Below, one piece after another: positions 1 to 64,000 of a DNA stretch of 64,000 bases (position 1 is the stretch's first letter; every line of letters begins with the position of its first letter). The notes under the pieces were generated by a model. It worked only from the letters and a program-made list of their open reading frames with translations. It made no database searches and was not told the DNA's origin. Position numbers and translations under genes: made by a program. The DNA is from an uncultured cyanobacterium (lineage in GTDB: Bacteria > Cyanobacteriota > Cyanobacteriia > Cyanobacteriales > CAWUOF01). Location: positions 1,088,001-1,152,000 of the forward strand of contig CAVUSO010000001.1 of NCBI GenBank assembly GCA_963744145.1, in the 5' to 3' direction.

Positions 1-420
1 GTTTTCAATCCCTTCGCAAGTTATTAAATTTGGCTCTTTGGTATTTAATACGCTATCTAAGGGAATAAATGGCTGAGAATTTCGACCGTATAAAGTGAGA
101 ATTTGATACCAAAGATAACGGTTAATCCAGATTAATAAGCTTCCTTCAATTGATGAACATCTTGGCTCAAAATTGGGAAGGTTTTTGATGAACCATTGCC
201 AAGTTTTATTGAGAGCTTCTAAATAGTCTGGATGGGAAGATTTATACAGTCCGGGTGATTTTTGTAGCTCAATTAGTAGTCGTTTAATTGCCTGTTTCCA
301 TTGAGAAGTAGTTGGAGAATATTCGTAAGCAATTAGGATGAGTTCACAGAGTTTTTTATCTTTGGCACTGTCGTTACAATGTCGCTCTAATCTTTCTCGA
401 AATTCTTTTATGCTATCCAT
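1..420 (-). CDS. Sigma-70-like (ECF-type) cyanobacterial protein, 5' part; runs off the window
   Basis: Not in ORF track. Manual translation from ATG 420: MDSIKEFRERLERHCND...LQKSPGLYKSSHPDYLEALNKTWQWFIKNLPNFEPRCSSIEGSLLIWINRYLWYQI, 140 open codons; resembles the region-2-like segment of cyanobacterial sigma-70 family proteins. Confidence 0.6.
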   Translation of the reverse strand, partial: MDSIKEFRERLERHCNDSAKDKKLCELILIAYEYSPTTSQWKQAIKRLLIELQKSPGLYKSSHPDYLEALNKTWQWFIKNLPNFEPRCSSIEGSLLIWINRYLWYQILTLYGRNSQPFIPLDSVLNTKEPNLITCEGIEN

Positions 421-633
421 AAATTTATCCTCAATCAAATTTTGATGCACAGTTACCCCCGATCGCGCTGGACTCAAATACCTTGAGAGGGTTTTAAGTC
501 CTGACTGTTTCATCTTGATTTGAGGCTGAATTAGTTCTAGATTGAGAAATAATTAAAATAGTTAAATATCTGTCAGATTTGTGTAAAACTTGTGATCAGG
601 ATGGAAAGCAAAAAGCCCCAGGAGGTTCTAGCT

Positions 634-3600
634 ATGTCGCGATCGCTTAAAGTCGCACCAGAGTACATTACCAAAGTTAAAGCTGCTGTGCAAAGGGCGA
701 ATTATCCCAGTCAGAAAGAGTTAGCTCTAGACTTGAATCTCTCTCGTCCCACTGTTGTCAATTACTTGAACGGTAAACCAGTTGATGTCACGAATTTTAT
801 CGAAATTAGTATAAGATTGGGACTAGATTGGCAAGAAATTAGCTGTTTAGAAGACCCAGGTAAAGATATCTCCAACCCGAAAAATTCTGTCCAGATCATC
901 AATACTTACCAAGACTGGGGAGATGCTCCTGATGTTTCTTTTTTCTGTGGAAGGGAAAATGAAAGAACTACTATCCAAAAATGGATCATGCAAGATGGTT
1001 GTCGTCTGGTGGTACTATTGGGAATGGGTGGTATTGGTAAAACCGCTTTATCTGTACGGATTGCTCAAGAAATTGCTAGTGAATTTAATTATATTATCTG
1101 GCGTAGTCTTAAGAATGCACCACCTATTTCTGACATATTAACAGTATTAATCAGATTTCTCTCGAGCCAAAAAGAAACTAATTTGTCTACCAATTTTGAA
1201 GACCAGATATCGCAGTTAATTGAATATTTACGCATTTATCGGTGTTTAGTAGTTCTAGATAATGCTGAATCAATTTTGCCCAACAGTACAGAACAATATC
1301 GTCAGGACTTTGAAGGTTATGGTAAACTAATCAAACGCATTGGTGAAACACCTCATCGTAGTTGTTTGTTGCTCACCAGTCGGGAAAAACCTAGAGAATT
1401 AGCAGCGTTAGAAGGTGAAACATTACCTGTTCGCTCTTTCCAGTTAATAGGTTTACAACCATCAGATGGACAGGAGATTTTAAAAGCTAAAGGTTTATCA
1501 ATTGGTTCGATAAATGACGGCTCGAAAGAACTAATCAACCGTTGCGCTGGTAATCCTTTAGTATTAAGCATAATTGCTACTAATATTCAAGATTTGTTTG
1601 ATGGCAATATTGAAGAATTTTTAAAGCAAGAGACTATTATATTTGATGACATTCGCGTTCTTTTAGAGCAACAAATTAATCCCCTTTCTGAATTAGAAAA
1701 GCAAATCATGTATTGGTTAGCGATCGAGAGAGAACCTATTTCTAGCCAAGTATTACAAGATAATATTATCTCCCCAATATCCTTAAAAAAATTGGATTCT
1801 CTTACTGCTTTAGTGCGTCGTTCTCTCATTGAAAAGAGTGAGGGCAATTTTACCCAGCAATCGGTTGTGATGGAATATATGACCGCCAGAATTATTGAGG
1901 AAGTTTGTCAAGAAATTCAGACAGGTAACCTGGTATTTTTGCACAGCTATACTCTGATTAAAGCAACAGCAAAAGACTATATTCGATCAATTCAAAAAAC
2001 CTTAATTCTTAAACCCATTGCTGACCAACTCTTAACTGTTTATGTTACCCAGCAATCTGTGATCGAGCAACTCAAAAATATTCTTGATCTACTCAGAAAA
2101 AATTATGCTGGCAAACCCAGTTATGCTGGTGGAAATATGATCAATTTGCTGGCCTATTGTCAAGCTGATTTAACTGATTATAATTTTTCTTATTTAACAA
2201 TTTGGCAAGCATTTCTGAGGGATATTAATTTACATAATTGTAATTTCAGTTACACTGATTTAACCAAATCTATTTTTACTGAAACGATGACTAATATTTT
2301 CACAGTAGCATTCAGTCCGGATGGAAAACTGATCGCTACTGGTGATGAGTCTGGTGAAGTTCATTTGTGGAAAGTTTCTAGTGGTCAAAAACTTTTTAAT
2401 TGTCAAGAGCATCTCCGTGTAGTTAGGTCAGTTGCGTTTAGTCCAGATGGAGAAACTTTAGCGACTGGGAGTTCTGATTCTCTGATCAAATTATGGAATG
2501 TTAAGGATGCTAGGTGCTTTAAGGTTTTAGCAGGACACAGTCATTGGATACATTCAGTTGTATTTAGTCCGGATGGGAAAAATTTAGCTAGTGGTAGTAG
2601 TGATAATACAATTAAATTATGGGATATTACTACTGGTAAATGTCATCTAACTTTAACTGGACATACTAATTTTTTACGAGCAGTTGCTTTTAGTCCGGAT
2701 GGGAAAATTTTAGCGAGTAGTAGTAGCGATCGCGAATTGAGACTCTGGGATATTAAGACGGGGGAATGTCTAACTATTGTCAGTCAAAATGAACAAACTA
2801 TTTACGCTGTTGCTTTTAGTCCTAATGGGAAAATGTTAGCGAGTGGGAGTGGAGACAATAAGGTAAAATTATGGGATATCCAAGATGTTCACAATCTCCA
2901 GTGTTTAGCTACTTTAGAAGAACATACCGATCGCGTTTATACAGTTGCATTTAGTCCAGATGGACAAATTTTAGCTAGCGGTAGTAACGATCACACGATA
3001 AAATTATGGAATCTCCAAGATATTAAGAATATTAAATGTCAAACCACTTGGAGAGGACATACTGGTTGGATACGTTCAATTGCTTTTAGTCCAGATGGAA
3101 AAACTTTAGTTAGTGGTAGTCACGATCAAACTGTAAAATTGTGGGATGTTCGGGATAGTGCTGATGGTAAATGTTTAGCAACTTGGCAAGGAAAAAATGA
3201 CTGGATTCGTTCTGTTGCTTTTAGTGCTAATGGAAATTTTGTTGCTAGTGGTGGTAATGACAAAGTAGTCAGATTGTGGGATATTAGTCAGGGGAAATGT
3301 ATCGCTACTTGGTCTGGACATCAAGATATAGTCTATGCAGTTGCTTTTAGTCCTGATGACAAAATTATTGCTAGTGGTAGTTATGATTGTCAGGTAAAAT
3401 TATGGGATATTAGTAATGGTAAATGTTTAACAACTTTAGCCGGACATACTTATCGAGTCCAAGCGATCGCTTTTAATCCAAAGGGAAATATTCTTGCTAG
3501 TGGGAGTCGCGATCGCACCATCAAATTATGGGATATTACTAATAGTGAGTGTTTAGCAACTTTAATCGGACATACCGATCGAGTTTGTCAAGTTACTTTT

Positions 3601-4176
3601 AGCCCAAATGGCAAAATTCTCGCTAGTAGCGGTTACGACTGTACAATCAAATTATGGGATGTTAGTAAGAGGGAATGTTTGGCAACTTTGTCGGGACATG
3701 AAAGAGAAGTAAATGCGATCGCATTTAGTCCAGATGGTCAAGTTTTAGTCAGTGGTAGTGATGATAATACGCTGCGTTTTTGGGATGTAAATACTCATCA
3801 GTGTCTAGATACTAGATTAGAACCTACTCATTGGATCTATTCAGTAGTTTTCAGCCCAAATGGAAAAATTTTTGCTACTGGTAATGGTGATAAAACTGTG
3901 CGTCTGTGGGATGCTAATACCCATGAATGTTTAGCAATTTTATCAGGACATGAGAATTCGGTACATTCTGTTGCTTTCAGTGCAGATGGTTTAACTCTGG
4001 TAAGTGGTAGCGGAGATAAAACTATCAAATTGTGGGATGTGCAAACGAAAAACTGTGTAAAAACCCTTTCACCACCCAGACCCTATGAAGGGATGAATAT
4101 TACCGGAGCAACCGGTTTAACTGAAGCAACAAAAGCAACTCTTTTTGTTTTAGGAGCAGTGGAAAATCGCGAATGA
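634..4176 (+). CDS. STAND NTPase: N-terminal XRE-like HTH, NB-ARC, pentapeptide linker, about 14 WD40 repeats
   Basis: Walker A GMGGIGKT, Walker B LVVLDNAE, LLLTSRE, GNPL; repeated AFSPDG...SGS.D.TIKLWD; start 634 chosen from GGAGG at 621-625. Confidence 0.93.
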   Translation: MSRSLKVAPEYITKVKAAVQRANYPSQKELALDLNLSRPTVVNYLNGKPVDVTNFIEISIRLGLDWQEISCLEDPGKDISNPKNSVQIINTYQDWGDAPDVSFFCGRENERTTIQKWIMQDGCRLVVLLGMGGIGKTALSVRIAQEIASEFNYIIWRSLKNAPPISDILTVLIRFLSSQKETNLSTNFEDQISQLIEYLRIYRCLVVLDNAESILPNSTEQYRQDFEGYGKLIKRIGETPHRSCLLLTSREKPRELAALEGETLPVRSFQLIGLQPSDGQEILKAKGLSIGSINDGSKELINRCAGNPLVLSIIATNIQDLFDGNIEEFLKQETIIFDDIRVLLEQQINPLSELEKQIMYWLAIEREPISSQVLQDNIISPISLKKLDSLTALVRRSLIEKSEGNFTQQSVVMEYMTARIIEEVCQEIQTGNLVFLHSYTLIKATAKDYIRSIQKTLILKPIADQLLTVYVTQQSVIEQLKNILDLLRKNYAGKPSYAGGNMINLLAYCQADLTDYNFSYLTIWQAFLRDINLHNCNFSYTDLTKSIFTETMTNIFTVAFSPDGKLIATGDESGEVHLWKVSSGQKLFNCQEHLRVVRSVAFSPDGETLATGSSDSLIKLWNVKDARCFKVLAGHSHWIHSVVFSPDGKNLASGSSDNTIKLWDITTGKCHLTLTGHTNFLRAVAFSPDGKILASSSSDRELRLWDIKTGECLTIVSQNEQTIYAVAFSPNGKMLASGSGDNKVKLWDIQDVHNLQCLATLEEHTDRVYTVAFSPDGQILASGSNDHTIKLWNLQDIKNIKCQTTWRGHTGWIRSIAFSPDGKTLVSGSHDQTVKLWDVRDSADGKCLATWQGKNDWIRSVAFSANGNFVASGGNDKVVRLWDISQGKCIATWSGHQDIVYAVAFSPDDKIIASGSYDCQVKLWDISNGKCLTTLAGHTYRVQAIAFNPKGNILASGSRDRTIKLWDITNSECLATLIGHTDRVCQVTFSPNGKILASSGYDCTIKLWDVSKRECLATLSGHEREVNAIAFSPDGQVLVSGSDDNTLRFWDVNTHQCLDTRLEPTHWIYSVVFSPNGKIFATGNGDKTVRLWDANTHECLAILSGHENSVHSVAFSADGLTLVSGSGDKTIKLWDVQTKNCVKTLSPPRPYEGMNITGATGLTEATKATLFVLGAVENRE

Positions 4177-4263
4177 ATAGAATTTGAAGAAGATGGGGAA
4201 GTCGAAGGATGGCTGATATTCTGTCCAAATACTTTGCCCTTTTTCACCTAGGTTTGTTATAGA

Positions 4264-4580
4264 CCTAACCCCCCAACCCCCTTCCCTGCAAGGGAAGGGG
4301 GAGTAATTAAGATGATTAAATATTTGAGATTGAATCGGATTAATTCTGCTCCTCTCAATAGGGTTCGGTTAATTGTAGGGGTGAAGCATTCGGGCGATAA
4401 TTGATCAGCTCAAACGAGTAATATTAGATCCGAATGCTTCACCCAACTGCCGTCAATATCTCCCAAAATATCTTTAAACGAACCCTATTGGCTCCCCTCT
4501 CACATTGCAGGAAAGGGGGTGGGGGAAAGTTCATTCTGCTCCCCTTTCCTCTTAGGAGAGGGGTTGGGGGAGAGGTTTCT
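4264..4580. repeat. Cluster of C/G-rich REP-like hairpins between convergent genes
   Basis: ccccttccctgcaagggaagggg, ctcccctctcacattgcaggaaagggggtggggg, ctcccctttcctcttaggagaggggttggggg. Confidence 0.75.
4356..4490. mobile_element. 135-bp MITE carrying an internal GTAG-type REP doublet
   Basis: TIRs caatagggttcggttaa / ttaaacgaaccctattg; near-perfect 8-bp flanking duplication GCTCCTCT/GCTCCCCT; internal gggtgaagcattcgg...ccgaatgcttcaccc; related inverted copy at 59274-59362. Confidence 0.75.
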
Positions 4581-4633
4581 TGATTGAGATCCTCAAAAAA
4601 AAATCCTTAACTCAATCTGATTGCCTGATCCTC

Positions 4634-4798
4634 TTAAAACAGGGTATAAATAAAGGGGGCAATTACAGAAGACTGACTTAGGATAATTAAAGCTCCTAAG
4701 AAAACCAACGTAATAATCAGAGGTAAGAGCCAATATTTGCGGCGTTCCCGCATAAATGCCCATAAGTCTTTCAGAAAGTCTAATGTCGATTCAAACAT
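4634..4798 (-). CDS. DUF5989 / SxtK-like small membrane protein (54 aa)
   Basis: Not in ORF track. MFESTLDFLKDLWAFMRERRKYWLLPLIITLVFLGALIILSQSSVIAPFIYTLF; family-typical APFIYTLF end; TAATG overlap with upstream gene. Confidence 0.88.
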   Translation of the reverse strand: MFESTLDFLKDLWAFMRERRKYWLLPLIITLVFLGALIILSQSSVIAPFIYTLF

Positions 4799-5208
4799 TA
4801 GAAAGGTCGCTCCATACTAACTTTTGATCTTAGTTTACTTTGAACTCGGTAAGTTTCCTGTTCTCTGTGCAAAGTTCGGCGCATTGGATCATCTTTCTTT
4901 AATCGCTTGAACAGTGCTAGTGGGAACAGCACTAGATAAAAAACTACACCTAAAATAATTGGTGTTTGAATCGCACTCATCAACAGTCCAAAACGCATCC
5001 AGATTAAATAAATGGGATTGAGGAGGTTTGGTGCTAAGAACGCTAACGTGCCCAAACCGATCGCGATCGCCCAGGGCCACCAAGGTAAATCGTGATGTCG
5101 GAGCAGTGGGAGCAATAACCCGAATAATCCTGCGATTATACCTCCGAAGAGTAGACCAAAATCGCGTAAGCCTTGACGATCAAGTTTGGGGATGGGATGA
5201 TGGCTCAT
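4798..5208 (-). CDS. SxtJ-family membrane protein
   Basis: LRDFGL, hydrophobic helices, W..FG..., DPMRR, C-terminal MERPF; lies between carbamoyltransferase and DUF5989. Confidence 0.85.
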   Translation of the reverse strand: MSHHPIPKLDRQGLRDFGLLFGGIIAGLFGLLLPLLRHHDLPWWPWAIAIGLGTLAFLAPNLLNPIYLIWMRFGLLMSAIQTPIILGVVFYLVLFPLALFKRLKKDDPMRRTLHREQETYRVQSKLRSKVSMERPF

Positions 5209-5245
5209 GGTTTTTTGGTAATTAAGTAATTTAGTCAAAGGAACT

Positions 5246-7186
5246 CTAATCTAATTCAAATTCCTGCTGCCAAGCATCATCGCGTTGCCAAGGAATTTGT
5301 TCGGTTTTGGCTAGTAAGAAATTTTCTAAAACTAGATAATCCATCTCTGTCCGCATAAAACAACGGTACGCATCTTCGGGAGTGCAAACAATAGGTTCTC
5401 CTCGCACATTAAAAGAAGTATTCACTAACACTGCACATCCGGTTTGTTTTTCAAAATGCGAGATTAAATCATAGTAACGAGGATTAGTTTCTTGATGAAC
5501 TGTTTGAATCCGAGCTGAATAATCCACATGGGTGATCGCCGGAATTTGCGATCGCGGTATATTCAACTTATCAATCCCAAATAGTTCTTGTTGTTCAGTT
5601 GTCATGGGGATGCGTAAATTTTCTCGCACCGCAGCCACTAATAACATATAAGGACTCGGACTATCTATTTCAAAGTAATCTGACACTCGTTCGGCTAAAA
5701 CTGATGGTGCAAAGGGTCGAAAAGACTCGCGATATTTAATTTTCAAATTCATCACGGATTGCATTTTAGTATTCCGTGGATCTCCGATAATCGATCGCCC
5801 ACCTAAAGCTCTTGGGCCAAATTCCATGCGTCCTTGAAACCAGCCAACCACATTCCCATCTGCCAAAATTTCTGCTAAACGAGGCATTAAGACATCATCT
5901 GACAAATGCTGATAATTGGCTTTAACTCCATCTAAATATGTTAAAATTTCTGCATCGCTAAAACGCGGTCCTAAATAAGCCCCCCGCATCGCATCTAAAT
6001 TTTTAGCTTTAACTTTCGTACTTTGCACAGTTCCCACACCAGAAAAATTGTCAGAACTAGCGTTTAATTCATCTGCTAAAACTGATTCAGTCGATAACAA
6101 GCTATCTACATTACGAGGTTGTTCACTGTATTGATACCAAGCTGCTAAAGCCGCTCCTAAAGCACCTCCTGCGTCTCCTGCTGCGGGTTGAATCCAAATA
6201 TCTTTAAATGGTCCTTCTCGCAGAATGCGCCCATTAGCTACACAATTTAAGGCTACACCCCCAGCTAAACATAAATAGTCTGCGGCTAATTCTTTTTGTA
6301 CGGTTCGGCTCAGACGAAGAACTACTTCTTCTGTTACTACTTGAATTGATGCTGCTAAATCCATTTCCCGTTGAGTCAGTTTACCTTCTGCTGGACGTGG
6401 CGGTCCGTTAAACAATTCATTAAACTTTTGATTGGTCATGGTTAAACCAATTGTATAGTTAAAGTAATCCATGTTCAGTCGGAAAGTACCATCATCCTTT
6501 AAGTCAAGCAAGTGAGTGAGGATTTTGTCCACATACTTGGGTTCACCATAAGGTGCCAAACCCATGAGTTTGTATTCGCCAGAGTTGACCTTAAATCCGG
6601 TATAGTAAGTAAAGGCAGAGTACAATAAACCAAGGGAGTGGGGAAAGTCTATTTCCCATTGGGGTTTGAGTTGATTCCCATCACCCAGCCAAATTGATGT
6701 AGTTGCCCACTCTCCGACCCCATCCAAACACATAACTGCGGCTGTTTGGAAAGGACTAGGAAAAAAAGCACTCGCTGCATGAGCTTGGTGGTGTTCGGTA
6801 AAGAGCAGGGAGGGAAGTAGAGCGGTTTTGCATTTCCCCAAAGCTGCTAATTCTTTTTTGAGTAGACTTTTGAGGTAGAGTTTTTCTTTCAGCCAAACGG
6901 GCATAGCAGCTAAAAATGAGGAAAAACCTGCTGGAGCATAGGAAATGTAAGTTTCTAGTAGTCGCTCGAATTTAACTAGGGGTTTATCGTAAAAAACGAT
7001 TTGATCTAGTTCCCGCAGTTCGATTTTTGCTTGTTGGAGACAATAAGCGATCGCATTTTGTGGAAATCTCGCATCGTGTTTCTTCCGGGAAAATCTTTCT
7101 TCCTGGGCTGCTGCGACTATTTCTCCGTTACAAACTAAAGCCGCTGCGCTGTCATGATAATACGCCGAAATGCCGAGTATATTCAT
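5246..7186 (-). CDS. O-carbamoyltransferase, NodU/CmcH/SxtI family
   Basis: ILGISAYYHDSAA, QEERFSRKKHD, HHQAHAAS, EYKLMGLAPYG, EFGPRALG.RS, NTSFNVRGEPIV. Confidence 0.95.
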   Translation of the reverse strand: MNILGISAYYHDSAAALVCNGEIVAAAQEERFSRKKHDARFPQNAIAYCLQQAKIELRELDQIVFYDKPLVKFERLLETYISYAPAGFSSFLAAMPVWLKEKLYLKSLLKKELAALGKCKTALLPSLLFTEHHQAHAASAFFPSPFQTAAVMCLDGVGEWATTSIWLGDGNQLKPQWEIDFPHSLGLLYSAFTYYTGFKVNSGEYKLMGLAPYGEPKYVDKILTHLLDLKDDGTFRLNMDYFNYTIGLTMTNQKFNELFNGPPRPAEGKLTQREMDLAASIQVVTEEVVLRLSRTVQKELAADYLCLAGGVALNCVANGRILREGPFKDIWIQPAAGDAGGALGAALAAWYQYSEQPRNVDSLLSTESVLADELNASSDNFSGVGTVQSTKVKAKNLDAMRGAYLGPRFSDAEILTYLDGVKANYQHLSDDVLMPRLAEILADGNVVGWFQGRMEFGPRALGGRSIIGDPRNTKMQSVMNLKIKYRESFRPFAPSVLAERVSDYFEIDSPSPYMLLVAAVRENLRIPMTTEQQELFGIDKLNIPRSQIPAITHVDYSARIQTVHQETNPRYYDLISHFEKQTGCAVLVNTSFNVRGEPIVCTPEDAYRCFMRTEMDYLVLENFLLAKTEQIPWQRDDAWQQEFELD

Positions 7187-7422
7187 TCTCTCCTCACCAC
7201 TATTCCTGCCTTGGGCTTTTGACGATTTAGTAGATTGACATATTTTTTTTAAAGAAGTTACTGATTATATCCTAATTTTTGAAAATTGAATGGGATTAGC
7301 AATTTCTCATTTATCTGAGAAAATGCGGGTTGGTAGGAAAAATTCTTGGTTACCGATAAAGTCAGCGATCGAAATCCAGTCTTGCTAAAATTAACTACTG
7401 TTAATGAATTTGAGAAAAACCG

Positions 7423-7878
7423 ATGTGGGGAAGTGCGATCGCAGCTTATTTACATTATTTGGGCTTCATGCTAGCGTTTGGAGCTTTAACTATTGAACAT
7501 CTAACTCTGAAAAAAGATCTCAATGTGACCGAAGCCTGGAGAATTGTAATCGCAGATGCTATTTATGGTCTGTCCGCGGTGATGATTCTGATTACTGGAG
7601 TTTTGCGAGTAATGTACTTTGGTAAAGGAACTGATTATTATCTTAGTAATCCAGTTTTTTATATTAAGGTCGGGCTTTTCATTCTTGTGAGTTTGTTGTC
7701 TCTCTATCCCACCTTTTCCTTTGTGTCCTGGGTGAAGAATTTGCAGGATAGCCAAAGTCCCGAGCTGGAATCACCCCAATTAAAGCGACTCACCTGGTTA
7801 ATCAGAGGAGAGTTGCTTGGGTTAGCACTGATTCCTCTGTTTGCTGCGGTTTTAGCAAGGGGAATTCAGATTTTTTAA
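7423..7878 (+). CDS. DUF2214 family membrane protein
   Basis: AYLHYL, D..YG, FGKG..YY..N..F..K, SLYPT, ARG C-terminus. Confidence 0.85.
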   Translation: MWGSAIAAYLHYLGFMLAFGALTIEHLTLKKDLNVTEAWRIVIADAIYGLSAVMILITGVLRVMYFGKGTDYYLSNPVFYIKVGLFILVSLLSLYPTFSFVSWVKNLQDSQSPELESPQLKRLTWLIRGELLGLALIPLFAAVLARGIQIF

Positions 7879-7950
7879 CGGCTCAAGTCAGATTTTCAGA
7901 AATACGCTAGCTTAGTTAAATATACTATTCAGGTTGAAGGAGAGTATGTT

Positions 7951-8133
7951 ATGTTTCCATTTTGGCTAAATTCATCTTGTCATTCGGGAGAGACGAACTA
8001 CAAATCCCATCGGCAAAATAAATTACAGTTTTTGAAGTGGATGCGAGATAGTCTGGAAACTCGGTTAGCTGCTGTCAATGCGGCGATCGCAACAATAGAA
8101 AGACAAATTAATGAACAAAATCCTTCTAGCTGA
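7951..8133 (+). CDS. Small conserved cyanobacterial hypothetical protein, coiled-coil C-terminus
   Basis: RBS aaggagag; LQFLKWMRDSLETRLAAVNAAI. Confidence 0.65.
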   Translation: MFPFWLNSSCHSGETNYKSHRQNKLQFLKWMRDSLETRLAAVNAAIATIERQINEQNPSS

Positions 8134-8283
8134 ATTATCTCGAGTAATTCTTGGCTAATTACCAAATAGCTTCCCTGACACTGCCGATCGCGGTGTCAGG
8201 CTCCCACAAAAAAAATAAACTCACTCATCTGTAATATATAGGTGTGGGTGAGTTTGGTCTATATTTTCCTCAGATCAGAGGAA

Positions 8284-8640
8284 CTAATTCTGATTCGGAG
8301 TTGATTGATTTTTCAGACTTAAATACTGAAGTCCCCATTGGTGCATAGAATCGAGGACTGGTTTAAGCGTTTCTCCTACAGGTGTAAGAGAATATTCAAC
8401 TTTAGGAGGAACTTGTAAATAGACCTGACGGTAAATAATACCTTCCTGTTCCATTTCTCGGAGTTGTTGTGTCAGCATTTTTTGGGTAATTCCATGTAAA
8501 GCTCGGTGTAATTCCCCAAATCTTTTGACTCCCACAAATAACTCTCGTAAAATTAAAACCTTCCAACGTCCTCCAATCACTTTTAAAGTTGTTTCTACTG
8601 AACAGGTTAAGCGTTCATCATGGTCAGGAGCAGGTTCCAT
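8284..8640 (-). CDS. HxlR-family winged-helix regulator
   Basis: C.VETTL.VIGGRWK, RFGEL, ITQKMLTQQLRE, VPPKVEYSLT; divergent from pirin. Confidence 0.93.
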   Translation of the reverse strand: MEPAPDHDERLTCSVETTLKVIGGRWKVLILRELFVGVKRFGELHRALHGITQKMLTQQLREMEQEGIIYRQVYLQVPPKVEYSLTPVGETLKPVLDSMHQWGLQYLSLKNQSTPNQN

Positions 8641-8764
8641 AGTATCTTTTTAGTTAGTATCGTACTTTTAAGTGCATACTTTCCATTTTAGCTGGTTATG
8701 GGTTAAAGTTTACCTAGTAGAAAAAAATTCAATCTGCAAAATCTAGCGGAGATGAGGACTAAAA

Positions 8765-9484
8765 ATGATTACAGTACGAAAATCAGAAGAACGTGGATCT
8801 GCTAATCACGGTTGGCTTAATTCTAATCATACCTTTTCTTTTGCTAATTATTATGATCCTAAATATATGGGATTTCACCAACTCCGGGTTATTAACGAAG
8901 ATCGGGTAAAAGCTAGTAAAGGATTTGCTCCCCATTCCCATCAAGATATGGAAATAATCTCCTATGTACTATCAGGATCTTTAGAGCATAAAGATAGTAT
9001 GGGAAATACTTCAATTATTTATCCAGGGGAAGTGCAGATTATGGGTGCAGGAACTGGAGTCACCCATAGTGAATATAATCATTCCCAAACTGAAGATGTT
9101 CATTTTTTGCAAATCTGGATCTTACCAAATCAAAAAAATTTACCTCCTCGATATGAACAAAAAAAATATTCCCAAGCAGAAAAACAAGATAAATTATGTC
9201 TGATTGTTTCTCCTGATGGTCGGGATGGTTCTGTCACGATTCATCAAGATGTAAACATCTATGCTACCTTATTGGAATCTGGAACTAAAATAGAATATCC
9301 CCTTCCAGCAAATCATCATGTTTGGGTGCAAATTATCCAAGGAGAAATTCTGCTCAATGATCATCTACTTGGAACTGGAGATGCGATCGCGGTTAGTGCA
9401 GAAGACCAGGTAAAAATTGCTGCTCATCAACCGACTGAATTGCTCTTATTTGATTTAGCTGAAGTAGGAAGTTCTCCAGCTTAA
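8765..9484 (+). CDS. Pirin family protein (YhhW-like)
   Basis: HGWLNSNHTFSFA.YYDP, LRVINED, HSHQDMEI, HSEYN, LQIWI. Confidence 0.95.
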   Translation: MITVRKSEERGSANHGWLNSNHTFSFANYYDPKYMGFHQLRVINEDRVKASKGFAPHSHQDMEIISYVLSGSLEHKDSMGNTSIIYPGEVQIMGAGTGVTHSEYNHSQTEDVHFLQIWILPNQKNLPPRYEQKKYSQAEKQDKLCLIVSPDGRDGSVTIHQDVNIYATLLESGTKIEYPLPANHHVWVQIIQGEILLNDHLLGTGDAIAVSAEDQVKIAAHQPTELLLFDLAEVGSSPA

Positions 9485-9813
9485 CTTGGACCTGATTTAT
9501 GGTAGAGAGCTGATTGATAAAGAATTTTTTCTTGATGAGTTTCGATCGTACAGTCAGATAAGGGATAGCTGACACAAGTAACGATATAACCAGCTTCCAT
9601 TTCTGACTTACTCAGAAACTTTTGTTCTTTTTGATTAATGCTACCACTCACTAGTTTAGCCACACAAGCAGAACATTCTCCTTGTTTACATCCAGATGGT
9701 AAACGGATACCAGAGTCTTCAGCTAGATCTAAAATATACTGATCCCCTGGGACTGAGATGATTCGATCAAGTGCGATCGCGGGATTAACTAGACGAACTT
9801 GATAAACTGACAT
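9481..9813 (-). CDS. Plant-type [2Fe-2S] ferredoxin
   Basis: LPSGCKQGECSAC...TC ligand pattern. Confidence 0.93.
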   Translation of the reverse strand: MSVYQVRLVNPAIALDRIISVPGDQYILDLAEDSGIRLPSGCKQGECSACVAKLVSGSINQKEQKFLSKSEMEAGYIVTCVSYPLSDCTIETHQEKILYQSALYHKSGPS

Positions 9814-9833
9814 ATTTTAATTCCTACATGAGA

Positions 9834-9862
9834 GCAGAGACGTTCCACCGGAACGTCTCTAC
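9834..9862. repeat. REP-like palindrome
   Basis: gcagagacgttcc-acc-ggaacgtctctac. Confidence 0.7.
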
Positions 9863-9903
9863 GATATACCAAAATATCCTTGATATCGATCGCTACTATT
9901 AAA

Positions 9904-10014
9904 AGACTATCAATTGCTTGGCTGGAACAAAAGTGATTTCGATCACACCTAAACCCAGATCCAATCACTATTAATAGCTGGGAAGATCACAATTTAACTG
10001 AGATTAACATCACA
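9904..10014 (-). promoter_or_regulatory. Two CRP-family boxes upstream of ferredoxin; proximal one has class II geometry
   Basis: Minus strand TGTGA-tcgaaa-TCACT (9932-9947), 22 nt, then TAGTCT (9904-9909); second TGAGA-ttaaca-TCACA at 9999-10014. Confidence 0.55.
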
Positions 10015-10298
10015 GACTAACCAGCAAAATTAGATGATGATCTTTATAAGATATAAGTTCAAAATAATTGTTTACTCCACAAAGTAGCGGAACTTAATAT
10101 TTATTGAAGATGGGTCAAGCGATCGCATTAACTCGCTACTAAATGTGATCGCTTTTTTATTAAACCAATTGGTAACCCAAATTAAATCTAAATCTCGACC
10201 TAATCGCGAGATAGATTGTAAGAATATCACCGTGGATCTACTAATCTCATTACTTAAAAATCAGGGGATACTAGAGATGTCGAGTTCAGGATTAAGTC

Positions 10299-10514
10299 AT
10301 GGTTCAAATCAAGCTTCTTCCCGGTGCCATTAACGAAATTGTTGCTAATGTCACCGATACCCAGAAAATTACCCAAGCTGACCGTTATGGACTCATGGCT
10401 GCAATTCTGGATGAGTCTATTACTGAAGATGAACGGAGATCAGTCGATCGCCTAATCCGTCTTCTGGTTAAAGGTCGTATTCAAGTTACTAATGAAATCT
10501 CAATGATGCTATAA
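10299..10514 (+). CDS. Conserved cyanobacterial hypothetical protein
   Basis: LLPGAI, IT.ADRYGLMAAILDES..EDERRSVDRL. Confidence 0.75.
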   Translation: MVQIKLLPGAINEIVANVTDTQKITQADRYGLMAAILDESITEDERRSVDRLIRLLVKGRIQVTNEISMML

Positions 10515-10616
10515 CTGGGAGGCAATATTGTCAATCATGAAACAATATTACCCCCTAGAGTATCATTCTAATCCTGCCATTTCCCGGTCAGTTTGATGAA
10601 GGTAAATATCTCTGAC

Positions 10617-12044
10617 CTAATCCTGAAAATGTTTGATAATCGCTTGAGCAAATTCAGAACATTTGAGCGGTGGTTTGACAGGAGGTTCCATCAATCGTGC
10701 TAAATCATAGGTAACTTCACGATGAGAAATCGCTGCGGCAAGACCCTTTTTAATTAAGTCGGCTGCTTCTTGCCAACCCATGTATTCTAGCATCATTACC
10801 CCGGACAAAATTAAAGAACCTGGGTTGACCCGATCTAAACCAGCGTGTTTAGGAGCTGTACCATGAGTAGCTTCAAAAATTGCACATTCATCACCGATAT
10901 TAGCACCTGGACCCATACCTAATCCACCGACGATCGCAGCAGCAGCATCGGATAGATAATCTCCATTCAAATTCATCGTTGCTAAAATCGAATATTCACC
11001 TGGTCGAGTTTGAATTTGTTGGAAAATACTGTCAGCAATCCGATCATTGACCATGATCTTCTTTTTCCAAACCCCGTTACCGTGAGTTTCCCAGATTGCG
11101 TTCAGAACTGTTTCTACTTCTTGACAAATCTCGGCTTTTTTCTCGGTTGTTAAAGCATCGTAACCAGGCTCAATTTCACGAGCATTTTCTTCTAAGGTAA
11201 TATCTGGTTTACCTTCTTTATTCCCCAGAATCCATGATTCTCGTTCAGTAATACACTCAGCCCTAAATTCGGTAGTCGCTAATTCGTAACCCCAATCCCG
11301 GAAAGCGCCTTCGGTATATTTCATAATATTACCCTTATGTACCAAAGTCACACTTTGCTTAGATGGGGGTAAACGCAAAGCGTGTTTAATTGCACGACGA
11401 ACTAGACGCTGAGAACCAAATTTGCTAATGGGTTTAATCCCGATCCCAGAATCAAGACGGATTTGCTTTTTACCATGTTCTGGAGTTATGGGAATTAATT
11501 TCTGATTGAGAAACTCAATCAGTTGATTACAAGCATCAGTACCTTCTTTCCACTCAATTCCCAGATAGATATCTTCGGTATTTTCCCGATAGATGATGAC
11601 ATCTAATTGCTCTGGGGTTTTGTGGGGTGAGGGAGTACCCGCATAATATTTGCAGGGACGAACACAGCTATAGAGATCATTGATCTGTCGTAGGGCTACA
11701 TTTAAAGAACGAATCCCACCACCGATCGGCGTAGTTAATGGACCTTTAATCGCGACCCCATATTCTTTAATCGCGGTGAGAGTATCTTGGGGTAAATATT
11801 GGTAAGTGCCATATTTTTCGCAGGCTTCATCCCCAGCATAAACTTTGAACCAAGATATTTCTCGTTTGCCATCATAAGCTGTTTTAACTGCGGCATCAAT
11901 CACTGCTTGGGACGCGGGCCAAAGATCTACCCCTGTTCCATCTCCACGAATAAAGGGAATGATCGGATTGTCGGGAACAATCGGTTCACCGTTTTGGAAA
12001 GTAATGCGATCGCCTTTAGTGGGACTGGTAATCTTGTCGTACAT
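10617..12044 (-). CDS. icd: NADP-dependent isocitrate dehydrogenase
   Basis: [51 protein letters not shown]. Confidence 0.98.
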
Positions 12045-12173
12045 ATTGTCCTCTGTTTGAATCTCAGGTTAGCTCACCTAACCTTCTTTGGCAGGCTACC
12101 AGATTATTTCTCGTGACTATGTTTGAATTAAACTTTTTTACAGAAGATGATTGTGGGATAATGTACAGCCAAA

Positions 12174-13097
12174 TTACTTGCCGGCAAACATCGCTTGTTG
12201 TCCTTCCGGGGAAGTTGCATAAGCAGTAAAAGCTTGGGCTCCTGGATTGGGAGGATTTTTATAGGCATAAAATAGTTGTCTTTGATAGGGGTAATTCCCA
12301 GTTCCTGGTGCAATTCCATCGATCGGGATGACTCGGACAGTTTTCTGATTTGCTACTTGAGCATAGGTAGCATACCCAATCCCATTATTGCCCAGAGCCC
12401 GGATTAAACCAGTAGTTTCATCATTTGGTAAGGTCTGAATATTGGTGCCAAAAGCAGCACCCTTAAGAACTAGTTCTTTAAATGCTTGATGGGTTCCACT
12501 AATAGCTGGACGATTAATTACTTGAATCGGTGCTGCTGGACCACCAATGGCTGACCAATTATTAATTTTTCCTTGAAAAATATCTGCGATTTGAGCATTA
12601 GTTAAACCACCAGTAAAAGGGTTTTCCTTTCCGACTACTACAGCGATTTGGTCAAGCGCGATCGGTACTGCTACTAAACCTTGACTTTGTTCTTGTGCTG
12701 TCAAAGGTCGAGATATAGCTGCTAAATCTATTTCACCAGCTAAAAGACTCTGAATACCTTTATCAGAACCAACCGCATTATTAATTACCTTAGTCCCGGG
12801 AAATTTTTGCTGAAAGCCTTGTTTAAGGTTTTCATTAATTGTCACCATACTGGTAGAACCATTAATCTTCACCGTTGTCCCAGTCGGAACTGATTTGGGT
12901 GCAGCTAGTCCTACTATCGGTGCTGATGGTACTGATGTATTATTAGCAGGTGAAGTTGCTGGACTTGTACCTGGTGCTGTCGCTGTTGTAGGTGGAGCTG
13001 CTGGTTTGTTCATAAAAAAGAACCAGTAACCAGCAGCACCGAGGATCAGCAAGATCAAGATAAAAACAATGGGAGGAGGACCGCTTTTTTCAGACAT
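12174..13097 (-). CDS. PstS-like phosphate-binding protein with N-terminal membrane anchor and Pro/Thr linker
   Basis: INGSTSM, GSDKG, AAISRP, NW..IGG, RPAISGT, YPYQRQLF; start MSEKSG at 13097. Confidence 0.85.
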   Translation of the reverse strand: MSEKSGPPPIVFILILLILGAAGYWFFFMNKPAAPPTTATAPGTSPATSPANNTSVPSAPIVGLAAPKSVPTGTTVKINGSTSMVTINENLKQGFQQKFPGTKVINNAVGSDKGIQSLLAGEIDLAAISRPLTAQEQSQGLVAVPIALDQIAVVVGKENPFTGGLTNAQIADIFQGKINNWSAIGGPAAPIQVINRPAISGTHQAFKELVLKGAAFGTNIQTLPNDETTGLIRALGNNGIGYATYAQVANQKTVRVIPIDGIAPGTGNYPYQRQLFYAYKNPPNPGAQAFTAYATSPEGQQAMFAGK

Positions 13098-13119
13098 AAA
13101 ATTGTACTTTCTTGGTAAT

Positions 13120-13821
13120 TTAGTTATTTTTAGAATCTTCCAACATTTTGAGACGACGAGAAATTTCATCATCGATCGTCATTTTTTCCAGATCAGCTTG
13201 CAACTTTTCGGTTGGATTTTCCGAAAGTTCAGCTAAAGAACTTTGTTGTAAATTGCGACGTTCTACCGCATTTTTAGCTGCTTCAAACTGAGATTTAGCT
13301 GAACCGATATCAAATTCGTTGTTAACTTTAGCAATTAGCCCAAGTGCCTCATTCACTTCTGACAAATCTTTCATATTCTGCATATCGGTTTTGTAGCTTT
13401 CCAATTTTAGCCTTTCCCGATTCAGTTTTTCTTTAGCCGCGGTCACTGCTTTTTCAGCTTGTTTGACCATTTCATCCAATTGGGGCAAAATTTGCTCCGT
13501 TTGAATTACTTTTGTCATTGCCATTCTTGCTGCTTCTTCATGACCAGCACTTTGAGCTATTAGTGCTTGTTGCTCGAAGGTTTGCAATTCTTTTACTTTT
13601 GATTCATATTTTTGCTTTGCCCGTTTATATGCACCATCTTGAGTTGCAACTGCGGTGGCTAATTTTTGGACTGACTCTTGCATCGCGTGTAAGGATTCTT
13701 CCGCTACTGCTACAGCCACTTTACCACCTTGCTCGACGGGCATTCCCCAGAGCCAATTCCACACACCAACAATGGTACGACCAGCTTTGTCTCCCATGAT
13801 CCAGTAAATAAATTTTTTCAT
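13120..13821 (-). CDS. PspA/IM30 (ESCRT-III-like) family coiled-coil protein
   Basis: All-helical 233 aa; EQQALIAQSAGHEEAARMAM hairpin motif; C-terminal IDDEISRRLKML. Confidence 0.75.
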   Translation of the reverse strand: MKKFIYWIMGDKAGRTIVGVWNWLWGMPVEQGGKVAVAVAEESLHAMQESVQKLATAVATQDGAYKRAKQKYESKVKELQTFEQQALIAQSAGHEEAARMAMTKVIQTEQILPQLDEMVKQAEKAVTAAKEKLNRERLKLESYKTDMQNMKDLSEVNEALGLIAKVNNEFDIGSAKSQFEAAKNAVERRNLQQSSLAELSENPTEKLQADLEKMTIDDEISRRLKMLEDSKNN

Positions 13822-13962
13822 CTGACTATTTTTCTCCTTGGGACTGTTTATTTAAACTTTTGTCTTTGGCTCCCATGGGCGAAGATTGACTTTTAAAAAT
13901 TACAATTAAATCTATTTTAGTTTAGTAGATTAAGTCAACTTTTCCGCTAAAATTATAATATT

Positions 13963-13992
13963 AGATTAAGATTATATTAAAGCAAAGTTATA
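13963..13992 (-). promoter_or_regulatory. Possible Pho box (SphR-type)
   Basis: Minus strand TATAACTT-tgc-TTTAATAT-aat-CTTAATCT: three 8-mers at 11-bp period resembling CTTAACCT; AT-rich context weakens it. Confidence 0.35.
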
Positions 13993-14130
13993 AATATTAA
14001 TCTAGTCCACCTCGAATGATCAACTCAGTGGTAAATAGTTGGGTTAAAGCCCAAAAAGGCGATCGCATCAATTGACCGAATTATAGCTCCTCTGGATGAC
14101 AGAATCAATCTTGGTTAAAAAATCAGGTAT

Positions 14131-15411
14131 TTACGAGTATACGGTCGCACTATTATGGATCATTTTTTCCAATCCAACTTGGAGCGGTAGTGCAATTAAG
14201 AATTCTGTACCTTGACCGGGCTGAGAATAACATTGGAGATGACCACCATGTTGTTGAACTACAATTTGATAACTAATCGCTAATCCCAATCCTGTCCCTT
14301 TACCAACGGGTTTAGTGGTAAAGAAAGGATCAAAAATTTGAGATCGAATAGATTCTTTAATCCCAACCCCATTATCGATAATTTTGATCACTACTTGATT
14401 TTCTACGATTTTGGTATCGATCGTAATTACACCTAATCGAGATAACTGATTGGCTTCGATCGCATCAATAGCATTATTTAAAATCGACAAAAATACCTGA
14501 TTTAATTCGCGAGCATAACATTCAACTAAAGGTAAATTTCCATAATTTTTCACTACAGTAATTTTCTGGTCAGAGTCAAGTTTCAACCGATGCTGTACTG
14601 TCACCAAGGTACTATCAATACCTTCATGGATGTCAACCAGCTTAATCTCAGCTTCATCTAAACGGGAAAAATTGCGGAGAGAAATAACTGTTTGACGAAT
14701 GCGATCGGCTCCAGTTTTCATAGAATGAAATAATTTTGGTAAATCCTGGGCTAAAAAATCCAATTCTAATTCTGCTAATTTTTCCTTAATCTGTAAACTA
14801 GGATGGGGATATTCTTGTTGATAAAGCAGCAGGATTTCCAACATTTGTTGAGTGTAAAATTGAGTATGAGTTAAATTACTATAAATAAACGTAATCGGAT
14901 TATTAAATTCATGGGCAATTCCGGCGACCATTTGGCTTAAACTGGTCATTTTTTCATTTTGCACTAATCGAGATTGTGCTAATTTTAATTGTTCCATGGT
15001 TTGATTTAAATACAAATTAGAATACTGTAAAGCTTTACTCAGACTTTGCAACCGTAAACCCGCACGGACTCGAGCTAGGAATTCTTGCAATTCAATTGGT
15101 TTAGCTAAAAAATCATCGGCACCAGCATCTAATCCGTTCACTCGGTCATTAATTTGTTCTTTAGCTGTTACCAAAATAAAAAAGATCCCAGCTAAATCTA
15201 GGTCAGATTTCAAATATTGACAGAGAGTTAACCCATCCATTTTTGGCATCATCCAATCGCAAATAATTAAATCTGGTCTGGTCTGGTGGATGGTCAATAA
15301 ACCCTCTTCCCCATCAGCCGCAGTAATCACTTCATGACCTTCATTAGATAAGGCATTTTCCAAAACCAACTGGGTGGTAATATCGTCATCAATCACAATA
15401 ATTTTAGCCAT
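14131..15411 (-). CDS. Receiver-histidine kinase hybrid (REC-HisKA-HATPase)
   Basis: IDDD, DWMMP, GADDF; GIAHEFNNP, NNAIDA, DNGVG, FFTTKPVGKGTGLGL. Confidence 0.93.
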   Translation of the reverse strand: MAKIIVIDDDITTQLVLENALSNEGHEVITAADGEEGLLTIHQTRPDLIICDWMMPKMDGLTLCQYLKSDLDLAGIFFILVTAKEQINDRVNGLDAGADDFLAKPIELQEFLARVRAGLRLQSLSKALQYSNLYLNQTMEQLKLAQSRLVQNEKMTSLSQMVAGIAHEFNNPITFIYSNLTHTQFYTQQMLEILLLYQQEYPHPSLQIKEKLAELELDFLAQDLPKLFHSMKTGADRIRQTVISLRNFSRLDEAEIKLVDIHEGIDSTLVTVQHRLKLDSDQKITVVKNYGNLPLVECYARELNQVFLSILNNAIDAIEANQLSRLGVITIDTKIVENQVVIKIIDNGVGIKESIRSQIFDPFFTTKPVGKGTGLGLAISYQIVVQQHGGHLQCYSQPGQGTEFLIALPLQVGLEKMIHNSATVYS

Positions 15412-15420
15412 AGGTTTGGT

Positions 15421-18400
15421 CTAATAATGTTGAATAAATGAGTTAACTTGTTGTAACTGTTCTTCCAGAAGAAGCAAAATCTGGGTAGAATCAGTGAGAT
15501 TTTGTTGACGACCAAAATTTTCTAATTGAGCCGCGATCGCCGACAATTGGGTCGCCCCCACATTAGCACTAGCACCCTTAACCCGATGTGCTTGCTGTTC
15601 TAATTCGGAAAAATTCTGAGTCGCGATCGCTTCTCTGAGACCTGCTAAATCAATGATCACGCGATCGGCAAAAGCGCGAAGCAATTTACGTTGAAACTCG
15701 ATCTGACCACCAGAAATCGCATGAAGACGTTGCAAGTCTACTGGTTTCACCATCGTTGAGCATGATTGAGCAGATTCTTGATTTTCCTGACTCGATTGAA
15801 TTGTTAAACCCTTTTTCCCCTGGATTTTTTCCGACCAACGGACTAATGCTACTTGTAACTGTTCTTGATCAAGGGGTTTACTTAAATAATCATCCATTCC
15901 CGCAGCTAGACACTTTTCCCGATCGGCGGGCATAGCGTGGGCTGTCAGGGCAATTATAACTATATTATGGGAAGATTTGCGATTAAGTGCAGCCTCTTTT
16001 TGTCGAATTATTTTAGTAGTTTCATAACCATCAAGTAAAGGCATTTGACAATCCATAAAAATCAAATCATAATGATTTTGACGGAATAAATCTAATACCT
16101 CCTGACCATTATTAGCCAAATCAGCTTCATAACCCAGCAAGCTTAACTGATTTAAAATTACCTGTTGGTTAATCGGGTGATCTTCAGCTAGCAGGATTTT
16201 CAGATTATTTCTAGTTACAGCTCCAGTCAACTGATAATCAGAGGATTCGCGTCTACTTTCTAATACAGAAACAATCCGATTAGCCATTGCTGTTAATAGC
16301 GCATCAAAAAGACGGGAAGCTCTCACTGGTTTAATTAAGTAGCTAGAAACACCAGTTTTTAACAACTCCTCAGCCATATCCCTTTGGTTAATCGAAGTCA
16401 TCAGGATCAGCTTGGTATCAGCTAGAGCAGGATCGGAACGGATCGCTAGGGTAAAATCTAGTCCTTGATATCGAAGTAATTGTTGATCAAAAATCACCGC
16501 ATCATAGGGTTGATTTTGACCAATAGCTAATCGTAACTTAGTCAAAGCTGATTCTCCATCTGCTACTTGATCTAGGTGCATTCCCCAAGATTGGGTCAGG
16601 TAGTAGACTGCTTGTCTGACAGTAGCACTACTATCTGCAACTAATAATTTCAAATCCATCAGTGAAGTGGGTAGAGCTGTAGCATTAGCATCTTTTGGTT
16701 GGTTAAATTTCACCGTAAACCAGAAGGTTGAACCAACTTCAGCAGAACTTTTGACACCGATTTCTCCCCCCATCAAATGGACTAGCTGCTTAGAAATGAC
16801 TAACCCTAAACCTGTTCCTCCATACTGACGAGTGGTTGAAGCATCTACTTGGGAGAACGCTTGGAATAATTTTTGTTGAGCTTCTATGGGAATCCCAATT
16901 CCAGTATCAGAAACTTCAAAGCGAAGTAATACTGTTTTCTTGGTAGTAGATTGCAAATATACTCGTAGCACCACTTCACCAATTGCGGTAAATTTCAGTG
17001 CATTACCCATTAAATTCAGCAGTACCTGACGTAATCTTCCGGGATCTCCTTGTAGGTATCGCGGTACTTCTGGATTAATTAGTACCGCCATTTCTAAACC
17101 CTTATCTTCAGCTTGGGCTGCGAGTAAATCTACTACGGTTTCTAAGCAATTATTGAGTTCAAAATCTAAAGTCTCTAATTGCATTTCCCCAGCTTCAAGT
17201 TTGGAGAAATCAAGAATATCGTTAATAATGGATAGGAGGTGATCACCGCTAATCCGGATCGCTTGCACAAAATCACGCTGTTTTTGAGTTAGGGCTGTTT
17301 TAAATAATAATCCTGCCATTCCTAAGACTCCATTCATGGGAGTTCGGATTTCATGGCTCATGTTAGCGAGAAATTGGGATTTGAGTCGGGAATTTTCTAA
17401 AGCTGCTTCTCGAGCTTTGACTAACTCATCAATTCGATCGGCTGCAATAACAATTCCACCCACTTCTCCATTCGGTTCATACCAGGGATGGATCGCCCAT
17501 CTAATATAGGTTTTAGTCCCATCCGGATTTTGCATCTGATCCTCTGGAGAGGAGAGAATTTCCCCTTTAAGCGATCGCTGATAAGCAGATTTCCATTCAT
17601 CGGGCATTTGGGGAAATATAGTATTATGGTTTTGTCCTAGTAAAGAGGTTGGTGCATCAGCTCCGACTAAACCAAAATCTGTTAGCCATTTATCACTGTA
17701 GGCAATATAACACATTTCCCGATTGAACATCGCCATTGCTACTGGTGCATTGGTGATAATTTGTTGCAGTTGACGATGCTCTCGTTCTAATTTTGCTTCG
17801 GTTTGTTTGCGATCGCTAATATCGCGACCAATATTATAAATATTCGGTCCTGAACTTACTGCTGTCCAAGCGATCCATTTATAGGTGCCATCTTTACAGC
17901 GGAAACGGTTTTCAAAGTTGAGGGTGGGAATACCAGATAGGATTTTTTCTGCTTCTGCTAGACTCAGAGCGAGATCATCTGGATGTAATAAGTCCATCCA
18001 GTTACTAGCTAGCAATTCTTCACAACTGTATCCCAATATTTTTGTTGCTGCTGGGTTAATTTGTTTAAAAGAACCTGCTTGAGTAGAAATAGCAATTATA
18101 TCTAAAGAAAAGTCAAAAAAGCGATTTCTTTCTTCCTCGATTAGTTTGCGATTGGTAATATCTTCAATCACCGCGATCGCATATTCATTTTTGGTGGGAT
18201 TGTTTGGTAGTTCTGGATCTTCTAAGTCTATACTATCATTAGCTAAGGATACAGTTAGGTTGACCCAAATTAGTTGCCCATTTTTGCAACAATAACGCTT
18301 TTCTAGGGAATAGCTAGTAATTTTTTCAGCGAGAAGTTGCTCATAGTTATTTAAGTCTAGGTTTAAATCTTCTGGATAGGTAATATCTTGAAAAGTCATT

Positions 18401-19239
18401 TGGGCAAGTTCGGCTCTACTGTAACCTACGATATCACTAAATTTTTGGTTGAGCCGGAGAAACTTACCGTTAAATCCAATGTGAGCAATTCCCACGGCTG
18501 CTTGCTCAAATGTATCTTGAAATCGCTGCTCATTAGAACGAGATTCAAGCATTTGCGATCGCAATTTGTCGTCAGTACGTTTCAGTAAAAATAAGGCGAT
18601 CGAAGAACCCAATACACCGACGATTGCTGATATGATTAAGATTGCCCAAGTTGTTTCTCGTTCCTGTTCTAATATTTGTTTACGTTCGGTCAATAAACGC
18701 TCTTCTTCATTTAAAAACTGATCAATTTCTTGACGACATTGATCCATTACTACTTTTTCCTCAACTATGCCTTTTTTCAGTAATGCTAAAGTATTACCTT
18801 TTTGATTTTGACTGCTATTTTTCAGAAAATTACTTTGTAAAAGGGTGATTCTTTTGTTTACACAGGTCTCGATTACACCTAATTGTCGAGCCTGAGTAGG
18901 ATTATAGTTGACATATTTATGTAGTTGTTGTAAAGCAGTAGGAATAATACTAATACCTTTTTTATAAGGTCTCAGAAACTGTGGTAAATTAGTTAAATAG
19001 TATCCCCTGACTCCTGTTTCTCCATCAACGAGAGCATTGAGGAGTTTTGTAACTTCAAGTTTCACATTCTGAGTATGTTGGACCCAGTATTCTGCTTCAC
19101 TGGTTTTGAACTGAAACCACCCAAACGCAATCAGGGAAATTGATAGACAAGAAATCGGTAGTGCCGCAGTAAGGGTGCTCCACCAACCCTTTATTTCAGG
19201 AAAATTTTGTTTTTTTACAGTAATTTTGGTGCTGTCCAT
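15421..19239 (-). CDS. Membrane hybrid histidine kinase: CHASE3, 3 PAS, HisKA/HATPase, 2 REC, Hpt
   Basis: WVQHT...LVDGETGVRGY (CHASE3); FLANMSHEIRTPMNG; GGTGLGL; MDCQMP; AHRVKGASANVGA. Confidence 0.93.
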   Translation of the reverse strand: MDSTKITVKKQNFPEIKGWWSTLTAALPISCLSISLIAFGWFQFKTSEAEYWVQHTQNVKLEVTKLLNALVDGETGVRGYYLTNLPQFLRPYKKGISIIPTALQQLHKYVNYNPTQARQLGVIETCVNKRITLLQSNFLKNSSQNQKGNTLALLKKGIVEEKVVMDQCRQEIDQFLNEEERLLTERKQILEQERETTWAILIISAIVGVLGSSIALFLLKRTDDKLRSQMLESRSNEQRFQDTFEQAAVGIAHIGFNGKFLRLNQKFSDIVGYSRAELAQMTFQDITYPEDLNLDLNNYEQLLAEKITSYSLEKRYCCKNGQLIWVNLTVSLANDSIDLEDPELPNNPTKNEYAIAVIEDITNRKLIEEERNRFFDFSLDIIAISTQAGSFKQINPAATKILGYSCEELLASNWMDLLHPDDLALSLAEAEKILSGIPTLNFENRFRCKDGTYKWIAWTAVSSGPNIYNIGRDISDRKQTEAKLEREHRQLQQIITNAPVAMAMFNREMCYIAYSDKWLTDFGLVGADAPTSLLGQNHNTIFPQMPDEWKSAYQRSLKGEILSSPEDQMQNPDGTKTYIRWAIHPWYEPNGEVGGIVIAADRIDELVKAREAALENSRLKSQFLANMSHEIRTPMNGVLGMAGLLFKTALTQKQRDFVQAIRISGDHLLSIINDILDFSKLEAGEMQLETLDFELNNCLETVVDLLAAQAEDKGLEMAVLINPEVPRYLQGDPGRLRQVLLNLMGNALKFTAIGEVVLRVYLQSTTKKTVLLRFEVSDTGIGIPIEAQQKLFQAFSQVDASTTRQYGGTGLGLVISKQLVHLMGGEIGVKSSAEVGSTFWFTVKFNQPKDANATALPTSLMDLKLLVADSSATVRQAVYYLTQSWGMHLDQVADGESALTKLRLAIGQNQPYDAVIFDQQLLRYQGLDFTLAIRSDPALADTKLILMTSINQRDMAEELLKTGVSSYLIKPVRASRLFDALLTAMANRIVSVLESRRESSDYQLTGAVTRNNLKILLAEDHPINQQVILNQLSLLGYEADLANNGQEVLDLFRQNHYDLIFMDCQMPLLDGYETTKIIRQKEAALNRKSSHNIVIIALTAHAMPADREKCLAAGMDDYLSKPLDQEQLQVALVRWSEKIQGKKGLTIQSSQENQESAQSCSTMVKPVDLQRLHAISGGQIEFQRKLLRAFADRVIIDLAGLREAIATQNFSELEQQAHRVKGASANVGATQLSAIAAQLENFGRQQNLTDSTQILLLLEEQLQQVNSFIQHY

Positions 19240-19271
19240 AAAAATCAATTAATTCAGAATAGAAACTCTAC

Positions 19272-19643
19272 TTACCAGTTACAAGCTTTAGCAATCTCAT
19301 CTGCTAAAGTTATCGGATTAAATGGCTTAATAAACACAGCTACAATCCCTTCTTCAGACAAATTAATTTGTTCTAATAACTGAACTTTAGCTGTTAGTAA
19401 AATTACCGGAATAGCATTAGTAGCAGCATTTTCTTTTAGTTTTGCTAAAGTTGACATTCCATCTAAATCCGGCATCATCCAATCGAGAAGAATCAGATCA
19501 GGCTGTTGTGCTTCAGCTTTTTGGAGTCCATCCCGACCCGAATTAGCAATTATCACCTCCCATCCTGCTGTAATTTTCAAAGTTAATTCAATTACACGAC
19601 TCAGACGTTCTTCATCGTCGATCATCAAAATTAGTTTTGTCAT
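19272..19643 (-). CDS. Single-domain CheY/RcaF-like response regulator
   Basis: MIDDE, LLDWMMPDLDG, LTAK, KPF. Confidence 0.93.
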   Translation of the reverse strand: MTKLILMIDDEERLSRVIELTLKITAGWEVIIANSGRDGLQKAEAQQPDLILLDWMMPDLDGMSTLAKLKENAATNAIPVILLTAKVQLLEQINLSEEGIVAVFIKPFNPITLADEIAKACNW

Positions 19644-19775
19644 TTGTGTTTTCGCGGTTAGATCCTAACCTAGGATACCTAAGATGGGGTACAAAAATTA
19701 TCTGAATCATTGGTTATTTTTATGACTTTTTACATTTACAGCTATAAAAAAATTTATTTTAGCTGTTAACCCCTA

Positions 19776-19808
19776 ATATTAAAGAACAAACTTGAAAAAC
19801 TTGTGAAA
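19776..19808 (-). promoter_or_regulatory. OmpR-type direct-repeat box plus -10, upstream of the leftward RR/HK operon
   Basis: Minus strand TTTCACA-agtt-TTTCAAG-N9-TAATAT; first 16 nt identical to 21526-21541. Confidence 0.6.
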
Positions 19809-19874
19809 TTTGCCAGCAAATTGAAACTTGGCAATGACCAGAACACCGTTTATTTAGAAATAGCTGAAGTCTTT

Positions 19875-20117
19875 ATACCAATTTAATGTGAAGTTGCATA
19901 AATTTAGATCCCCCTAAATCCCCCTTGAAAAGGGGGACTTAAGAATTCATGCTCCCCCTGAAAAAGGGGGTTAGGGGGATCAATTCGGGAGCATCTCAGT
20001 TTTGCAAAAACCCTGAAATAGGATGCTGAAACCCCGGTTTTTTCGTTATCTGAGTGATCGATTTGCAAATATGAGATGCACCCATCAATTCTCTGCACCC
20101 TCATCAAAAATTGGTAT
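19875..20117. mobile_element. Composite MITE containing a REP hairpin and a second MITE
   Basis: Outer imperfect TIRs ATACCAATTTaatgTGAaGtTGCA / ATACCAATTTttgaTGAgGgTGCA; internal gatccccctaa...ttagggggatc. Confidence 0.7.
19987..20083. mobile_element. 97-bp MITE with perfect 8-bp target-site duplication
   Basis: 22-bp TIRs GGGAGCATCTCAGTTTTGCAAA vs GGGTGCATCTCATATTTGCAAA (19/22); ATCAATTC at 19979-19986 and 20084-20091. Confidence 0.85.
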
Positions 20118-20371
20118 TAGCATATATACTCATAATGTTACTAAGTAAAATATTAAAAATTTTTGTAGATGAGCCATATTTGTTGTGGTAGGATAATAAG
20201 TGTGCTATTTTATGCTATAAGTAATAATACTGGAGACGGTTTTTGAGTCAAAGCCTGAAACCCTTGATTGAGAAAGCGAAAATAATAGGTTAATGAACCC
20301 CTTATTTTACCGTTAGTAATCAAAAACAGTCTGAAGTATTGAAGAAGTAGATAATAAATGGTGCTAGAAAA

Positions 20372-21424
20372 ATGAGACTTTTAATTGTAGATGATGATCA
20401 TCACCTTGTTCAATCACTAATTAAAGTTCTAGTGCAGCACAATTATGTGGTAGATATTGCTAACGATGGTAAGTCGGGATGGGCTTTAGCAACTGCCTAT
20501 AATTATGATTTAATCATCTTAGATATCATCATGCCACTCATTGATGGGATTAGCCTATGTCAGAAATTACGGCAACAAGGTAGTCAAATGCCAATTTTGT
20601 TACTAACTGGTTGTGATACTCAATTAAACAAGGTAAGTGGGTTAGATGCAGGAGCAGATGATTACATAGTCAAACCTTTCTCTTGGGAAGAATTTCTGGC
20701 TCGAGTGAGGGCGTTATTACGTCGTCGAGATGGAAAGTCTTCACCGACGTTTTTAGAATGGGGAGATTTGCGTTTAAATCTGATTAATTGTCAGGTCACT
20801 TGGCAACAAGAAAAATTATTGTTACGTCCCAAAGAATATGCTTTGTTGGAGCTATTTCTCAGAAATCTGAATCGGGTTTTTAGCTGTAGTGCCATTTTAG
20901 ATCATCTCTGGTCTTGTGAGGATTCCCCAGGGGAAGAAACCGTAAGAGCTCATATTAAAGGATTGCGACAAAAATTGAACAGTGTGGGGATTAAAGATGC
21001 GATCGAAACTGTATATGGTTTAGGTTATCGTTGGAAACCCATCGAAGAAAGTGAAAGCATGGTAGTTCCCGTCACTGCGGAATTAGGACAAGCCAATTGT
21101 GCCATTACCCTCAAAGAAATGTTAGCAGATTCTTGGAAGCAAATTAAACCTGCGGTGTTGGAACAAGTAGCTTGTTTAGCACAAGCAACCACTTGTTTAG
21201 ATGGTGAACTCCAAGAAAAAGCGATCGGATCTGCTCATCAATTAGCTGGGTTAGTGGGGGCTTTTGGTTTTCATCAAGGGACGAAGTTATCTCGGGAAAT
21301 TGAAGCTTTATTACAAAACAAAGCGTTAAAAGACAGTAAAAAAAAGCTGTATTTACAAAACGCGATCGCTGCTTTGCATCGCGAATTATCTGGTGGGTTT
21401 GATCGGGATCTCGAAAATATTTAG
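20372..21424 (+). CDS. OmpR-family response regulator with C-terminal Hpt (RcaC-like REC-wHTH-Hpt)
   Basis: IVDDD, LDIIMP, GADDYIVKPF, EETVRAHIKGLRQKL, IETVYGLGYR, AHQLAGLVGAFG. Confidence 0.9.
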   Translation: MRLLIVDDDHHLVQSLIKVLVQHNYVVDIANDGKSGWALATAYNYDLIILDIIMPLIDGISLCQKLRQQGSQMPILLLTGCDTQLNKVSGLDAGADDYIVKPFSWEEFLARVRALLRRRDGKSSPTFLEWGDLRLNLINCQVTWQQEKLLLRPKEYALLELFLRNLNRVFSCSAILDHLWSCEDSPGEETVRAHIKGLRQKLNSVGIKDAIETVYGLGYRWKPIEESESMVVPVTAELGQANCAITLKEMLADSWKQIKPAVLEQVACLAQATTCLDGELQEKAIGSAHQLAGLVGAFGFHQGTKLSREIEALLQNKALKDSKKKLYLQNAIAALHRELSGGFDRDLENI

Positions 21425-21525
21425 TTAAGGACAGTTATTAAATTTTCAGGCGATCGATATAAATATTAATTTTCGAGCCAGATCACAGATAAAACTAACA
21501 CTCGTCATTAGAAAATTTTTTCAAG

Positions 21526-21558
21526 TTTCACAAGTTTTTCAGAGTTTTTGGGTAAATT
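21526..21558 (+). promoter_or_regulatory. OmpR-type direct-repeat box plus -10, upstream of the EAL-HK genes
   Basis: TTTCACA-agtt-TTTCAGA-N9-TAAATT; same motif and spacing as 19776-19808. Confidence 0.6.
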
Positions 21559-21637
21559 ACAAGTTAGCTACTATAATTCAGGTCAAATTTACTACCTGAA
21601 TCTGTCCATTGATTGTAATTGTTGCCAAAAATTACCA

Positions 21638-22687
21638 ATGCTAAACCATCAAATCCACTTGGTCATCCAACCCGCAGATCCGGAAACTTCCATGAATCTT
21701 GCTCAATTAGGTTTTGAATCTATATCAGCTATTCCTGAACTGATGTATCAAACTGTAACTGATCAGCAAATTAACCAGATTGCATTGCAGATGGTTAACA
21801 TTTCTGAGAGTCATCAAAATGCTTCCCGATTTATCATAATTGAATATGACAATATCTTTACCTTTAATCATCAGGATCTTTTACTAAAATTCCTCAATGC
21901 TAAACCACTTAGCACTCTCACCATCAGCTATAAATATCGATGGTTTTTAGAACGCTTGGAACGTCGTCATTTTTTTATCAAGTATCAACCTATTTTTAAT
22001 TTACACTCAAAACAAATTGTTAGTCATGAGTGTTTGCTCCGGACAATTTCTGATACGGGTGAATGTATTAGTGGTAAGGAAATTTTTGATGCAGCAATTG
22101 CCACAAAGTCAACTCAAAGATTAGATGAAATAGCACGAGAACTTTGTATTGAATCAATTGGTAACTTTCGGAGAGAGCAACCTTTTTTTATTAATGTGAT
22201 GCCCAATGCTCTTTTAAGTAATCCTCAATCAATTGAAGATAATTTAAAGGATATTCTCAGTTGGCACCTTCAACCCCAGCAAATTATTTTTGAGCTGACT
22301 GAGCTAGAAAGTATCAAAGATAAGCCAAGACTAGCAAAAATCCTTAAGCAAATGCAAACCTGGGGATTTAGAATTGCGATCGATGATTGGTGTGGTTATG
22401 TTCCAAATAATCATTATTTCATGGAATTTCAGCCAGACATTATTAAATTAGACCGTCAATTAGTTCAGAATTGTAGTAACCACAGCTTAAAGCGAATTTT
22501 AATTAAAAGTTTACTTACTTCCGCCCAAGAGTTAGATATTATGGTGATTGCCGAAGGATTAGAAGCAGCAGCAGATATTGAATGTTGTCGTGACTTAGGA
22601 GTAGATTATGGACAAGGTTTTGGGTTAGGTATTCCCCAAATGATTCCAGAATTTATTTGTTCTGATTGTTCACGTTATTGCCTATAA
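21638..22687 (+). CDS. EAL-domain protein, partly degenerate
   Basis: YQPIF, ECLLR, FINV, FELTE, AIDDWCGY, IKLDR, AEGLE, GQGF. Confidence 0.85.
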   Translation: MLNHQIHLVIQPADPETSMNLAQLGFESISAIPELMYQTVTDQQINQIALQMVNISESHQNASRFIIIEYDNIFTFNHQDLLLKFLNAKPLSTLTISYKYRWFLERLERRHFFIKYQPIFNLHSKQIVSHECLLRTISDTGECISGKEIFDAAIATKSTQRLDEIARELCIESIGNFRREQPFFINVMPNALLSNPQSIEDNLKDILSWHLQPQQIIFELTELESIKDKPRLAKILKQMQTWGFRIAIDDWCGYVPNNHYFMEFQPDIIKLDRQLVQNCSNHSLKRILIKSLLTSAQELDIMVIAEGLEAAADIECCRDLGVDYGQGFGLGIPQMIPEFICSDCSRYCL

Positions 22688-22742
22688 TTATATTTGACCA
22701 TTAATGACACAATTTTTTAAGGAAAATGAATAATATGGATTT

Positions 22743-24248
22743 ATGATTGAAAATGTAACCAATGGCTTATTATCAGAAGAGATTCTAAAAGATAGCGAAG
22801 AAGCCTATCGTTTGCTATTTAATAATAGCGAGGATATGATCTTTGTCCATGAACCAAATACCAATTTTATCACGGTCAACTATGCTGCTTGTCAGAGATT
22901 GGGATATAGTTATGAGGAATTATGTTCCCTCAAACCAAGTCAGATAATTAATCAGCAATCAATAGAGGAAGGATCTTTAGTAATGGAGCGGTTATTAGCA
23001 GATAAGCATGCTCTATTTGAAGTCATAGTTATTACTAAGAATCAGACTGAAATTTTAGTAGAAATGAATTCTCATTTTTTTATTTTTCAAGGAAAACAAA
23101 CTATATTATCTATTGCTCGTGATATCACTCACCGCAAGCTAGTAGAAGAAAATTTACGTCGGAGTGAAGCTCGATTTCGGCAAATTTTTACTAATGCGCC
23201 AATTGGGATTTTTTTTGCTAATTTAGATGGACAATTGCTCCAAGTAAACCAAACCCTTTGTGATTTATTAGGTTACAGTGAGGCTGAACTCAAAACTAGG
23301 CGTTTTCAAGAATTTACTTACCTAGCCGATCAAGACCGGGAAGCATTACTTCATCAGAGACTTTTAAGAGGAGAAGTTTCTAGTTATAAATTAGAAAAAC
23401 GCTATGTGAAATCTAATGGTGAAACGATATGGGTAATGGCTACTCGCAGTTTATTACAAGATCCCGATAGTAAACAAATCGGGATATTAGCCATGGTTGA
23501 AAATATCACGGAACGGTTTGCTATAGATCAAATGAAAGACAATTTTATTTCGATCGTCAGTCACGAAATGCGAACACCTTTAACTTCTATTCGTGGTGCT
23601 TTAGGATTACTAGCAACTGGAAAATTAGGTACTTTAGCTGCCGATGGGGAAGAGTTGTTAAATATTGCGCTATTAGAATCGCAACGTTTGGTGCGCTTAG
23701 TCAGTGATATTTTAGATTTAGAGCGTCTGAGATCAGGATATCTAACTTTAGTTAAAGAAAACTGTGATCTGGCAGATTTAATGTGGAAAGCATTTCATAG
23801 TATTAAAGCCCTTGCTGAAACTGAGAGGATTACGGTAGAAGTTACACCGCTCACCTACAAGGTTTGGGTGGATAGCGATCGCATTATTCAAGCTTTGACT
23901 AATTTACTGAATAATGCCATTAAATTTTCTCCGGCTCACAGTCAAATTTGGTTTCGGGCTGAGCCCCGCGATCGCCAAGATCAATTGGCACCGGGACAGT
24001 CACCCTTTATTTTGATCACTGTCAAAGATCAAGGGAGAGGAATTCCCTTAGACAAATTGGAAACAATTTTTGAACCCTTTGAACAGGTAGACGCGTCTGA
24101 TTCACGACAAAAAGGAGGAACCGGCATGGGGTTAGCAATTTGTCGCAGCATTGTCAAACAACATGGGGGGGAAGTTTGGGCAACGAGTCAACTAGAAGTA
24201 GGTAGTTGTTTTTTGATCATGCTACCAATTTTTATCAAAGGTATGTAG
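22743..24248 (+). CDS. Cytoplasmic PAS-PAS histidine kinase
   Basis: Two PAS/PAC; SIVSHEMRTPLTSI, NNAIKFS, DQGRGIP, GGTGMGL. Confidence 0.93.
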   Translation: MIENVTNGLLSEEILKDSEEAYRLLFNNSEDMIFVHEPNTNFITVNYAACQRLGYSYEELCSLKPSQIINQQSIEEGSLVMERLLADKHALFEVIVITKNQTEILVEMNSHFFIFQGKQTILSIARDITHRKLVEENLRRSEARFRQIFTNAPIGIFFANLDGQLLQVNQTLCDLLGYSEAELKTRRFQEFTYLADQDREALLHQRLLRGEVSSYKLEKRYVKSNGETIWVMATRSLLQDPDSKQIGILAMVENITERFAIDQMKDNFISIVSHEMRTPLTSIRGALGLLATGKLGTLAADGEELLNIALLESQRLVRLVSDILDLERLRSGYLTLVKENCDLADLMWKAFHSIKALAETERITVEVTPLTYKVWVDSDRIIQALTNLLNNAIKFSPAHSQIWFRAEPRDRQDQLAPGQSPFILITVKDQGRGIPLDKLETIFEPFEQVDASDSRQKGGTGMGLAICRSIVKQHGGEVWATSQLEVGSCFLIMLPIFIKGM

Positions 24249-24360
24249 TTGCGCTTTAGTGTTCTGATCGCAACTACACCAATTTTTATCCAAATTTAGG
24301 CGTTGCTGATTTACGGTATGAATAAATAATTTGTAGGGGCGTATTGCAATACGCCCCTAC
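24240..24360. repeat. GTAG-type REP palindromes
   Basis: gtagttgcg...cgcaactac (related copy at about 36955-36990); perfect 28-bp GTAGGGGCGTATTGCAATACGCCCCTAC at 24333-24360, identical at 55345-55372. Confidence 0.8.
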
Positions 24361-24440
24361 TAGATTTTCTAATTATATCATGTCTGGAAGATTAACCAAT
24401 GCCCAAATTTAACTGTCCTTACCTAAATCGATCAACTTAT

Positions 24441-25481
24441 TTAGTGAGCCATTTTGCGATCGCGTTTCATTTTCAGGAATAAGCCACCTAAGAACATCCC
24501 AGCGATCGTGGTTGGTTCTGGTACAGCTGAGTTTGAAACTGGATTTTCTGTATCCGTTGGTGCTGCTACTGATTGACCACCAGGAAGTGTAGATTTATCA
24601 AACTCGAAGGCGATCGTGTTTGTCCCGGTGAATAGACTAGAATTATAGCCAGTATTCAGCAACGCTTGGGTCAGAGAACCTGTTGATAAGAAAGAAATTG
24701 TCGAGAGAAATGTTCCTGTGGAAATCCCATTTTGGGAAAATGTATTGTCTTGGCCGTTATTATTATAGTAGGTATCGCTTAAATCGCCAAAGTTTACTGT
24801 TCCATCTGGATTTAGTGAACTATTACTAGATCCGGTTCCAGCCCAACCTTTGACATCGTTTTCGTAACGAGTAATTCCACCATAAGCAGTTGTGTAGCCG
24901 TCTTTTTGTCCAGTCAAGCTTTGGGTTGTTACATCACTATAAAGACCAACACCTAAATTCGGATTATTCCCATTTTGAGCATTATCAGCATTAGCTGAAG
25001 CAAAACGAACTCCAAACAAATTCCCAGCAGCTTCTGCTTGATCAAAGGTTTGACCTTGGAAATTGAAGAATAAGTCACCCCATCCTATTTGCCCACCTGT
25101 AACACCAGGGGCATCAGCGTCAGCATATCCAGTTAATGGCATATTGGCGTTTAAAGCAACAATGATGCTAGTGGCAGTTTCTAGAACACCTATACCTCTA
25201 ATTTGATAAGGGTTAACACCATTAGGTCCGCCAAAACCGTAGCTACCATCTGCACCATTATTGGTGTTATTCGTTGCATACTGCCAACCTGTATTGCTAT
25301 CAGTAGTATGGTATGCGTCAGTACCGTTCACATTAAGACCAACGTTATCGTTGTCACACTCCAGGGATACACTGAAGGTAGTTCCAGTACTTAATACTCC
25401 AGCTTGGGCTTGTCCAGTTAGAGCCAACAAGCTTAATGTTGCCATACTGGTTCCGAGTAAAGTTTTGCGAATGACGTTCAT
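24441..25481 (-). CDS. PEP-CTERM (exosortase-sorted) surface protein, XDD3-like
   Basis: Signal peptide ending AQA; G/N/T/S-rich body with IGWGDLFFNF; VPEPTT, TM helix, basic tail. Confidence 0.88.
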   Translation of the reverse strand: MNVIRKTLLGTSMATLSLLALTGQAQAGVLSTGTTFSVSLECDNDNVGLNVNGTDAYHTTDSNTGWQYATNNTNNGADGSYGFGGPNGVNPYQIRGIGVLETATSIIVALNANMPLTGYADADAPGVTGGQIGWGDLFFNFQGQTFDQAEAAGNLFGVRFASANADNAQNGNNPNLGVGLYSDVTTQSLTGQKDGYTTAYGGITRYENDVKGWAGTGSSNSSLNPDGTVNFGDLSDTYYNNNGQDNTFSQNGISTGTFLSTISFLSTGSLTQALLNTGYNSSLFTGTNTIAFEFDKSTLPGGQSVAAPTDTENPVSNSAVPEPTTIAGMFLGGLFLKMKRDRKMAH

Positions 25482-25905
25482 TTGATTGCTCCTGTTTACT
25501 TAATTAATATGTGTAGACTGGTAGTTCCGATTTTAAAGATATGTTAAAAATCTTAGAACTTGGTTAAATCTCTTTCGTTATGTCTAATCTGTCATATCTG
25601 TTAGGAAATCACAAGTACATTGGTGTCATTTTTACTAAAAAAATATATTTTTCCTGCTAATATTGAAGATTTCCCTAAGCCAGGTTAAATCAGTATTGGT
25701 ACGGTTGACTTAATTTTTATGCAGCATCAATTGCTAGTAAAACCCTGCTTCTGAGGTGAGTAATTAAAAATCTTTGAGCGAATTATTTTCAATCACAAAC
25801 GAATATTGTCAATAATGTTTATTAGTTTTTGAGCGAATAATCTAAAAATTAACTCTGATGGTCTAAATTAGGGTTTAAACAAAGAATATTTGGCAATTTA
25901 TCTTA

Positions 25906-26403
25906 ATGGCAGAAATGATTCCAGGTGTTTATGATTTGAGGGAACTACAACAGACGATCGCCTCTAGACCAAAAGATTGGCGTCCCTTGGTATTTACGAA
26001 TGGCTGTTTTGACCTCCTCCATGCGGGTCATGTCCGATACTTACGCGCAGCTAAAGCTTTGGGTCGATCGCTAGTAGTGGGATTAAATAGTGATCGATCA
26101 GTTCAAACCATCAAACCCCACCAACCGGGATTGCCCGATCGCCCGATTGTCCCAGAACTGCAACGAGCAGAGGTACTAGCGGCACTTAAATCCGTTGACG
26201 CAGTGGTAATTTTTGAGGAATTGGTCGCTAATGCTATGATCGAAGCCCTGAAACCAGATATTTATGTTAAAGGAGGTGACTATCAAATCGAAAATCTGCC
26301 CGAAGCACCTATTGTCCAAGCTTATGGGGGGCAGATTGAATTAGTAAAAATTACTATCCCAAGTTCGACCACAGGGATAGTTAGCCGAATTTTGCACTCG
26401 TAA
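25906..26403 (+). CDS. rfaE2: RfaE domain II-like (heptose-1-phosphate) adenylyltransferase
   Basis: VFTNGCFDLLHAGH, VGLNSD.SV, KGGDY, SSTT. Confidence 0.88.
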   Translation: MAEMIPGVYDLRELQQTIASRPKDWRPLVFTNGCFDLLHAGHVRYLRAAKALGRSLVVGLNSDRSVQTIKPHQPGLPDRPIVPELQRAEVLAALKSVDAVVIFEELVANAMIEALKPDIYVKGGDYQIENLPEAPIVQAYGGQIELVKITIPSSTTGIVSRILHS

Positions 26404-26443
26404 TGGTTAATAATAGGTAAAAACCCTGACTAAAAATATTTTT

Positions 26444-27175
26444 ATGACTGAATCTCGGCTTTCTGAAATTCCAGAATCTGCTAGGTCGATCGCCACTCTG
26501 AATACCAGGTTAAAGTCTGGATCAGAAAAAAATCAACTACAGCTCATCCAAGAGCTAGCTGCTGATTCCCAATGGGATGTGTTAATGGAATTTTTCCGAG
26601 AGCGCTCTCGGGAAACTTCCAATTTAGTCCTAGGGAAAGCTTATCAAGTTTTATTAGCCGCTAATGACCCACAAGTAACCGAATTTTTGCAAACTTATTG
26701 GCCCATAGGAGTAGTGCCGTTACATTCTGAGTGCAACCTAGATTATCACCCTTTACAACAATTGCTAGCTAAACAAGAATTTCAAGCCGCCGATCAACTA
26801 ACTTTACAAAAGCTGTGTGAACTAGCTGGAGCGGAAGCTGTGCAAAGAAAATGGCTATATTTTACCGAAATTGACCAATTGCCAATTCTCGATCTCCAAA
26901 CCATCAATTCTCTGTGGTTAACTTATTCAGAAGGGAAATTTGGCTTTTCCGTCCAGCGTGAAATCTGGTTAAGCGTTAGTCAAACTTGGGAAAAATTATG
27001 GCCAAAAATTGGCTGGAAAAATGGTAATAATTGGACTCGCTATCCCCAGGAATTTACCTGGAATTTAACTGCTCCGCGAGGTCATTTACCCCTAACTAAC
27101 CAATTGAGAGGAGTAAGAGTGATCAACTCACTACTGAATCACCCAGCTTGGACAAATAAAATTCCGCTCGGATAA
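26444..27175 (+). CDS. gun4: GUN4, Mg-chelatase activator (ARM-like N-terminus plus GUN4 domain)
   Basis: RKWLYFTE, SEGKFGFSVQREIW, WTRYP.EFTW, APRGHLPLTNQLRG. Confidence 0.92.
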   Translation: MTESRLSEIPESARSIATLNTRLKSGSEKNQLQLIQELAADSQWDVLMEFFRERSRETSNLVLGKAYQVLLAANDPQVTEFLQTYWPIGVVPLHSECNLDYHPLQQLLAKQEFQAADQLTLQKLCELAGAEAVQRKWLYFTEIDQLPILDLQTINSLWLTYSEGKFGFSVQREIWLSVSQTWEKLWPKIGWKNGNNWTRYPQEFTWNLTAPRGHLPLTNQLRGVRVINSLLNHPAWTNKIPLG

Positions 27176-27248
27176 AAATACTAGAATTACTAGGTTGAGC
27201 GGAGCGAAAATCCTCCCAGAACAATAGATATAGGAAATCACTGAAAGA

Positions 27249-28646
27249 ATGAATTCTCTGTGGCAACAATTGACTTTATCAACATTATCAATCCAGGAAT
27301 GGCGATCGAACAGCTATTTATATCGTTTGGTTGGCTCCCTCCAAAATTGGCGATCGGGTAGTTTTCTGATTGCTTGGGGTGATGCGATCGCGACCTTATT
27401 GGTGAGTTTAGTATTTGTTTTAGCGCCGTTTGTAACATCTAATGATTTGATCGGGTTATTATTGTTTGCTTGTGGGTGTTTTTGGTTATTACTCACCTTG
27501 TCAGATCAGGGCAAATTGAGTATTACTCCCATTCATTTGTTAGTGTTGCTTTACTGGGGAATTGCCACAGTAGCAACCAGTATGTCACCAGTCAAAACTG
27601 CGGCTTTTGTCGGTTGGGGTAAACTCACCCTATATTTGTTGTTTTTTACCTTAATGGCGCGAATATTGCGATCGCCTCGGATTCGTTCTTGGTTAATTAC
27701 TCTTTATTTGCATATTTGTTTAATTGTCAGTGTATATGGAGTCAGACAATGGATTGAAGGAGTAAAACCCCTAGCTACTTGGAACGATCCGATGTCATCC
27801 ATGGCGAAAGAAACCAGGGTATATAGTTATTTGAATAATCCGAATCTATTGGGAGCTTATCTATTACCAGCGATCGCCTTATCCTTAGCTGCATTTTTTA
27901 CCTGGCGCGGTAAAGGACCAAAAGCCTTAGCCTTAACCATGTTAATTGTCAATTGTGCTTGTTTGCGTTATACAGGTAGTCGTGGTGCTTGGATTGGTTT
28001 CCTATTTCTGATCATTGCCTTTGGCATCTTATTATGGTTCTGGTGGCGCAATTATTTACCACCCTTTTGGCGCACTTGGTCTTTACCAATCGGACTGGTA
28101 AGTTTTATTGGTGGTTTACTATTAGTGATAGTTGTGGTTGAGCCTTTACGCAATCGGGTATTAAGTATTTTTGCCGATCGAGATGATAGTAGTAATAATT
28201 TCCGTCGCAATGTCTGGGATGCGGTATTAATGATGATCGCTCATCGTCCGATTCTGGGAATTGGACCGGGAAATACAGCGTTTAACAAGATTTATCCTAT
28301 ATATATGCACCCTCGCTTTAGTGCTTTGAGTGCTTATTCGATTTGGCTGGAATTGTTAGTGGAAACTGGAATAATTGGGTTTAGTGCCTTTATGTGGTTG
28401 CTGGTGGTAACCTTTAACCAAGGTTGGACGCAGTTATTGCGGTTACGACAAATTAATAGTCAAGAAGTATATTGGTTAATCGCAGCGATCGCCACTATGG
28501 TAGGGATGCTTTGTCATGGAGTGGTAGATACGGTCTGGTATCGACCAGAAATTAATACTCTTTGGTGGTTAATGATCGCGATCATCGCTAGTTACCATGT
28601 CCTACCACAGTCGGAACCAATTCCGGAAAATGAGCCAGCGAGCTAA
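27249..28646 (+). CDS. ictB: IctB family (O-antigen-ligase-like) membrane protein
   Basis: LATWNDP, RVYSYL.NPNLL, R.DSSNNFR.NVW, GIGPGN.AFN.IYP, ALSAYS, DTVWYRP. Confidence 0.93.
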   Translation: MNSLWQQLTLSTLSIQEWRSNSYLYRLVGSLQNWRSGSFLIAWGDAIATLLVSLVFVLAPFVTSNDLIGLLLFACGCFWLLLTLSDQGKLSITPIHLLVLLYWGIATVATSMSPVKTAAFVGWGKLTLYLLFFTLMARILRSPRIRSWLITLYLHICLIVSVYGVRQWIEGVKPLATWNDPMSSMAKETRVYSYLNNPNLLGAYLLPAIALSLAAFFTWRGKGPKALALTMLIVNCACLRYTGSRGAWIGFLFLIIAFGILLWFWWRNYLPPFWRTWSLPIGLVSFIGGLLLVIVVVEPLRNRVLSIFADRDDSSNNFRRNVWDAVLMMIAHRPILGIGPGNTAFNKIYPIYMHPRFSALSAYSIWLELLVETGIIGFSAFMWLLVVTFNQGWTQLLRLRQINSQEVYWLIAAIATMVGMLCHGVVDTVWYRPEINTLWWLMIAIIASYHVLPQSEPIPENEPAS

Positions 28647-28721
28647 CCCTTTTTATTTGTCAATCTGGTAAATAACTGCTAGAATAGATGATCTAATCTG
28701 CACTCAAAATTAACCGCACAG

Positions 28722-29830
28722 ATGTTAGAACTGCTAGATATTAAACGCGAAATCGAAATCTTGTCCCGACAGCCTGGGGAAAACCCAGGACTATCTTTGA
28801 CTTACCTGCTTTACAAGCTAAAATCAAAGACCTAGAACAGATCGCAGCTCAACCAGGGTTTTGGGATGACCAAACTGTAGCTCAACGGATTCTCCAGGAA
28901 CTCAATGATCTCAAATCCCACTTAGAACAATTTCAACAGTGGCAAGTTGGTCTGGAGAATACTACTGTTGCTTTAGAATTACTAGAGCTTGAAGCCGATG
29001 AAATCTTGTTTGCTGAAGCAATCAGCACCATCTCCCAACTCAGTCGGGATTTAGATTTGTGGGAACTGCAACAACTATTATCTGGTCCCTACGATGAAAG
29101 TGGTGCTGTCCTCACGATTAATGCTGGTGCTGGTGGGACTGATGCTCAAGATTGGGCAGAAATGTTAATGCGAATGTATACCCGTTGGGGAGAAAACCGG
29201 GGTTATCAAGTACATTTAACTGAAATTTCTGAAGGTGATGAAGCGGGAATTAAATCGGTTACCTTGGAAATAAACGGGCGTTATGCTTATGGCTATCTCA
29301 GAGGAGAAAAGGGAACTCATCGCTTAGTCAGAATTTCCCCATTTAATGCTAATGGTAAACGTCAAACCAGTTTTGCTGGGGTGGAAGTAATGCCGATTTT
29401 AGATCAATCGGTACAATTAGATATTCCTGATAAGGATTTGGAAATTACTACTTCCCGCGCTGGAGGTAAAGGTGGTCAAAACGTTAATAAGGTAGAAACT
29501 GCGGTCCGGATTGTTCACAAACCAACTGGGTTAGCTGTACGTTGTACCGAAGAACGTAGTCAGTTACAAAATAAGGAAAAAGCTCTAGCTCTATTAAAAG
29601 CAAGATTGTTAGTGATTGCTCGAGAACAACGCGCTCAAGAAATTGCTGAAATTCGTGGTGATATGGTGGAAGCTGCTTGGGGTACTCAAATTCGTAACTA
29701 TGTATTTCATCCTTATCAATTGGTCAAAGATTTACGCACTAATTTGGAAACAACTGCGATCGCTGATGTCATGAATGGGAATTTAGATTTGTTTATTGAA
29801 AAATATTTGCGGCAAACTCCCCTAGAATAG
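28722..29830 (+). CDS. prfB: Peptide chain release factor 2 with programmed +1 frameshift site (CTT TGA C, 28795-28801); one further extra base near 28765-28785
   Basis: SPF and GGQ motifs; N-terminal [27 protein letters not shown] junction recovered only after removing one base. Confidence 0.93.
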
Positions 29831-30067
29831 TTGACAAGAGCAAAAATTATCTCAACCGTTTAAATCCAGCTCAGTTTGAACGCTAAAAATTTACGTATAT
29901 ATGCTGAGATCCGTAAATTAGAAGTTCCATAGTTCCGTAAAACAACTATGGCTAAAAAGAATCACCACTAGGGAAAATAGGATATAGGTGGCAAAAGGCT
30001 TTTTTTTGTTTTTGAAACGCTCAAATCCATCAGAGAGAATTTGTTTGTGTAACAGAGGATTTTTACG

Positions 30068-30850
30068 ATGGCAGCTCAATCCGCTCTTCGGTGTCGAGGA
30101 ATGGAACTCCTGGTTGCTTACCACCAGAACCCATCCATCGCTATTCGCAATCAACTGGTGCGGTTGAATGTTGGTTTAGTTCGGAAAATTGCCCATAGAG
30201 TTAGTCATCAATGTTCCGAACCCTATGAAGATTTAGAACAAATTGGCTATCTAGGTTTAATTCGTGCGATCGAACGTTTTAACCCTACCCAAGGTGCTGC
30301 ATTTAGTTCTTTTGCGGTTCCCTATATTCGTGGTGAAATGCTGCACTTCTTGCGCGATCGCAGTCCTGCTGTAAAAATACCCCGTCGTTGGCAAGAATTG
30401 CAAAAACATGGGCAAAAGGTTAAAGAAGAGTTAACACTTGATCTTGGTCGTTTACCCAAAGATACCGAAATCGCTGAAAAATTAGGCGTATCTGTCCATG
30501 AATGGCGTGAAAGTAAGCTCGTTGTGCAAAATTGTAAACCTTTAAGTCTAGATGCGACCATTGGTCAGCAATTTGATTGTCCCATCACCTTGGGAGATGC
30601 ACTTCCTGATGCTCGCGATCAAGAACGTCAGCAATTAGAAGAGGAAAGACAGCAAATTCGTTCAGCTCTGACCCAGTTAGAAGAAAATACCAGAACTGCG
30701 ATCGAAAGTGTCTTTTTCCTTGATGTTTCTCGGAAAGAAGTGGCTAAACAAATTGGTGTCAGTCCTATGACAGTTACCCGCTCCTTACAAAAAGGAATTA
30801 AGCAGTTAGTATCCTTATTACAACAACAGGTCTTTCAACCTGAAGTTTAA
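30068..30850 (+). CDS. sigF: RNA polymerase sigma factor SigF
   Basis: RNQLVRLN.GLVRKIAH, EDLEQIG, FSSFAVPYIRGE..HFLRD, GVSPMTVTR. Confidence 0.93.
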   Translation: MAAQSALRCRGMELLVAYHQNPSIAIRNQLVRLNVGLVRKIAHRVSHQCSEPYEDLEQIGYLGLIRAIERFNPTQGAAFSSFAVPYIRGEMLHFLRDRSPAVKIPRRWQELQKHGQKVKEELTLDLGRLPKDTEIAEKLGVSVHEWRESKLVVQNCKPLSLDATIGQQFDCPITLGDALPDARDQERQQLEEERQQIRSALTQLEENTRTAIESVFFLDVSRKEVAKQIGVSPMTVTRSLQKGIKQLVSLLQQQVFQPEV

Positions 30851-30950
30851 TCTATGCTTGGTTCTGCTGGCCATCATGCTAATTGGTGAATTGCGCTTGA
30901 ATTTATTTTTTGTCACCCTGACGAATAGCCAATTAGCCATTATGACTATT

Positions 30951-31244
30951 TTAAGCTAATAAGTAATTTTTCACATAATCCCATTGTTCATTTAAATAAT
31001 ATTCTTTAATAATATCTCGCAATTCCACCGCAAATACCAATTCATCATCCGTAGGATCAGCAGACCCTGATCCTTCTGGTTGAGATTCAGATAACCAAGC
31101 AACTTGCTTCATCGATTGGATTGAATCGAGAACGCCTACAATACAGTGATGCTTATATACCCAATCTACTAGATCAGGAACCACTGCCGCATCAGTTCGA
31201 TGATTGGCTATTTCTTCAGAAAGCGCATTAGTAGGGGTTTGCAT
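30951..31244 (-). CDS. Hypothetical protein (97 aa)
   Basis: ATG-started ORF filling the gap; no recognised motif. Confidence 0.6.
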   Translation of the reverse strand: MQTPTNALSEEIANHRTDAAVVPDLVDWVYKHHCIVGVLDSIQSMKQVAWLSESQPEGSGSADPTDDELVFAVELRDIIKEYYLNEQWDYVKNYLLA

Positions 31245-31365
31245 GGTTAATTTAAACAGGCACTCCAGCCCACGTATTTAATTCAGATTACTTATTCTCC
31301 TTCATTATTGCCTTAGATGCGGTGATGCTGTTATCCACATTTATGTGACAACAAAGGTCATTAAC

Positions 31366-31381
31366 TGTGATATAAATCACT
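31366..31381. promoter_or_regulatory. CRP-family box
   Basis: TGTGA-tataaa-TCACT, about 120 bp upstream of the 30951-31244 gene. Confidence 0.5.
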
Positions 31382-31487
31382 TACTAGGTGATTTTTAGAT
31401 CCTTTAGGTGCTATCTTAACATAAATGAAAAGATTAGAGATCAAATAAATTAGAGATGGCTAATGGCTAATGGCCATTAGCCATGAT

Positions 31488-32301
31488 CTAAAATCTCAAG
31501 TCCCTCTGGCCATTGACAGCCGTGCGCTGACCGTTTCTTCTTTCTCCATCTAACATCCTGGGTATCGATGGCTGTCGGCGATCGCTAGAGTTATCTGTCC
31601 CGCCAGGACCGGCTGCCAAAACTTCTAGATTAAATCGATAGCCAACATTACGGACTGTTTGAATCAGACTGGGCTGTCGCGGATCGACTTCAATTTTTTT
31701 GCGGAGGGATAAAACGTGAGTATCGATAGTACGCGGGTTATCAATGGCATCTGGCCAAGCTCGTTGGAGTAATTCAGAACGAGTCAAAGCCATACCTCCC
31801 GCTTGGGCTAAAACATAGATCAAGCTGAACTCTTGGGGAGTCAGATCAATAAATTCATCTTTGAACCGAACCCGACGTTGAACCAGATCAATTTTTAGAT
31901 CGCCATAATCTAAAGATACTGGTGGCGTGATCGTGCGGTGGCGACGCAATAGAGCCTCAACACGGGCTAAGAACTCTTGCATCCCAAAGGGTTTGGTTAA
32001 ATAATCATCTGCCCCAGCTTTCAACCCGATGACAATATCCGATTCAGCATTACGAGCAGACAACATCAAAATTAGCGAGATTTGCTGGTGGTGCAGCCAT
32101 CTACAAAACTCAACCCCATCGCCATCGGGTAAGTCTGAGTCCAGGATGATTAAGGTCGGCTGACGTTCGATGAAAAACATCCCTGGCGTGATAGATGTCT
32201 GCGGATTGATAGACCCCATAGCCGACTTGCTGTAGATGCCAACCTAGCAGCGATCGCAGGTGGGGGTTAGCTTCGACAATTTGAATACAAACAGAACCCA
32301 C
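31488..32301 (-). CDS. nrrA: Nitrogen-regulated OmpR-family response regulator NrrA; split by one extra base at about 32175
   Basis: MGSVCIQIVEANPHLRSLLGWHLQQ joins IERQPTLIILD if the A5 run at 32173-32177 is A4; NPRTIDTHVLSLRKK; NtcA promoter upstream. Confidence 0.85.
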
Positions 32302-32334
32302 GGGATGATACTTTCCTTTGCGTTCTTGGTTTCC

Positions 32335-32376
32335 AGGTTAACAGAGGGTTTGTCATGGTTTTGTAACCATCGCTAC
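32335..32376 (-). promoter_or_regulatory. Canonical class II NtcA-activated promoter
   Basis: Minus strand GTA-gcgatggt-TAC, exactly 22 nt, TAACCT. Confidence 0.88.
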
Positions 32377-32853
32377 CCAGCTCTCACCAAATTGAAAATT
32401 GGCGGTGAAAATTGAGGAAGATTAGGTAAAATTTCCTCTTTTGCTCGCTAAAGTGGGTAGAAGCCTGTCGAAGTTAGGATTAGAATGAAATTAACAACTA
32501 TCTGTAATTTGACTAAATGGTTAAACAAAAATGAAGTTAACAGGTGTCTGGTTTTAGGTTTGAGGTCTGAGCCAAAAAAGAAAACCATCCTGACAACTCC
32601 CCACCGCAAAATTTCTGGCATAGCTGAGTTCGTAAAATTCTGACAGAGTTATGTATCTGGTAGTAAGGTTGATCCACAGCGTCTAGTTTTACTTGAAAAT
32701 ATTTCGATCGCCAATCTAGTCAATTCCTCTAGTTAACTTGGGCATCCTAAATAGAGATCAGACTAATCACAAACATGATAATTTCCCAACTTTGGGTTCA
32801 CCCTCTCTCAATCTCTCTTGCCTTTTTCATGCAAAACTCAAACGACAAAAACT

Positions 32854-33102
32854 ATGCTTCAGCACACCCAATCCATCCGCTACTACCAAAGAATTACCGA
32901 CGCTTTCGTCGAGATGTGGAATCGAGGTTATCGTTTTGATGACTTACGCATCTATTTAGATGGTTATATAGCAGCTTTGCGTCATAGTAGCGCGATCGAA
33001 CCTTATCATATCCATCGTCTAGAAGAAGAGGCTACTCGCTACCTCAATGATATTTCCAATTTCCAAGTACCAGAGCCAGAGCCAGAGTCCGATTATCGTT
33101 AA
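32854..33102 (+). CDS. DUF6761 family cyanobacterial protein
   Basis: MLQ...IRYYQRITDA.VE.WNRGYR..DLR.YLDGY; divergent from nrrA. Confidence 0.78.
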   Translation: MLQHTQSIRYYQRITDAFVEMWNRGYRFDDLRIYLDGYIAALRHSSAIEPYHIHRLEEEATRYLNDISNFQVPEPEPESDYR

Positions 33103-33180
33103 ACCAATATGATATTCTATAAACATTACACTACTTAATTCCGCATCTCGACTGGCTCCGGATGCAATTACTAATTAATC

Positions 33181-33235
33181 AAAAACGCAAAGATAGCACC
33201 AGAATCACCAAAATTTCTGTTTTCTTTGCGTTTTT
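33181..33235. terminator. Probable bidirectional terminator
   Basis: AAAAACGCAAAGA...TCTTTGCGTTTTT between convergent genes. Confidence 0.55.
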
Positions 33236-33253
33236 AACCTTTAGACAATCTTT

Positions 33254-33583
33254 TTAAGAAGCTAGGGTAACAGTTAACATTTCCTGTAACTCACCTTTGT
33301 GGTAAAGTTCAGCCACAATATCTGAACCGCCAATAAACTCCCCATTAACATATACTTGGGGAATAGTTGGCCAATTAGAATATTCCTTAATCCCTTGACG
33401 GATCTCTGGATCACTAAGAACATCAAAAGTCTCGTAGGGAACTCCTAATATATTCAGAATCTGAATCACATTGTTGGAAAAGCCGCACTGGGGCATCAGC
33501 TTGTTTCCCTTCATAAAGACCATAACTTTATGCTTTTTAATCAAATCGGCAATGCGCTCTTTTACTGGTGTGTTTGTAGTCAT
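33254..33583 (-). CDS. grxD: Monothiol glutaredoxin (CGFS)
   Basis: FMKG...[18 protein letters not shown]. Confidence 0.95.
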
Positions 33584-33646
33584 GGTTTTAGAATAGATTA
33601 ACTTGTTGGTTGTGGTCAAAGCTGCAAAAACGCGATCGGTTACTAG

Positions 33647-33916
33647 CTAGCGAGGGGAAGTCACTTTACTAGCAGTTTCCCACTCGGTGGGAGTATAGGT
33701 ATTTAATGCTAAAGCATGAATGGCTTCTGTTGCCATTTCTACCTTGAGGGCACCATAAACCATCTGGTGCTGTTGTACTCGTCTTTTTCCTTCAAACTCG
33801 ACAGAAACCACAGTTGCTTGATAGTGGTCACCACCACCGGTCAAATCCTGAACATGAACTATCGCATCAGGCAATTGTGCCTTAATCATGGCTTCCACCC
33901 GATCTGGACTAATCAT
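33647..33916 (-). CDS. bolA: BolA family protein
   Basis: [22 protein letters not shown]; adjacent to grxD. Confidence 0.92.
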
Positions 33917-34012
33917 TGAACTCCCTTGGCACCGCAATGTTCCATGGACGATTCTAGCATAAATGCTTGGATTACTTTTGTTGGTCAAGCAGGATACAGG
34001 ATGACTAGGAGT

Positions 34013-34687
34013 TTATGGTGGGGAAGTTGGGGTAGTGGATGGTTGGGGAGTTGGGGTATTTGATGAAGGATTTGATTGACCATCAACGGAGCGGGGGTAA
34101 GGAGAATCAACAAATCCCAATTCAAATAGCTGCTGATAAGCTTTTTTGCCCAAATCCCGAGTCGGATTTTGGGAATCAATAATCTGAAGTAATAGTGGTA
34201 CAGCTAATTCTGGTTGATTTTGAGCTCGATGTACTAATGCTAGCTGGTAAGTAGTTTCATCCCGCATTTGAGCTGTTTCGAGAGCTTTCTGACGTAGTCC
34301 ATCAGAAATTCGGTTATCAATCCCAGTAAAGTTGCCCGCTAATTGTTGGTAAAATTTAGAAAGTTGATTGAAAACTTGACGAGCTTCCTGGAATTTTTTG
34401 GTAGCTAGTTCATAATTTTGAGCCGAAATAGCATCAGTAGCTTCATTAATTAGTCTTTTTCCGCCCGGTATACTCAGTAAACTACTGTCCTGAGAGAGAG
34501 GACGGAGTGTGGCTGGGTCGATTCGTTGTCCGTCCTGATGGGGTGTAATCAAATTAGGGGGACTATTTGGCGTTGTGGGACTCCCATTGTCAGCTTGAGC
34601 AGGTAGTAGCAGAGCAAAAACTGTTATAGCTGATAGGGAAAGAACACCCGTAAAATGGAAAAAACGAAAATTTGCAGAAGATAGCAT
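34013..34687 (-). CDS. Conserved exported cyanobacterial helical protein
   Basis: Signal-like N-terminus; YQLALVHRAQNQPELAVPLL, LG.KAYQQL.ELGF; start uncertain. Confidence 0.75.
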   Translation of the reverse strand: MLSSANFRFFHFTGVLSLSAITVFALLLPAQADNGSPTTPNSPPNLITPHQDGQRIDPATLRPLSQDSSLLSIPGGKRLINEATDAISAQNYELATKKFQEARQVFNQLSKFYQQLAGNFTGIDNRISDGLRQKALETAQMRDETTYQLALVHRAQNQPELAVPLLLQIIDSQNPTRDLGKKAYQQLFELGFVDSPYPRSVDGQSNPSSNTPTPQPSTTPTSPP

Positions 34688-34785
34688 GGATTGATTTTGT
34701 GGGTTTGCACCAAACAGGACGGAGTTCAACTGCGGGTATCTTAGCACTTGTTTAAATTTATTACTAATGGCCATTAAAATTGCTG

Positions 34786-36948
34786 ATGAATAATCAATCA
34801 TCCTTAAGAAATACGTTATCTAATTCTGCTGACAATAATTTTCCAGAGGTAGGAGTATTAGCCGAAAATATTGGTCTGATTCTCCAGCGCGGTGGTGAAG
34901 AGTTAGTTTTGTTGAAGATGAATGATCGTTTGAGTGTTTGTCCGGCGATCGCCCTGACCAGACCAGATCCCCGGAAAGTTCCCTGGGTTAAACAAGTTGC
35001 AGTTACCTACTGTCGCACCTTAACTCCAGCTAACCTAGATGAATATACTGTTGCTCCCGATCTACTCGCATCAGCAATGCAGATCGCTCGTGCTAGTATT
35101 GATGTCAATGCAGTTAGTCATGTTTATCAGATCAAAAATAATCCAGGTACTTTGATTTATCTTAGTAATCAAATTACGGTTCAATTTGGTCAAGATTTAG
35201 ATAGTGCAGCAATTGACGCGATCGCCACAGAAACCCAAATAATTAAAGTTAAGCCTATTCCTAATATCCCCAACACCTTTGTCTTTACTCTGAGTTCTCA
35301 ATCCAGAGAAAACCCAGTCAAAATTACTAACCGACTGATCAAACTTCCGGAAGTGCTAACCGCAGAACCTAATATTGTGATCGATACCCAATCCTATTAT
35401 TGTCCTCGCGCTCCTCTTTATCCCAAACAGTGGTATCTCTATAATAATGGTGGTAATGATCTGGCTGATGGTTCTCATATTGCGGCTGAATCAGCATGGG
35501 ATATTACCCGTGGAGTACGTTCGATTGTAATTGCGATCGCTGATCATTCTGTTGATCTCAAGCACCCAGATTTTCAAGGATTAGGCAAAATTGTCGCTCC
35601 CCTAAATTTAACAGCACCAGACTTTTTATCAATTCCACCAAATAGTGAAGATCACCATGGGACTTCTTGTGCTGGGGTCGCGATCGCCGAAGAAAATGGG
35701 ATGGGAGTGGTGGGCGTGGCCCCAGGTTGTGCCCTAATGCCCATCCAAACTACAGGTTTTTTAGATGATGAATCAATTGAGCAAATCTTTAATTGGGCGA
35801 TCGAGCAAGGAGCCTCAGTCATCTCCTGTAGCTGGGGACCAAGTGCAATTTATTTTCCCCTATCTTTACGACAAAGTGCTGCAATTACCCGTGCTGCTAC
35901 AGCAGGACGTAATGGTAAAGGTTGTGTAATTGTTTTTGCTGCTGGTAATGCTAATCGTCCGATTAATGACATCGTGAATGAACAGGGCTGGCCCAAAGAT
36001 GGGATCAGCGGACCAACCAAATGGTTAGGAGGTTTTACAACTCATCCTGATGTGATTACAGTTTCTGCTAGTACCAGTCAAAATAAAAAAGCTGCTTATA
36101 GTAATTGGGGGAATGGAATTTCCGTTTGTGCCCCTAGTAATAATGCACCACCAGGAATATGGTTACAACAAACAGGGTATGTGATGACAGCACCCGAACT
36201 GCAAACACCAATTAATGGTGAAGGAGTATTTACAACTGATCGACTTGGCGCTGCGGGATATAATCCAAGTGACTTCACCAGCGATTTTGGTGGTACTTCT
36301 AGTGCTACTCCGATTGTAGCTGGGGTAGCTGGTTTGATTTTATCAGTTAATCCGGATTTAACTGCGGCAGAAGTTAAGCAAATTTTACAACAGAGTGCAG
36401 ATAAAATTATTGATAATAATATCGATCCTCAGCTCGGTTTCCAAATGGGGAATTATAATGCTAATGGTTATTCCCAATGGTTTGGCTATGGTAAAGTAAA
36501 TGCTTTTAAAGCCTTACAATTAGCACAAAGACGACTACCTACTCCTGTAGCAATTACCCGACAAATTCAAGGAAAAAATAATCAGGCTCAAGCAATACCT
36601 GATTGTGAACCGCAAACAACCCGCGATCGCCCAGGATTAATTAGCAGTATTAACCTGAACGATGCTGGTTTAGTAAGAGATATTCAAGTTACTGTCAAGA
36701 TCGAACATAGTTTTTTAGGAGATTTGGAAATAAATTTAATTGCCCCTGATCAGCAAATTGTCCTGTTACAAAGTCGCACACTGGGACGGACTACTCAACT
36801 CGAAGCAACCTATTCACTTCAAACCAATCCTGCTTTGAGACAGTTTCTGAACTTACCCGTTCAAGGAACTTGGCAATTGTGGATAATCGATCAAGCAGTT
36901 GGAGATACAGGAATACTAAAAAACTGGCAATTAACATTAGGAATTTAA
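34786..36948 (+). CDS. S8 subtilase (kexin-like) with C-terminal P-domain
   Basis: IAIAD, HGTSCAG, FAAGN, GGTSSATP; GTWQL.I.D...GDTG.L..W.L. Confidence 0.92.
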   Translation: MNNQSSLRNTLSNSADNNFPEVGVLAENIGLILQRGGEELVLLKMNDRLSVCPAIALTRPDPRKVPWVKQVAVTYCRTLTPANLDEYTVAPDLLASAMQIARASIDVNAVSHVYQIKNNPGTLIYLSNQITVQFGQDLDSAAIDAIATETQIIKVKPIPNIPNTFVFTLSSQSRENPVKITNRLIKLPEVLTAEPNIVIDTQSYYCPRAPLYPKQWYLYNNGGNDLADGSHIAAESAWDITRGVRSIVIAIADHSVDLKHPDFQGLGKIVAPLNLTAPDFLSIPPNSEDHHGTSCAGVAIAEENGMGVVGVAPGCALMPIQTTGFLDDESIEQIFNWAIEQGASVISCSWGPSAIYFPLSLRQSAAITRAATAGRNGKGCVIVFAAGNANRPINDIVNEQGWPKDGISGPTKWLGGFTTHPDVITVSASTSQNKKAAYSNWGNGISVCAPSNNAPPGIWLQQTGYVMTAPELQTPINGEGVFTTDRLGAAGYNPSDFTSDFGGTSSATPIVAGVAGLILSVNPDLTAAEVKQILQQSADKIIDNNIDPQLGFQMGNYNANGYSQWFGYGKVNAFKALQLAQRRLPTPVAITRQIQGKNNQAQAIPDCEPQTTRDRPGLISSINLNDAGLVRDIQVTVKIEHSFLGDLEINLIAPDQQIVLLQSRTLGRTTQLEATYSLQTNPALRQFLNLPVQGTWQLWIIDQAVGDTGILKNWQLTLGI

Positions 36949-37226
36949 TCTTAGGTATGTAGTTGCGATCAGAGCGCTCTGATCGCAACTAAAAATATCC
37001 AACTGCGATCGCAATTCCTAAACCCCATTAGTGCATTAATTAAAGAATGGCTGGATAGTGAGCGATCGGAAACTTGCTATTTACATCAGAAATATTTTAA
37101 TTTTTATTACTCGCGATCGCCATGAAAAATAAGCAATCTCGTCTACCAGATGATGAACCTTTTATTGTTTAGCTTTGATCTGTTAAACTTGAGAGTAAAT
37201 TGGTATCAGCTTAATCTTTTTTACCT

Positions 37227-38066
37227 ATGCCATACAGTCTGGTTCTGAACTTAATAACCAAATCTCCTATTCCCCTCCAATTTCTTAGTGGTAGACACCT
37301 CTATGCACTCTTTCTCACATTAGTTAGTGCGGTTGATCAAGAATTAGGCGATCGCCTCCATGATCAAACTACTGAAAAAGCTTTCACATTGAGTCCATTA
37401 CAAACGATCGAAAAAAATTATTTCTATGGCAATTCTTCCTTAGAATGGCAATATCTCAATGCGATTCAACCTGGAACTAGGTGTTGGTGGCGTATTTCTC
37501 TCCTTGATGACTCTTTATTTGGTCGTTTATCTCAATTGTGGCTGAATCTTAAACCAGATCAACCCTGGCATTTAGGACCTGCTGATTTATATATTACTAG
37601 CATTCTTGGTACACCTCAATCTACTCAACCCTGGGCAAATTTTTGTAACTATTCCACTCTCTATGAAGAAGCTTCTGATACTGAATGTCAAATCGCTTTT
37701 AGTTTTTGTACCCCTACTAATTTTCGTCAAGGCAATTATGATACCTCCCTACCCACGCGAGAATGTGTATTTAATAGTCTCTTGAATCGCTGGAATAAAT
37801 ATAGTGGAATTGAATTCTCAAATGATTTTTTAGAAGTGATATTCCCTAGTTTTTTCAATATTCGGACTGAAATAGTCATTGATTCTCGGAGTAAATTTAT
37901 TGGCTTTATTGGTGATATTAATTATCGTATTTTGAAAGATGTTGATCCTTTGATAATTAAACAAGTCAATACTTTAGCAGATTTTGCTTTATATGCTGGA
38001 GTTGGCAGAAAAACACCAATGGGTATGGGGATGGTACGTCGATTACATTTACACAAAAAAAACTGA
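37227..38066 (+). CDS. cas6: CRISPR endoribonuclease Cas6 (cyanobacterial I-D type)
   Basis: MPYSLVLNL, GRHLYALFL, KAFTLSPLQ, WWRISLLDD, TPTNFRQG, G-loop GVGRKTPMGMG. Confidence 0.92.
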   Translation: MPYSLVLNLITKSPIPLQFLSGRHLYALFLTLVSAVDQELGDRLHDQTTEKAFTLSPLQTIEKNYFYGNSSLEWQYLNAIQPGTRCWWRISLLDDSLFGRLSQLWLNLKPDQPWHLGPADLYITSILGTPQSTQPWANFCNYSTLYEEASDTECQIAFSFCTPTNFRQGNYDTSLPTRECVFNSLLNRWNKYSGIEFSNDFLEVIFPSFFNIRTEIVIDSRSKFIGFIGDINYRILKDVDPLIIKQVNTLADFALYAGVGRKTPMGMGMVRRLHLHKKN

Positions 38067-38074
38067 GGAATTCT

Positions 38075-38341
38075 ATGAATGACAATGATTATATTCCCAT
38101 TGCAGCTTTAAACCAATATTCTTACTGTTCCCATCGATTTTGGCGAATGCGACAATTAGTTGAGATTTCATCCCAGTTACATCAGCAAGCAATTTCGATC
38201 ATTAAAATTATTGAGAATTTACTTTTAACTGGGGTAATTCCCAAACCAGTTTATCGTCAGCGTTGTTCTGGTTGTAGTCTCTATTCTCAATGTTTACCCC
38301 AAGCTACTGCTAAAGTCGCCAAGTATCACGAAGTTAGTTAA
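38075..38341 (+). pseudogene. cas4: cas4 with large in-frame internal deletion (88 aa)
   Basis: Cas4 N-terminus IAALNQYSYCSHR.WRM fused directly to C-terminus RQLVEI...RCSGCSLYSQCLP; RecB-like nuclease motifs absent. Confidence 0.85.
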
Positions 38342-38361
38342 TTTAATCAGGAGGATTAATT

Positions 38362-38415
38362 ATGGGAACTGTTTATATTACCCTCTTAACTGAATGGATT
38401 TTAAGCTCTAGTTGA
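38362..38415 (+). pseudogene. cas1: cas1 5' stub (7 codons, then unrelated sequence)
   Basis: AGGAGG RBS then MGTVYIT, matching the usual start of cyanobacterial I-D Cas1 at the expected position after cas4. Confidence 0.65.
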
Positions 38416-38433
38416 TCTGTTGGCTACATAGAT

Positions 38434-38547
38434 GTGAGGGCAAAGCATTTCGGTCATAATTTTCTGCGTTGAACCGATCGCGGATCTGCCGAAATGCTCT
38501 CTGCCCCTACAAATCCGGACAAAACTTGCCCTGAGCCTGTCGAAGGG
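38434..38547. repeat. REP doublet plus micro-repeat at the former cas1/cas2 position
   Basis: gggcaaagcatttcgg...ccgaaatgctctctgcccctac; cttgccctgagcctgtcgaaggg at 38525-38547. Confidence 0.7.
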
Positions 38548-38653
38548 TTCTGTTGATTTTCTTTTCTATTTGCGATCGCGCAATCTTCTGTAATGCTAAT
38601 TGATGAAATTGGTATAAATAACCTGATTTATTGACAAAATCAGGCTATTTATT

Positions 38654-41600
38654 TTAAGCACCAACAGCGATTTTTTCGGCAATACTTACATTGGGATTTA
38701 CTTCAGGAGTATCTACCTCAGAAGGAGGTACTACTTGATAAAACTTGGGTAAATATTCGCTCCAATTAGCTAAAATTGTTTGAGCTTTTTGACTACCAGT
38801 ACGTTCAACATGAGCGGAAATTAACTCTTGTAATTGTTTTTGTCCTACAGGAGCAATCACCCGCTGAATTTTCACAATTTCCTGGTTAACATGAGCAGCA
38901 AAATTACCATCTTCATCCAGAAAATAAGCTAAACCACCAGTCATTCCTGCACCAACATTCCGTCCGACTTTACCTAAGACTACGATCGTCCCACCAGTCA
39001 TATATTCACAACAGTGATCTCCTGCACCTTCAATGACAGCTACACTATTGGAATTACGAACTGCAAATCGTTCTCCTGCTTGACCATTCACAAATAGACT
39101 ACCACCTGTCGCTCCATACAGACAAGTATTACCAACAATGACATTGCGAGCAGGATCAAAAGTAGCATCACCAGAAGCTTTAATAATAATTTCTCCACCG
39201 TGCATTCCTTTACCCACATAATCATTAGCTTCACCCACTAAGATTAAAGTCATTCCTGGTAAATTAAAAGCACCAAAGCTTTGTCCCGCACTACCAGTAA
39301 AATTGAGGGTAATTTGTCCGGTAAAACCACTATTACCATATTCTTTAGCGATCGCACCGGCTAAACGAGCTCCCACTGTCCGATCGGTATTGATTACAGT
39401 CATCGACTTAGTGACCGTTGATTGCTGATGAATTGCGGTGGTAATTTCTGGATCTTGGAGTAATTGATCATCTAAAACTGGACCATTACTATGAACTGAC
39501 TCATGTTGTAACCAAGACCGATCAACCGAAGTATCAGGTAACTTAGTAATTGCATCCAGATTTAAGGTCTGACTCTTAGTTAACTGCACATTATTTCGGA
39601 CTGTCAATAAATCAGCCCGACCAATAATTTCAGACAGGGAACGATAACCTAAATGAGCTAAAATTGAACGTATTTCTTCAGCGACAAAATAGAAGAAGTT
39701 CACGACATGAGCAGGTGTACCGGGGAAACGTTTCCGGAGATGTTCTTGCTGAGAAGCTACTCCTACTGGACAGTTATTAGTATGACAAATTCGAGCCATG
39801 ATGCAACCTTCTGCAATCATTGCGATCGAACCAAAACCATATTCTTCTCCACCCATGAGGGCTCCCATCACCACATCCCAACCAGTTTTAAATCCACCAT
39901 CAACCCGTAATAACACGCGATCGCGCAAGTTATTTTCCATTAAAACTCGATGAACTTCTGTTAATCCTAATTCCCAAGGAGAACCAGCGTGTTTAATGGA
40001 AGATAGGGGAGAAGCACCAGTACCACCATCATGTCCAGAAATTTGGATAATATCAGCATTAGCTTTTGCGACTCCTGCTGCAATTGTCCCAATTCCAACT
40101 TCTGCTACTAATTTTACTGATACTCCAGCATTCGGATTAATTTGGTGTAAATCAAAGATTAACTGAGCTAAATCTTCGATCGAATAAATATCGTGATGGG
40201 GAGGTGGAGAAATTAAAGTTACTCCTGGTTTAGAACGACGTAACATGGCAATATAAGGACTTACCTTTGTTCCTGGTAACTGTCCTCCTTCTCCTGGTTT
40301 AGCACCTTGAGCCATTTTGATTTCTACTTGTCCAGCATTGATCAAATATTCTGGGGTAACACCAAAACGACCCGAAGCTACCTGTTTAATGACTGAGCTA
40401 GCTGTATCTCCATTTTGCAATCCTTTCAGATGGGGGAATTGGGGAGAATTTCCCGACTCATCCACATCATCGAGCACACCATAACGAATTGGATCTTCTC
40501 CTCCTTCTCCTGAATTAGATTTACCACCAATCCGGTTCATCGCGATCGCTAAATTTTCGTGAGCTTCTCGTGACAAAGCACCGAGCGACATTCCTCCCGT
40601 ACAAAAACGTTTCATTATTTCTGCAACTGGTTCTACTGATGAGATCGGAATAGAGGTGCGATCGCTAGCAAAATCTAGCAAGTCACGTAAAGCAGTAACC
40701 GGACGCTCCATCAAATATTTTTGGTAGAGATGATAATAGTCAAACCCATTTTTTTCATCTCCTTCCCCAACTTCATCACCATTATTATCTTTAACCGATT
40801 CTATCTTCAAAATAGCAACAGCTTTATGAAGTGCTTTAGCCATTTCTGGACTATTCATGTGGTATTCACCACCAGGACGATACTGGACAAAACCAAAGTT
40901 TTCCAGTTTTTTATTGGTAAGTTCTGGATAAGCACGACTATGGAAAGACATCACTTCCTGAGCTAATTCATGCACCGTAATTCCCCCAATTCGGGAAGCA
41001 GTTCCATAAAATCCTAGTGCTAATAAATCTGCTCCAATTCCGATCGCTTCAAAAATCTGCGCTCCTTGATAACTAGACAACAAAGAAATTCCCATTTTCG
41101 AGAGAATCTTTAGCAATCCATCTTCGATCGCTTTGCGATATTTAGCTTGAACAACAGTCATAGTCATGGTGGGGATTTTCCCACGTTGCATATTCATTTG
41201 GGTTTTAGAATTCTTCCACCAATGACGAACAATTTCCCAAGCTAAATAAGGACAGACTGCACTAGCACCATAACCGATCAAACAGGCAAAATGGTGAGTA
41301 TTCCAACATTGGGCTGTATCGACAACCAGAGAAGCTTTCATCCGCAATCCTTCTCGGATCAGATGGTGGTGAACTGCACCTACTGCTAAGAGAGGAGGAA
41401 TATAAGTATATTCAGAATCAATACTTTTTCCCTCCGCGCGATCGCTTAAAATGATGATCGTTTTCCCAGCTTTGACTGCGTCATCAACTGCTTGACATAA
41501 TTCAATTACTGCTGATTCTAAACCATCCGGTCCACTCCCAATAGCGACCAGAGTGGATAAGGTTGCACTATTCTGGTGATCACTCTGAGTAATAGTTGCG

Positions 41601-43366
41601 AGTTCAGTTTCATTCAGAATCGGAGTTGATAATTTTAGTAAATGTGCAGATTCTGGTTTAGCTTCGAGTAAGTTACCCCGTTTTCCCAATTGCATACTCA
41701 AAGACATTACCATTCCTTCTCTTAAAGGATCGATCGGGGGATTAGTAACTTGAGCAAAACGTTGTTTAAAATAATCATATAGCATATGGGGACGATTAGA
41801 AAGTACCGCTAATGGGATATCATCTCCCATACAGAAAGTCGGTTCTTTACCTGTTGCAGCCATTTCTTCGATTCCCATTTCTAAGTCTTCGAGGGAATAA
41901 CCAAATGCAGTTTCATATTTGAGTAAGAGATCTGGCTCAAATTGAGTTGTCTCTAACATTGCTTGGGGAGAAAGTTCTTGACGATTTTGTTTTAACCATT
42001 CCCCATAAGGTTGTTGGTTAGCAATACGTTGTTTGATTTCCCAGTTTTTAATAATTTCCCCGTTTTCTAGATCGATCGCGATCGCTTGACCTGGACCGAG
42101 ACGACCTTTTTCGATGATATCTGATTCTGCTAGTTCCACTACTCCAGCTTCGGAAGCGACTACAATTAAACCACTGCGAGTCAGACAATAACGAGCTGGT
42201 CGTAACCCATTGCGATCGAGCGCAGCACCAACTTTTAGTCCATCACTAAATACTAGTAGAGCTGGACCATCCCAAGGTTCTTGAATGCCGCTATAATATT
42301 CATAAAAATCAACTATTTCCGGATGATCAGCTAAATCTGGTTGATTTTGATATGCTTCTGGCACCATAATCATGAGTGCTTCTAGGGGACTATGTCCAGA
42401 ACGCACTAAGAGTTCCATCACGTTATCTAGATTAGCTGAGTCGCTATTATGGGAGTTAACGAATGGACGTAGTTCTTGAATTTGATCACCTAATGTCGGA
42501 TGGCTTAGATCAGGTTCACGAGCAACCATCCAGTTAATATTGCCTAAGAGTGTATTAATTTCACCATTATGACCTAACAAACGCATCGGTTGGGCTAAAG
42601 GCCATTTCGGCATGGTGTTGGTGCTAAAACGACGATGATAAATCGCGAAAGTGCTTTGGTAATCAGGGTTAGTTAAATCTAAGTAAAATTCTCCCAAAAT
42701 CGCGGAACGAACCATACCTTTATAAACTATAGTGCGGCTGGAGAATGAACAAATATAAAGGTCAGAGGTGCGGACTTTTTTTTCAATTTGACGACGAAGC
42801 GCAAATAAAGCCCGTTCTAGTTCCTCTCCTTGGACTAGGGCAGAGTAAACTAAAATTTGGCTGATCTGTGGTAGATTTTCTAAAGCTTGAGGACCGAGAA
42901 TTTGCGGTTCAATGGGTACTTTGCGCCAACCTAAAACCTTAAAATTGGCAGCGATCGCGATTTTTTCAATCTCTATTTTAGCTAATGCTGATATTCCTTC
43001 TTCTGGGGAAAGAAAAACCATCCCGACTCCACATTGGGATTTTGCAGGTAGAACAATCCCCGAATCATTAGCCCATGTCTCGAATAATTCCCAAGGAATT
43101 TGGGTCATTAATCCCGCTCCATCTCCGGAGTCTTGATCCGCACTACAAGCACCTCGATGCTCTAAACAAGTTAACGCGGATAAAGCATTAGTCACGATTT
43201 CATGATTTGCTTCTCTATGGATATTGGCAATAAATCCAACCCCACAAGCGTCCCGTTCTTCGACTAACCAGGGTTGTCCTGGATAATTGACATTTATTGG
43301 CGATTCTGTGTTTTGCTTAAGAAAATTATTCATTTTTCCGTTGGTGATAGGTTCGCTGTTATTCAT
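38654..43366 (-). CDS. glsF: Ferredoxin-dependent glutamate synthase
   Basis: [38 protein letters not shown], [3Fe-4S] [16 protein letters not shown]; no small subunit adjacent. Confidence 0.95.
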
Positions 43367-43603
43367 CTGATGCTCGCTGCTAGGTTGATTATTGGGTATA
43401 TTTTCGGGTAATCAACTATATCGCTTTTATGGCAAAAATTAAACCTGCAAGTTTAACTCTAAAATATAATAATAAGTCCTGTCCGATTATAGCAGGTTGG
43501 CTTGACGGCGATCGCCAAAATTTGGGATAGGGGTTTTCGGCAAGAAACATCGCCAAAATTTGTGTGGATCTAATTCAATGAGTATAAATACTTAAACAGA
43601 TCA

Positions 43604-45658
43604 ATGTCAAAAATCAAGACTTATAGGAAAATTGGATCTAAGATCGATATTAGCAAATTTTGGCAACAAATTTTTCTCGGATTGACAATTGGTCAAGTGA
43701 TGGGGGGACAAGCGATTGCCTTAGTAGGAGTAGCACTAATCCCACCGTTAATTTTGGCACAACCTCCACTTTTAAAACCACCTCAATCACTAGGTCAAGG
43801 TAGTGTAGTTATTGTCAATGGTAAGAGTTTTTCTGTGGCTTGGAGTCAGTGGAAAATCGATGATGTCGGGGGAATTCACACAGGTATTGCTGATGTTGGA
43901 TTATTAAAAATAATTGGGATCGATTTGTTAAGTAATGATGACATTTACCAACAACCAATTCAGTGGTTTTCTGGTGATGAATCGATGACTCTTTCCGCTT
44001 CGTTGGATGGACAATATCGTTATTTAGATATTACGGATTTAGCCAAAACCTCTGGTTGGGAGGTAGGAGTAGATGGGACAAGTCTTCGCATTAATTCTCC
44101 TGTTACCAATCTCCAGGATCTGCAATCGGTCAAAGAAGCTTGGGGACAGCGAATTATGGTGGATCTTGATCGACCTACACCTTGGCAAATTAATTTTTTA
44201 GGCTCATCAGTACCACCAAAATCTCCCCATCAACCTCAAGCTACTACCGCAACAAATCAAGCAAGAACTGTTGATGATGAGTCGAAACCAAATCAACAAC
44301 TCAATGAAGTAAAAAGTGATTTATGGGCGATCGCGATCGATGCTCAAATAAATCCTCCTCTATTAAAACGTTTCCCCCCAATCCCAACCGAAGAAAATCC
44401 TAGTAAAAAAATCAATCAAAATTATCTAGATTTAAGCCAAAATAATCCAGCAAAAATTCCCAATTTACCACTACTTAAACCGACAGAAATACCAGTCTTG
44501 CGATCGCTGTCTTTACAAAGTTCTCCTCATCAAACTACCATACGGATTGCCCTTCCCCCCGCATGGCATCCCCAGGTTCATACCTTAACTAATCCGAACC
44601 GTTTAGTCATTGATATTCGACCGGATGATCTGGTTGAGAAAAACATTTTTTGGGCACCAGGATTGCATTGGCGACAAAATTATCTTAGTCTAAATAATCA
44701 AGATCGATTTGCCGTAATCTGGCTAGAAATAGATCCTCATCAACCAGGAATTAGCTTAAAACCAATTTGGAGTAAACCGACCACCATGATCGGCACTTTA
44801 CCACTTATTCAAATCGCTCATCAGTGGCAAGCGATCGCAGCCATTAATGGTGGTTTCTTTAATCGCAATAGTCAACAACCATTAGGAGCACTCCGTCGCG
44901 ATCGGATTTGGTTATCAAGTCCAATTTTAAATCGAGGTGCGATCGCTTGGAATGATCAAGGTGAATTTACCATCGATCGTCTTACCCTCCAAGAAACTTT
45001 AATCAACTCATCGGGCACAAAAATTCCGGTAATATCTCTCAATAGTGCTTATGCTCAAAACGGAATCAGTCGTTACACCCCTGCTTGGGGTACAACCTAC
45101 ACACCAATTACCAATCATGAAACTATCCTATCCGTCGAAAATGATCGAGTAATCAGTGAGCAATTTGGTGGAGAGATGGATCAAAAATCTTTTCCCATTC
45201 CCCTGAATGGTTATTTATTAATATGGCGAGGGAAAGATAAAACTAATGGCTTGAGTATTGGTACTCGCTTGAATTTGACATCGATGTCCATTCCTGCCAA
45301 TTTTAGCCGTTATCCCCATATATTAGGAGCAGGACCTCTGTTGGTGAAAAATGGTAAAATTGTTTTAGACGCTAAAGCAGAAAATTTTAATGATGCTTAT
45401 GTACGTCAAACAGCAGTTCGGAGTGGAATTGGTAAAAAAGCAGATGGAACTATCCTAATTGTCGCAGCTCATAATCGTCCCAATGGAGCAGCTCCTACTT
45501 TTGCCGAAATGGCACAAATTATGCAAAATTTAGGAGCGGTTGAAGCTTTGAATCTGGATGGTGGTAGTTCAACTAGCTTAGATTTAGGCGGACAATTAAT
45601 CAATCGACCTAGTGCCGCACGGGTACATAATGGTATAGGAGTTTTTTTTCAGCCGTAA
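43604..45658 (+). CDS. Phosphodiester glycosidase (NAGPA-domain) protein
   Basis: AINGGFF, GAGPLL, ALNLDGGSST, VHNGIG. Confidence 0.88.
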   Translation: MSKIKTYRKIGSKIDISKFWQQIFLGLTIGQVMGGQAIALVGVALIPPLILAQPPLLKPPQSLGQGSVVIVNGKSFSVAWSQWKIDDVGGIHTGIADVGLLKIIGIDLLSNDDIYQQPIQWFSGDESMTLSASLDGQYRYLDITDLAKTSGWEVGVDGTSLRINSPVTNLQDLQSVKEAWGQRIMVDLDRPTPWQINFLGSSVPPKSPHQPQATTATNQARTVDDESKPNQQLNEVKSDLWAIAIDAQINPPLLKRFPPIPTEENPSKKINQNYLDLSQNNPAKIPNLPLLKPTEIPVLRSLSLQSSPHQTTIRIALPPAWHPQVHTLTNPNRLVIDIRPDDLVEKNIFWAPGLHWRQNYLSLNNQDRFAVIWLEIDPHQPGISLKPIWSKPTTMIGTLPLIQIAHQWQAIAAINGGFFNRNSQQPLGALRRDRIWLSSPILNRGAIAWNDQGEFTIDRLTLQETLINSSGTKIPVISLNSAYAQNGISRYTPAWGTTYTPITNHETILSVENDRVISEQFGGEMDQKSFPIPLNGYLLIWRGKDKTNGLSIGTRLNLTSMSIPANFSRYPHILGAGPLLVKNGKIVLDAKAENFNDAYVRQTAVRSGIGKKADGTILIVAAHNRPNGAAPTFAEMAQIMQNLGAVEALNLDGGSSTSLDLGGQLINRPSAARVHNGIGVFFQP

Positions 45659-45829
45659 AAATAGATTTCTCTTAAAATTAAAGCTTTCATAAAGCAGAAA
45701 TTAAGAAGATAAAAAATTAATGTAAATTATCTCAATTTCCTAATTTAGGGATGACGATTGCTGGGGTGGATTTGGTATGGTTAAGATTAGATGACAAAAA
45801 AATGTGTCTATTCTTAAAGAGATCCTATC

Positions 45830-46246
45830 ATGGCTAAAACTCAAGAAATTACTACCGTTCCCGGACTAGCTAATCCCGCGATCGCGACCAACTCAATTGC
45901 AGCAACAGAATTGCGTCCTTGGGGAGCTTTTACTGTTCTAGAAGAAGCACGGGGCTATAAAATTAAACGAATCGAGGTAAAACCGGGTCACAGACTGAGC
46001 TTACAAATGCACCATCATCGGAGTGAACATTGGGTGGTGGTATCAGGAACAGCTAAGGTTACTTGTGGTGAAAAAGAGTTAATTTTATTTAGCAATCAAT
46101 CTACTTATGTTCCTCAATGCACAACTCACCGTTTAGAAAATCCTGGTGTAATTCCTTTGATTTTGATTGAAGTTCAAAACGGAGAATATCTAGGTGAAGA
46201 TGATATAGTTCGTTTTCAAGATGACTACGCTCGCAACAAGTCCTAA
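45830..46246 (+). CDS. Mannose-6-phosphate isomerase type II cupin domain
   Basis: RPWG, LSLQMHHHRSEHW, HRLENPG, EVQNGEYLGEDDIVR. Confidence 0.92.
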   Translation: MAKTQEITTVPGLANPAIATNSIAATELRPWGAFTVLEEARGYKIKRIEVKPGHRLSLQMHHHRSEHWVVVSGTAKVTCGEKELILFSNQSTYVPQCTTHRLENPGVIPLILIEVQNGEYLGEDDIVRFQDDYARNKS

Positions 46247-46311
46247 TTTACCATTAACTCTCACGGTAAGCGGATCAAACAATATGGTTTAGTTAAGATA
46301 TTAGGGTCAGC

Positions 46312-46389
46312 GGACAGACCAGATGTCTGTCCCACAAGAGTCTTTTTTGGTTGTGGGACAGATGATTAACAAGTCCCAAACCTTTCTTC
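46312..46389 (+). repeat. 78-bp REP-containing direct repeat, left copy
   Basis: 73/78 identical to 47156-47233; core ggacag.c.agatg.ctgtcccac also at about 51890, 54419, 62944. Confidence 0.9.
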
Positions 46390-46469
46390 CCACTCCTTAA
46401 TCTTAACCAAATCTTAATTGACCTTCCTGATAGGTGATCCGATCGCTCCCTAGGAATCACGTCCCGATA

Positions 46470-46781
46470 TTATTCTTTTTCCAGATTTTGAAAGGTCGGA
46501 TCAACAGGTTGAAGATATCTTGCAATTTCTTCATTCGTAGCACTCACTCCATTTTGCCAAAGTTCATATTCACTAATATCAACATCATCATTCCAGACTA
46601 GAGCATAGCCATGAGGTTCAATGCTGAAATTTCTAAAGAAAACAGGATTGTGTAATATTGAAAACGTTGGATTATTTAACAATCTAGAAGCGTCATATTT
46701 CTTAACTTCATGATTGGTAAATTTAACTATTAGGGTTTTATTGTCAATAGCTTTAGCAAAAATAATTCGCTCAGGTTTCAT
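46470..46781 (-). CDS. DUF2442 family protein (putative antitoxin)
   Basis: L.VKF.N...K.YD, L....FF, LVWNDDVDI...EL; downstream of DUF4160. Confidence 0.85.
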   Translation of the reverse strand: MKPERIIFAKAIDNKTLIVKFTNHEVKKYDASRLLNNPTFSILHNPVFFRNFSIEPHGYALVWNDDVDISEYELWQNGVSATNEEIARYLQPVDPTFQNLEKE

Positions 46782-46796
46782 AAAGAAAAATCCCAG

Positions 46797-47045
46797 TTAT
46801 TTCAATGGTGGAAGTTTACTGAATTCTTGAGTATTCCACATATTTAAAAGTTCTTTTTGGTACAACGTAGCCCATTCAATTACTAGTTTCTCAGCTCGAT
46901 TTGGTAAATCTCCTTCGATAATTTCTAACAACTCGATACCTATTAAAGCATTATATTCCCCATAAATTGCATGAATATGAGGGGGTGAATGATCTCCAAA
47001 GAAAATTTTGATGGTTATACCGTAAAATCTGGTAATTTCTGGCAT
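46797..47045 (-). CDS. DUF4160 family protein (putative toxin)
   Basis: MPEITRFYGI.I, DH.PPH.HA.YGE, G.LP.RA..LV.EW, L..MW, PL. Confidence 0.92.
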   Translation of the reverse strand: MPEITRFYGITIKIFFGDHSPPHIHAIYGEYNALIGIELLEIIEGDLPNRAEKLVIEWATLYQKELLNMWNTQEFSKLPPLK

Positions 47046-47155
47046 AATACTTTCAAAAGTTGTAACATTAAAATATTATATCTTATTTTACAATACTTCG
47101 GACACTTTTACCGCCGAGAAAAGGCAAGTAAAACTGAGCCAGGTAAAAATAACTA

Positions 47156-47233
47156 GGACAGACAAGATGTCTGTCCCACCAGAGTCTTTTTTGGTTGTGG
47201 GACAGGCTATTAACAAGTCCCAAACCTTTCTTC
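47156..47233 (+). repeat. 78-bp REP-containing direct repeat, right copy
   Basis: See 46312-46389. Confidence 0.9.
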
Positions 47234-47237
47234 TCAC

Positions 47238-48890
47238 CTAATTTTCTCTCAAAAAACAGTGATATAGCTGATAAGAAATGCCCACATTATGATATTCTGA
47301 ATCATCTCTGTGGCAAGACATTAGCTCAGAAAACCACAATTGAGAGGGATATTCAGATTTGGGCAAACTAGGAGCAACAATCCAGAGATTAAGAGCAGGT
47401 GCAGCAATAGGGGGCATTTGCTCTAATTTTTCCCAAACAGATTGATAACCTTTAGTCCGGTATAAAAAACTAAAAGAAACTGTCGGATTATCTTTATACA
47501 CCTCTAGCGCAAAACTTATTCCTAATGCTACACCCTGTAAATTATTATATCCTACTACCGTCACCACTGGTAGCGATCGCTCGCGGTTAATATCTGTAGC
47601 TACTTCTTGGGGATGAAAAGGTTTTTTAAATACTAAATCTGTCCCGACAAATATACAGCTAATTATCCCAACTAAGATAATTATCAATAGTTTCTGGAGG
47701 TTTTTATGAGCCAGACTTGCTCCAATTAGACTGCACATTCCTGGATAATAAACAAAATTATAGCGGGGAGCAAGGGTAAGATCTTGACCGAATAAATAGA
47801 TAATTCCTCCAAATTCTAACCAAATAAATAAAATAAAATTATGCAGGGTTTTAACAGCTAAATTATCAGCAGAATTGCGCCAAATTTTTTGCAGACCTTG
47901 ATAGACTTGCCGTCCGAACCAAATCGCAAATATAATCATTAATAAACCAGCAGGAACTTTAATCCAAATCGGTTGTTTTTCTACTGGTAAAGTAACTACC
48001 ATAATGACCCAACTTGCTAGAGTTTGGTAGAGTGGTGCGATCGGATTAACCAGTTTTAGCCAATCATTAACTGAGCGACTAGAAGTATTTTGGAATTGAG
48101 CTAACCAGGGTATAAAAATCGCGATCGGTAACAATAAAAGATATCCTAATTTGAGATTTAAAGGAGAAAACCATAATTTTAATTGTCCTGGAAAATTCGG
48201 AGATTTTATTGTCCCAATCATCGTACTAATTTGGGCGATTAAGGCAATAATAAAAAAGTAATGTATATAGAGACCAAAACTATTAATCGCGATCCAAGTA
48301 ACCCAAATAAAAGGGCGTAATTGTTGGCGATCGCGAAGGTCTTGTTGCATTTGGATGAGTAATAGTAAGGCTAAAGTAATCAGAAAAATTGGTAAAGTAT
48401 AATGACGAGCTTCCTGGGAAAGATATACAGCAAAAGGAGAAACAGCCATTAGTGCAGCAGCAATTAACCCCGCATTGACAGAAAAAGTCAGTCGATTTAA
48501 GTAATAAACAGCCAGAATTGCAGCTACTCCAAATAAAGCAGATAGCGATCGCAATTTCCAAGCTAAGGATAACTGGAACTGATTGAGCCAAACTAACCAT
48601 CCATGTAATAAACAGAAAAATAGAGGAGGATGGGTAGATTGAGTAGCGACTATATGAGCAATTTGGGGACAACTTATTTGGGGATTTAGGGTAAAAATTT
48701 GTGCTAATTTAGATAAGGGAAAAATGACTTCTAATGGGATATCATCATAACTACGTCCTAAGCTAAATAGAGCTGTAATCACTTCATCTTGCCAAAGAGG
48801 TTTAATATCTAAATTCCAGAACCGCAGCAAAACCCCAAGGGCGATCGTGATAGTTAATACTAGATAATGTAACCAAATCTTTCGTTGCAA
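47238..48890 (-). CDS. GT-C / family 39 (PMT-like) membrane glycosyltransferase
   Basis: LRF.NL..K.LW.DE, HPPLFF, SPF.VYLSQEARHY, many TM helices. Confidence 0.88.
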   Translation of the reverse strand: MQRKIWLHYLVLTITIALGVLLRFWNLDIKPLWQDEVITALFSLGRSYDDIPLEVIFPLSKLAQIFTLNPQISCPQIAHIVATQSTHPPLFFCLLHGWLVWLNQFQLSLAWKLRSLSALFGVAAILAVYYLNRLTFSVNAGLIAAALMAVSPFAVYLSQEARHYTLPIFLITLALLLLIQMQQDLRDRQQLRPFIWVTWIAINSFGLYIHYFFIIALIAQISTMIGTIKSPNFPGQLKLWFSPLNLKLGYLLLLPIAIFIPWLAQFQNTSSRSVNDWLKLVNPIAPLYQTLASWVIMVVTLPVEKQPIWIKVPAGLLMIIFAIWFGRQVYQGLQKIWRNSADNLAVKTLHNFILFIWLEFGGIIYLFGQDLTLAPRYNFVYYPGMCSLIGASLAHKNLQKLLIIILVGIISCIFVGTDLVFKKPFHPQEVATDINRERSLPVVTVVGYNNLQGVALGISFALEVYKDNPTVSFSFLYRTKGYQSVWEKLEQMPPIAAPALNLWIVAPSLPKSEYPSQLWFSELMSCHRDDSEYHNVGISYQLYHCFLREN

Positions 48891-49005
48891 TGAAAATACC
48901 TTTTGCTCATCAATTTACCAAGAGATCGATATTTAATTGAATCTCTAGTCAATTATGCCATGCTATAGGTAAAATTCACCATGCAATCAGAATTAGTATA
49001 ATTGA

Positions 49006-50356
49006 TTAAGAAATTGATTTACCCAAAAAGCTATTCAATTTTTCCACTAACCATTCTTTTTCTAGTTCTGTCAGCATATAGCCAAATCGATGTGATCGCA
49101 CTCCTTCCACCAGAGTACAAATCATCACTGGATGTTTATTCAGATTATAATCCTCATTAAGTTCAATCCGCTCAATATTTTGGGTTTCTCCCTTGACACT
49201 CCATGATAAACCAAATAATCGCCATTGTAACCGAAAGGAAACTGGACCAATTTCCAAATAATTACTACTAGCTATCCTCAAACAAGTCCCTACTAATATA
49301 TTGATTCCAGCTAACCCAAAAGGAATTGAAAAAACTGGAAAAATCCAGGGAGCCCCAGACGTGATCGCCAAATAAGTCCAAAACAAAACGAACAGATTCC
49401 AAAAAATCGTAACACATGCCAAAGATAAATTATCTGCTCGTAATCCTCCTGGGGGAATAGTAACTGCTAAACGATTTCTTGCTTGAGTAATAACAATACG
49501 ACTACCTGATGGTTTTTTCCGTTTGGTGAGCGGATAAATTTGGACGCGATCGCCCCGCAAAAACGCTAAAGCTTCTGCTGCTGAAGCAAATCGATCCTCA
49601 ATCATCGGTTCAATAATCTTTTCTAACCATTCGGCAAAATCCTTGGAAATATGCACTTGAGAACGAAAATTTACCTTTAAACGTTGTTGAGGTAAATCTG
49701 TCAGCGATCGATGGGTGAGCAAAAATATTAAAGTTGCACCTAAACCATATAAATCTGTACCGGGAAATGCTTGACCACGAAATTGTTCTGGTGCCATATA
49801 ACCATAAGTTCCGACTACCGTACTACCACCCATAATCGTCTGACGATAAGTATCTGTAACTGCACCAAAATCAACTAAAAATATTTGTCCATCGTCACAA
49901 CGGATGATATTTTGCGGTTTAATATCGCGATGAATTACAGGTGGGATGAGCTGATGTAAATAATTAAGCACCTCTAAAATTTGAGTAGCTATTTGTTTTA
50001 TTTCTACTTCTGTTGGGTGCCAATTTTTCTCTACTAAAGTTGCTAAAGATTTACCTGGTGCTAATTCTTGAGCTAAATAAAAGTAACGATCAGTGGGTGT
50101 GTCTATTTGCACATAATCCAAATATTTAGGAATAGCTGGATGATTTAACTGAGACAGAATTTGTGCTTCTCGTTCAAATAATTCAAGTGCTTTCCAGTTA
50201 GTTATTCGTCGGAGAGATAATTCTTTGAGAGCTAAATTAGCATGAGTTTGGAGAATCTTCAACTTGATAAGTAATCCCAATACCTCCCTGTCCCAAAGGT
50301 TGAATAATCCGATAGCGATCGGCAATTATTTCTCCTGATTGACGTGATGTTTCCAT
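49006..50356 (-). CDS. Hanks-type Ser/Thr kinase with C-terminal TM/bPH-like region; one extra base at about 50255
   Basis: Real start METSRQSGEIIADRYRIIQPLGQGGIGITY is in a different frame from ALKEL, HRDIKPQN, DFG, YMAPE. Confidence 0.88.
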
Positions 50357-50409
50357 ATTGTTGTTTTTGCCAAAATCAAAAAAAAGGAAATGGGAGAATA
50401 TGGAGTTGA

Positions 50410-51459
50410 TTATTGAGGATGGTTTTCATCACTAGAGGATGAAATCAACTCTTTCCGACCCGGAAGAGATAGTTGGATTTTGTTTCTTTTATAAAGAAAA
50501 AATATTCCCCATCCTAGTAATAAAAATGGACTAAAAGCAAATAACCAAATACTTAACTCTACCAGACTATAGCTAATTTCAGTTATAGTTTTAGATGCTT
50601 TACCCCAGGTTTCTTGTATTCGTAAACCTAACGATGGACTAGATGGATTAGGAGGAGGTGAAGCAGGTATGGGTGATGAGAGAGTTAAATTAATGATCGA
50701 ATAAGCGACTTGAGTTTTCAAGCTTTTTTGTTGAGCATCAATACGTTCGATCGACTCGCGAATATTAGTTAATTCCTGAGATACTCGGAGAACCTCACTA
50801 ATAGAACCGGAACGCTCCATAATTTTTAAAGTCATTTCTTCTGCTTTGTGCAGATTTCGCAACCGAGCTTCATTATCAACTAACTGAGTAGAAACATCTT
50901 CAGCGGTGAGAGAACGATTTTCGATTGTACCTAATTGAATTAAGCTATTTAAAGTTGTGTCTAATCTTTCTTGAGGAACCTGAATTTTCATTGAGGTTCG
51001 ATGACGAACTGTTGGATCTAAAGGGTTACTATCTTGGAATCCTAAAATATCTCCTTGTTCTTGTCGAACAATAACCGAAATTGCCTTCATGCTATCATCA
51101 ATTGAAGTTACAATCAATGATAAATCTGCTATTTTAATTAATTGGGGGAGCGATGGTTTACCCTGAGCCTTGCCCTGAGCGAAGTCGAAGGGGGAGTCGA
51201 AGGGCTGTTCTTGGGCTGGTGCTGGGGCTGATTCCGGTAAATTAGCCGATTTGGCTGGTTTACCCATTGCGTCAGCAGATTTAGCCGCTGATTTAGCCAT
51301 TATGTCAGGTTTAGCGGCACTTGGAGCCATCATTTCTGAGCGATTAGCAGCACTACAACTTGACAAAGCGATCGCTGGTAAAATTCCCATCAGCAATACC
51401 AGGTGAAAACCTCTCGTCTGAGTTGGTTTGAGGAATTTAGTTTGATTTAATATTTTCAT
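50410..51459 (-). CDS. DUF4349 family lipoprotein
   Basis: Lipobox-like LSSC; QLIK.A.L, EDVS.Q.VD.EARL.NL, QVAYS.I.L, C-terminal TM. Confidence 0.88.
   Translation of the reverse strand: MKILNQTKFLKPTQTRGFHLVLLMGILPAIALSSCSAANRSEMMAPSAAKPDIMAKSAAKSADAMGKPAKSANLPESAPAPAQEQPFDSPFDFAQGKAQGKPSLPQLIKIADLSLIVTSIDDSMKAISVIVRQEQGDILGFQDSNPLDPTVRHRTSMKIQVPQERLDTTLNSLIQLGTIENRSLTAEDVSTQLVDNEARLRNLHKAEEMTLKIMERSGSISEVLRVSQELTNIRESIERIDAQQKSLKTQVAYSIINLTLSSPIPASPPPNPSSPSLGLRIQETWGKASKTITEISYSLVELSIWLFAFSPFLLLGWGIFFLYKRNKIQLSLPGRKELISSSSDENHPQ
51157..51204 (-). mobile_element. Two nested 24-nt small dispersed repeats, in frame within the DUF4349 gene
   Basis: cccttcgactcc[cccttcgacttcgctcagggcaag]gctcagggtaaa encodes PFDS-PFDFAQGK-AQGK. 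Confidence 0.85.
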
Positions 51460-51533
51460 AATTTTTGGTAAAAATAAAAGAAGTGAAAATTATCTATATA
51501 GCGTATGACTGTTTTATAAAGTATAGCAGTGTT

Positions 51534-51915
51534 GTCTGTGAGATCAGATGGGGTCGTTCATCAAGGTGATCTGTGAGCAGGGCGGGTTCATCAATACCTC
51601 GACTGCGCTCGGCACAAGGGTTATTTGTGTGTAACAAATTAATCGGTGAACCCGCCCCTACAGGTGATCAAAATGTTCGGATCTTGTATGATTTACCAAA
51701 AAAATCTGAAATTCAAGATTAAACTAGATCATAAAAATATATTGTCAATGAATTTATGATCACAATTAACCAGGATTTGTAGGGGCGGGTTCACCAATTA
51801 ATTCTGACACAAATAGATCAACATGATAAACCCGCCCAACCAACACAGATCAATCACAATTGACTTTAACTTTAACTGACCAATTTATCGGACAGGCAAG
51901 ATGCCTGTCCCACAA
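51534..51915 (+). repeat. Composite REP-doublet element, copy 1
   Basis: gggcgggttca...tgaacccgcccctac and gtaggggcgggttca...aaacccgcccaac; colinear with 62566-62969. Confidence 0.9.
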
Positions 51916-51925
51916 ATCCGCTATA

Positions 51926-54313
51926 ATGGCAAAAGAAGCAGATAAAAATTTTCTCCAGGTAGAAGAGTCCAACCCTCAAACTTTAATCCCAAAGCCGATC
52001 GATAGCGACCAATTAGCCGCACAGCGACAAGAAACTTTAATCCAAATTCGTCAGAGTTTAAGAGCGGGACAACAGCAAATGGCTGATTGGCGCGGTGGAC
52101 CACTGGCAGTTTCCGCAGTTCCGGGTGCGGGTAAATCTACAGGAATGGCAGCAGCAGCAGCGATCGCGATCGCCCATTATCAGTTACGGGCTCGTCGTCA
52201 ATTAATTGTTGTTACCTTTACTCGTTCAGCCGCAGCTAATATTAAAACCAAAATTCGCAACTATCTGCAAGAATTATCTTTACCTCAAAGTGGATTTTTT
52301 GTCAATACTTTACATGGAATGGCCTTACATATTGCTAGTCGTTATCCAGATTTATCTGGTTTCAATTGGCAAAATATTACCCTAGTTTCTCCTCATCAAG
52401 GTCATCGATTAATTCGCAATTGTGTTGAACAATGGATTGCTGCTAATCCACAACGGTATCAAGTTTTATTAGAAGGAAGACAATTTGATGGAGAAGAAAC
52501 GGAAAGATTGCGTCGTCAATCAGTTTTGCGAACTGAAGTATTACCAAATTTGGCTTATCTAGTTATTCACGAAGCCAAATCTTCTGGTTATTCCCCAACC
52601 GATTTATGGGAATTAAGCCAAAATACTAGGGATAATTATGAGATTTTAGCGATCGCTTCTGGACTATATCAAAATTATGAAAAAATTCTGCGATCGCGAG
52701 ATTTAATTGATTATGATGATATGATCTTAGGAGCTTTAAGAGTATTAGAGAATAAGTATGCGCGATCGCAATGGCAAAATCAAGTTTTTGCAGTGTTTGA
52801 AGATGAAGCTCAAGACTCGACACCCCTCCAAGCTAAATTATTAGAAATTCTTGCGACTGATGCTCATGATCCTGATCTTCCTCCCAATTTAATCCGAGTC
52901 GGTGATCCTAATCAAGCAATTAACTCGACTTTTACTCCTGCTGATCCGATTTATTTCCGGGACTTTTGTGATCAATGTGACCAAATCGGACTTTTAGCAA
53001 CCATCGATCGAGCTGGTCGTAGCACCCAAATAATTATTGATGCAGCTAACTTTGTATTAGAATGGGTAAATCGTACCTATATCAGAGCCGAAAATCATCA
53101 TGCAGAATCAAGCACACCGTTTCGGTCCCAAACCATCTATCCTGTAGCTCCAGGAGATCCTCAAATTGATGCTAATCCAGCACCAGAAGGAATGGGATTA
53201 GAAATTTATACTCCTAATAATATTTACCAAACTGTAGAATTAATTGGTGAGCGGATCATCAATTTATTTACTAAAAATCCTACGGGAAAAGCAGCAATTT
53301 TAGTCAGGGAGAATAAACAAGGACGCTTCATTGCTGAGGTATTAACCAATCCGAATTATTATCATATTAACGTTAACTTAGAGGAATATAAAATCCCAAT
53401 TTATGATGTGAGCGATCGAGAAAGACGCTCACAAGTACCTGGAGAAATATTGGCTTTACTTCAATTTATCGATCGCCCCCATTCTCCAGACTTAGTTAAA
53501 GCAGCACTAACAGTTTTAGTCAATCGTCAACTCATCCCTACTCAAGACCTAAATACTCTCTCAATTCAACCAGAAGAATTCCTTTATCCCGGACCGTTAG
53601 AAGCACAACAAACCGAAGCAATGAGCAAAGCACGTCGATTTTGTTGCAGTTTGCTTGATGCTCATTTAGAATTACCAATTTATGATTTAATTAGTTTTTT
53701 AGCATTAACCTTAAAATACGATCGAGACGAACTAGCAACAGCAGATAAATTATCAGAGAGAATCTATCTACAAGCTGCGATCGATTTTTCCATGACCAAT
53801 ATTTTAGCAATTTTGAGCGAAATCGTTAATTCGGAAAGATTTGAACCAGTAGATTCCGAGGAAAATTCTGAATCCTTATATACCAAACCCCATCAACTGA
53901 CAATCATCACCATGCACAAAGCTAAAGGACTAGATTGGGATTATGTGTTTCTACCCTTTTTACACGAGCAAACCATACCCGGTAACTTACGAGTACCTCC
54001 CCAAACTCAATTTTTAGGTAATTTTACTCTAGCAGAAGTAGCTCGTGCCCAAATTCGAGCTAGCTTACATCAACAACCAATCCCCGATCTAGCAAGTGCT
54101 TGGGAAGAAGCAGGATATTTAAAAACAGCAGAAGAATTCCGTTTACTATATGTAGCAATGACCAGAGCTAAACGGTTATTATGGCTCTCAGCGGAACAAC
54201 AGGCTCCTTTTACTTGGAATAAACCAGAAAACACTCAACCACAAACCCCTTCACCGATTATACCAGCTTTAAAAGCTAGATTTCCCGCATCAGTAATTGA
54301 ACCAAAAAATTAG
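51926..54313 (+). CDS. UvrD/Rep-family ATP-dependent helicase
   Basis: AVPGAGKS, VTFTRSAA, EDEAQD, VGDPNQAI, TMHKAKGLDWD, RLLYVAMTRAK. Confidence 0.93.
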   Translation: MAKEADKNFLQVEESNPQTLIPKPIDSDQLAAQRQETLIQIRQSLRAGQQQMADWRGGPLAVSAVPGAGKSTGMAAAAAIAIAHYQLRARRQLIVVTFTRSAAANIKTKIRNYLQELSLPQSGFFVNTLHGMALHIASRYPDLSGFNWQNITLVSPHQGHRLIRNCVEQWIAANPQRYQVLLEGRQFDGEETERLRRQSVLRTEVLPNLAYLVIHEAKSSGYSPTDLWELSQNTRDNYEILAIASGLYQNYEKILRSRDLIDYDDMILGALRVLENKYARSQWQNQVFAVFEDEAQDSTPLQAKLLEILATDAHDPDLPPNLIRVGDPNQAINSTFTPADPIYFRDFCDQCDQIGLLATIDRAGRSTQIIIDAANFVLEWVNRTYIRAENHHAESSTPFRSQTIYPVAPGDPQIDANPAPEGMGLEIYTPNNIYQTVELIGERIINLFTKNPTGKAAILVRENKQGRFIAEVLTNPNYYHINVNLEEYKIPIYDVSDRERRSQVPGEILALLQFIDRPHSPDLVKAALTVLVNRQLIPTQDLNTLSIQPEEFLYPGPLEAQQTEAMSKARRFCCSLLDAHLELPIYDLISFLALTLKYDRDELATADKLSERIYLQAAIDFSMTNILAILSEIVNSERFEPVDSEENSESLYTKPHQLTIITMHKAKGLDWDYVFLPFLHEQTIPGNLRVPPQTQFLGNFTLAEVARAQIRASLHQQPIPDLASAWEEAGYLKTAEEFRLLYVAMTRAKRLLWLSAEQQAPFTWNKPENTQPQTPSPIIPALKARFPASVIEPKN

Positions 54314-54493
54314 TTGTTGATCTTAGCAATATTGTTTACAACTAGAGAAGTTCAACTACATACCTGGAAATTCGGTCCAACTAGGTAGCTTTTAAAGACC
54401 TCTGACAAAAAATAACTAGGACAGACCAGATGTCTGTCCCACAATAGCCAAAAAAATTAGATAATTACATCAACCTCTGTTGAATTTGATCTT

Positions 54494-55312
54494 GTGTCCA
54501 TTCGCTTAAAGACCTTACCTCCCTGGACTTTTCTATCTCTCATCACTAATGGAATTCTCCTCCTGACAGTGATGCTACTATTACTGCGGGATTATCGTTT
54601 ACCAGAAGATGGAAGTGCATCAGCTAATGAATCGAAACAAGGAAATCATCTGGCCCATTTGGCAACAGAGTTAGGCCCGCGACACCAATTAAGTTATGAT
54701 CAATGGTTAAGTTTACTCAGACGTGAAGCTCTCGTGGTAGCTAAAAAACAGCCCGATCACTTAACTATTCTCGCTGGTGATTCCTTAAGTTTGTGGTTTG
54801 GACCAGATTTATTACCGACGGGACGCACTTGGCTCAATCAAGGAATTTCTGGAGAAACTTCTGGGGGATTATTACACAGGTTACAACTATTTGACCAAAC
54901 TCAGCCCCAGACAATTTGGGTGATGATTGGGATTAATGACTTGATCCGTGGGGTAAAGGATGAGGTGATTTTGGACAATCAACGGGAAATTATTCGCTAT
55001 TTACGTCGAAATCATCCCCAAACTGAAATTGTGATGCAATCGATTTTACCTCATGCGGGTTCTCAAGCTACTTGGGAAGGTCGCGATCGCTTACGTTCGA
55101 TCGCTAATAGTCGCATCCGGGAACTGAATCGACAATTAGCAGCGATCGCGAACCAAGAAGGAGCCTATTATTTAGATTTACATCCCCTCTTTACCGATGC
55201 TCAAGGTCAATTACGCTCTGATTTAACTACAGATGGTTTGCATCTTAACCCTCAAGGTTATTTAGTTTGGCGATCGGCGATTCAGGTATTTAGTCAATTA
55301 AAGTTGCAGTAG
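54494..55312 (+). CDS. SGNH/GDSL hydrolase with N-terminal TM
   Basis: GDSLS, NQGISG, IGIND, DGLH. Confidence 0.92.
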   Translation: MSIRLKTLPPWTFLSLITNGILLLTVMLLLLRDYRLPEDGSASANESKQGNHLAHLATELGPRHQLSYDQWLSLLRREALVVAKKQPDHLTILAGDSLSLWFGPDLLPTGRTWLNQGISGETSGGLLHRLQLFDQTQPQTIWVMIGINDLIRGVKDEVILDNQREIIRYLRRNHPQTEIVMQSILPHAGSQATWEGRDRLRSIANSRIRELNRQLAAIANQEGAYYLDLHPLFTDAQGQLRSDLTTDGLHLNPQGYLVWRSAIQVFSQLKLQ

Positions 55313-55420
55313 GGATATATTTCTGTAGGGACGTATAGTAATCTGTAGGGGCGTATTGCAATACGCCCCTACAGTCCTATGATAGAGAAAATTAAGCTAG
55401 GGTCTGGGAGACACAATTTC

Positions 55421-56620
55421 ATGGATACAAAAACTTTTAAGCGATCGCTACAACAATCAGACAACTACCATCGGAAAGGATTTGGACACGCAGCTGAAGT
55501 TGCAGGTGTCCTCCAGTCAGCTTATCAAAGCAATTTAATTCAGCAAATTCGGGACAATAACTATACTTTATCTAGTCAAAATGTTACCATTCGCCTCGCG
55601 GAAGCTTTTGGGTTTTGTTGGGGAGTAGAAAGAGCCGTCGCGATCGCTTATGAGACTCGTCAGCATTTTCCCACTGAACGGATTTGGATTACTAATGAAA
55701 TTATTCATAATCCTTCCGTCAATCAGCACTTGCTCAATATGCAGGTTCAATTCATTCCCGCAGTTAATGGCACCAAAGACTTTTCTTTAATTGACAGTGG
55801 TGATGTAGTGATCTTACCAGCTTTCGGTGCAACTGTGCAAGAAATGCAGTTATTGAATGATAAACAATGCAAAATTGTTGATACTACTTGTCCGTGGGTA
55901 TCAAAAGTTTGGAATAGTGTGGAAAAACATAAAAAAGGCGATTATACTTCAATTATTCATGGTAAGTATAACCACGAAGAAACCTTAGCTACCAGTTCCT
56001 TTGCGACTAAATATTTAATCGTACTTAATTTAGCTGAATCTGAATATGTCGCCAATTATATTTTACATGGTGGCGATCGCGAAGAATTTCTGGCTAAATT
56101 CAGCAAAGCTCATTCAGTTGGTTTCAATCCTGATACCGATTTAACTCAAATTGGGATTGCTAATCAAACCACCATGCTGAAAACAGAAACTGAGCAAATT
56201 GGTAAGTTATTTGAACGAACCATGCTCAAAAAATACGGTCCTAGGGATTTAAACCAACATTTTCTAGCATTTAATACGATCTGTGATGCTACCCAGGAAC
56301 GACAAGATGCTATGTTGAAATTAGTGCATGAAGATCTAGATTTAATCGTAGTTATTGGTGGATTCAATTCTTCTAATACCACCCATCTGCAAGAAATCGC
56401 TATTGAGCATAAAATTCCATCTTATCATATTGACTGTGCCGAAAGAATTTTACCAGATAATCGGATTGAACATAAACCTCTCAATCAGCAATTAACCATC
56501 CAAGAAAATTGGCTCCCTGATGGCGAAATTGTTGTGGGAATTACTTCTGGAGCTTCAACTCCAGATAAGGTAGTAGAAGATACCATTGCCAAGATTTTTG
56601 CGCTAAAAGCAATTCACTGA
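55421..56620 (+). CDS. ispH: 4-hydroxy-3-methylbut-2-enyl diphosphate reductase
   Basis: [43 protein letters not shown]. Confidence 0.97.
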
Positions 56621-56625
56621 AGTTA

Positions 56626-57048
56626 CTAATCTATTCTAATCTTACAAAACCCTAACAAATGACGAGTCCATTCAGCTGCGAGGGGAATTTCTGTAAAAGG
56701 AATATGCACCACAGCAGCTGAATCATTAAATAAGAATTCTAACCTAATCACACGCCCTTTAGGAGGTGGTTGATCTAAATCAACTGCTTGATCATCGACT
56801 AACAGACGTAGCGATCGCACATCCAGGAGGGAAAAACTAGCTAAATTAATTGGGCCTTTACGAGTGGGCTTTCCCCAAGTTAAATCATGACCATTTTGAC
56901 CTAGCACCGCATAAATATCATATTTAGCGCGGGAGAACTGTTTTGCCCAAACTCGATAAGCTTCAACTTTTTGATATTCATTCCAACCTGCCCAAGCTAA
57001 CCAGATAAAAACTGCTAGCAAGGGTAACCAAAACAAACCTCTTTCCAT
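56626..57048 (-). CDS. Conserved cyanobacterial membrane-anchored hypothetical protein
   Basis: MERGLFWLPLL..F.WLAW.GWNEYQKVEAY, KYDIYAVLG, IPFTE. Confidence 0.8.
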   Translation of the reverse strand: MERGLFWLPLLAVFIWLAWAGWNEYQKVEAYRVWAKQFSRAKYDIYAVLGQNGHDLTWGKPTRKGPINLASFSLLDVRSLRLLVDDQAVDLDQPPPKGRVIRLEFLFNDSAAVVHIPFTEIPLAAEWTRHLLGFCKIRID

Positions 57049-57163
57049 TATCAATATTACCTAACAACCAAAATACAAACTGTCTATAGCGAGTAACATC
57101 ACCTTTAATCAGATTAAGCTATCGTGGTGAAAGAAGAGGCAATCTTAGCTTAAGTAGATAATT

Positions 57164-59011
57164 ATGAAAAAATTTTTCTGGTTTTGCCTGTTTTTCATTG
57201 GCCTATTTTGGGTGTTATCTAGCTTCAAAGGGCTAGCAGACCAAGGAGAATTTCAAACCATTGTCCTAGACTTTCGGGAAAATATCCCGGTCACCCAGAT
57301 CGAGGCGAGCGTGCGATCGCTTGATCAAAACTATCGCGTCGAACCACATCCCAACAGTATTTTTTCGGGTAAAGACCATATATACATTATCAAAGGCGAT
57401 CGCCAGTTATTGGCAAACCTGAAAAAATCCGACCTAGCCAAATATACAGAAATTATCGAGCCTAATTATATCTACGGAGTACCAGAACCAAACAAACCCC
57501 AGGCCCAACTGTCAACGGTCAGCCCAAGTAGCTCGACTAACGGGGCGATCGGGACAGTAAACGGACCGAATGATCCTCTCTATAGTAAACAGTGGAATCT
57601 GCATAACATTAACATTCAATCAGCCTGGCACGAAACCAAAGGCGATGGAGTCACTGTAGCTGTAATTGATACTGGGGTGACCCAGGTGCCAGACCTGAAA
57701 GAAACTAAAATCGTTCCTGGCTATGACTTTGTAAATGATCAAGTATCCGCAACAGATGACAATGGTCATGGCACCCATGTCGCGGGAACAATTGCCCAAT
57801 CAACCAATAACAATTATGGCGTAGCAGGGGTAGCCTACGAAGCCAAAATTATGCCCTTAAAAGTCTTGAGTGCTAGTGGGGGCGGGACAATTGCCGATAT
57901 TGCCGAAGCGATCCGTTTTGCTGCGGACAATGGTGCTGATGTGATTAACCTCAGCTTAGGTGGTTCAGGAGAAAGCCAGTTAATGGAAGAAGCGATCAAC
58001 TATGCCCATCAAAAAGGAGTAGTCATCATCGCTGCTGCTGGTAACTCTAACCAAAATGCCGCAGGTTATCCCGCTCGTTATCCCCGAGTCTTGGGTGTAG
58101 CTGCTTTAGATGCTGCTGGGAAGAAAGCAGTTTATTCAAATTTTGGTGCTGGTGTGGATTTAGCTGCTCCTGGTGGCGATACTAGTGTCAGTGACGCGGG
58201 TGGAATTCTCCAAAATACGATCGACCCAGCACAAGGTACAGCGATCTTTGCCGCGTATCAAGGTACAAGTATGGCTTCTCCCCATGTCGCTGGAGTAGCA
58301 GCCATGATCAAAGCAGTTGGAGTCAGTGATCCTAATACCGTCGTCGATATCCTCAAACAATCAGCCAGAACAGTTGTTGAAGATCCCCTCAATCACTATG
58401 GAGCTGGTCAGCTAAATGCTGGAGATGCAGTTCAACTAGCTCTACGCGGTAAACTTACCTTTACCGACTTTTTCCGTTGGTTGCGAGATAATGGTTATCT
58501 CAATCCTCATTTTTGGATTGATGGTGGTGCGATCGCCCTGTTACCGAAAATTGCGATGGTACTTGGCTCCTATCTGCTCGCTTGGTTTTTACGGAATTAT
58601 TTACCCTTCTCTTGGAGTTGGTCTTTAGTTAGTGGATTAGTAGTTGGTAGTAGTGGGTTATTCCCTTTACGTGCTCTCTATGTATTTGATCTACCTCAGT
58701 GGTCATTTCGGGTCATGGGTAGTTCAATCCCCGAACTAGGTACTGCTATTCAAGGAAGTCACCTTCTTAATCCAATTTTTGCCAGCATATTGATCCCCTT
58801 GCTCCTGGTAACTTTGTTATTAGGACATCCAAGCTGGAAATGGTTTGCGATCGGTTCGACTCTTGGTGTTGCTAGTTGTCTAGCTGTGAGTGCTGTCATC
58901 TCACCATCTTTATTATGGTTAGGTGACGATTGGTTAGCTCGCATTTTTCTAGCAGTTAATGCTTTACTTTGTTTCGCTTTGGCTCGTTTAGCTAGCAAAG
59001 GAGAAAAGTAG
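57164..59011 (+). CDS. S8 subtilase with C-terminal multi-TM domain (DUF5942-like)
   Basis: VIDTG, HGTHVAG, AAAGN, GTSMASP; hydrophobic C-terminus. Confidence 0.92.
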   Translation: MKKFFWFCLFFIGLFWVLSSFKGLADQGEFQTIVLDFRENIPVTQIEASVRSLDQNYRVEPHPNSIFSGKDHIYIIKGDRQLLANLKKSDLAKYTEIIEPNYIYGVPEPNKPQAQLSTVSPSSSTNGAIGTVNGPNDPLYSKQWNLHNINIQSAWHETKGDGVTVAVIDTGVTQVPDLKETKIVPGYDFVNDQVSATDDNGHGTHVAGTIAQSTNNNYGVAGVAYEAKIMPLKVLSASGGGTIADIAEAIRFAADNGADVINLSLGGSGESQLMEEAINYAHQKGVVIIAAAGNSNQNAAGYPARYPRVLGVAALDAAGKKAVYSNFGAGVDLAAPGGDTSVSDAGGILQNTIDPAQGTAIFAAYQGTSMASPHVAGVAAMIKAVGVSDPNTVVDILKQSARTVVEDPLNHYGAGQLNAGDAVQLALRGKLTFTDFFRWLRDNGYLNPHFWIDGGAIALLPKIAMVLGSYLLAWFLRNYLPFSWSWSLVSGLVVGSSGLFPLRALYVFDLPQWSFRVMGSSIPELGTAIQGSHLLNPIFASILIPLLLVTLLLGHPSWKWFAIGSTLGVASCLAVSAVISPSLLWLGDDWLARIFLAVNALLCFALARLASKGEK

Positions 59012-59012
59012 C

Positions 59013-59246
59013 ATGAGCATCACGGTTGATGGCATGATTAAACGGATCGGTATGGGTTCAGGAACTTGGGCTTTAGTAGCAGATAATGGTGCATCTTATG
59101 AGTTAAATCAAGGCACACCAGAAGAGCTACTTAAAGCTGGTTTGAAAGTTAGAGTTGAAGGTCAGGTACGTGAAGATGTGATGACTTTTGCCATGATCGG
59201 TCCGGTTTTAGAAGTGAAAAGTTTTAACTTAATCGGTAATGATTAG
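59013..59246 (+). CDS. Small conserved hypothetical protein (OB-fold-like)
   Basis: G.G.WAL, YEL, V.G.VREDVMT.AMIGPVLEV; directly follows the protease stop. Confidence 0.75.
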   Translation: MSITVDGMIKRIGMGSGTWALVADNGASYELNQGTPEELLKAGLKVRVEGQVREDVMTFAMIGPVLEVKSFNLIGND

Positions 59247-59273
59247 AGTTTACCCGCTCGCGGAGTCGAAGAA

Positions 59274-59362
59274 GGGTGAAGCATTCGGATCTAATATTAC
59301 TAGTCTGATTGTTCAATTGTCGCTAAACATGCTTCACCCCTACACTTAACTGAACCGTATTA
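59274..59362 (-). repeat. Inverted partial copy of the 4356-4490 MITE/REP
   Basis: Reverse complement aatacggttcagttaagtgtaggggtgaagcat...taatattagatccgaatgcttcaccc. Confidence 0.8.
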
Positions 59363-59715
59363 GACAAGAACAAAAGTCAAAAATATTTGTTTGTAGTAAG
59401 GGCTGTCTTCCCTGGATTATTGAGCATGATTGGGACTCGCATTCCCTACTACAAACGATTTAATTGTGGCAGCACAAAAAAATGAGGTTTTCTAAAAAAC
59501 CTGCTTTCTAGTCTGATTAGTTAAAATAATAGTGAAGGTAATAAAGCCTCCGGATTTTTGACTAGCTCATTAGTAGCAATCAGTTATATATGCTTTTAGC
59601 AGCAATAGCACCGACAGATGAGAGATTTTTTCTCCATCTTGATTCAAGAACGATTGGTTGAAGTCTCCCAATTGCCAGAAAATATAAAACTTAATTTTAG
59701 GAATAGACGGAAGTT

Positions 59716-62178
59716 GTGACCCAAGAATTTCATATATCAGTGACCCCGGTTGGGGAAGACGAATATCTAATTCGTACAGAACGGGTAGCTCCAGGAGTAC
59801 CACTAGCTGAAGAAAAAGTAAAATGGCCCGTAGATCATTGGTTGCAACAAGCTCGTCAACTGATGGATGATCCATTGTTAGGTTTGCTCCGGGTTAATGA
59901 AGCTGATGATCCTGATCTGGAAAAACAGGACGATCGCCGTCACTCTGTTCTTAATTTAGTAGATTTAGGGCAAGAACTTTTTACTGGTTTATTCCAAGGG
60001 ACAATGCGGGATAGTTGGCTGATTGCCCAAGGAATTGCCCAGCATCGAGGTGACGGGTTACGACTACGGTTGGGACTCAAAGGACCCCGTTTAGCATTTT
60101 TACCTTGGGAGGTACTTTATCATTACGATCGCCCGATCGCCACAGGTGCAGATGTTCTATTTTCTCGGTATCAGCCTGGTACAGTGTTAATTACTCCTTC
60201 TAGAAGCGATCGTCAGAGCAATGAAAGCCAAAATTTGAAAATTTTAATGGTTTTAGCAGCTCCTACGGATCAAGAGTGTTTAGCACTCGAACGAGAAGCA
60301 AATCATCTGAAAGAGGAACTAGAAAGTCAGTCACCGAGTGGAACGAAAATTGAACTGTCGATTCTCTCTCAACCCGATCGAGAACAGCTTACTGATGCTC
60401 TAGAACAAGGACAATATCAAGTTTTTCACTATGCTGGTCACAGTAGTTTAGGTGCAGGTGGTGGTCAACTATATCTAGTGAGTCGAAAAACGGGTCTGAG
60501 TGAAACCGTCAGTGGTCATGACTTGGCTGGATTGCTAGCCAATAATGGAATTAAGTTGACTGTATTTAATTCTTGTCGAGGCGCTCATCATGGTTCTTCT
60601 GGTTTAACTAATGATACGGGAGAACGTAATCTCGCACAAGCCTTAGTCAAACGAGATATTCCAGCGGTACTAGCTATGGCTGAACGGATTCCGGATGATG
60701 TGGCGCTGACTTTATCACAACTATTTTATCGCAATATTAATAAAGGTTATTCTGTTGATCTCAGCTTAAGTCGGGCACGTCAGGGTTTGATTTCTGCTTA
60801 TGGTTCTAACCAGCTTTATTGGGCTTTACCGATTCTCTACCTTCATCCCGAATTTGATGGTTATTTAACTGCTCATCATCAGTCACATTACTCAAACGAA
60901 ATTCCCTTAGAAACAGGAGTAATTGGCCAAAATAGGTCGAAAAAATCACAGCGGCTATTATCGAATTTTCTACCTGTGAATCATGGTATGTTCTTAGATG
61001 ATCCTGATGCTTTGGATGAAATTGATCCAGAGAATTGGGATGATTTTGTTGATGATGTTGAGAGTGATGATCGGTCAGAAGACTCAGCTTTGGTGTCTGA
61101 TCTCCTCCGACAATTAGCGAATGAGCCAGCGGTGAATACTACTCCTACTCAACCCAATGATCAGCAAAAATTAGAATTGAATTCGGTTGGAGAAATCAGT
61201 AATGTTAATAGTCAAAGTTTCTCTAATCATAATGTCTCTGGATTAGTAAAAAATGACGCTGATTCTCATCAATATCCGGCTCATTTGACCGAGCATCAAA
61301 ATTATGCTAGTGCGAACAATTTTTTGGCTATTAATTGGCAGAAAAGTCGTCAAAAATTTCCGATAGTTTGGCCAGTTTTAGCAGCGTTAGCAGTTACCGG
61401 AATTGCTTTTTTGGGAACCTGGATTTGGAGTGGTAAAAATTTTCAAATAGAAGTGCCAGATGCTGATAAATCATCTTTAGCACCCACATCTGGTCAGTTA
61501 ACAGCTAAGGATTTTTTGAAAAATATAGATAATAAAACGATTACTACGATCGCAATTTCGGCTTTTAATCGTGGCGATTTAGCAACTGGACAACAAGCGA
61601 TCGAAGAATTGCTCAAACCCGAACGGGGAGGGTTAAAATATGCTAAGGAAGCTTTAACAGCTTTACCGAATCAAAAGGATACTCCCGTAATTAGCTTTTT
61701 GCGAGGTCGGTTAGCTTGGCAATCTGTGCAAGCTGGTGATGCTAATTTTAGCATTGATGATGCTCGACGTTATTGGGAAACAGCCATAAAAGGTGGCTCG
61801 AAACTGGCACTTTACTATAATGCTTTGGGCTTTGCTTATTATGCTGAAGGTAATTTAAAACAAGCAAATGAAGCTTGGTTTCAAGCTTTATATTTACATG
61901 AAGAAAAAAAAGCCAGTAATCATAATCTCGTCATGAGTACAGATGCTTTAACTTCTTATGCTGGGTTAGCGCTAGCATTTGTAAAAACTGCTCAAACTAA
62001 ATCTAATGATCAGAAAGTGCGGTTATTGAGTGAAGCGATTAAATTACGAGAAAAGGTAATGACAGATGACTCAAAAGATTTTCAACCTAACGCATTAAGT
62101 AAAAATTGGATGTGGAATGAAACTGCAATTAAAGACTGGCAATTGCTGCTCCAACGTGAAAAACCCACTTCCTCATGA
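59716..62178 (+). CDS. hetF: HetF-like CHAT-domain (caspase-like) protease with TM and TPR
   Basis: QEFHISVTPVG..EYL.RTE.VAPGVPLAEE N-terminus; HYAGH and NSCRG dyad; WALPILY. Confidence 0.85.
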   Translation: MTQEFHISVTPVGEDEYLIRTERVAPGVPLAEEKVKWPVDHWLQQARQLMDDPLLGLLRVNEADDPDLEKQDDRRHSVLNLVDLGQELFTGLFQGTMRDSWLIAQGIAQHRGDGLRLRLGLKGPRLAFLPWEVLYHYDRPIATGADVLFSRYQPGTVLITPSRSDRQSNESQNLKILMVLAAPTDQECLALEREANHLKEELESQSPSGTKIELSILSQPDREQLTDALEQGQYQVFHYAGHSSLGAGGGQLYLVSRKTGLSETVSGHDLAGLLANNGIKLTVFNSCRGAHHGSSGLTNDTGERNLAQALVKRDIPAVLAMAERIPDDVALTLSQLFYRNINKGYSVDLSLSRARQGLISAYGSNQLYWALPILYLHPEFDGYLTAHHQSHYSNEIPLETGVIGQNRSKKSQRLLSNFLPVNHGMFLDDPDALDEIDPENWDDFVDDVESDDRSEDSALVSDLLRQLANEPAVNTTPTQPNDQQKLELNSVGEISNVNSQSFSNHNVSGLVKNDADSHQYPAHLTEHQNYASANNFLAINWQKSRQKFPIVWPVLAALAVTGIAFLGTWIWSGKNFQIEVPDADKSSLAPTSGQLTAKDFLKNIDNKTITTIAISAFNRGDLATGQQAIEELLKPERGGLKYAKEALTALPNQKDTPVISFLRGRLAWQSVQAGDANFSIDDARRYWETAIKGGSKLALYYNALGFAYYAEGNLKQANEAWFQALYLHEEKKASNHNLVMSTDALTSYAGLALAFVKTAQTKSNDQKVRLLSEAIKLREKVMTDDSKDFQPNALSKNWMWNETAIKDWQLLLQREKPTSS

Positions 62179-62181
62179 AAA

Positions 62182-62496
62182 TTATCTGATTAATGCTCGC
62201 TGAATTAAGAAAGAGCCGAACACACAACACAGAGCGATCGCACCAAATAATTCTAATGGTAAAGGTGCGTCAATTTGTTCGACTACAAAACCGGGATTAG
62301 TTAAACCATTAAACGCGACGATCGCAATTGATATGAGGAGAATACATAAGAGGATGGGAAAAATTACCAGTGGTTTTTTCAACTGGTCAATTATTAATTT
62401 TAATGGTAACTGTTTTTTTTGGATTAATTGCGGTGATGCTACGGCAATATTTTTTAATTGACCAGGTTTAAGATTGATGCTGTTATTTTTTTGCAT
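62182..62496 (-). CDS. Hypothetical two-TM membrane protein
   Basis: ATG with ggag RBS; two hydrophobic segments. Confidence 0.65.
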   Translation of the reverse strand: MQKNNSINLKPGQLKNIAVASPQLIQKKQLPLKLIIDQLKKPLVIFPILLCILLISIAIVAFNGLTNPGFVVEQIDAPLPLELFGAIALCCVFGSFLIQRALIR

Positions 62497-62565
62497 AGTT
62501 ACTCCATGTAAATAATCTCTCCTCCAATTAGTTCTACTCGTTCATCAACTCTTCTACGGTAAAGA

Positions 62566-62969
62566 GTCTGTGATGTAAGATGGGGTATGTCTCGACTACG
62601 CCTTGTGTTGAGCGTAGTCGAAACATCGACACAATGGTTCATCAAGGTGATCTGTGAGGCAGGGCGGGTTCATTAATACCTCGACTACCCTTCGACTACG
62701 CCCTTCGACTTCGCTCAGGGAACACTCAGGGCAAGCGCTCGGCACAAGAGTTATTTGTGTGTGGCAAATTCAGCTCCTGAACCCGCCCCTACGAGATCAT
62801 AAAAATGTATTGTCAATGAATTTATGATCACAATCAACCAGGATTTGTAGGGGCGGGTTCACCAGTTAATTCTGACACAAATAGATCAACATCATAAACC
62901 CGCCCAACCAACACAGATCAATCACAACTAACTTTAACTGATCGGACAGGCAAGATGCCTGTCCCACAA
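62566..62969 (+). repeat. Composite REP-doublet element, copy 2, with two 48-nt nested insertions
   Basis: Aligns with 51534-51915 apart from inserts at 62588-62635 and 62688-62735 and a roughly 60-bp segment present only in copy 1. Confidence 0.9.
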
Positions 62970-63687
62970 TCTTACTGTACTTGATCAACGGGTTATCCGC
63001 TGGATTTTCTGACGGTGAATTATAAAAGTCTTAAGACCTGATCTCTCAATTATATAATCAAATTCCTAACAGAGCAAGCTTTTGAGAAATTAAATATCAA
63101 TACTTCGGATAGTTTTTGATTGACAACGGTAGCATAAGGGTTTCGCATTCCTATTGTTCTCGTTGGCGATCGACAACCAGCACTAATCACCAGAATGAGT
63201 CTATGAGCAGCATAACTCTGATTTTTCCTTCTCAAAAGCAATTATATAAAATCCGTAAACTATTGAGGATTTTATATACTGCGGGCAAAGGAAATATATA
63301 AAATTGTATAGCCCCACGTAAAATATTTTACAGGTGAGCGGATAAATTTGGATAGGTGAGTGTATAAACATTATACGGGGCGACGTGAACACATTGATAT
63401 TAGGTTGTTCTAGCGTTTATATGGTTTATACAATATTTTTGTGGAACCTATTGACAACCATCAAATGAGCGTATAAAACACCGCCACTTTACACGGAGAT
63501 TTATCCAATGACCATCGCAGAGATTCAGAAGAAAACTCCCCAACCCCAACCCCAAGCTCAACCTTCAAGCGATCGCGGTTAACAAAACTTAAATTTATAG
63601 TATTACCACTACAATCCGCTGAATAGAAATATCTATTATTCAAATTAGCGATCGCCAATAAACCCCAATATTTACCAAATTTTAACT

Positions 63688-64000
63688 TTAATCTGAAAGC
63701 CAATCTAAATTACGCCCAATAAGCAATTCTGTTTTCTCCCTATGATGGGTATTTTTCATGGAGATAGACTGCATAACAAATCCATAACTGTTGACTAAGT
63801 CTATTACTTCTTCAGTATGTTCATAACTCATCAAAAAATTCCCTTTCAACCTGGCAACAAGTTCAAATAAAGCTGGGTGATTAATGATTGAGTATCGATA
63901 AAGTCTTCGACCAGCTTTTATATAGGGTGGATCAATAAAATAAATAGCATCTTGGCGATGAACATTTTGTTCACAAATCTCAAAAGCATCTCCTTCAATA
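63688..64000 (-). CDS. D12-class N6-adenine DNA methyltransferase, 3' part
   Basis: Not in ORF track. IEGDAFE...YFIDPPYIKAGRRLYRY...FLMSY...MKNTHHREKTELLIGRNLDWLSD*. Confidence 0.88.
   Translation of the reverse strand, partial: IEGDAFEICEQNVHRQDAIYFIDPPYIKAGRRLYRYSIINHPALFELVARLKGNFLMSYEHTEEVIDLVNSYGFVMQSISMKNTHHREKTELLIGRNLDWLSD

Follow-up and report, generated by a model that had tools for sequence, protein, structure and literature searches.

Nested 24-nt hairpin repeats in a cyanobacterial genome and their association with a small GIY-YIG nuclease gene

Introduction

In one 64,000-nucleotide stretch of the genome of an uncultured cyanobacterium (G000:C1:1088001-1152000, hereafter the window), two copies of a MITE-like host repeat differ by two 48-nt blocks, and each block consists of one short unit lying inside another. 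What are these units, how did they come to lie within one another, and does the genome encode an enzyme that might have put them there?

Short repeats that nest have a history in cyanobacteria. Elhai et al. reportedly described in 2008 (Genome Res 18:1484) the small dispersed repeats SDR1-8 of Nostoc punctiforme and its filamentous relatives, 21-27 nt long and nested both in each other and in larger repeats; they are said to be regarded as the smallest mobile DNA. We know of no mobilising enzyme that has been established for SDRs since 2008. The nested-repeat phenomenon itself has been known since that year, and the genome described here (G000) is an unusually rich case of it.

Results

Units within units in one copy of a host repeat

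Copy 2 of the host repeat is copy 1 plus two 48-nt blocks, each a unit within a unit; the earlier note had read the sequence in this way, and alignment of the two copies bears the reading out (Table 1). In the first block, which spans 62588-62635, the outer unit U1 reads TGTCTCGACTACGC before and TCGACACAAT after its interruption by U2; the split falls after the 14th letter of U1, and the inner unit is inverted, as had been seen. The second block, 62688-62735, comprises a level-2 unit, CCCTTCGACTACG and CTCAGGGCAAG, interrupted by CCCTTCGACTTCGCTCAGGGAACA. It sits as a whole within a third unit, which in copy 2 is divided into TACCTCGACTA and CGCTCGGCACAAG and in copy 1 is intact, making three levels; this part of the earlier reading was confirmed both by the alignment and by our excision procedure, in which automatic removal of 24-nt units recovered exactly the five units of copy 2 in rounds 1-3.

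Two details needed correction. The pattern first given for the unit sums to 23 letters, whereas the true unit has 24. Insertion had been placed in the central CGC region of the receiving unit; the points can now be fixed more closely, after unit position 11/12 for the second block, 13/14 for the third level and 14 for the inverted case. No target duplication is visible at the copy 2 inserts, in agreement with what had been noted. The hairpin arms of copy 2, GGGCGGGTTCA at 62662-62672 and TGAACCCGCCC at 62778-62788, enclose an interior of 105 nt, against 32 nt in an empty host repeat. A further nested pair in the window is carried in frame within an ORF on the minus strand (50410-51459), where it reads PFDS[PFDFAQGK]AQGK.

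Table 1. Positions in the window of the nested units and of the host repeats that carry them
Feature	Position	Strand	Remark
U1, outer unit, 5' piece (14 nt; TGTC stem, core TCGACTACGC...)	62588..62601	+	
U2, complete 24-nt unit TGTTTCGACTACGCTCAACACAAG, inverted inside U1	62602..62625	-	The genome has only 5 nestings of this inverted kind
U1, outer unit, 3' piece (10 nt)	62626..62635	+	
Level-1 unit, 5' piece (11 nt; TACC stem)	62677..62687	+	Intact in copy 1
Level-2 unit, 5' piece (13 nt)	62688..62700	+	
Level-3 unit, innermost, complete, CCCTTCGACTTCGCTCAGGGAACA	62701..62724	+	
Level-2 unit, 3' piece (11 nt)	62725..62735	+	
Level-1 unit, 3' piece (13 nt)	62736..62748	+	
Host repeat, copy 2	about 62560..62960	+	MITE-like family, hundreds of matching pieces in the genome
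Host repeat, copy 1	51534..51915	+	Interior 56 nt, equal to one unit
Intact level-1 unit TACCTCGACTGCGCTCGGCACAAG in copy 1	51595..51618	+	'Empty' state for levels 2 and 3
Further nested pair, outer unit CCCTTCGACTCCGCTCAGGGTAAA	51157..51204	-	Split by inner unit CCCTTCGACTTCGCTCAGGGCAAG at 51169-51192

A fixed loop on a free but complementary stem

Alignment of the 303 exact cores of the genome together with their flanks defines the unit. It is composed of a 4-nt stem arm, a 12-nt loop (TCGACTNCGCTC), four nucleotides complementary to the arm and a 4-nt tail (4+12+4+4 = 24), the tail being TAAA, CAAG or AACA; the form most frequent in G000 is CCCTTCGACTACGCTCAGGGTAAA. The stem sequence is free but complementary, and the 12-nt loop is fixed. 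Among 141 distinct copies the four flanking positions pair in 138, 134, 117 and 118, for which shuffling gave means of 122, 81, 78 and 75 and reached the observed values in none of 1000 trials; the pairs seen are C-G, G-C, T-A and A-T. In the same 141 copies no pairing was found beyond the 4-bp stem, at positions 5 and 6 outward. The hairpin has little stability of its own in free DNA (-0.5 to -1.9 kcal/mol); its pairing has been kept nonetheless, which suggests that a protein recognises it and that thermodynamics is not the reason. GTAG occurs in the unit in the reverse-strand loop only, and there only where the free loop letter is A.

The genome measures 7.70 Mb at 39% G+C and is rich in HIP1 (7811 GCGATCGC). 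With up to one mismatch allowed, the core pattern occurs five times in the window where 0.28 are expected, and five or more were reached in none of 100 shuffles. Exact cores with at least three of the four stem pairs number 272 in the genome and none in the reversed genome. When complete 24-nt units were excised and the sequence rescanned, iteratively, 268 units grew to 403 in six rounds, 400 of them chromosomal, revealing nesting up to six levels deep. They lie on both strands (223 plus, 180 minus) with no switch along the chromosome, whose GC skew gives no usable origin or terminus. The 403 units make 258 distinct unit-plus-flank combinations, many filled sites having identical flanks; many were therefore probably copied along with their host repeat, and independent events must be fewer than copies.

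An Rfam search returned chance-level matches only. Some cores resembled tRNA 3' ends, and an origin in tRNA was rejected: G000 has 63 tRNA genes, with no overlap between these and the 403 units, and ARAGORN, run on 20 of the cross-phylum loci described below, found no tRNA except one unrelated tRNA-Ile.

Insertion of exactly 24 nt without target duplication

The earlier note proposed SDR-like units of fixed length that enter their own copies. Three sets of data uphold this: the excision optimum, the interior lengths of the host repeat and the sequences of nested units. Of 303 cases, 69 regain an exact core when 24 nt are excised, against 1-33 for other lengths; in the 23- and 27-nt classes one side of the junction has only 1 or 10-11 core letters, the pattern that tandem copies produce. 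Variable unit lengths from local slippage had been named as grounds for abandoning the idea; the optimum lies at exactly 24 nt. The hairpin interior of the host repeat, measured at 55 loci, forms a ladder: 32 nt at 27 loci, 33 nt at one, 56 nt at 18, 80 nt at four, 103-105 nt at three, 149 nt at one and, as a composite, 200 nt at one. In passing from empty to filled, the host-repeat site TTAA^GGTTATT gains exactly 24 nt with no nucleotide duplicated. Differing innermost units (tails GGGAACA and GGATAAA) are found at one and the same point in different host copies.

Self-targeting, also claimed in the earlier note, holds as a strong preference and not as a rule: units cover 0.13% of the genome yet have taken in 141 of the 403, the remaining 262 lying elsewhere. 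Inner and outer units differ in sequence in 116 of the 141 nestings, which are thus not local duplications. The inner unit has the orientation of the outer in 136 and is inverted in five, the first block of the window among them. The favoured target is the loop of the receiving unit, from position 11 to 14; entry is after unit positions 11-13 in 104 nestings and after position 2 in 30, the latter being equivalent to a 22-nt tandem spacing. Outside units, GGTT, GTTT or CGTT often stands directly 3' of the insertion point. Units also enter other hairpin loops, as well as genes, in which, being 24 nt long, they stay in frame.

Empty orthologous sites, sought as a sign of mobility, exist for one gene. 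A conserved RAYT-like gene is filled in two of 16 species copies and without a unit in 14 of 16: in G000 and in G168 the unit encodes an in-frame GSTSLTTS, and exactly these eight codons are absent from the 14 others. At the locus in the window, the sole other member of the family, G306, has a flanking gene that is 73% identical, and its contig ends there; one public soil run holds 58% of the words, its contigs stop at 62607, and the sole 'skip' in it comes from other copies of the host repeat. Neither source showed a polymorphic site. Recent activity, which the earlier note had supposed, would fit the identical copies.

The unit in other genomes

Within the phylum we searched 301 sampled cyanobacterial genomes with a strict 17-letter pattern, a poor census since it misses units with other stems. 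This gave 195 strict matches in G000 and 31 in the richest of the other 300, followed by 27, 25 and 17; at least one match was found in 52 of the 301 genomes, and none with the pattern read backwards. G000 is the sole member of its GTDB family in this sample.

A scan across phyla, taking one genome per species and 16 specified letters, found at least 123 loci, in a total of 596 Gb in which chance matches are to be expected. Among the matches listed, the three unspecified letters are CCC, completing the stem, in 113 of 132, which identifies them as true units outside the phylum. The listed matches include Acidobacteriota, Bacteroidota, Spirochaetota, Planctomycetota, Chloroflexota, Patescibacteria, Pseudomonadota and others, and the tail of the unit differs by lineage (CAGG, TGAC, CAAG and others). 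The unit is also present in at least 125 metagenome and at least 130 viral-contig stretches. In plasmids, a search with a 48-nt query (E<=10) found up to 27 unit places per plasmid in one Sphingomonas strain, and a 72-nt nest used as query gave no match at E<=0.01.

A GIY-YIG nuclease gene bracketed by units

That no candidate enzyme lies in the window, as the earlier note stated, is correct: C1:1088001-1152000 contains no GIY-YIG, Y1 transposase, reverse transcriptase or IS110 match. The genome outside it does hold a candidate, an intact gene for a small single-domain GIY-YIG nuclease at G000:C1:140287-140634 (Pfam GIY-YIG, 59.6 bits; closest solved structures, the UPF0213 proteins 1ZG2 and 1YWL; no NCBIfam model above cut-off). 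A multi-level nest ends 17 nt 5' of its start codon, a unit occupies its 3' end, and two further units lie within 300 nt. As a baseline for such proximity, the median distance from random 300-nt sites to a unit is 13.7 kb, and 1% of them have one within 49 nt.

In a search of 80 genomes, five other cyanobacteria proved to hold homologues with 60% identity or more, at six loci in all; each of these loci has units, 2-11 in number and together 37 in 19.7 kb, with the same core and various stems. The concentration is marked in two of these genomes, where six of seven strict units (G164) and five of 17 (G098) lie within 350 nt of the nuclease gene. Apart from short common upstream stretches in two pairs of loci, the neighbourhoods of the homologues are not shared, and the nuclease-unit cassette thus sits in different places. 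The units belong with one small clade of GIY-YIG nucleases, the gene and its close homologues being always bracketed. As units attract units, a gene once flanked would gather more of them, which may inflate the clustering.

The association extends beyond cyanobacteria. A Sphingomonas plasmid carries a homologue, 39% identical and annotated as a GIY-YIG nuclease, with the same core to either side of it and again within its 3' end. All-against-all comparison of the ORFs neighbouring 120 unrelated metagenome unit sites yielded the nuclease family, at three loci, as the only small recurrent adjacent family. Five complete unit-bearing genomes from five phyla have 1-4 such GIY-YIG genes each, most of them bracketed by inverted hairpin repeats, some of which belong to other sequence families.

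Across genomes the association is weak. A homologue at E<=1e-5 is found in eight of 32 genomes with at least two strict units and in five of 48 without any. In G122, with 25 strict units, the sole GIY-YIG protein is UvrC, and in G162, G166, G168, G067 and G080, with 7-12 units each, the G000 nuclease as query found no homologue. A nuclease gene within 1.5-2.5 kb of a unit was seen at only three of 125 metagenome loci and at none of 130 viral loci.

Discussion

We read the inserts in the window as copies of a 24-nt SDR-type hairpin micro-element tied to a GIY-YIG nuclease, and give this picture as a whole, mechanism included, a probability of roughly 0.55. The link to the SDRs of Elhai and colleagues, made in the earlier note, is apt by length, copy number and nesting: like them the unit falls within 21-27 nt, is present in many copies (403) in a cyanobacterial HIP1-rich genome, nests in its own kind and in larger repeats, and leaves precise filled and empty sites. 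It is not SDR5, for which citing papers give a length of 21 nt and a point of entry between the third and fourth letters of HIP1; and whereas SDRs are cited as absent outside Nostocaceae (Xu et al. 2018), the 24-nt unit is spread over many phyla and occurs in contigs from metagenomes and viruses.

The candidate gene has its nearest parallel in another literature. In the accessible text of Chenal et al. 2025 (Nat Commun 16:2388; PMC11893778), single-domain GIY-YIG proteins named Ssn (CDD family cd10448) bind NTS/SRM hairpin repeats as single strands and cut a few nucleotides upstream of the repeat; the repeats flank the gene, and the authors note a likeness to insertion sequences and to REP/RAYT. 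The G000 gene, too, encodes a single-domain GIY-YIG protein of about 100 residues and is flanked on both sides by a dispersed hairpin repeat. Recognition by Ssn is strand-specific, and cutting at the G000 unit is proposed by analogy. Of the 403 units here and 252 elsewhere, not one fits the degenerate motif published for the SRM, whose seven matches in G000 all lie off the units; the unit would thus work like an SRM without being one by the published definition. It differs also from the NTS, the consensus of which, in the text available, is a longer palindrome around a short centre, where the unit has a 4-bp stem and a 12-nt conserved loop.

The two literatures appear to have run separately. 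The available text of PMC11893778 draws the analogy to insertion sequences but offers no insertion, nesting or filled and empty sites, and its main text mentions neither cyanobacteria nor Nostoc nor Elhai; as far as the supplementary table is accessible, Nostocales are without SRM enrichment in it, and Nostoc punctiforme is entered with neither an ssnA nor a cd10448 homologue. The SDR papers, in the text available, do not name GIY-YIG or Ssn. Our literature search for later work on a link between SDRs and Ssn found none, nor did the peptide strings that such units would encode bring up a relevant match.

A mechanism can be sketched. On single-stranded DNA the nuclease would bind the hairpin on one strand and nick near it or in exposed loops, opening points of entry; single strands one unit long would come free where tandem copies are cut, and host repair might then join or copy one of them in. 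GIY-YIG enzymes hydrolyse DNA and form no covalent intermediate, so that joining would need other, host functions. On its reverse strand the unit would read tail, stem, loop, stem, with the tail-side boundary four letters before the stem; as Ssn enzymes cut a few letters before their repeat, this boundary may be the nuclease cut. Loss of the nuclease gene would leave units behind. That the nuclease is the actual mover is the tentative part of this scheme, and we would not offer even odds on it.

The units may instead be mobile by other means, the nuclease using them as binding or cutting sites in some different role, for instance in the modulation of transformation or recombination that has been proposed in Neisseria, while another mover, or the host's own replication or repair, does the moving. 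Several unit-bearing genomes are without the nuclease gene, as N. punctiforme is without an ssnA homologue in the published table; the Ssn paper (PMC11893778), in its accessible text, shows cutting and an effect on transformation, not transposition; and the chemistry of the enzyme is hydrolytic. Yet no other protein family tested or found goes with the units, and the repeat-gene-repeat layout, with the same core, has been kept from cyanobacteria to Sphingomonas in different neighbourhoods, an indication that the gene moves and acts jointly with its units. We count this division of roles as possible, short of probable.

Movement as REP-like elements, by a RAYT or an IS200-type HUH (Y1) transposase through single-strand cut and paste, is disfavoured, and we think it improbable. 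The resemblance is real: as in REP/BIME-RAYT and IS200/IS605 systems, short hairpins flank a gene tied to them, the logic is that of single strands, and there is no target duplication, which together with strand specificity is HUH-style behaviour; like REPs, the units are tolerated in frame within genes. The RAYT-like gene of G000 (C1:6188691-6189446, minus strand) itself holds its in-frame unit between its HuH motif and its Y motif, in-frame 'REP' insertions being, in the accessible text of PMC6006769, a typical feature of RAYT subclass 2.4, a group frequent among cyanobacteria; and one IS200-type gene has units at 117 and 486 nt. In other cyanobacteria, however, only one of 16 RAYT homologue loci has a unit, the sole one in 54.8 kb, and this is that in-gene insertion again; eight of 32 genomes with at least two units have a close RAYT homologue, as do 10 of 48 without; the five identical IS200 copies are 6-31 kb distant from the nearest unit. 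GT[AG]G is missing from the 5' foot of the unit's hairpin; the unit combines a conserved loop with a free stem, the reverse of REPs, and is accompanied by a candidate enzyme that is hydrolytic and not HUH. Co-occurrence with RAYT/IS200 genes, IS110 recombinases or reverse transcriptases, the check suggested by the earlier note, thus brought out no link like that of the GIY-YIG gene. The units nearest to reverse transcriptase and IS110 genes are at least 417 nt away and belong to host repeats.

That the units are immobile, nesting having come about by slippage during replication, local duplication or gene conversion between repeat copies, is largely refuted and in our view very improbable. In its favour, tandem spacings of 22 nt (26 cases) and 24 nt (13 cases) do occur, left halves outnumber right halves in the nest upstream of the nuclease gene, and the shared unit-plus-flank combinations reflect copying along with the host repeat. 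Against it, inner units mostly differ from outer ones, the same unit sequence turns up in contexts, genes and phyla unconnected with one another, insertions measure exactly 24 nt and the empty sites are precise.

MITEs offer a looser comparison. Like them the units are non-autonomous, multi-copy and intergenic, and the host of the window units is itself MITE-like. They differ in being 24 nt long, in having as inverted repeat only the 4-bp stem, and in showing no target duplication in unambiguous filled and empty pairs.

The GIY-YIG reading can be carried further, at correspondingly greater risk. Elhai-type SDRs might be gene-less passengers of Ssn-type GIY-YIG cassettes, inserted as single strands, strand-specifically, into hairpin loops without target duplication, in a reaction begun by a hydrolytic nick; and the nuclease-unit pair might have moved between phyla, which would account for the same 20 letters from cyanobacteria to Acidobacteriota, Bacteroidota and phage contigs. 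We know of no bacterial transposon for which transposition started by a hydrolytic nick has been described, and we regard this extension as doubtful.

What G000 adds is an extreme and cleanly laddered case, together with a tested and specific association of gene and unit in cyanobacteria; that the same unit occurs in many phyla and viral contigs, and that a GIY-YIG gene is bracketed by it, goes beyond the earlier note. In-frame units add 8-residue loops to proteins, and are for that reason relevant to annotation. The question of what moves SDRs becomes testable in a genome with richly nested units, exact boundaries and insertion points, and one intact candidate gene. If the link is true, it joins the SDR and Ssn literatures, which in their accessible texts do not cite each other, and the Ssn family would gain a role in spreading its own repeats.

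Small GIY-YIG genes and their flanking repeats

Just 5' of the small GIY-YIG gene of the genome that holds the window, a gene which is a candidate mover of the 24-nt units, lies a nest of units whose left halves (tail, stem, GAG) number about six and whose right halves only about three; the nest is therefore partly deleted, or was unevenly built up. A duplication of about 35 nt is found near this nest, with copies at 139950 and 140090 of the same chromosome contig.

Inverted hairpin repeats stand on both sides of small GIY-YIG genes at five loci from other phyla (L252, L255, L256, L257 and L258). These repeats belong to other sequence families, several of which start with GTCAT; those of an Acidobacteriaceae genome among the five have the core of our unit, a 5-bp stem and nested inserts. 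On a Sphingomonas parapaucimobilis plasmid, an annotated GIY-YIG nuclease gene lies with nrdR on one side and a gene for an RNA methyltransferase on the other. Units whose core is identical to ours flank the GIY-YIG gene, and its reading frame terminates within one of them; up to 27 unit-matching places per plasmid are seen in this strain.

Two loci join such genes to tRNA sequences. In the Armatimonadota genome the upstream tRNA copy is broken inside the T-loop letters and a complete tRNA follows 3' of the GIY-YIG gene, and in the metagenome contig one of the tRNA-like 3' ends is split by a unit at 2501-2524. The exact 20-letter unit also occurs in at least 130 viral-contig stretches (L300-L429), at none of which was a small GIY-YIG gene found within 1.5 kb of the unit.

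Locations of units and GIY-YIG genes
Feature	Location	Strand	Locus
Unit nest just 5' of GIY-YIG gene	G000:C1:140140-140270		L249
Locus of small GIY-YIG gene within duplicated tRNA gene	G302:C1:3483554-3486748 (Armatimonadota)		L260
Two small GIY-YIG genes amid tRNA-like 3' ends	Metagenome contig, 1500-2900		L143
Locus of annotated GIY-YIG nuclease gene	NZ_CP155752.1, 294343-297363 (S. parapaucimobilis plasmid)		L430
Nested unit pair, frame kept in ORF 50410-51459	Window 51157-51204	minus	
RAYT-like Y1 gene with in-frame unit	G000:C1:6188691-6189446	minus	L250

Units within the host repeat and within protein genes

The MITE-like host repeat, present at about 55 loci of the window's genome (e.g. 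C1:1260927 and C1:3825648), has arms GGGCGGGTTCA / TGAACCCGCCC and is modular, its two halves being found jointly or separately; at one locus nesting reaches five units, with 3 nt missing at one level. The nested pair at 51157-51204 of the window lengthens a protein, now of 349 residues, by 16 residues, PFDS[PFDFAQGK]AQGK, in its low-complexity N-terminal part. In the RAYT-like Y1 gene the unit is placed in the stretch that separates the HuH motif from the Y motif. A homologue in another sampled genome (G168) carries the same insert; because closer homologues, 73-78% identical, are without it, the distribution suggests that one site was struck twice, or that transfer took place.
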